Shown here: positions 1 through 42,322 of the stretch, in pieces
How the letters are laid out: each line of letters starts with the position of its first letter
How positions within the stretch are numbered: the stretch's first letter is position 1
Source of the DNA: Gammaproteobacteria bacterium
Lineage (GTDB): Bacteria; Pseudomonadota; Gammaproteobacteria; JAUHZG01
DNA: 42,322 nt
Assembly (NCBI GenBank): GCA_030425845.1
Contig: JAUHZG010000003.1
Span: forward strand, 1 to 42,322
Direction of reading: 5' to 3'
Notes under the pieces: model-generated
Seen by the model: the letters and a program-made list of their open reading frames with translations, nothing else
Told to the model about the DNA's origin: nothing
Databases searched by the model: none
Position numbers and translations under genes: made by a program

Positions 1-1
1 T

Positions 2-760
2 TATTACCACAGTACGGCGATTAACTATATTGCGAGTTTTTTTATGTTTCTAGGTGGAGCAAATTTCACATTACACTTCGTCGCACTTAGGACTCACTCG
101 ATAGGAAACTATTTTAGGGATTATGAGTTTAGAGCGTATTTTATGATCTTGCTATGCTCTATTATGGTGTGTGCTTTGGTATTAATGCTCCATGATCAAT
201 ATGCAAGTTTCTCACTTATTCTGCAAAAGAGTATCTTTACCGTGGTTTCGATGTTTACTACCACCGGATTTTCAGTAACGACATTCCACCTTTGGCCGAA
301 ACTGTTGCCTATTTTGATTATGTTTGGCGCGGTGATGGGTGGTTGTGCGGGGTCGACTACCGGTGGAATTAAAGTGTTACGTTTATTATTGATGTACAAG
401 CAAAGTGGCCGTGAGATAAGGCGCTTGATTCATCCTAACCTAGTGGCTCCTATTCGCTTTGGTAAACAAGTCTTATCGGAGGATGTGATACAAGCAATGT
501 GGGCATACATTGCTATCTTTGTGACGCTTTTTATTATGCTGATTTTGATTTTAATGGCAAATGGGGTTGGTTTTTATGATTCGTTTGCTGCCCTAGTGGC
601 AACCCAAGCAAATGCCGGTGCGACAGTTGGAACGTTGTTCCATGGTTTTGGTGGGCTCTCTGTGACGGTGAAGTGGACGTTGATGTTTGCCATGCTCGCA
701 GGGCGTTTAGAGATTTTTACTCTATTGGTGTTGTTCACGCCCTGGTTCTGGCAGCGATAA
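2..760 (+). CDS. trkH: TrkH-type potassium uptake membrane protein (C-terminal part; 5' end outside window)
   Basis: Frame is open from position 2. Motifs TTTGF, GGCAGSTTGGIK and MLAGRLEIFTLLVLFTP are typical of TrkH. Confidence 0.92.
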   Translation, partial: YYHSTAINYIASFFMFLGGANFTLHFVALRTHSIGNYFRDYEFRAYFMILLCSIMVCALVLMLHDQYASFSLILQKSIFTVVSMFTTTGFSVTTFHLWPKLLPILIMFGAVMGGCAGSTTGGIKVLRLLLMYKQSGREIRRLIHPNLVAPIRFGKQVLSEDVIQAMWAYIAIFVTLFIMLILILMANGVGFYDSFAALVATQANAGATVGTLFHGFGGLSVTVKWTLMFAMLAGRLEIFTLLVLFTPWFWQR

Positions 761-773
761 AAAGCGCTTAGTG

Positions 774-980
774 TTACTCGTCTTCATCCAGCCAAGGATC
801 ATCTAACTCTTCATGTTGACGTTTTTCTTCTAACAGATCTTCTATCCTCTGTCTCGCGGCAGCTTCTTTAGCTGCACCTTCATCAATGACTTCATCGAGG
901 TCGTCGAGGTTTTCGGGCTCGTTACTCGCTTCATCAGAGAAGTCTTCTTCCCAAGTGGATTCTTGATTTTCGCCGGACAT
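774..980 (-). CDS. Small acidic protein, PA3496-family-like
   Basis: ATG at 980 follows a GGAGA SD. Acidic N-terminus and C-terminal RQRIEDLLEEKR...ELDD signature; family recalled, not searched. Confidence 0.6.
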   Translation of the reverse strand: MSGENQESTWEEDFSDEASNEPENLDDLDEVIDEGAAKEAAARQRIEDLLEEKRQHEELDDPWLDEDE

Positions 981-1010
981 GGCAGTCTCCTTATCAACCT
1001 TCATAATAAT

Positions 1011-1043
1011 CCTAGAAATGTGCGCTCAACTGCCGATTCTAGG
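1011..1043. mobile_element. 33-bp mini element, stand-alone terminal module of the MITE family
   Basis: CCTAGAAATGTGCGCTCAACTGCCGATTCTAGG is 31/33 identical to the reverse complement of 31261-31293. Flanks are ATAAT (1006-1010) and ATAGT (1044-1048). Confidence 0.8.
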
Positions 1044-1144
1044 ATAGTTATAAAATTAACGATTTTTGATGAAAAAGCAAGGAGATTTTTAGTGAGATTG
1101 TTGCGGTGTTTGAGGGGGGCGCCGTTTGGTATGGGGAGGGGGAC

Positions 1145-1178
1145 GTAGGGTAGCTTAGCGCGCAGCGCGGAAGCTACC
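1145..1178 (+). repeat. GTAG-type REP-like palindrome
   Basis: GTAG-GGTAGCTT-AGCGCGCAGCGC-GG-AAGCTACC; related copies near 11196 and 17021. Confidence 0.7.
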
Positions 1179-1191
1179 ATGTTGGTATGTC

Positions 1192-2013
1192 TTATAAGTC
1201 TAACAACTCTTTTAATTGCTCGCTGAGAGCCACATAGATCGAACGAAGTTCTGGTGTTGCATCTAATGCGGCCAGATGCTTATCAATGACTTGGGTATCG
1301 CCTCTGGCAAGTGGGCCGGTCAGAGCGCTTTTTAGATCAAGAGCATCTTTGGCATTGGTGACGACTCCCTGCATCAAGCTATGCGAGATATGATGAGAGG
1401 TCTTGGCATTGATCCCACACTCGGCATAGAGTTTTTGTGCTATATGATAGAGTGCAATAGGAAAGTTCGCTGCGAACACAGAAGCTGCGTGGTAGCGCCC
1501 TTTGTCTGCGGGATCAATGGTGAAGGGGGTTGCCCCAATTTGGGTAAATAAAGGAATAAGTACACTAAGAGCTGCGTTATCGCCATCGGTGGCACAATAA
1601 GTTCCTGAAAAGTGGGCGATGGCTTTGTCAGGATCGGCAAAACTGCGTAAGGGGTGCACGCTTGCGATGAGTGCGCCCTCAGCTTGTAGGGGGGCCAGAA
1701 CATCAGAGCTGTAGGTGCCACTTAGATGAAAGACGATAGTTCCTGCATTGACAACACCTGCTTGACTGAGTGCGTGAGCTACCTGTGCGATGCTGCTGTC
1801 ATCGACGGCGATCATGATGATGTCACAAGGCTTTATCTCATTAAGATCATGATAAGCGTGCAATGCGCCGAGTTCTTCTTGCGCGCACTGCGTACTTTTG
1901 TGACGCCTGTTGAGAATACCGGTCAGTGAAATTAACTGGTTACCAAGCAGTAATTTGGCAATGCTTTTACCAGTTTTACCCGCGCCAATTAACGTCAATG
2001 AATGTTGGTTCAT
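1192..2013 (-). CDS. Rossmann-like + DUF2520 oxidoreductase (PanG-like ketopantoate reductase candidate)
   Basis: N-terminal IGAGKTG; motifs FHLSG, SVHPLRSF, YHAASVFAAN, ALTGPLARGD. Confidence 0.8.
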   Translation of the reverse strand: MNQHSLTLIGAGKTGKSIAKLLLGNQLISLTGILNRRHKSTQCAQEELGALHAYHDLNEIKPCDIIMIAVDDSSIAQVAHALSQAGVVNAGTIVFHLSGTYSSDVLAPLQAEGALIASVHPLRSFADPDKAIAHFSGTYCATDGDNAALSVLIPLFTQIGATPFTIDPADKGRYHAASVFAANFPIALYHIAQKLYAECGINAKTSHHISHSLMQGVVTNAKDALDLKSALTGPLARGDTQVIDKHLAALDATPELRSIYVALSEQLKELLDL

Positions 2014-2033
2014 AATGTTCCAGATTAGAGTTG

Positions 2034-2102
2034 AAAAAAATTTATCGACTGAGAGGTCCGAGGTTGGTAATTAATTTTCCGAACTTCTCACCAGTTCGAT
2101 AA
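2034..2102 (-). promoter_or_regulatory. Leader stem-loop followed by U7 tract upstream of the PanG-like gene (possible attenuator)
   Basis: On the minus strand UUAUCGA pairs with UCGAUAA and UGAGAAGUUCGG pairs with UCGGACCUCUCA (one mismatch), then AUUUUUUU, about 20 nt before the ATG at 2013. Confidence 0.45.
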
Positions 2103-2262
2103 CTTCATGACTATTATGACATTTTTTGATTATAAGTTTTAACATTTTACTAAAAATTTGCTATAAAAATTGTCGCAAGCTGTTGTTAACTGATTTGCTG
2201 TTTTTAGGTAAGTTGCAATTTGCTTGTGATTGGATTAGTTTGATCAATCAGGGGTGCGTTTT

Positions 2263-2796
2263 ATGGAAGAAGACAGAAGCTGGCATTTAGCCGATGACTC
2301 ACAAGAGATGGCTCTGACTGAGTTTGAATTTCTGTTGTGGCGTGTATTCTCCTCTTTCATTCGCTGGCAAGAAGATTGTTCTGCGGCTATTTGTGACGAT
2401 GAGCTCAATGGCCACGAGATTGCAATCTTACATATTATCGGCATTAAAGGCCGCCCCAAATCGAGCTACGAAATTTGCCGACTGCTCAATCGTGATGACA
2501 CCGCTAATATCCGTTATGGGATTAAGAAGCTGGTGAAGCAAGATCTGATAGAGAAGGTCGACAATGGTAGCAAGAAGGTAACGAACTATACTGTTACTAA
2601 GAAAGGGCTAGACATTATTACGCGTTATACTGTTGCTAGGAAATCATTGCTAGCATCACGTTTAACAGGAGACGATGTCAAACAATTACAAGATATAACT
2701 AGACAACTTACGACATTAAGAGGGTATTACGATGAAGCTGGCCGAAGTGCTGCGTCCTATACCCCAGAAAATAATAAGGAACAGGAAGTCGCTTAG
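2263..2796 (+). CDS. MarR-like winged-helix transcriptional regulator
   Basis: LTEFEF..WR N-terminus, ICRLLNRDDTANIRYGIKKLVK helix-turn-helix, YTVTKKG wing. ATG 2263 fits the AGGGG SD better than GTG 2254. Confidence 0.8.
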   Translation: MEEDRSWHLADDSQEMALTEFEFLLWRVFSSFIRWQEDCSAAICDDELNGHEIAILHIIGIKGRPKSSYEICRLLNRDDTANIRYGIKKLVKQDLIEKVDNGSKKVTNYTVTKKGLDIITRYTVARKSLLASRLTGDDVKQLQDITRQLTTLRGYYDEAGRSAASYTPENNKEQEVA

Positions 2797-2801
2797 GCGA
2801 T

Positions 2802-2824
2802 AAGCTCTTGCCAGACAAGAGCTT
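2802..2824. promoter_or_regulatory. Perfect 9-bp inverted repeat (operator or RNA hairpin)
   Basis: AAGCTCTTG-CCAGA-CAAGAGCTT between the regulator and the monooxygenase; no U-tract. Confidence 0.4.
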
Positions 2825-2895
2825 GAGAGTGCTACTGGTTTTATGCATTTTTCCTGTGTTTAGTTCAACTGCATTGGAACGCAGGAAGGTGTGTC

Positions 2896-4212
2896 ATGGA
2901 TAAGACAATTGCAATTATCGGTGCTGGACAAGCAGGTTTGCTGCTCGCCGCTAAACTTCTCAACGTCGGCTACGACGTGACTCTTTACTCAGAAAAAACA
3001 CCCCACGAAATACGCCACGGTTATGTGACGTCAAGTCAAGGCTTGTTTGCGAGCTCCTTGGCAATGGAGCGCGAAGCGGGGTTGAACTGTTTCGAGCAAG
3101 CCGTGCCGGACAATACCACTATCAGTTTCACTACGGCCGATCCAGAGCATCATACTAAACTGAATGCTTGGAAAGGGCATACAGACAGTTGCTATCAAGC
3201 CGTCGATCAACGAGTAAAATTCTCAAGATGGCTAGACGTACTTGAGCAACGCGGATTAAAAGTAAACTATCAATCGGTGTCAAAGCAAGCGTGTGAGAAA
3301 TTGGTTGATGATTATGATTTAGTCGTAGTGTGTACAGGTAAAGGTGAGTTATCGCGTTTATTCAAACGGGATGAGGCGAAGAGTTATCACCAAAAGCCAC
3401 CAAGAAAGTTAACGTTATTGTATGTGCACGGTTTACTTGGTGGTGATAACTCTAGTGGTGTGGCTGCCAACTTTATTCCTGGGGTAGGTGAATACTTTGT
3501 GATGCCTGGACTGACACTATCTGGTCGTTGTCACATGATGTTATTTGAAGCGGTCCCTGGCGGTGCTTTTGATTGTTGGGATGAGTGTGACAACAATGAA
3601 GCGATGTTGGCAAAAGCAAAAGAGTTGCTAAAAGAGTATTTGCCTTGGGAGTATGAGCGTTGTTTGGGAGGTATTACCCTAACGGATGAAAAGGCCGTTA
3701 TTCATGGTGAATTTACGCCTGAAATACGTGAACCCATTGCCACTATCAAACCAGGTAAAGCGATATTTGGGCTGGGTGATGCCGTGATGCTAAACGATCC
3801 TATTACTGGTCAAGGTGGTAATAACGCGACGCGTTCAGTACAAATTGTATTTGATGAAATCTTAAAGCATCAAGGAAAAGCATTTGATACCCAATGGATG
3901 CAACAGACTTCCGATAAATGCTGGGAAAAAAATGCTTTCATCATTGCATGGACTAACTCATTTTTTGAGCCACCGACAGAAGCGGCCATGTATTTAATGA
4001 CACAAGCCCAGCGCCATCAAGAAATAGCCGATAAGCTGGCTAATGCGTTTGATAACCCCAATACCCTCGCGGGTTGGACAGAGAGCAAGCAAGCCATCGA
4101 TCGAGCTGTGTTCTTCCTCAAAGCACAGAACAAATGCCGTGATAAAGTGACGTCCTTTAGACGGCCTTTGCACTTGGCAAGAGCGAGGCTCAAAACGCGG
4201 CTGCCAAATTAA
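2896..4212 (+). CDS. Styrene/indole monooxygenase family flavoprotein (StyA-like)
   Basis: IAIIGAGQAG FAD motif, QAVDQRVKF, TGKGEL, GDAVMLNDPITGQGGNNA. Confidence 0.85.
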   Translation: MDKTIAIIGAGQAGLLLAAKLLNVGYDVTLYSEKTPHEIRHGYVTSSQGLFASSLAMEREAGLNCFEQAVPDNTTISFTTADPEHHTKLNAWKGHTDSCYQAVDQRVKFSRWLDVLEQRGLKVNYQSVSKQACEKLVDDYDLVVVCTGKGELSRLFKRDEAKSYHQKPPRKLTLLYVHGLLGGDNSSGVAANFIPGVGEYFVMPGLTLSGRCHMMLFEAVPGGAFDCWDECDNNEAMLAKAKELLKEYLPWEYERCLGGITLTDEKAVIHGEFTPEIREPIATIKPGKAIFGLGDAVMLNDPITGQGGNNATRSVQIVFDEILKHQGKAFDTQWMQQTSDKCWEKNAFIIAWTNSFFEPPTEAAMYLMTQAQRHQEIADKLANAFDNPNTLAGWTESKQAIDRAVFFLKAQNKCRDKVTSFRRPLHLARARLKTRLPN

Positions 4213-6464
4213 GCGGGTACACTTGCCCTTGCTTGCTCAAGGTAAGTGCTAATATCTAGCGACGCAATTTCAGCTTGGTAAGCTTGCTTTTCTTCCTCGA
4301 TTCTTGCATGGTCAACAGCATTAGTGGCTGTTTGTAGTATCGTTTGTCTGCGATCCCAGGCGGCAGATGACGCTTCGTCTGTTGTGATCTGTGAGCAATA
4401 TTCTCTACTGAGTTCTTCGCGCTCTAAAGGTAGCCTTGCTATAGCCGTGTAATAATGTTCATACAAAGTAAGTTTGGCGGTATAAGTTTCTCTTCCCGGT
4501 GTCTGAAAATGGTGAGCAAGGTGATCACGAAGTTCGGTATAGGCACTGGCTCGGGAGCCACCTTCGGCCTCCGTCGCTGCATCGAAAAGCAATTCCTGAA
4601 ACTGTTCTTTCAATATTTGAGGGACTTGATCTTTCAATAGCCCTTTTAGTTCTCCTACAAATCGATTGATACAGCGATTCTTTTCCAATTGATACAAAGC
4701 GGCTTGTGCCCTATCAAGTGGCTCACTAAATAGTGCAGCAGCTTCTCTTAGTTTCTCATAATCCTGTTGGGTCAGGAGTGAGTTGTCATCAGCGCGTACC
4801 CAATTGACTAGCGCTGCTTGCAACGAGCGAATATCTTGCAACGACTTAGCATCAGCCGCTTTAGCGAAAAAAAGACGGACCGTCTCAAAAGCAACGGCAC
4901 TTAATTGGCGATTGTTGTTTTCTAAGAAACGAACAAAGTTTTCCGAGAGGGTCTTTTTAACATTCGTCAGAATAGCCTTTTTGTGTGAGATGCTTGTTTT
5001 AGTTTTTGCATCCAATTCCTTTAACGTGGAAAAAATAGCTTTTGCTTGTGATAAATTTTGCATATGCTTCACACTTAAGCACAACGGATTGATGCTCTTA
5101 AGGGCTTCGTGCATGACAATCTCGCTTGTTTCATTAAGTTCGAACACAGTTGCATGTAAAAGATCTTCCATCAACTCTTGCGTTTCTTGATGACTTTTGA
5201 GTTCACGATAAAAGGGTAAGTGCTCATCACATAATGCGACCAACGTATTCTCGGTAGAGTCTGATAATTCTAGTACGGATTGCACCAGTCTGAGCCCTAT
5301 GACATTCATTGAACGTGCGATATCACTTGATGCAGCTAAATGCGCATTTTGCATCACTGTTTTTAAGATTTTTCGATTACTTTCTTCTTGCAAGAGTTCC
5401 AATACGTCTGATGAAAATTGATTTGACCCAGCTAGCAACCAACCCGCATTTAGTGACATGTCAGAAAAGTTAAAGGCGATATAGTCAGTATGAGTGGCAA
5501 AAATGACAAGATAACATAGCTCGAAACGGGCACCGTAGTGTCCTTGTTTTGCAAGCTCAAACATCGTCGCTAAGTGTTGGTACTCAGGACTTGCGTTGTC
5601 GAGCGATTCTGCCAATGCACCAATTAACGAGGGAACTTCATTACTTTCATAAGTGAATTGGTGAGAAAACGTTTCATGTTTGTCGCGTTGATCTAGTGAT
5701 AATTCTTCTTCGTCAAAAAAGGGCTCCCCACTTAGGCGCGCGCTCATGCGCCTTGCAAAAGCACTGGGTGAAAGGGATGCTTTTTGAGTTAAGTGCTGAT
5801 GGGAGGAGCTGCCAACACGACGTAGCATTTTATAGCGAGCTTCGTAAGTGGCCTCATGAGACGGTTGCGATCCGCTAAGTTCCCCTGCAGGATGAGGGGC
5901 AACGGAACCTCGACGGTGTTTAACCTTCGTATCTTGCTCGATACGACGAGATTTCTCCGCTAGAAGGTGTCTACTGGCATGCGCGAAATCATCATCAGGT
6001 AACAGATCTAGTAGCAGATGGCACTCTTGCTGAAAAAGTTGCTCTTGTTCACGTTGTAAAGCGGGGTTTGCGCTTAAACTGGATTTGCTGAGGATGAGGG
6101 CGTTGCTAAGTAATTCCCAACGAATTTCATTAAGCAATTGCAGGAGGTTGTTAGTGGTCTCGCTGCTATCCTCAAAATAACGATGACTAAGTTGACTTTG
6201 CCGAGCCAGATGGAGTTGGTAGAGTTGCTGCGCTAGTGCAGCCTTTTTCGAAAGCATCAGGTAACGCACAAAAAGTGCATGATCAGCGACTTGCTTTAAT
6301 CGTTCAGCGGTGAGGTTTTGCCACACTCTCTGCAGTTGATTGTAAAGCAACGTGACGCTATCGACTTGTGAACTTGTGTCGTGTTCTTGGGCAAGCGTTC
6401 TTTTGCGGCCAAAACTAAGAAGTCTGGATAAACGAGAAGGTTGAGATGTTAACGGTGCAGCCAT
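4209..6464 (-). CDS. 751-aa helical hypothetical protein, candidate Dot/Icm effector
   Basis: Long ORF with no recognisable domain, Ser-rich disordered patches, C-terminal EEE block, PmrA-like box upstream. Confidence 0.65.
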   Translation of the reverse strand: MAAPLTSQPSRLSRLLSFGRKRTLAQEHDTSSQVDSVTLLYNQLQRVWQNLTAERLKQVADHALFVRYLMLSKKAALAQQLYQLHLARQSQLSHRYFEDSSETTNNLLQLLNEIRWELLSNALILSKSSLSANPALQREQEQLFQQECHLLLDLLPDDDFAHASRHLLAEKSRRIEQDTKVKHRRGSVAPHPAGELSGSQPSHEATYEARYKMLRRVGSSSHQHLTQKASLSPSAFARRMSARLSGEPFFDEEELSLDQRDKHETFSHQFTYESNEVPSLIGALAESLDNASPEYQHLATMFELAKQGHYGARFELCYLVIFATHTDYIAFNFSDMSLNAGWLLAGSNQFSSDVLELLQEESNRKILKTVMQNAHLAASSDIARSMNVIGLRLVQSVLELSDSTENTLVALCDEHLPFYRELKSHQETQELMEDLLHATVFELNETSEIVMHEALKSINPLCLSVKHMQNLSQAKAIFSTLKELDAKTKTSISHKKAILTNVKKTLSENFVRFLENNNRQLSAVAFETVRLFFAKAADAKSLQDIRSLQAALVNWVRADDNSLLTQQDYEKLREAAALFSEPLDRAQAALYQLEKNRCINRFVGELKGLLKDQVPQILKEQFQELLFDAATEAEGGSRASAYTELRDHLAHHFQTPGRETYTAKLTLYEHYYTAIARLPLEREELSREYCSQITTDEASSAAWDRRQTILQTATNAVDHARIEEEKQAYQAEIASLDISTYLEQARASVPA

Positions 6465-6539
6465 AGTACATTCCTTGTAAGTGTTTTTTCACGCGACTTA
6501 AATTAGTCGTCATGTTGTTTTAGTGATCCATCACCGGCG

Positions 6540-6572
6540 ATTCTATGCCGTTAAGCTTAAGGCTTTCTTAAG
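6540..6572 (-). promoter_or_regulatory. PmrA-box-like promoter
   Basis: Minus strand: cTTAA-gaaagc-cTTAA-11 nt-TAGAAT. Confidence 0.6.
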
Positions 6573-6691
6573 AAATACCGAAATATTTGCTCAGTGTAAA
6601 ATAGAAAAATGTTAGTATTATGTGTTTGCGAAAAAGCACAAGATAACGTAGTGATTGCAGTGCGATGATGATTTCACCAGGCTAGCCTCCT

Positions 6692-7006
6692 ATGAAAAAT
6701 AGACAGAGTAAAACGAGTGAGCTTTTATTACGCGACTATGCTTTGTCTGAATTAGGAGTGACAAATAAGCAATCTGCTATGATCCTAGAAACGGCAGTTG
6801 GTTCACCCATTCTAGCGCAACATCTTGATTCATCTAGCATTACAAAAAAAGTCTTCATCACCAACAAGGTGACTTCAGATTTTTTTGAAAAGCTACCTAA
6901 ATCAATCTGTTACCCTAGAAATGCCCGCCCAACAGCCGTTTCTAGGATGATGAAAAGAAGGCAAGCGCGTCATTTCCTAGGGCACGCTTCACTAGTGCCT
7001 GATTAG
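6692..7006 (+). CDS. Small hypothetical ORF, 56 of 104 codons contributed by an in-frame MITE; may not be expressed
   Basis: ORF reads through the whole element at 6784-6946 without a stop; no SD before ATG 6692. Confidence 0.3.
   Translation: MKNRQSKTSELLLRDYALSELGVTNKQSAMILETAVGSPILAQHLDSSSITKKVFITNKVTSDFFEKLPKSICYPRNARPTAVSRMMKRRQARHFLGHASLVPD
6784..6946. mobile_element. 163-bp fold-back MITE, copy 1
   Basis: Terminal inverted repeats CCTAGAAACGGC(A/T)GTTGG; flanked by direct repeat ATGAT (6779-6783, 6947-6951); 8 substitutions and 1 indel versus the reverse complement of 31261-31424 (manual alignment). Confidence 0.92.
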
Positions 7007-7082
7007 CTGAAGCGACGCTTTAGCTAGAAAGTTGACACTGAGCGAGCATGCCTTGTGTATCGACGGCGCGGGTTAGTGTGTT

Positions 7083-8438
7083 TTATTGTTTCGCCTGATG
7101 TTTATGGTGTTTATGGATGTACTCTTTGACCTGTTTGCAATAGGTCTCAGGTACAAACCATACGATAACTGCACATAAGGCTATCGACACAGGCAATATC
7201 GACAAAGCGATACGGTAATCTGCAGCACTATAAACATGAACACCATTGATCACCGCATGATTTATATCAAAATGCACAAGTAGCAATCCTGCGACCCACT
7301 GTACGGCGCCACCAAACATCGTAAACATGTTGATGAGGGCAACCGAGGTCGCCGACAGGCTAAGTGGGCTGAGCTCACTGGCAATAGGGAACACTAAAAT
7401 TTGCACCGAGCAAAATGCACCACTTAAAAATAGTAATACAGCCAGTGAGACATCCGATAAACCGGGTAGGTAAATAACGGCACTTACTGTGATAGCCGCG
7501 AGAATCGAGCCGACGAAGAGGGGTAAGCGACGACGATTGATTTTGTTGGAGAGTAAGCCGACGATGGGGCCCCCGACTGCCCAGCCGATATAAATCAGTG
7601 AGTTGATTTGACCTGCTCTCACGTTGCTCAGGTGATGAGTGGTTTCTAAGAACGGGATGCCCCATAGGCTACCAAACAAAGCAACCAACAAAAATAAGAA
7701 GCAACCAATAAAGCCGATGAACCACATTTCTTTACGGAGAATCAGCCGACCTAAACCTGCAATCGCGCCCCACAAGCTTGGGATGTGTAGACGCATCTTG
7801 CGCGAAAGAGGACTTTTACTACGTGGTTGGATGAAAAACACAATCAGTATACCAAGTATCACGCCAAGGGCGGAGGCGATGAAAATAGTATTTTGCCAGC
7901 CATAACGGTTCACAAAAAAAGTTAACGTATTATCGCCGATGATAGGGCCTAACATTCCGATAGTGGTAATAAGTCCGGCGGCAAAAGCGAAGCGCTCGCG
8001 AGGTAACCAAATGGTAGCAAGCTTCATTGCTCCGACAAAGGCAAAAGCAGAGCCAAATCCGACTAAGAAGCGGCCGAATTCTGCGATGGAGACTGTTGTG
8101 GTACTGGCAAACAAGTAGCTCCCAAAAACACAGGCGGCTACAGCAAAAAGCAGTAGTCGTCTTGGGCCGTAACGATCCATTAGCACACCTACCGCAGCTT
8201 GCATTGGGGTATAGGCAAGATAATAGAAGGTGGAGAGACCGCCCAGTGAGGCAGCAGAAAGGCCAAACGCTTTCATCAAATCTTGTGTCATTACGCTGGG
8301 TAAAATACGCAGGTAGAACTCATAACCATAAAAAAGTGCTCCAAGTCCGCAGACAAACCATGCGTAAAAGATAGCTTTACTATCCAGTTTTTTGTTGGCT
8401 TTGCTCACGGTAGCACTGTTAGTAGGGTGATCCGACAT
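7083..8438 (-). CDS. MFS transporter, Legionella Pht-like
   Basis: About 12 hydrophobic segments; motif A GVLMDRYGPRR; N-terminal WFVCGLGALFYGYEF; ATG 8438 has a GGAGA SD. Confidence 0.85.
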   Translation of the reverse strand: MSDHPTNSATVSKANKKLDSKAIFYAWFVCGLGALFYGYEFYLRILPSVMTQDLMKAFGLSAASLGGLSTFYYLAYTPMQAAVGVLMDRYGPRRLLLFAVAACVFGSYLFASTTTVSIAEFGRFLVGFGSAFAFVGAMKLATIWLPRERFAFAAGLITTIGMLGPIIGDNTLTFFVNRYGWQNTIFIASALGVILGILIVFFIQPRSKSPLSRKMRLHIPSLWGAIAGLGRLILRKEMWFIGFIGCFLFLLVALFGSLWGIPFLETTHHLSNVRAGQINSLIYIGWAVGGPIVGLLSNKINRRRLPLFVGSILAAITVSAVIYLPGLSDVSLAVLLFLSGAFCSVQILVFPIASELSPLSLSATSVALINMFTMFGGAVQWVAGLLLVHFDINHAVINGVHVYSAADYRIALSILPVSIALCAVIVWFVPETYCKQVKEYIHKHHKHQAKQ

Positions 8439-8569
8439 AAATTTCTCCATAGAATACTGTTCATAAGCAAAATGCAATAGATAACAATAGCATTAACTAG
8501 AGCATTAGCGCTAATTTTAGACAAGCCAGTAGTTGAGAGGCGCCCGGAATAGGGCAAAGACGCGGTGGA

Positions 8570-8797
8570 TTATTTAGCCGCGTCGTTTTTTGCTGAAGAG
8601 CGTTGATATTTTTGTTTGAATTTATCAACACGTCCTGCAGTATCGATGATTTTTTGCTTACCCGTGTAGAAAGGATGGCATTCAGAGCATACATCAATGG
8701 TCAAATCGTGACCGCAAGTAGAGCGGGTTTCGAATGTGTTACCACAGCTGCAGTTTACTTTGACTGTAGCGTAGTTAGGGTGAATAGCTGTTTGCAT
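8570..8797 (-). CDS. rpmE: 50S ribosomal protein L31 (Zn-binding type)
   Basis: [28 protein letters not shown]. Confidence 0.97.
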
Positions 8798-8960
8798 GGC
8801 TTACCTCAAGCGTCTCTATAGTTTCATCTAAACATTTTGTCGGGCGCATATTATCCGACAGAGACCTTTTGATCAAGTTATTTGCGATATAAGAGGACAA
8901 AGCTAGCTAAGATCGTATCGCTTAAGTAGGGTGCGGGTCGAATTTAGGTCGATGTGCCTG

Positions 8961-18758: not shown

Positions 18759-19133
18759 TTATTCGCCAATTGCGCGCGCCGAGCAGCGATAAACGTTCCC
18801 CATGGTCATTACACTTGTTTGCGTGGCGCCACCACTGCCGTAGCCGGCACCGCCAGAGAAAGCGGCTCGGTTTGTAATGAGCTGTACGTAGTTACCACCT
18901 TTGTCTAATGCACGGTTGCGTAAGTCATTCTGTGCACCAATTTCTAAATTGCGGTTAGACGTGTAAGAACCCGTGAAGAAGTTGCCTTGGCTGCCAGAGA
19001 CTTGACCTAAGAACTTACAGCCTCGTGGTGGTTTGTTTGGCGAGACGATGACTTTGTCTGCGCCTGGTTTAAGTGCGATCGATGCACAGCCGGCTAATAG
19101 CAATGCGGGTAATAGAAGAGCTGTTTTTTTCAT
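18759..19133 (-). CDS. DUF4156 family lipoprotein
   Basis: Lipobox LAGC; CKFLGQV, GAQNDLRNRA..KGGNYVQL, GNVYRC. Confidence 0.85.
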   Translation of the reverse strand: MKKTALLLPALLLAGCASIALKPGADKVIVSPNKPPRGCKFLGQVSGSQGNFFTGSYTSNRNLEIGAQNDLRNRALDKGGNYVQLITNRAAFSGGAGYGSGGATQTSVMTMGNVYRCSARAIGE

Positions 19134-19343
19134 AATATGTCCTTACCTATTGAAATTACCATTGTCTGAATCGAGGCGAGTATAGCGTGGATGTTACTCG
19201 TTTACAAAAAAACGCAGTATGCAATTTTGTCTATAAACAAATCAGCGAGGGTCGCTTTTTGGCTAATGGTAACAGCGTTTTCGTAGAGAGCTTTGTTACA
19301 GTTGGCCACCATGTGGCGGTTATATGTAATTTTATAGTCGCTA

Positions 19344-19376
19344 TTTAATAATTCCTTAAGGTTAAACTGTTATCGT
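19344..19376 (+). promoter_or_regulatory. PmrA-box-like promoter
   Basis: tTTAA-taattc-cTTAA-11 nt-TATCGT, 24 nt before ATG 19401. Confidence 0.58.
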
Positions 19377-19400
19377 TTTTGCTATCTATTCAAAATACAA

Positions 19401-19877
19401 ATGAGTTATACAATGTTAGATACGACTAGAGCTATCTTAGTGGACTTGAGGACGGACGTTGCTAATTTTTTCGAGCAATGGGCGATATACAATACAAGCG
19501 ATCCGTGTGCTACAAGTTGTTCATTTTATTTCTTTACAGCAGTTGATACATTAACCGGACAGAACTCTTTCGCATCTGGACTGGATTCACTTAACGTAAA
19601 TTTGCACAGCAAGGCATTGATCAGTCTGCTCGATAGGTTATACGTGATTAATGACCGTCAACTTCCCATCAAGGAACAAACCGATCAGGCCGTGCTCGAT
19701 CATATTAATGATCTGCATAGACTTTTATCTGACACCACCCTTGGCGAGAAGAAAAGTTGGCAGCCAAATAGAATGTTCGAACCCATTCGCGCTCTACTAG
19801 CGAAGCTTGAGCGCGCTCACACACAGATTGCTGACTCACTAGGGATATCAGCTAATTCCCACACTCCAGGTGTTTGA
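19401..19877 (+). CDS. Hypothetical protein, candidate Dot/Icm effector
   Basis: 158-aa orphan ORF with a PmrA-like box; no domain recognised. Confidence 0.6.
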   Translation: MSYTMLDTTRAILVDLRTDVANFFEQWAIYNTSDPCATSCSFYFFTAVDTLTGQNSFASGLDSLNVNLHSKALISLLDRLYVINDRQLPIKEQTDQAVLDHINDLHRLLSDTTLGEKKSWQPNRMFEPIRALLAKLERAHTQIADSLGISANSHTPGV

Positions 19878-19895
19878 CAACATTAATAAAGATGA

Positions 19896-19914
19896 AAGCC
19901 CATTGGATGGGCTT
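19896..19914. terminator. Hairpin between convergent genes
   Basis: AAGCCCAT-TGG-ATGGGCTT. Confidence 0.6.
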
Positions 19915-19921
19915 AAATTAT

Positions 19922-20377
19922 CTAAGCCACGCCACTTGAGCCAAAGCCGCCTTCACCACGGTCGGTTTCTGCGAACTCTTCAACTACTTCAAATTGCGCC
20001 TGTACCACGGGCACGATGACAAGCTGTGCGATTCTGTCGCCTGGGTTTACTGTAAAGTGATCGTTACCGCGGTTCCAGACGGAAATTTTAAGGGGACCCT
20101 GGTAGTCGGAATCAATTAAACCGACAAGATTACCTAACACGATGCCGTGTTTATGCCCCAAGCCGGACCGAGGTAACAAGACGGCGGCTAAATGTGGATC
20201 TTCTAAATAAATGGAGATCCCAGTATCAAGTAACTGTGTTTCACCGGGGGCGAGTTGCAGTGGTTCATCTAATACAACCCGCAAGTCCATCCCAGCAGAG
20301 CCTTCGGTAGAATAGGTAGGTAGTGGGATCTCGTTACCGATGCGTTTATCTAAAATCTTCACTTGTACTTTATTCAT
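19922..20377 (-). CDS. dut: dUTP diphosphatase
   Basis: [40 protein letters not shown]. Confidence 0.97.
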
Positions 20378-21566
20378 GGTTCTCACTCTCTGTTGCAATA
20401 GAATCTATAATGGCGGCTGCACACTTGGCCTTGCTCATCCTTGGTAGTGCTTGCTTGCTATCTTTATGATAAATCGTAATAGCATTCTCGTCACTGGCAA
20501 AGCCGACGGATGGTTCACTTATATCATTGGCTATCAACATTGCCAAGCGCTTCTCGCGAAGTTTACGTGTGGCATGTTTGTCGTGATCCTGGGTTTGTGC
20601 ACTAAAGCCTACACACATCACATCTGGATACTCGTGACTGACTGTGGCAAGGATATCTTCAGTGCGCTGAAACTCTATCACAAGATTGGCGGTTTGCTTG
20701 GGACTCTTGTGTGCGTTTTTCTTTATGGGAGTGTAATCCGCTACAGCGGCGGCACTGATAAAAATATCGGTTTGTGGCATGTGCTGGTGAACGGCTTGTG
20801 CCATGTCAGCGGCACTAATGACATCGATGCGCTCAACGCCGCGCGGAGTTGCTAAGGTGACAGGCCCTGCGATCAGGGTGACACGTGCGCCCGCGTTCAC
20901 CGCTTCGCGCGCCAAGGCAAAGCCCATCTTACCGCTACTCGGGTTAGATAAAAAGCGTGCGGGATCTAAGTGTTCGCGTGTCGGGCCAGCGCTGATCGTG
21001 ACACGCTTGCCGGCAAGTTTGCCTGTGAGCAGTGTGGATTGGATATGAGTGAATAATTCCTCGGGCTCTAGCATGCGCCCAGGACCCACATCACCACAAG
21101 CTTGCTCACCACTGGCGGGTCCCCAAATGGCGACACCATTTTCCGCTAAGGTAGCTAGGTTTGCTGTGGTTTGTGGGTGGCGATACATGGCTTGGTTCAT
21201 GGCAGGTGCTACGGCGACTGGAGCTGGGGTAGCGAGCGCTGTGGTGAGTAATAGATTGTCGGCTTCGCCCGCGGCAAGTTTGGCCAGTGTATCGGCGGTG
21301 GCGGGGGCGATGAGGAACAGATCGGCAAAGCGTGCGAGCTCAATATGGCCCATGGCAGCTTCGGCTTTGGCGTCCAACAGGTCTTCGTGTACAGGATTAC
21401 CACACAGTGCCTGCACGGTGATGGGTGTAATAAAGGCTTTGGCACTTTGGGTCATGATCACTCTGACACTAGCCCCTGACTTAGTTAACTCCCTGATTAA
21501 TATGGGTATTTTGTAGGCGGCAATGCCGCCTGTGATGCCAATTAGGATGTTTTTGTGTTCGAGCAT
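20370..21566 (-). CDS. coaBC: Bifunctional phosphopantothenoylcysteine decarboxylase/ligase
   Basis: [46 protein letters not shown]. Confidence 0.96.
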
Positions 21567-21677
21567 GACCACCGCCTTTTAACTGCTGCAGGTTTTGCTT
21601 GCGTGAGAGTGTCAGATCTCTTATCATTAGCGCCCTTTATATCAGAGCTGTGAAGCGATTGGAATACGGAGCAGAGT

Positions 21678-21989
21678 ATGTACGCGGTAATTAAGAGCGG
21701 CGGGAAACAATACCGAGTGGCACAAGGCCAGGTATTACGTTTAGAAAAATTAGACACTGAAGCGGGTGCAGACGTGACTTTTGACAACGTGTTATTAGTC
21801 GCTGATGGCGAAAACATTAAAGTAGGTAAGCCTGCTGTTGATGGCGCGAAAGTTGTCGCTGTTGTAATGGAGCACGGTCGTCGTAAGAAAATCGACGTGA
21901 TTAAATTCAAACGTCGTAAAAACTATCGTCGTACCAAAGGGCACAAGCAGCATTACACGCAAGTAAAGATCAAAGAAATTCAAGCATAA
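21678..21989 (+). CDS. rplU: 50S ribosomal protein L21
   Basis: [14 protein letters not shown]...KFKRRKNY...GHKQ. Confidence 0.98.
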
Positions 21990-22003
21990 CGAGGATTTAG
22001 ACA

Positions 22004-22276
22004 ATGGCTCATAAGAAAGCAGGTGGTAGTACCCGAAATGGTCGCGATTCGAATCCACAGTTTCGTGGTGTGAAACGCTACGGGGGCGAATTCGTACAAG
22101 CGGGCAACATTATCGTGCGCCAAGTGGGATCAACTTTCCACGCTGGTGACAATGTTGGTACCGGTAAAGATTACACACTATTTGCGCTTCACGATGGTTT
22201 TGTTAAGTTTGCTGTTAAAGGCAAAAACCGTCGTAAGACTGTAGAAGTGGTTGCACAAGAAGAAACAAGCGCATAA
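22004..22276 (+). CDS. rpmA: 50S ribosomal protein L27
   Basis: [16 protein letters not shown]. Confidence 0.98.
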
Positions 22277-22315
22277 GTCGCGAAGAATTTTCTTCTGCAA
22301 GCAAACATTAGTACG

Positions 22316-22347
22316 AAAAGCCTCGATCACAATGATCGGGGCTTTTT
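22316..22347 (+). terminator. Intrinsic terminator after rpmA
   Basis: AAAAGCCTCGATCA-CAA-TGATCGGGGCTTTTT. Confidence 0.8.
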
Positions 22348-22435
22348 CGGTTAGGGATTAGTGCGAGCGCGTAGCAGGTTATCCAGCAAGGCAATAACAT
22401 CGTGTGGTAAAACACAGATTGAATGAAATAGGTAA

Positions 22436-23455
<1,020 letters not shown>

Positions 23456-23515
23456 CACGTTACGCACTAATTGATTACATGTGCATTAGATCATTACTAC
23501 TAGGCAAAAATTACT

Positions 23516-24637
23516 ATGCAACGGCTGCAACCAGTCCGTCAATTCGATCCCGCTAATCTGTTACTCCTCTCGTACGCGGCTTTGGCGCCTGTTTTGCAAA
23601 TGCTGATTTTATTCAATAGCGTCTCAGGACATTACAACGAGGCTCTTGAAGAATATGCCAAAAGCCATTGCCCACAGGAGAAAGCTTTTTCTTTTCCTGT
23701 TTTAGGATTATCACCGGAGAGGCCTACTTTTTGGATCTCCTTCTTAACTTATTTTCTTGCTAGCACGTTGGCCTCCATCGTTATGCTTGAATGCGTTGTC
23801 GATAATAGGCTGCAAACAAATGCACAAGTAGGAACACTCAAAGCAAAGCTAAATGCGATGTATATGTTGGCGAAGAGACGTTATTACGAGCTAGTTTCAA
23901 TGGCTATTTTTATGCTGACAAGTGTTTTGCCCGCGATTAGCTATTGCTTTAACGGTCAAGATGACGGGTTGCTATTCGGTGAGAAGAAACAATTAATTAA
24001 ATGCGGCGAACAGAACCGATATTTCGAACCGCTACTTCCTGGTTTCCTCTTTGATTCGTGGACGGCTTGGCCACTCAGCTTAGTGAGTACATTATATTTA
24101 CCCTGCTTGTCACTGACTTTTTTATACATGTTGCGCCCGTATTGTAGTGCTAAGATAGAACATGACGGTGTGATGTATTATTTAAGGGGGGAGCACCCTG
24201 CACAGGCTAGTACTTATCAGTTTAGCGACGATGGTGAGGGAGCTGTTTTTCTGCATACCCCTGAACCTGATCCTGCTTTATGTGGTGCTTTACAATGGCT
24301 CGAAGATGGGCAAGTTAGGCAAGTATGGCCTATGTTGGACTTAGAGTTGGGACATGAGGCTGTCGACGCGCAAGCAAGTGCTGAATGGAGAGCGCTGGTT
24401 GCTGAGGCGAATAGGGTGGCTAATCTTAGAGGTATACCTATAGGGGTAAGAGGCGAAGGACCTTACTTTATTCAGGGACGTTGTGATGGTCGCGCCCTTT
24501 TGTTGAGAGAGTACAATGACGGTGGGGAGCTTGTGGTGACTTATGAGTTGCAGCGAAATGCTGTTACAGCGAGATTTGATTGGCAGGTACGCTACCCCGA
24601 TCATGGCGCGGGGATACCGCTGGCACCAGGACGATGA
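23516..24637 (+). CDS. Hypothetical multi-pass membrane protein
   Basis: 373-aa ORF with about 4 hydrophobic segments and a soluble C-terminal half; no family recognised. Confidence 0.6.
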   Translation: MQRLQPVRQFDPANLLLLSYAALAPVLQMLILFNSVSGHYNEALEEYAKSHCPQEKAFSFPVLGLSPERPTFWISFLTYFLASTLASIVMLECVVDNRLQTNAQVGTLKAKLNAMYMLAKRRYYELVSMAIFMLTSVLPAISYCFNGQDDGLLFGEKKQLIKCGEQNRYFEPLLPGFLFDSWTAWPLSLVSTLYLPCLSLTFLYMLRPYCSAKIEHDGVMYYLRGEHPAQASTYQFSDDGEGAVFLHTPEPDPALCGALQWLEDGQVRQVWPMLDLELGHEAVDAQASAEWRALVAEANRVANLRGIPIGVRGEGPYFIQGRCDGRALLLREYNDGGELVVTYELQRNAVTARFDWQVRYPDHGAGIPLAPGR

Positions 24638-24773
24638 GCAAGCGTGATACCCCTCTCAAACTGCCGCAAAGCACACTTGAAAATAATCGAGTGTTGATGC
24701 AAATAAAGATGGTCAAGTTCCTGAAAGAGGCTTATATTTATTCTCAGATAAACTTAAATTATGGAGAGTAAAA

Positions 24774-25115
24774 ATGAGAAAACTAATCTTGACGGCCGGC
24801 TGGGTTGCATTGGTCTTTGGTCTGAGTGGAGTTGCTAGTGCAAGCCTAGTTCAGCATCAAGCTGATGCTCTAAGTCTTCAAGCGGCAGCGCCTTTAGTTA
24901 AGTTGGTCAGTGATGATCAAGACGATGCAAGCGCGGCGGATACCCAGGCTGATTCTCAAAGTGCTGACAGTGATAGCGATCAGAGCGCTAATAACGACAG
25001 TGATAGTGATAACAGCCAATACAGCGATGACGATTCTGATTCACAGGCAGCAAGTGCAGATGACTCTAGCAACTCGGCAGCAAATGATGAATCTGACGAC
25101 TCTGATTCTGACTAA
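24774..25115 (+). CDS. Exported Asp/Ser-rich low-complexity protein
   Basis: GGAGA SD; signal peptide ending ASA; C-terminal about 68 aa almost entirely D, S, N, Q, A. Confidence 0.7.
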   Translation: MRKLILTAGWVALVFGLSGVASASLVQHQADALSLQAAAPLVKLVSDDQDDASAADTQADSQSADSDSDQSANNDSDSDNSQYSDDDSDSQAASADDSSNSAANDESDDSDSD

Positions 25116-25140
25116 AGCGGATCTGGCATGATAGGGTTTG

Positions 25141-25198
25141 GCCTTTTTCCCTTAAAAAAGGCACTCAACAAAAAAACCGCCCTAAAGGCGGCTTTTTT
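25141..25198. terminator. Tandem hairpins / bidirectional terminator
   Basis: GCCTTTTT-CCCTTA-AAAAAGGC, then A7-CCGCC-CTAAA-GGCGG-C-T6, between convergent genes. Confidence 0.8.
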
Positions 25199-25229
25199 GT
25201 CAGCTAATCAAACGCTTAGCAGGCGTGGA

Positions 25230-25493
25230 TTAAGCCATTTCTTTGATGCGCGCGTTAAGACGGCTTTTGTGTCTAGCGGCTTTGTTCTTGTGAATTAAGC
25301 CCTTACCAGCCACTCTGTCGATGACAGGGACGGCTTCTTTGTAGGCATCGTTAGCAGCGTTTTTATCGCCTGCTTCGATAGCGTTAACCACACGCTTAAT
25401 GTAAGTTCTGAGCATAGAACGAACACTCATGGTACGTTGGCGGCGCTTAACCGCTTGTCTTGCGCGTTTACGTGCTTGAGGTGAATTTGCCAC
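25230..25493 (-). CDS. rpsT: 30S ribosomal protein S20
   Basis: [13 protein letters not shown]...[13 protein letters not shown]; GTG start. Confidence 0.98.
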
Positions 25494-25556
25494 GGATAAA
25501 CTCCAAATTAATCAATTAATCTACGTGCGCCATCTGGCAACACATCTGGGGTGCCG

Positions 25557-25585
25557 ATCATGCGCATTATTGCTCCCATTGTCAA
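25557..25585 (-). promoter_or_regulatory. Sigma70-type promoter of rpsT
   Basis: Minus strand TTGACA-17 nt-CATGAT. Confidence 0.5.
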
Positions 25586-25681
25586 TATAATCGGGCGAAA
25601 TAGGTGGCGATAGTGAAAAAAAAATTGGTAAGCTATAAAATACAATCCGTCACAAGCAAGTTAGTTTAAAAAAAGGACACT

Positions 25682-26821
25682 ATGATTAAAAAAACCTCCC
25701 GCCCTAAAGTGATTACACTTTTTATTTTGTTATGTGTTTTGGCTTTCTTCTGCCGGGGTTGGTGGTTGCATAATCTAAGTTATTGTTTGCCAGTTCGGAA
25801 CGCGTCTGTCCATGCGTCTGGCGAGAAGCACCGCTTACTTTTCAAGCCCAAAAATCCAAAATTGATACGCGTGCTTGTGCTCTCAGGGGGCGGGGTGCGT
25901 GGCTTGGTGAGCTTAGAAGTGCTCAAAGCGATCGAGAAAAAAGCTCATGAGCCCATTGCTGATTTGTTCGATTTATTTGTGGGGACCTCAACCGGGGCGA
26001 TAGCAGAGGCATCACTGCTAAAGCCTAATGAGAAGGGACAGCCAGAGTACACAACAGGCCAAGTGATTGAGTTCTATCACAGTCTTAGTAAGGAAGTTTT
26101 TAGACGGTCGTGGGTGTATCGGCTAGAGACGTTGAATGGGCTGCTAGGGCCTAAATATCCTTCGGAGCAGAAGTACCAGATTTTCAATAACAGGTTTAAG
26201 GGTTTAGAATTCAACCAGCTAATTAAACCGATGCTGATCCCGACGTATTCGCTTAATAGCGCAATTCCGATTCAATTTAGCAATTGGGGCAAAGAGTCTT
26301 ATCGTTACTATGTTAAAGATTTATTAATGGCGGCTACGGCACCACCAACTATTTTTCGACCTATTTATATGCATGTCATGAGGCGAGATCACGATGAAGA
26401 GCTGGTGGATGGGGCGATTTATGCGAACAACCCGTCGTTAATTGCGCTTGGAGTTGTGCTGAGTCGTTTTCCTCACGCAAAGTATGTGTTTGTTCATGTG
26501 GGGACAGGAATAAAGGCGCCGCATTTGCAGGTGGCACAAGTGAGTCACTGGGGATTGTTTAACTGGTCTACAAACATTATGAATGTTGTACTAAATGCAA
26601 ATTCCATCAATGCGGACAAAACAATGGAGTACACAGACTCTCATCTGAATACTCTTCGCTATGTGGATTTTAACAGTGCGCTGCCAGAGAAATTGTGGGC
26701 TATCGACGATACCTCGAAAGGCACTCAGAGAGCACTGAAAAAATTTGGGAGAAGTATAGTGCACGCACACCAAAAGCAGCTAGATGCTGTGGTTAAGCTC
26801 CTCAAAAGAGATAAGGCTTGA
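25682..26821 (+). CDS. Patatin-like phospholipase with N-terminal membrane anchor/signal
   Basis: LSGGGVRG, GTSTG, APPTIF, DGAIYANNP. Confidence 0.92.
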   Translation: MIKKTSRPKVITLFILLCVLAFFCRGWWLHNLSYCLPVRNASVHASGEKHRLLFKPKNPKLIRVLVLSGGGVRGLVSLEVLKAIEKKAHEPIADLFDLFVGTSTGAIAEASLLKPNEKGQPEYTTGQVIEFYHSLSKEVFRRSWVYRLETLNGLLGPKYPSEQKYQIFNNRFKGLEFNQLIKPMLIPTYSLNSAIPIQFSNWGKESYRYYVKDLLMAATAPPTIFRPIYMHVMRRDHDEELVDGAIYANNPSLIALGVVLSRFPHAKYVFVHVGTGIKAPHLQVAQVSHWGLFNWSTNIMNVVLNANSINADKTMEYTDSHLNTLRYVDFNSALPEKLWAIDDTSKGTQRALKKFGRSIVHAHQKQLDAVVKLLKRDKA

Positions 26822-26825
26822 TCCA

Positions 26826-27968
26826 ATGAATCAAATTTCAGATAAACACTATTATCAAACGGCACGCACTATCACGCTCATTAGCCTTGTCTGTAATGCG
26901 TTGCTGAGTGCGTTTAAGATCACCTTTGGGATTATCGGGTACTCGCACGCGTTGCTATCAGATGGCGTTCACTCACTTTCTGATCTGTTAACGGATGCGA
27001 TTATTATCTTTGTGGCGAAGGTATCGACCACCCAGGCGGATGAGGACCATCCCTATGGGCATGGGCGCTATGAGACGATAGCGACGATTTTTCTGGCGAT
27101 GATAATCATGTTCGCCGGTGGTGAGATTGTCTATCGTAGCATTATTAATTTCTCTTTGCCGGTGACACATCTGCCCAGCACCATGGCCTTAATCGTCACG
27201 CTGGCCTCCATCGCGTTGAATGAAGGCTTGTATCATTTGACGTACAAGCGTGCAAAAGAGATTAACTCAACTATCATCGAAGCCAATGCTTGGCATCACC
27301 GTGTCGATGGGTTTTCATCCATTATTGTACTGATAAGCATACTAGGTACCTGGCTGGGGGCGGCACACTTAGACTCGGTAGCCTCTATATTGGTTGCTTT
27401 CTTCATTTTTCGAATGGGCTTTCACATGGTGTTTGAGAGCGTAAGCGAGCTCGTTGACACGGGGCTAGACAGCGAAGAGCTTGCGGCTATTCATCAGCAT
27501 ATTCTTTCAGTAGAGGGCGCCCAAGCGGTTCATCAACTGCGCACACGTAAAATGCGTGGCCAAGTGTTTTTAGACGTGCACATTATTGTTTCAAGTACTA
27601 TTAGTGTTTCTGAAGGGCATTTTCTTGCAGATAAGGTGGCGCATGCATTGCTAGATAATATAGCGAATGTGACGGATGTCACGGTACATGTCGATCCTGA
27701 GGATGATGATATTATCACCGAGGAACCACAGTTTCCGATGCGCAGTGAGTTGCTTGACCAATTGAAACCGCTAATCGAGCATTTGCCCGGAGGGAAGTCC
27801 GCAGAGATTGTCATCCATTACCTCGATGGCAAGGTGACACTGGAGCTGGTGCTGATGAGTAGAGATTTACCAGGCACACTCGATCTAGCCTCTCTCAAGC
27901 CCGAGTATGATAAGGCGCTTGGTGCATTGACGTCAGTGGCAGGCTATAGCTTACGGGTTCTGCTGTAG
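26826..27968 (+). CDS. Cation diffusion facilitator (FieF-like) transporter
   Basis: ALLSDGVHSLSD, HPYGHGRYE, NAWHHRVD, VSEGH, VTVHVDP. Confidence 0.92.
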   Translation: MNQISDKHYYQTARTITLISLVCNALLSAFKITFGIIGYSHALLSDGVHSLSDLLTDAIIIFVAKVSTTQADEDHPYGHGRYETIATIFLAMIIMFAGGEIVYRSIINFSLPVTHLPSTMALIVTLASIALNEGLYHLTYKRAKEINSTIIEANAWHHRVDGFSSIIVLISILGTWLGAAHLDSVASILVAFFIFRMGFHMVFESVSELVDTGLDSEELAAIHQHILSVEGAQAVHQLRTRKMRGQVFLDVHIIVSSTISVSEGHFLADKVAHALLDNIANVTDVTVHVDPEDDDIITEEPQFPMRSELLDQLKPLIEHLPGGKSAEIVIHYLDGKVTLELVLMSRDLPGTLDLASLKPEYDKALGALTSVAGYSLRVLL

Positions 27969-28037
27969 CTATTTGCTTTGTCCTTGGGTTAGAATATTGT
28001 TTTAACTTTATTCGTTTTACGACGCCAGGGGGCATGC

Positions 28038-29441
28038 ATGTCAGATATCTTAGAACACATCAAACAAGAAGAAATCAGCTTCATCGATTTACGTTTTACC
28101 GACACACTCGGCAAAGAGCAACATGTCACTATTCCAAGCGGTGTTGTCGATACCGAATTTTTTACTGAAGGTAAGATGTTCGACGGTTCTTCTATCTCTG
28201 GTTGGAAGAGTATCCATAATTCTGACATGATCCTAAAGCCCGATGTGGATACTGCGGTTCGCGATCCCTTCTGTGAAGAGGCGACGCTCAATATACGTTG
28301 CGACATTGTTGAGCCTAGCACCATGATGCCTTATGAGCGCGATCCACGATCTCTGGCCAAAAAAGCCGAAGAATACTTAAAATCTACCGGGATAGCCGAT
28401 ACCTGCTTCTTTGGGCCTGAGCCTGAGTTTTTTATTTTTGATGATGTTCGTTGGAATGTTGAAATGCGCGGGGCGTCTTATTCGGTTGATTCGGCTGAAG
28501 CGGCATGGAACTCGAACAAGATCATCGAAGGCGGTAACATTGGACACCGTCCTTCGGTCAAAGGCGGTTACTTTCCGGTGCCACCGGTTGATTCGTCGCA
28601 GGATCTGCGCTCTACCATGTGTATGATCCTAGAAGAGATGGGGCTTAAGGTCGAAGCTCACCACCATGAGGTGGCGACCGGTAACCAAAACGAAATTGCC
28701 ACTCAGTTCAACACATTAGTGAAGAAAGCGGATGAAATGCAAATCCTCAAATATGTCGTCCACAATGTTGCGCATGCCTACGGTAAGTCAGCCACATTCA
28801 TGCCTAAACCTTTAGTTGGCGACAATGGTAGTGGTATGCATTGCCATCAGTCATTGGCGAAAGACGGCAAAAATATCTTTGCCGGGGATAACTATGCGGG
28901 GTTATCGGATGAAGCGCTTTATTATATTGGTGGTATCATCAAACACGCTAAAGCGATTAATGCCTTCACCAACTCAACTACCAATAGCTATAAGCGCTTG
29001 GTACCTGGTTTTGAAGCGCCGGTCTTGTTGGCTTATTCTTCTCGCAATCGCTCAGCGTCTATTCGGGTGCCTTATGTTGCTAATCCTAAAGCAAGACGAA
29101 TTGAGGTGCGCTTCCCAGATGCCGCATGTAACCCATACTTGGCGTTCACGTCAATGTTGATGGCGGGTCTCGATGGGATCAAAAACAAAATCCACCCAGG
29201 TGAAGCGATGGAGAAAGATCTTTATGATTTACCTACTGAAGAAACACAAGAGATCCCACACGTGGCAAGTTCATTAAAAGAAGCCTTGAACGCACTGGAT
29301 GAGGATAGAGCCTTTCTGCTAGAAGGCGATGTGTTCACTAATGATGTGATTGAAGGCTACAAAAAACTCAAAGAAGCAGAGTGGTTGCGCTACATGATGA
29401 CAACGCATCCGGTCGAATTTGAGCTTTACTATAGTTTGTAA
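28038..29441 (+). CDS. glnA: Glutamine synthetase type I-beta
   Basis: [43 protein letters not shown], adenylylation site DLYDLP. Confidence 0.98.
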
Positions 29442-29467
29442 GTGTTAACTATTACAGGAGTATACCA

Positions 29468-30034
29468 TTGAGGGTAATTGGGCTGATAAGTTTATTATTG
29501 ATTTTTGGCGTAGGGGGGGCCCAGATTTATCGCCATGTTGACAGTAATGGCCGAATTACCTTTAGTGATATTCCCTCCGATGGGGCAACAGCTGTACGCC
29601 TTGACAACTTGCAAGTGATCACCAACCCCAACTATACGCCTAATGAGACCGAGGAAGGTGATGTGGATGACAATGGACAAGCCACGGATGAAGAGACACC
29701 ACAGTTATTTACTATTACCTTGACCAAACCCGCGGAAAAAGCCACGGTAAGAGAAAACAACGGTAACGTTGAGGTGGCTTGGAAGCTAAGCCGTGCACTC
29801 GGCAAAAATGAATCGGTTATTGTCTTGTTAGACGGTAAAGATATGGGGATCAAGATAAAATCTAACGGTGCAAAGCTCACTAACGTCGATAGAGGCACCC
29901 ATACTTTACAGGTTGAAGTGATCAAAATGCTGGGTGACACACAGCTGTCGGAAGTGAAAAGTGACACGGTTACTTTTTACATGCATAGAATGATCAAGCC
30001 TAAGGCACCAACACCCGTCCCACCTGCTTCGTAG
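29468..30034 (+). CDS. DUF4124-domain exported protein
   Basis: IYRHVDSNGRITFSDIP and C-terminal NVDRGTHTLQVEV; TTG start after AGGAG. Confidence 0.82.
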   Translation: MRVIGLISLLLIFGVGGAQIYRHVDSNGRITFSDIPSDGATAVRLDNLQVITNPNYTPNETEEGDVDDNGQATDEETPQLFTITLTKPAEKATVRENNGNVEVAWKLSRALGKNESVIVLLDGKDMGIKIKSNGAKLTNVDRGTHTLQVEVIKMLGDTQLSEVKSDTVTFYMHRMIKPKAPTPVPPAS

Positions 30035-30035
30035 C

Positions 30036-30605
30036 ATGAGCGTTGTTGTCAAATCTGTGAATAGCGAGGTGCGCCTGTATCCAGGAATTTTTTCCTCTGT
30101 TGAATTCAAAAATTTGGAAGTTGCTATTGATTGGCAACATGAGAGCTTGATGCTGTATGGCAGGCAAGTACGTGTACCAAGACTCGTAGCCTTTTATGGT
30201 GATGCTGGCGTTCATTATCGTTATTCGGGACTAGATCATTTAGCCTTACCCTGGCTGCACGATTTGCGTGAAATTCGTGATACACTGCAAAGCGAGTTTT
30301 CGCAGGTATTTAACAGTGTTTTGGCGAACTTCTATCGAGATGGCAGTGATCACATGGGATGGCATCAAGATAACGAACCAGCATTAGGGAGCAATCCTGT
30401 GATTGCTTCAGTTTCGCTTGGGCAAACAAGACGTTTTAAACTACGTCATAAACAAACACGTGAGGTGATGGCGATTGATTTAACACACGGAGATGTATTG
30501 CTCATGCAAGGCGCGTGTCAGCATGAATATGAACATACGCTGACAAAAACAGCTAAGCCAGTTGCCGGTAGAATCAACTTAACATTCAGACAGATAAACA
30601 GGTGA
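30036..30605 (+). CDS. AlkB-family 2OG-Fe(II) dioxygenase (ALKBH2/3-like)
   Basis: PRLVAFYG, FNSVLANFYRDGSDHMGWHQD, H-TLTK, RINLTFR. Confidence 0.9.
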   Translation: MSVVVKSVNSEVRLYPGIFSSVEFKNLEVAIDWQHESLMLYGRQVRVPRLVAFYGDAGVHYRYSGLDHLALPWLHDLREIRDTLQSEFSQVFNSVLANFYRDGSDHMGWHQDNEPALGSNPVIASVSLGQTRRFKLRHKQTREVMAIDLTHGDVLLMQGACQHEYEHTLTKTAKPVAGRINLTFRQINR

Positions 30606-30609
30606 GAAG

Positions 30610-31209
30610 ATGAGTGAACAAACAATTGTTTTAGCGACGAGTAATCAAGGTAAACTAGCCGAATATCAAGCGCTATTAGATCCTGTGGGGTTTAGCGTAA
30701 AGGCACAAAGCGAGTTTGACGTGACTGACGCCGAAGAAACCGGCAAGACCTTTGTTGAGAATGCCATTTTGAAAGCGCGCAATGCGTGTGAGCAAACGGG
30801 TTTAGCGGCGATGGCGGATGACTCGGGTTTGGTGGTTGATGCTTTAGGCGGGGCGCCTGGGATTTATTCGGCTCGCTATGCAGGAGTAGGTGCTGGCAGT
30901 GAAGCGTGTAACGCGAAATTACTTGAAAGCTTAGAAGGCGTGCCTGAGCAAGAGCGTCGTGCGCATTTTCATTGTGCTTTTGTCTTTATGAGTCATGCAG
31001 ACGATCCCGATCCGGTGATTTGTCAGGGGCGATGGTTTGGTTCGATTCTGTTAGCGCCGATGGGCGAGAAAGGGTTTGGTTATGATCCGTTATTTTACGT
31101 ACCAGATCATCACTGCTCGGCTGCGGAACTTGAGCTGGCTGTTAAGAATGAAATCAGTCACCGCGGACAAGCGATGCAGATGTTTTTAGGGATGTTGCAA
31201 GGAGCATAG
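30610..31209 (+). CDS. rdgB: Non-canonical purine NTP pyrophosphatase
   Basis: LATSNQGK, ENAILKAR, ADDSGL, PGIYSARY, GFGYDPLF, KNEISHRG. Confidence 0.96.
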   Translation: MSEQTIVLATSNQGKLAEYQALLDPVGFSVKAQSEFDVTDAEETGKTFVENAILKARNACEQTGLAAMADDSGLVVDALGGAPGIYSARYAGVGAGSEACNAKLLESLEGVPEQERRAHFHCAFVFMSHADDPDPVICQGRWFGSILLAPMGEKGFGYDPLFYVPDHHCSAAELELAVKNEISHRGQAMQMFLGMLQGA

Positions 31210-31256
31210 GGCGTAATCCACCGATGAAAAATAGGTAGTCACGCACGTTGTGCTAA
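31207..31256. repeat. Degenerate REP-like remnants abutting the MITE
   Basis: TAGGGCGTAATCCACC resembles 17007-17018; ACGCACGTTGTGCTAA is identical to 11235-11250. Confidence 0.55.
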
Positions 31257-31260
31257 TTAT

Positions 31261-31424
31261 CCTAGAAACGGCAGTTGGGCGCACATTTCTAGGATAACAG
31301 ATTGATTTAGATAGCATTACAAAAAAAATCTGAAGTCACCTTGTTGGTGATGAAGACTTTTTTTGTAATGCTAGATGAATCAAGATGTTGCGCTAGAATG
31401 GGTGAATCAACTGCCGTTTCTAGG
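31261..31424. mobile_element. 164-bp fold-back MITE, copy 2 (inverted relative to copy 1)
   Basis: Perfect 17-bp terminal inverted repeat CCTAGAAACGGCAGTTG; inner 16-bp inverted repeat TAGCATTACAAAAAAA; flanked by direct repeat ATTAT (31256-31260, 31425-31429). Confidence 0.93.
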
Positions 31425-31459
31425 ATTATGATAAAACGAGTAAGAAAACATAAGCTACC

Positions 31460-33163
31460 ATGACAGAAGTAAAATCACTCTTACAGCAAGCCTTACATTG
31501 GCACCAGCAAGATGAACACGAGCGGGCACAATCGTATTACCAAAAAGTGCTTGTACTCGCCCCTGATAATACCGACGCATTACATGGTTTTGCATTTTTA
31601 TGTGCACAGCTAGGTGAGTACGATAAGGCAAAAGTACTACTGGAGAAAGCATTAAGTGTAGAACCGCACAATCCTACTTTTCGTAATAGTATGGGCAACA
31701 TCTTGATGCGTCAAAAGGATCACCGCGCGGCGACTGAACAGTACTTACTGGTGACCGAGTTTGCTCCTGACTATCCAGAGGGCTTTAATAATTTAGCCAA
31801 CGCGTACTCTGCGCGCGGTTTATTTGATGAAGCATTAGCGGCATATGCGAGTGCGACAGAGCTTGCGCCCGATTATGTGGAGGCGCACTTCAATTTGGGA
31901 CTGCTGTTGATGCGCTTTAAACGCTATCGTGAAGCTTGCATCTCGTTCAACAATGTCATCCGTCTATTTGAGCATCATAGTCCGGCACACTTTCAGTTAG
32001 CGAGCTGCTATTACTTAGAGGAGCAATATGGCAAGGCGCTTGAACATTATCAAATAGTGATGGATAAGCAGCCTCACAATATAGAAGCGATCATCAACAG
32101 CGGGGCATGCCAACTCAAGCTTGGTGACAAAGACGGTGCTCTTGGGTTATTTAATCAAGCTGTCAATTTAGATAAAAGTCATGCCGAAGCCAGAGAAAAT
32201 CTCGCCGCATTATATGTGGATCTCGGTTTTTTCGATCAGGCACTTTATCATTATCATGAACTTTTAAAGCATCATAAAGCCTCAAATGACATTCATTACA
32301 ACATGGCACTTTGTTTCATGGGGCAGGGACAGCTTGAGCAAGCTATCCACTTATATCAACAAATATTACAAACCACACCTAGACATGTACCGTCATTAAT
32401 TAACTTAGCAAGTTGCCATCTACAGCGCGATGAGCAACAAAAAGCGATGTCGATCTTTGAGCAAGCACTCTCAATCGAGCCAAACAATGATTATGCTCTT
32501 TTTATGCTAAAAGCCTTACGTGGCGAGTCCTGTGATGCCCCTCCGGCTAGCTATGTCACGACGCTTTTTGATAACTATGCGGATCATTTTGAGCGTCATG
32601 CTGAGCGTGGCTTACAGTATCGAGTACCAGAGTTAATCCGAGATGAACTAATTTCTCTTTATCCGAACAAACAATGGCGATTGTGTGATCTAGGTGCAGG
32701 AACCGGATTAGCTGCTAAGGCATTACATGATTCAGTACGTGAAGCAGTTGCTATCGATCTCTCGCCTAAGATGTGTGAAAAAGCACGCGAGAGTGAACAA
32801 TATGACTCGGTGATTTGTGGCGATTTGCTCAGTGCGCTGACAACTTTGACGAAGCCATTTGACTTATTTGTTGCAGCTGATGTCTTTGTTTATCTTGGTG
32901 ATCTTGAGCCCGTGTTTACTGAGATTCGTGCGCTCAGTGAGATGGGTACAGTCATTGCGTTTACTACAGAGATGGCCGATGACCGTGCGGGTGTGTCACT
33001 CACTCCCTTTGGCCGCTTTGCGCATAGTGAAGCGTATTTGGTTTCTGTGTTAGAGGCGAGAGGTTTTGCTGTGAAAACTTTTCGCGAGGTGATATTGCGT
33101 ATGCATCGAGATAAACCGTTGTCTGGGTATTTGGTAGTGGCTGAGCTACAGCATTTACACTAG
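31460..33163 (+). CDS. TPR-repeat protein with C-terminal SAM methyltransferase
   Basis: About 10 TPR-like repeats, then YVTTLFDNYA.HFE, DLGAGTG, IDLSPKM, AADVFVYLGDL, GRFAHS. Confidence 0.9.
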   Translation: MTEVKSLLQQALHWHQQDEHERAQSYYQKVLVLAPDNTDALHGFAFLCAQLGEYDKAKVLLEKALSVEPHNPTFRNSMGNILMRQKDHRAATEQYLLVTEFAPDYPEGFNNLANAYSARGLFDEALAAYASATELAPDYVEAHFNLGLLLMRFKRYREACISFNNVIRLFEHHSPAHFQLASCYYLEEQYGKALEHYQIVMDKQPHNIEAIINSGACQLKLGDKDGALGLFNQAVNLDKSHAEARENLAALYVDLGFFDQALYHYHELLKHHKASNDIHYNMALCFMGQGQLEQAIHLYQQILQTTPRHVPSLINLASCHLQRDEQQKAMSIFEQALSIEPNNDYALFMLKALRGESCDAPPASYVTTLFDNYADHFERHAERGLQYRVPELIRDELISLYPNKQWRLCDLGAGTGLAAKALHDSVREAVAIDLSPKMCEKARESEQYDSVICGDLLSALTTLTKPFDLFVAADVFVYLGDLEPVFTEIRALSEMGTVIAFTTEMADDRAGVSLTPFGRFAHSEAYLVSVLEARGFAVKTFREVILRMHRDKPLSGYLVVAELQHLH

Positions 33164-33169
33164 AGCACT

Positions 33170-34459
33170 CTACAGCTTGAGAGATATCTCATTTGTTAAT
33201 TCATTAAGCTGCGTTAAGGGTATAAATTTGATGGTGGTGTCTTTCACTTTGATTGTGTCTATGAATGACTTAGTGACTACTATAGCGCTTTTGGGACTGT
33301 AAGCATCGATGAATGAATGGAAACCCCTTGTTAGCTTGGCTGACTTCATGTTTTGGTATTTGACTTCGATAGGCAAAAACTGCTCTTGATTTTTAAAGAG
33401 TACAAAATCGACTTCGGCACCAGATTTAGTGCGCCAATAATGAATGTTGTAGTTCATGAAGTTTTGAACTTTAAACTTGAGAATTTCTTGAAAAACAAAA
33501 TTTTCAACTAAGAGTCCATTGTCAGTCCTAGCCGAGAAGGCTGAAAAGTTATTAAGAGCACAATTACGAAAGCCATTATCAATAAAATAAAAAATGGGAT
33601 TGCTAGTTAACTCAGTACGTTTGTTTCCGACAAAGGGGGACGTTTTTTGTATAACGAATGTTCGTTCAAGTATGTCTAGATGGTTCCTTATGGTTGTAGT
33701 GCTGACGTTGCAATCTAAAGCTAATTGATTGTAATTGACAAGCTGGCCAGAACTATGGGCAAGTAACGTGATCAATTTGGTAAACACATCCGGTTTACCT
33801 ACTTTAAGGATCTCTATGATGTCTTTTTGTATGTAACGAGAATAAATTTGCTCTAGCTGGAATTGCTTCTTTGTTGATGAGACAACTTGTGGATAGCAGC
33901 CATATAGTAGAGCATCACCATCATTAAGATCTAAATCGCATTCTTTGACGCTAAAGGGATAGATGGTTGCAGTGATCTGCCTACCTGTCAGGTGTTCTTG
34001 AATTTTACTTTTTATTTCCAGCTGAGACGATCCGGTTACAATCAGCTTTAAAGGGAGACCAAGATCAATGATAGATTTAATGAGTAATCCAGGATAATCT
34101 AATCGCTGAATTTCATCAATGAAAATCAAAGGATGATCCATCGTAAACTGTTTGCGTGCTTCTTCGATAAATACGGGCGTCTTCAACCATTCACGGATTG
34201 AAGCATAGTCACAATTTAAATAGAGTAATGTGTTAAACCTTTTCTGATTAATTAACTCTTGGCACAAGAGTTTTCCCAAGGTGGTTTTACCTGCGCGCCT
34301 CGGGCCAACAAGTACAGTGCACAAAGAATCCCATTCTGGGTCCATTAAAAAAGACAGCTGATGCCTTTGTATCATAGCTGTGCTATCGATGGCTTTTACG
34401 TCGGGATTGCTAAGCCATGGGTTCAGCTGGTGCAACTCTTGGTATAACTTTGAGTCCAT
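33170..34459 (-). CDS. AAA+ ATPase (AAA_14) with DUF4143 and PD-(D/E)xK-like C-terminus
   Basis: Walker A GPRRAGKT, Walker B IFIDEIQ, TGSS, LTGR, YFIDNGFRN, YWRT..GAEVDFV...IEVK. Confidence 0.9.
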   Translation of the reverse strand: MDSKLYQELHQLNPWLSNPDVKAIDSTAMIQRHQLSFLMDPEWDSLCTVLVGPRRAGKTTLGKLLCQELINQKRFNTLLYLNCDYASIREWLKTPVFIEEARKQFTMDHPLIFIDEIQRLDYPGLLIKSIIDLGLPLKLIVTGSSQLEIKSKIQEHLTGRQITATIYPFSVKECDLDLNDGDALLYGCYPQVVSSTKKQFQLEQIYSRYIQKDIIEILKVGKPDVFTKLITLLAHSSGQLVNYNQLALDCNVSTTTIRNHLDILERTFVIQKTSPFVGNKRTELTSNPIFYFIDNGFRNCALNNFSAFSARTDNGLLVENFVFQEILKFKVQNFMNYNIHYWRTKSGAEVDFVLFKNQEQFLPIEVKYQNMKSAKLTRGFHSFIDAYSPKSAIVVTKSFIDTIKVKDTTIKFIPLTQLNELTNEISLKL

Positions 34460-34462
34460 ATA

Positions 34463-34500
34463 ACCCTACTAAAATTACGCATAAGTAATATAAGTAGGGT
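34463..34500. promoter_or_regulatory. Imperfect palindrome covering the translation start region of the ATPase gene
   Basis: ACCCTACT-aaaATTAC-gcataa-GTAATata-AGTAGGGT. Confidence 0.45.
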
Positions 34501-34543
34501 AGCACAGTTTTTATATGATAACAAAATCGAAAAAATCAACAGG

Positions 34544-35429
34544 TTAGAATTTGGCGAGCCATTCAGCCGTTATCAAGTTACTCGCCGGGATTGTTGTGTC
34601 ATTGAGCGTGACTTTGTCTTTACCCAGTACTTCAGTGACTTTCTTCGCCAAGATCTCACATTCACTGACAAACTCACGGGCTTGATGAGTGTCTGGTTTG
34701 CAGGCTTTAACTAAGACAAAATCGTGATCGCTCACGCGTCCAGCAAGGTCGGCATCTTGGATTAAAGTGCTAAACAAGGGAGATACCTTCATGAACTCTT
34801 GAACATCCAAACGTGGATCGAGTCCAAGAATGACCTTGGCACAATCTAAATCTGACTCATGACAATAATGAATGAAATGATGGGCTAATAAAATAAAGCC
34901 CGCGCGATTACTAAGACTAGTCACTTCATCGGTGATGTCGTGATGGAAGCTAACCAGTTCGTTCTCGACTAATTTGGCGATGTCATCCAGTAGCCAAAGT
35001 TGCTCTTTACATAATTTTTTGGGGTTTTGAGTCAATAAGACAGAGCGTTCCCATTTTAAATCCGTCCCCAATCGTTAAGGGACGTCCTGCGTAAAAGCGA
35101 ATATTGGGCTCGCCTGTGACCAAAGGGTTATCCGCAAAGCGCTCGTCCAGTAGCGCATTCTCAACGACAAAGGTTTCATCACCTAAGATAGAGTATCCAC
35201 AAAAAGAGGTATCACGAGACATCTCACTCGCGCTCAAGCCTTGCTTGGACTTAAACCACAGTCTATTCGCATCGACTAAGCTGACTAAACAAATATGCAC
35301 ATCGAATAGTTTCGCTGCTAGCTTGGTGAAGCGATCAAAGCGCTGTTCAGCGGCAGTATCTAAGACGTGTAGATCTTGTAAGGCTAACAAGCGAGCTTTT
35401 TCGTTTTGCGGTGCTTGTGGCGCTAGCAT
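34544..35429 (-). pseudogene. GAF + degenerate GGDEF protein split by a 1-nt frameshift
   Basis: GAF ORF ends ...DSKPQKIM*. Removing one A from the A6 run (35015-35020) continues as LCKEQLWLLDDIAKLVENEL...DEVTSLSNRAGF...GRVSDHDF. Confidence 0.8.
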
Positions 35430-35548
35430 TGTTAGCCTCCCTTCTTTTGCTCACTCCATAGTTATCGTCATTGGAGTGATTCATCTGAAGTGATAAGCTG
35501 TCCAAATCACGGATAATTTTATGTTGCTTGGTGTCACAGGAGGCGAAT

Positions 35549-36325
35549 TTGGCTCGAAAATTTATAGATTTATCTATACCTATTGAGAATGAAGTGATTT
35601 CTGATCCTATTCCTTTTAACCCAACAGTGACTTACATGGATCACAAGCAAACTCTACCGCAATTGACAGGGTTTTTCCCGGGGTTGACCGAGCAAGATCT
35701 TCCGGATGGAGAGGCCTGGGCTATCGAGAAAGTAGAGCTGATCACACATAACGGCACACATCTTGATGCGCCATACCATTTTCATTCGACAATGAATCAC
35801 GGTGAGCGAGCGATCACGATTGATGAAGTCCCTTTGGATTGGTGTTTTCGACCCGGGGTGAAGTTAGACTTCCGTGATTACGAAGATGGTTATGTGGTGA
35901 CACAAGCCGATGTGATAGCGGCGCTTAAACACATGGACTATAAGTTGCAGCCTAAAGATATCGTGGTTGTTAACACCAGAGCTGGCTGTGCGTATGGGGA
36001 CGAAGACTACATTCATGCGGGCTGTGGTATGGGGGCAGAAGCGACGCGTTATCTGTTGGAGCAAGGTGTCGTCGTGACAGGGACCGATGCATGGAGTTGG
36101 GATGCGCCGTTTAGCCACACCAAGGCACGTTATGAAGAGACGGGTGATGCCGCGCTTATTTGGGAAGGGCATAAAGTGGGGCGTGAAATGATGTATTGCC
36201 ATTTAGAAAAATTGCATAACTTGGAGAGCTTACCGCCAGTGGGCTTTACAGTTGCGTGTTTTCCAGTGAAAATAAAAAATGCCTCAGCAGGTTGGACACG
36301 CGCCGTAGCCATAATCGACGAATAG
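35549..36325 (+). CDS. Cyclase family metallohydrolase (kynurenine formamidase/isatin hydrolase-like)
   Basis: THNGTHLDAPYH, GTDAWSWD, HLEKLHNL, SAGWTRAVA; TTG 35549 follows AGGAGG. Confidence 0.88.
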   Translation: MARKFIDLSIPIENEVISDPIPFNPTVTYMDHKQTLPQLTGFFPGLTEQDLPDGEAWAIEKVELITHNGTHLDAPYHFHSTMNHGERAITIDEVPLDWCFRPGVKLDFRDYEDGYVVTQADVIAALKHMDYKLQPKDIVVVNTRAGCAYGDEDYIHAGCGMGAEATRYLLEQGVVVTGTDAWSWDAPFSHTKARYEETGDAALIWEGHKVGREMMYCHLEKLHNLESLPPVGFTVACFPVKIKNASAGWTRAVAIIDE

Positions 36326-36337
36326 GATGACAGACAC

Positions 36338-37279
36338 ATGATCAGGACTTTTTTGCTTTCAATGCTTATGATCTTTTTATGCCAGCTTGGTTTGGCAAGC
36401 AAAGGTTCGGTGACCTTTCCTTTCAAAAACTTCTCTAAGATTGATAGCCAGGGTGATATTAATATTTTTGTCAGCTATGGCAAGCATTACTCGGTGTCTG
36501 CACCTCGTAAAGATGCTTTGCTGTTTCAGCTCACACAGAAAAAAGACACACTGTCAGTAGCGCTTATTCCTGAAACCAAAGTGCGTCCCGATCTTTTTAT
36601 TACTTTGCCGCACGTAGAAAAAATCAGTTACAAAGGCGATGGGGACTTGGTGGCGAACAAGATCCACAGTCATCATCTGAACCTGTTAGTGAATAATGAT
36701 GGTGAAACGTGGATCAGTGGCAAGAAACTTCCTTTGCACTACCTAAAGGACTCTGGACATGGTCCTATCACAGTGAGTCACATGTTAACCAATGATCTGA
36801 TCATTCACATGGGCGGCAAAGGTGTGGTGAACTTACGTGGTATAGCGAACTTGCGCCGTTTAGTTTACGACGGTGAAGGGGCGCTTAACATGTATTGGCT
36901 CAGCAGTTGTGATGTGGATATCATCGGCTCCGGCCATGCTAGTGCTTTTATTGCAGGCGTAGCCGATCATGCCAATATCGTGTTGAGTGGCAAGGCTTAT
37001 CTTAATTCACGTTACTTACGAGCCAAGAAAGAATACATCAAAACACATGGCTATTCGCGCGCTGATGTAACCGCACAGCGTGTATTAAATGCGTTGGCAA
37101 CAGGACACAGTAACGTGTATTACTACATGCGGCCTGAAGTAGCCTTAGGTCGTTACATGAAAGATCACGGCGCTATACTGTCTATGCATAACTTGAAACG
37201 TACCTGCACCGCGCCTATGCCTTTTTATCATCTAGCGCATTGTCCCTTGCCTAGGGTGGGTGGTTTAGCTCGGGCTTAA
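36338..37279 (+). CDS. GIN/DUF2807-like exported beta-helix protein
   Basis: Signal peptide; repeated (S/D)GxGx(V/L/I) units; C-terminal ATGHSNVYY. Confidence 0.75.
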   Translation: MIRTFLLSMLMIFLCQLGLASKGSVTFPFKNFSKIDSQGDINIFVSYGKHYSVSAPRKDALLFQLTQKKDTLSVALIPETKVRPDLFITLPHVEKISYKGDGDLVANKIHSHHLNLLVNNDGETWISGKKLPLHYLKDSGHGPITVSHMLTNDLIIHMGGKGVVNLRGIANLRRLVYDGEGALNMYWLSSCDVDIIGSGHASAFIAGVADHANIVLSGKAYLNSRYLRAKKEYIKTHGYSRADVTAQRVLNALATGHSNVYYYMRPEVALGRYMKDHGAILSMHNLKRTCTAPMPFYHLAHCPLPRVGGLARA

Positions 37280-38266
37280 CATACGCAAAATACCCGATTT
37301 TAGGAAGCTCTTATAGGGAATAACGTCAATGCCATGATGGTGGTAAGCTCTCTCTCCACCATATAAGCAGTAGCATTTTGCTTCAGGGTGATCTTTTGCG
37401 AATAAATTCAAGCCAGAGAAATCTTTTTCACTTAAATTAGATTTACGTTTGATCTCAATGGCATTAAAACCGTTCGGTCCATAGAGGATTAGGTCCACTT
37501 CTGCGCCAGCTGTTTTTCGCCAGAAATAAAAATTGTAGTCTAAGTCATAGTAATCATTGAGTGCTCTACAGTTTTGCAGCAATAAAGTTTTAAGCGCAGG
37601 CCCATCTATTTCTTGGGTACTATCGAGTGGACCTTGAGGGCGTAGGGTTCTATAAATACCTACATCAAAAAAATAAAACTTAGGTGAATTTTGCAGACGT
37701 CGCTTAGCTCGTTTTTTAAAGACAGGAAGTCGAATAGCGATAAGCAGATCATCTAAGATGTCAAAAAAGCGCATAATAGTTTGCCGATTACTCCCTATCT
37801 CCCTTGCAATGGCTGTATAGTTAAGGGCTTCGCCTTGTGAGAAGCTGGCACATTCTAAGAAATTTGTAAATAAAGCTAAATTTCTGGTGAGGCTTTCTTG
37901 TAGTACCTCTTCACGTAGGTAAGTAGAGACATAGCTTTTGAGGTAATGCCAAGGCGCTTCACTTGTGATGGCTTTTGGTAGTAGACCCGATTGTAGTACC
38001 TTATCAAAGGAACAGTCCTTATCGATTTCACACAACGTCAGTGGGTGCATGGTGTGGGTGAGTGCTCTCCCAGCTAGGAGGTTGATGCCTTTCTTGCGTA
38101 GTGAGCGAGCGCTTGATCCGGTGAGTATGAACTGATAACGATGGCTTTCTATTAGTCGGTGAACTTCATTGAGTAGGGCGGGAATTTTTTGGATCTCATC
38201 GATGATAATAGGTTTATCATAATCAGCTGGAATCCTCGATGCGAGTAGGCTAGGTTTGGTGAGCAG
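37265..38266 (-). pseudogene. 5'-truncated AAA_14/DUF4143 ATPase
   Basis: Frame stays open upstream of ATG 38050 to 38266 (IIIDEIQKIP, FILTGSSAR, NLLAGRA), then meets TAA at 38269-38267. Walker A and a start codon are missing. Confidence 0.85.
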
Positions 38267-38330
38267 TTACATAAAGTTAGGGTTGCTAACAACTAAAATA
38301 AAATCAATAAGTTACATTCTATTATGGGGT

Positions 38331-38426
38331 TAACTTGTAAAAGTGTGTAAAATTACACGAAATAACCTGCAAAAGCGTGTAATTTTACACGGAATTGTCT
38401 GCAAATCCGTGTAAAATGGTACGGTG
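38331..38426 (+). repeat. Three tandem 32-bp repeats with internal GTGTAA-N2-TTACAC palindrome
   Basis: taacttgtaaaagtgtgtaaaattacacgaaa / taacctgcaaaagcgtgtaattttacacggaa / ttgtctgcaaatccgtgtaaaatggtacggtg; units 1 and 2 are 26/32 identical. Confidence 0.85.
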
Positions 38427-38453
38427 ATCGTTTGAAAGAGAGGTAAGTTAGTT

Positions 38454-39761
38454 GTGGAGCGCAGTATTACAAAGAAATTGATTGACTGGAAAAGTAGCTC
38501 CAGGCGTAAGCCCCTGCTTGTGGCAGGCGCAAGGCAGGTAGGTAAGACACATAGTGTTAATGCGTTTGGGCAGTCACACTATGACAATGTTGCTTATTTT
38601 AATTTTGAAGCGACTCCCCAGTTGCGAAAAGCATTTGAAGGTGAGTTAAATCCCCCAGAGTTAATTGAAAACTTAACGATAGTGGGGAATGTTTCAATAG
38701 TTCCGCATAAGACATTGATCTTTTTTGATGAAATACAGTTGTGTCCCAATGCGTTAACATCACTAAAATATTTCAATGAAACTCATAACGAGTACCACAT
38801 TATCGCAGCCGGTTCATTATTGGGCGTTGCCCTATCTCAATCGATGAGCTTTCCTGTTGGTAAGGTGAATATCCTTAATTTGTACCCATTGTCTTTCCAT
38901 GAATTCTTACTGGCTGTGGGGGAAGATAAGCTGGCACAATTACTGTTTCAGCAAGAACTCAAGGTCTCTTATTCAGCACTGATTCATGAAAAGAGTGTAG
39001 AGCTATTCAAAAAGTACCTGTACGTGGGAGGGATGCCCGAAGCTGTTAAGTACTATAGCGCGACTAGGCAACTCAACGAAATCAGAACGATTCAACAAGA
39101 AATAGTCTATGCGAATGAACGCGATTTTTCTAAGTATGCAAGTGGTGCAGAGGCTGTTCGTGTAGCGCAAATATGGCACTCAATGGTTGCTCAACTTGGC
39201 AGAGAGAATAAAAAATTTATTTTTTCTGTAATAAATGATTCAGCCCGTGCACGTGAATATGAGCGAGCCATACTATGGTTGCTTAATGCTGGTTTGGTGC
39301 ATAAAGTCGCTGCTGTGAAAAAGCCTGGTTTGCCCCTTGCCACTTATGCAAATACAAGCAGATTTAAGTTGTATTTGGGTGACGTTGGACTCTTAGGTGC
39401 ACTGGCCGAGTTACCTGCGTCAATTTTACTTGAAGGTGACACACTATTTAATCATTTCAAAGGTATGCTAACAGAAAATGCAGTTTTGCAGAGCCTTGTG
39501 GCTGAGGGGGCGGGAGATCTGTACTACTGGACCTCGGGTCGAACAGCCGAGATAGACTTTGTTTTTCAAGCTGGGGAGACAACTCAGGCGCTAGAGTGTA
39601 AATCAGGGAGGCAAGTTAGTAGTCGTAGTTATACTCAGTATAAAGAAAAATATCCCACAAGTCCTATCACAAAGACCTCATTGAACAATCTTAGTTTTGA
39701 TGACGCGGGCAATATTGCTAACTACCCGCTGTATCTTGTGGGACGCTCAGTATCAGGTTAA
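38454..39761 (+). CDS. AAA+ ATPase (AAA_14) with DUF4143 and PD-(D/E)xK-like C-terminus
   Basis: GARQVGKT, IFFDEIQ, AAGSLLG, FPVGKV, GGMPE, KLYLGDVGLL, YYW...AEIDFV...LECKSG. Confidence 0.92.
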   Translation: MERSITKKLIDWKSSSRRKPLLVAGARQVGKTHSVNAFGQSHYDNVAYFNFEATPQLRKAFEGELNPPELIENLTIVGNVSIVPHKTLIFFDEIQLCPNALTSLKYFNETHNEYHIIAAGSLLGVALSQSMSFPVGKVNILNLYPLSFHEFLLAVGEDKLAQLLFQQELKVSYSALIHEKSVELFKKYLYVGGMPEAVKYYSATRQLNEIRTIQQEIVYANERDFSKYASGAEAVRVAQIWHSMVAQLGRENKKFIFSVINDSARAREYERAILWLLNAGLVHKVAAVKKPGLPLATYANTSRFKLYLGDVGLLGALAELPASILLEGDTLFNHFKGMLTENAVLQSLVAEGAGDLYYWTSGRTAEIDFVFQAGETTQALECKSGRQVSSRSYTQYKEKYPTSPITKTSLNNLSFDDAGNIANYPLYLVGRSVSG

Positions 39762-40159
39762 CTCTTGGTTAACAGTACGGTGTGCGCATCAATGATCGTA
39801 ATACGCGTCTTTTTATAAAGACTTTTCATGGTAAATTGCCATTGATGCGCTTTATTTTGAGCGTATTTAAATAAGATATTATCGACATAAGCGCCCGGCT
39901 TTGTTTTATCGAATACCATGATGTGCCCATCAATTTCATGTGAGCCAGGATCGGGCAACATCTGAATATAGCCGTTGGCGGGCATGGGATTGTTAGCACA
40001 ATAGCCGCCGATAACTTGTGAGCACTCAATGACATTTCCTGTGCCATTATTAATATTACCGTAGTAACCGGATTCGGATACAGCAAAGCGTCCTGTGGCA
40101 CAGGCGCTAAGCGTGACGGCAAGTCCTAACAAAGCAGTGGCAAAAGTTAATTTTTTCAT
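39758..40159 (-). CDS. Hypothetical lipoprotein
   Basis: MKKLTFATALLGLAVTLSA-C lipobox; AGGAG SD. Confidence 0.75.
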   Translation of the reverse strand: MKKLTFATALLGLAVTLSACATGRFAVSESGYYGNINNGTGNVIECSQVIGGYCANNPMPANGYIQMLPDPGSHEIDGHIMVFDKTKPGAYVDNILFKYAQNKAHQWQFTMKSLYKKTRITIIDAHTVLLTKS

Positions 40160-40270
40160 CGTTTTCTCCTTAAATTGTTAACCTGGTTCAGTCTAGAGAG
40201 GGAATGCCAATAAGTCTCATTGGAATCGTCTATCAGCGTGATAGTGTGAAGCTTAGTCTAACGAATGGAA

Positions 40271-41179
40271 TTAAATCGGACACACAGTTGAGAGTGAAGC
40301 GGATTTCAGTGCAGTGATCACCGCATCAATGGCTTTCGTACGTGGGAAGGAGTTGCGCCAGGCCAGCGCGACCGTACGTTTAGGTCTTTTAGACTTGAAA
40401 GGTTTCACACATAAACTGCGTGTGTAATATCTCACGGAAGTCGCTGTCGCGGGCAAGATAGTGATCCCCATGCCGGAGGCAACCATGTGACGTAGCGTTT
40501 CTAACGAAGTACCGGCAACCGTTTGTTGTAACTCATTAGGGTTATAGCATTGCGGACAGGTTTCTAAGATATTATCACGAAAGCAGTGACCTTCGCCTAG
40601 CAATAAAGTGTTTGAACCCACTAAGTCATTCGCATCGACAGCTGATTTCTTGGCGAGGGGGTGGGATTTTGGCATCAGTACTACAAAGGGCTCTTCATAC
40701 AATTGTCGTGTGACGACAGCGGGCTCACTAAATGGTAAGGCAATAAATATCGCGTCTAATTCGCCATGCTGTAACTTCACACGTAAGTTGCGGGTGAAGT
40801 CTTCTTGTATGATGAGCGGCATGTTGGGCGCAACCTTTTTTAACTCTGGGATCAGCGAGGGAAACAAATAAGGCGCGACAGTGTAGATCCCACCGAGTCG
40901 CAAGGGGGTGTCGAGCTGATGCGTCGAGCCTTCGGCGATGTCTTTAAAGGTTTCGGCTTCTTCTAATACGCGCTTTGCTTGCACGATAAGACGTGCACCG
41001 ATTTCAGTGATACGTAAGCTATTTTTTTGACGTTCGAAGATGGCGACGCCGAGAGACTTTTCCAGTTTGGTGATAGCGACACTTAAGGTAGGTTGACTGA
41101 CAAAGCAACGTTTAGCGGCCTTGCCAAAGTGTTTCTCTTCGGATAAAGCTAAGATGTATTTGAGCTCGGTGAGAGTCAT
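40271..41179 (-). CDS. oxyR: LysR-family hydrogen peroxide sensor OxyR
   Basis: HFGKAAKRCFVSQPTLS helix-turn-helix; redox pair GHCFRDNILETC; TSLETLRHMVASG. Confidence 0.9.
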   Translation of the reverse strand: MTLTELKYILALSEEKHFGKAAKRCFVSQPTLSVAITKLEKSLGVAIFERQKNSLRITEIGARLIVQAKRVLEEAETFKDIAEGSTHQLDTPLRLGGIYTVAPYLFPSLIPELKKVAPNMPLIIQEDFTRNLRVKLQHGELDAIFIALPFSEPAVVTRQLYEEPFVVLMPKSHPLAKKSAVDANDLVGSNTLLLGEGHCFRDNILETCPQCYNPNELQQTVAGTSLETLRHMVASGMGITILPATATSVRYYTRSLCVKPFKSKRPKRTVALAWRNSFPRTKAIDAVITALKSASLSTVCPI

Positions 41180-41317
41180 TGATAGTCCCCGGCTATTATG
41201 AAATCTCTATTGATAGATAATAGCAACCAATGGCTAATTCTTGCAAGAAGATTGACGCTTTATTTTTGAGGTGATAACGCTGTAGAATAATTAGATTAAA
41301 ATAAGCCAGGGCCTGCG

Positions 41318-41965
41318 ATGACCGATAGACAACAATTTTCACTTATATGGCTGGCAGTGCTTAGCATGGTCGCGATGGTCGTGGCAGATACCCTGACCTA
41401 TAAGCTCTTTACGTTATTTGGCTTAGTGCTTTCTGTGTCGTTAGTGGTTTTTCCTATTACTTATTGTATTAGTGATGTGGTGGTGGAAGTCTATGGCCAG
41501 CGTGTGGCGATGATGTTGATGGCGGCAACGTTGGTGGGTGATTTATTATTTGATGGTTCGCTTTCATTCTCTAGCCTCTATTCTTCGGCGGCCAATACAC
41601 AAGCTTTTTCCCATGCGTATTATACAGTGTTGCATCCACTGTGGCGTGTGTTCACTGGTAATATTATCGCGCTTATTGCAGGCTTTGTGATTAATATTAG
41701 CTTAATGGATAAGCTTCGACGCCACGCACATTTTAAGTCATTTATCGCGCGCAGTATCTTCTCTACATTTTGTGGGGAGTTGGTCTTCACGTCTATTGGT
41801 TATTGTATTTGGTTTTATCACAAGCGCTCTGACTTACAGATTGCGTTTATGATAGCTGGCTCGATGGGCTTTAAGGTGGTGTTTGCCAGTGTGATGGCGC
41901 TACCGGCGAGTGCGATAGCGCGTTGGGTGGCAAGTGGTGAGCTGTCAATCCAAAGACCAGATTAA
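41318..41965 (+). CDS. VUT/YhhQ family (queuosine precursor) transporter
   Basis: VFPITYCISDVVVEVYG, ARSIFSTFCGE; about 6 TM segments. Confidence 0.8.
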   Translation: MTDRQQFSLIWLAVLSMVAMVVADTLTYKLFTLFGLVLSVSLVVFPITYCISDVVVEVYGQRVAMMLMAATLVGDLLFDGSLSFSSLYSSAANTQAFSHAYYTVLHPLWRVFTGNIIALIAGFVINISLMDKLRRHAHFKSFIARSIFSTFCGELVFTSIGYCIWFYHKRSDLQIAFMIAGSMGFKVVFASVMALPASAIARWVASGELSIQRPD

Positions 41966-42322
41966 GTTGAGGCTACCTAAGTAAGTGGTAAATGGTTTCT
42001 TTGCGAAGAAAGCGTTAGCTTGTGTTGCTAGAGCTAGATTTTGGGTCAGCTTAACGCTAAGAGCAATCGCAGACGATAGCCCGGCGGCCGTTCCATCAAA
42101 TTTTTCTCTGTCAGGGAGCTGGCCTGGGTTGGTGGGGGCACTATTGGTGATCACCACATCCCGCTGCATAAGCCCCGGTCCTAGTTTAACGATAAAAGCC
42201 GCATGTCCAGGTAGTGTCAAGTCTTGTGAGAATAGCGCGTCGAGTGTTACAAGCCAGGCACAAGACTTTTGTACGGTTGTGACAGGGAAGCTTGCTATGT
42301 CAAAGGTGTTTCCCTTGGTTGA
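41945..42322 (-). CDS. C-terminal part of a probable outer-membrane beta-barrel protein (5' end outside window)
   Basis: Frame is open from 42322 to the stop at 41945; alternating hydrophobic strands ending YLGSLNLIWSLD. Confidence 0.5.
   Translation of the reverse strand, partial: STKGNTFDIASFPVTTVQKSCAWLVTLDALFSQDLTLPGHAAFIVKLGPGLMQRDVVITNSAPTNPGQLPDREKFDGTAAGLSSAIALSVKLTQNLALATQANAFFAKKPFTTYLGSLNLIWSLD

Follow-up and report, generated by a model that had tools for sequence, protein, structure and literature searches.

In this work, we analyzed a repeat that occurs twice at full length in the window, that is, in the whole stretch of 42,322 nucleotides of DNA under study. Comparison of its sequence with those of other genomes makes it very probable that the repeat is a MITE of a divergent IS1380-like family, moved in trans, formed by the mirroring of the left end of an insertion sequence, and represented in the host by copies that are now orphaned. 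The repeat is a real MITE of the ordinary kind: it is small, carries no gene, ends in inverted repeats, is dispersed, and is flanked by target duplications that vary from copy to copy. The evidence comes from the anatomy of the window copies, the distribution and flanks of the family in the host genome, and a clade of insertion sequences that carries the same ends elsewhere.

Anatomy of the copies in the window

The first full-length copy, delimited by BLAST, its flanks and its fold, spans 164 bp on the + strand (31261..31424) and is enclosed by a direct repeat of the target sequence ATTAT (31256..31260 on the left and 31425..31429 on the right). It begins with the left terminal inverted repeat CCTAGAAACGGCAGTTG (31261..31277, + strand), the same end that bounds IS1380-like insertion sequences elsewhere, and finishes with the right terminal inverted repeat (31408..31424, - strand), the pair being perfect over 17 bp. 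Further inwards, a 16-bp inner stem (31312-31327 paired with 31358-31373) leads to the apex palindrome TCACC-TTGTT-GGTGA (31336..31350, + strand), which corresponds to a palindrome that the parent insertion sequences carry 77-100 nt inside their left end. Terminal repeat, inner stem and TCACC/GGTGA apex together make the element one long hairpin: folded as single-stranded DNA it reaches -48.7 kcal/mol, compared with -13.2 +/- 2.5 for shuffled sequences (n=200; z = -14.4; 0/200 as good). The hairpin with 17-bp ends, 16-bp inner stem and TCACC/GGTGA apex that the first-pass annotation had drawn from the letters is thus borne out.

The second full-length copy, found by BLAST on the - strand (6784..6946), is 163 bp long and lies between two copies of ATGAT as read on the + strand (6779..6783 and 6947..6951). 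It is 94.5% identical to the first over 164 columns (9 differences, E 4e-68), which agrees with the eight substitutions and one indel between inverted copies that the annotation had counted at these coordinates; the 5-bp direct repeat that it had assigned to each copy, ATTAT in one case and ATGAT in the other, was found at both flanks as described. In addition, a 33-bp mini-derivative equal to the element's first 33 nt is located at 1011..1043 on the - strand, with flanks ATAAT (1006-1010) and ATAGT (1044-1048) matching at 4/5 positions.

The window is otherwise ordinary chromosome, with genes for L27, Obg, S20, GlnA, dUTPase and CoaBC. The MITE at 31261-31424 has a Ham1-family gene (30610-31209) on one side and a TPR/methyltransferase gene (31460-33163) on the other, and that at 6784-6946 lies between a gene for a 751-aa protein without Pfam match (4209-6464) and an MFS transporter gene (7083-8477). 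None of the 45 ORFs of the window scanned against Pfam contains a transposase domain, in line with the earlier statement that the window holds no transposase. The sole ORF spanning a window copy (6692-7006, + strand, 104 aa) runs straight across the element; it is probably spurious, since it matches no Pfam family and inspection by eye showed no ribosome-binding site, and the MITE is thus without recognised coding capacity. An Rfam search of the window gave no match, and promoter and terminator scans placed no site within either window copy. As a separate observation, three DUF4143 paralogues, two of them also with an AAA_14 ATPase domain, are found inside 7 kb of the window (33170-34456, 37265-38047 and 38454-39758).

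Copies in the host genome and their target site

The host is an uncultured, deep-branching gammaproteobacterium, whose assembly comprises 1.907 Mb in 198 contigs (46.1% G+C, completeness 85.7%). No relative closer than class was found among the 40 same-class genomes compared, and the host GlnA is at most 82% identical to any other, the nearest named matches being Legionellales MAGs and Piscirickettsia. BLASTN over this genome with tabulation of the flanks, as the first-pass annotation had proposed, recovered 18 full copies, another one truncated by a contig end, and 12 mini-derivatives. The full copies, of 162-164 bp, are spread over 17 contigs. Identity to the window copy is 93-100% for 17 of them and 83% for the remaining one, and the median pairwise identity between copies is 95.7% (range 82.7% to 100%). 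All 18 are intergenic, in the sense that they lie between larger ORFs according to crude ORF calls.

Perfect 5-bp duplications flank 15 of the 18 full copies and include seven different 5-mers, namely ATTAT (seven copies), ATCAT and TTTAA (two each), and ATGAT, ATAAT, TTAAA and TTTAT (one each); among the imperfect flanks, two copies have 4/5 positions alike and the diverged copy 3/5. The flanking duplications therefore do vary among copies, as expected from independent insertions in the earlier reading of the sequence. That reading also restricted the target to ATNAT: the 5-bp duplication stands, and the strict motif does not, since ATNAT accounts for 11 of the 15 perfect duplications and the other four are TTAAA, TTTAA (twice) and TTTAT. 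The target site is WTNAW, of which ATNAT is a part. Left and right flanks agree at the free central base, which identifies them as a duplication and not as an extension of the inverted repeat. Two other explanations of the flanks were discarded on the same observation: an IS630 or mariner-type element with a TA target, given that the flanks are direct repeats including the free central base, and a reading of the flanking AT as part of the inverted repeat, given that the flanks match directly at all positions, the central one included.

The mini units of the host (11 besides that at window positions 1011-1043) are 33 bp long, with one of 40 bp, and are identical to nt 1-33 of the element. They have 5-bp duplications of their own, perfect in 7/12 and with one mismatch in 3/12. 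As the unit ends in an inverted tip, self-mobility is conceivable, and the mini units may have moved by themselves via an internal pseudo-end; alternatively, each may be the remnant of a full insertion that underwent deletion between its 8-bp direct repeats TTTCTAGG (at nt 26-33 and 157-164).

Two sequencing runs covering the stretch give identical figures and, for that reason, may be one data set filed twice. Read contigs of both runs end at the element borders and none joins across the element. Over window positions 31228-31447 the summed contig depth amounts to 170-480, compared with about 5 in the flanking sequence, a depth sum that is not a copy number; the sample may hold more copies than the 18 assembled.

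The same ends in other genomes

The exact 17-mer CCTAGAAACGGCAGTTG is present in at least 121 stretches of species-representative genomes, which among the matches listed come from Burkholderiales and other Gammaproteobacteria, Nitrospirales, Chlamydiae, Verrucomicrobia, Acidobacteria and others. The end was detected in 14 of 401 sampled genomes of the host's class, and a reversed-pattern control in none of them. A second, inverted end lies 90-430 bp off in most loci, with modes near 163 and 234 bp. Among 77 MITE-sized elements with the same ends found outside the host, the 5-bp duplication is perfect in 45 and has one mismatch in 19; WTNAW fits 40 of the 45 perfect ones, and NTNAN fits all 45.

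The 163-bp type aligns over its full length between the host genome and Nitrospirales, Nitrospinota and Chlamydiae MAGs. The 234-bp type (31 elements), which does not fold back, likewise contains the TCACC..GGTGA palindrome, at about 80 nt from one of its ends, and seems to derive from the same insertion sequences by internal deletion. One complete Nitrospirales chromosome alone carries 327 ends (162 + 165), that is, about 160 elements. On this chromosome, nearly all exact ends located before 3.03 Mb or past 3.96 Mb are on the + strand and most of those between these two positions are on the - strand, so that the elements look co-oriented by chromosome region.

Insertion sequences bounded by these ends

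A weak PF13701 match in a Chlamydiae MAG, a 5'-truncated ORF of 382 aa (52.2 bits against a cut-off of 34.7), has an inward-facing CCTAGAAACGGCAGTTG-type end 45 bp past its stop codon. This locus (1129-3071) also presents an insertion sequence inside another, with an IS66-family transposase gene (PF03050) interrupting the IS1380-like copy at its 5' side. Homologues of the protein in a second genome (46-52% identity) lie mostly at contig ends, and the same inward end follows the homologues in 7/9 loci of three genomes, the Nitrospirales chromosome and the query locus included. Such relatives are abundant: 6354 of 8000 candidates scored reach E <= 1e-10 and, among the matches listed, they are mostly 500-560 aa long and mostly on contigs of 1.6-2.5 kb.

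We aligned 11 full-length relatives and took 80 metagenome loci, accepting as an end any sequence with at most 3 mismatches in 16. At least one end was found in 69 of these loci and both ends in 43, the paired ends being 1613-1845 bp apart (median 1649) around one transposase gene of about 540 aa, with the end consensus CCTA[A/G]AAACGGCAGTT[G/A]. Perfect 5-bp duplications flank 10 of 40 full insertion sequences and duplications with one mismatch another 10, compared with 2/40 in a shifted control; the perfect ones are ATTAT (three times), TTGAA, ATCAA, TTAAT, TTCAA, ATGAA, TTCAT and ATAAT. The 30/40 full insertion sequences of metagenome contigs without a perfect duplication may be explained by collapsed repeat contigs with chimeric flanks. 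A cultured example is found on plasmid CP087967.1 of Polaromonas sp. P1-6, where a 1630-bp element, its gene annotated merely as "transposase", is bordered by TTAAA on both sides. At this locus (624-2844), the full insertion sequence adjoins a gene for a site-specific integrase and is followed, 358 bp downstream, by a 234-bp MITE that has the same ends. The first-pass annotation had taken the element to be non-autonomous and moved in trans by an insertion sequence with the same ends; such insertion sequences do exist, with both ends in 43 of 80 loci, and mobilisation in trans is predicted from this correspondence.

The search for the transposase that the annotation had suggested was successful in other genomes, and gave nothing in the host assembly by any of three approaches. 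A PF13701 search of the host genome found no match, nor did a query with the Chlamydiae transposase protein, and a profile built on the 11 transposases gave, with all filters off, a best E of 2.4 over the complete set of host six-frame ORFs of at least 30 aa. The profile is the stronger test because PF13701 alone missed homologue fragments in the second genome. Absence of the partner from the host is nevertheless not proven, since such bins frequently miss repeats and this assembly is not complete. As no partner transposase is present in an assembly that is 85.7% complete, the host copies are probably stranded now.

Several candidates for the partner were rejected. The canonical IS1380-type elements of four MITE-carrying genomes have other ends; pairs of ends 0.9-1.7 kb apart in the Nitrospirales genome enclose unrelated ORFs and have unmatched duplications; and weak PF13701 matches in three genomes, the Nitrospirales one included, lack such ends. 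Besides, the inner sides of 26 single-end loci (with ORFs drawn from 13) revealed no ORF in common.

Probable assignment to a divergent branch of the IS1380 family

For the full-length transposases, the best NCBIfam match is NF033539 (IS1380), which covers positions 9-415 of 419 with E values from 1e-39 to 1e-45, at scores of 134-154 bits that are under the curated cut-off of 180. Weak matches are given by IS1634, IS701 and IS4 models, and PF13701 and PF01609 are on record for relatives of the transposase. In the ISfinder definition, the IS1380 family, to which the insertion sequence ISEcp1 belongs, has a 4-5-bp duplication and ends beginning with CC. The canonical IS1380-type elements inspected in MITE-carrying genomes begin with CCCAGA or CCCAAGA and make 5-bp duplications; they have different ends from the elements studied here, for example CCCAGATAATCC and CCCAAGATCCGCG, and duplications such as ATAAA in one genome and GAATA and TCCCC in two of three copies of the Nitrospirales genome. 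IS1247, a member of the family, is given in the available part of its source as 1672 bp long, with inverted repeats of 16/13 and a duplication of 5 (PMC3281130). We place the partner in the IS1380 family because NF033539 is its best match, because of PF13701 and PF01609, and because its duplications are of 5 bp as in IS1247; judged by its sequence, it would be a divergent, widespread and unnamed clade of that family.

Origin of the fold-back shape and proposed mechanism

The palindrome at the apex of the MITE provides a link to one particular end of the insertion sequences. A palindrome of the form [TC]CACC-N3-7-GGTG[AG] is present in 16/18 host copies and 42/77 MITEs elsewhere, compared with 10/1540 shuffled sequences, and also in 41/44 full insertion sequences. 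It is confined almost entirely to one side of the latter, being found within 130 nt of 41/44 left ends and 1/44 right ends; its distance from that left end is 77-100 nt in the 20 insertion sequences inspected, and in the MITE it starts at nt 76. In the insertion sequences it overlaps a conserved H-P-M-G-E near the N-terminus of the transposase and, in our reading, in some copies also an ATG behind a GGAGG-like site. Comparison of the MITE arms with a left-end profile gave 18 matches at E <= 100, the best of them weak (0.0012), and comparison with a right-end profile gave none; outside the palindrome, the similarity between arm and left end is weak. Given that the apex palindrome is the palindrome inside the left end of the insertion sequence, the element looks like that left end mirrored at its internal palindrome, which is the simplest reading of these sequences.

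Altogether, we propose the following model. The element would be a gene-less MITE with the 17-bp ends of a divergent, piggyBac-related branch of IS1380. It would have been born when the left end of an insertion sequence, about 80 nt up to the palindrome at the beginning of the transposase gene, was mirrored at that point, for example by strand switching in replication. A DDE transposase of about 540 aa, encoded by an insertion sequence of about 1.65 kb, would act in trans by binding both ends, excise or copy the element and, as its anatomy and family suggest, insert it at WTNAW via a 5-nt staggered cut, the repair of which would leave the 5-bp duplication. In this way, the family would have been amplified in the host to at least 18 full copies, all between genes.

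Weighing of alternative explanations

A mirrored end would account for the hairpin at birth, and it could be asked whether the hairpin has since been kept by selection on one strand, as read-through RNA or as single-stranded DNA, with a function such as stabilisation or processing of transcripts or the element's own transposition. We regard this as a tentative possibility and on balance unlikely. In 18 elements of the 163-bp type from the host genome and the Nitrospirales, Nitrospinota and Chlamydiae MAGs, 93.1% of cells pair, against 76.9% after shuffling (none of 500 shuffles as high) and 37-55% with slid partners, although the sequences are related and the shuffle control therefore overstates the signal. 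Both sides have changed in 30/53 pairs, but separate births from different left ends of insertion sequences, palindromic at once, would mimic such covariation. Host and Nitrospirales families have in common unequal subterminal arms (GGGCGCA / GATCAC or GATTCAC), which points to a shared ancestor and to compensated change thereafter. On the strand shown, G.T cells exceed A.C cells by 84 to 12 (29 to 12 within the host genome), and in tandem-gene contexts 7/8 host copies are co-oriented with the genes, according to crude ORF calls and our own reading; strand-biased C-to-T change together with co-orientation could, however, yield the G.T excess without selection, and the 234-bp type does not have this excess (GU 57, AC 65). 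The lack of terminator-like and promoter-like sites inside both window copies and of any Rfam match likewise does not favor a selected function. The more far-reaching combination of one-strand selection across phyla with a 33-bp unit that is mobile by itself via an internal pseudo-end appears improbable; if true, that unit would rank with the smallest known transposable elements.

The other explanations concern how the repeat was spread. Its hairpin shape, the intergenic position of 18/18 copies and the 33-bp derivatives would also suit a REP/REPIN-like or regulatory palindrome spread without a staggered cut, by a RAYT-type enzyme or by recombination. REP/REPIN elements are not known to have a target duplication, whereas here the duplications vary by copy and the left one equals the right one, central base included, in 15/18 copies of the host and 45/77 elsewhere. 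Variable matched duplications are the mark of staggered-cut insertion and disfavor this reading, to which we give hardly any credence. It is also very improbable that the element was mobilised by another family with short duplications (of the IS5, IS630, Tn3 or IS1634 type) and that the IS1380 link is a chance end motif. Such a view could appeal to a host assembly without an IS1380-like partner and to the weak matches of the transposases to IS1634, IS701 and IS4 models. Chance is nonetheless hard to reconcile with 16-17 nt of end in common instead of a short motif, with ends that flank the gene on either side and face inwards, as they should, in 43/80 loci, with a true pattern found in 14/401 genomes and a reversed control in none, and with insertion sequences that also carry the 5-bp WTNAW duplication and the internal palindrome. 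Mobilisation in trans by the divergent IS1380-like clade thus remains the preferred reading.

Significance and comparison with known systems

The first-pass annotation did not recognise the element as a named family, and the literature gave no reason to revise this. The end motif CCTAGAAACGGCAGTTG was not found in the literature searched, no publication on an IS1380-derived MITE was found among papers containing the terms IS1380 and MITE (supplements aside), and the main text of a 2024 MITE review (PMC10969869) contains neither IS1380 nor piggyBac, "5-bp" or "5 bp". We thus did not find this MITE family described in the printed record so searched, and tie it here to its clade of insertion sequences. 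An unannotated repeat that breaks assemblies and adjoins gene starts and ends is thereby connected to a definite family of mobilising enzymes. The clade itself, with 6354 relatives among the 8000 candidates, is very common and yet scores below the NCBIfam cut-off for IS1380. Furthermore, the mirroring of one end of an insertion sequence at an internal palindrome would offer a simple origin for hairpin-shaped MITEs.

Among the known small repeats, Rickettsia palindromic elements insert in frame within genes. Compared by description, the window family is unlike them, as 18/18 of its copies lie between larger ORFs (crude ORF calls). It also differs from REP/REPIN elements in having target duplications. 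With bacterial MITEs, and with QMITE1 and QMITE2 of Coxiella, it shares small size, multiple copies, terminal inverted repeats, flanking direct repeats and a strong predicted stem-loop. The available part of PMC5896051 describes QMITE1 as 300-400 bp long with 2-4-bp direct repeats, and QMITE2 as 150-190 bp long with 7-9-bp direct repeats and short REP-like derivatives. QMITE2 thus resembles the window family in size and in its short derivatives, and both differ from it in the length of the repeats, which here are 5-bp duplications at WTNAW. The comparison with QMITE1/2 that the annotation had advised was made on these partial descriptions, and it sets the families apart at that level.

The closest likeness is to the IS1380 family, exemplified by IS1247 and ISPme1, in which the ends begin with CC, the duplication is of 5 bp and a single DDE transposase gene with PF13701 is present; the parents of the window element, at 1613-1845 bp, are also comparable in length to IS1247 (1672 bp). 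In contrast to the insertion sequences of the family, the window element carries no gene, and its parents depart from the canonical members by transposases of about 540 aa that fall below the NCBIfam cut-off and by their different ends, CCTARAAACGGCAGTT. More distantly, the ends of piggyBac begin with CCCTAGAAAG and its insertion is at TTAA, a possible likeness to CCTAGAAAC and the T-T-N-A-A of the window family. In the available part of PMC10813416, IS1380 transposases are the prokaryotic outgroup of piggyBac in phylogenies, and piggyBac makes a 4-bp TTAA duplication. The window family differs from piggyBac in being prokaryotic and in duplicating 5 bp rather than 4 bp, and its five-base WTNAW target, set against TTAA, provides a useful comparison for the study of target choice in the superfamily.
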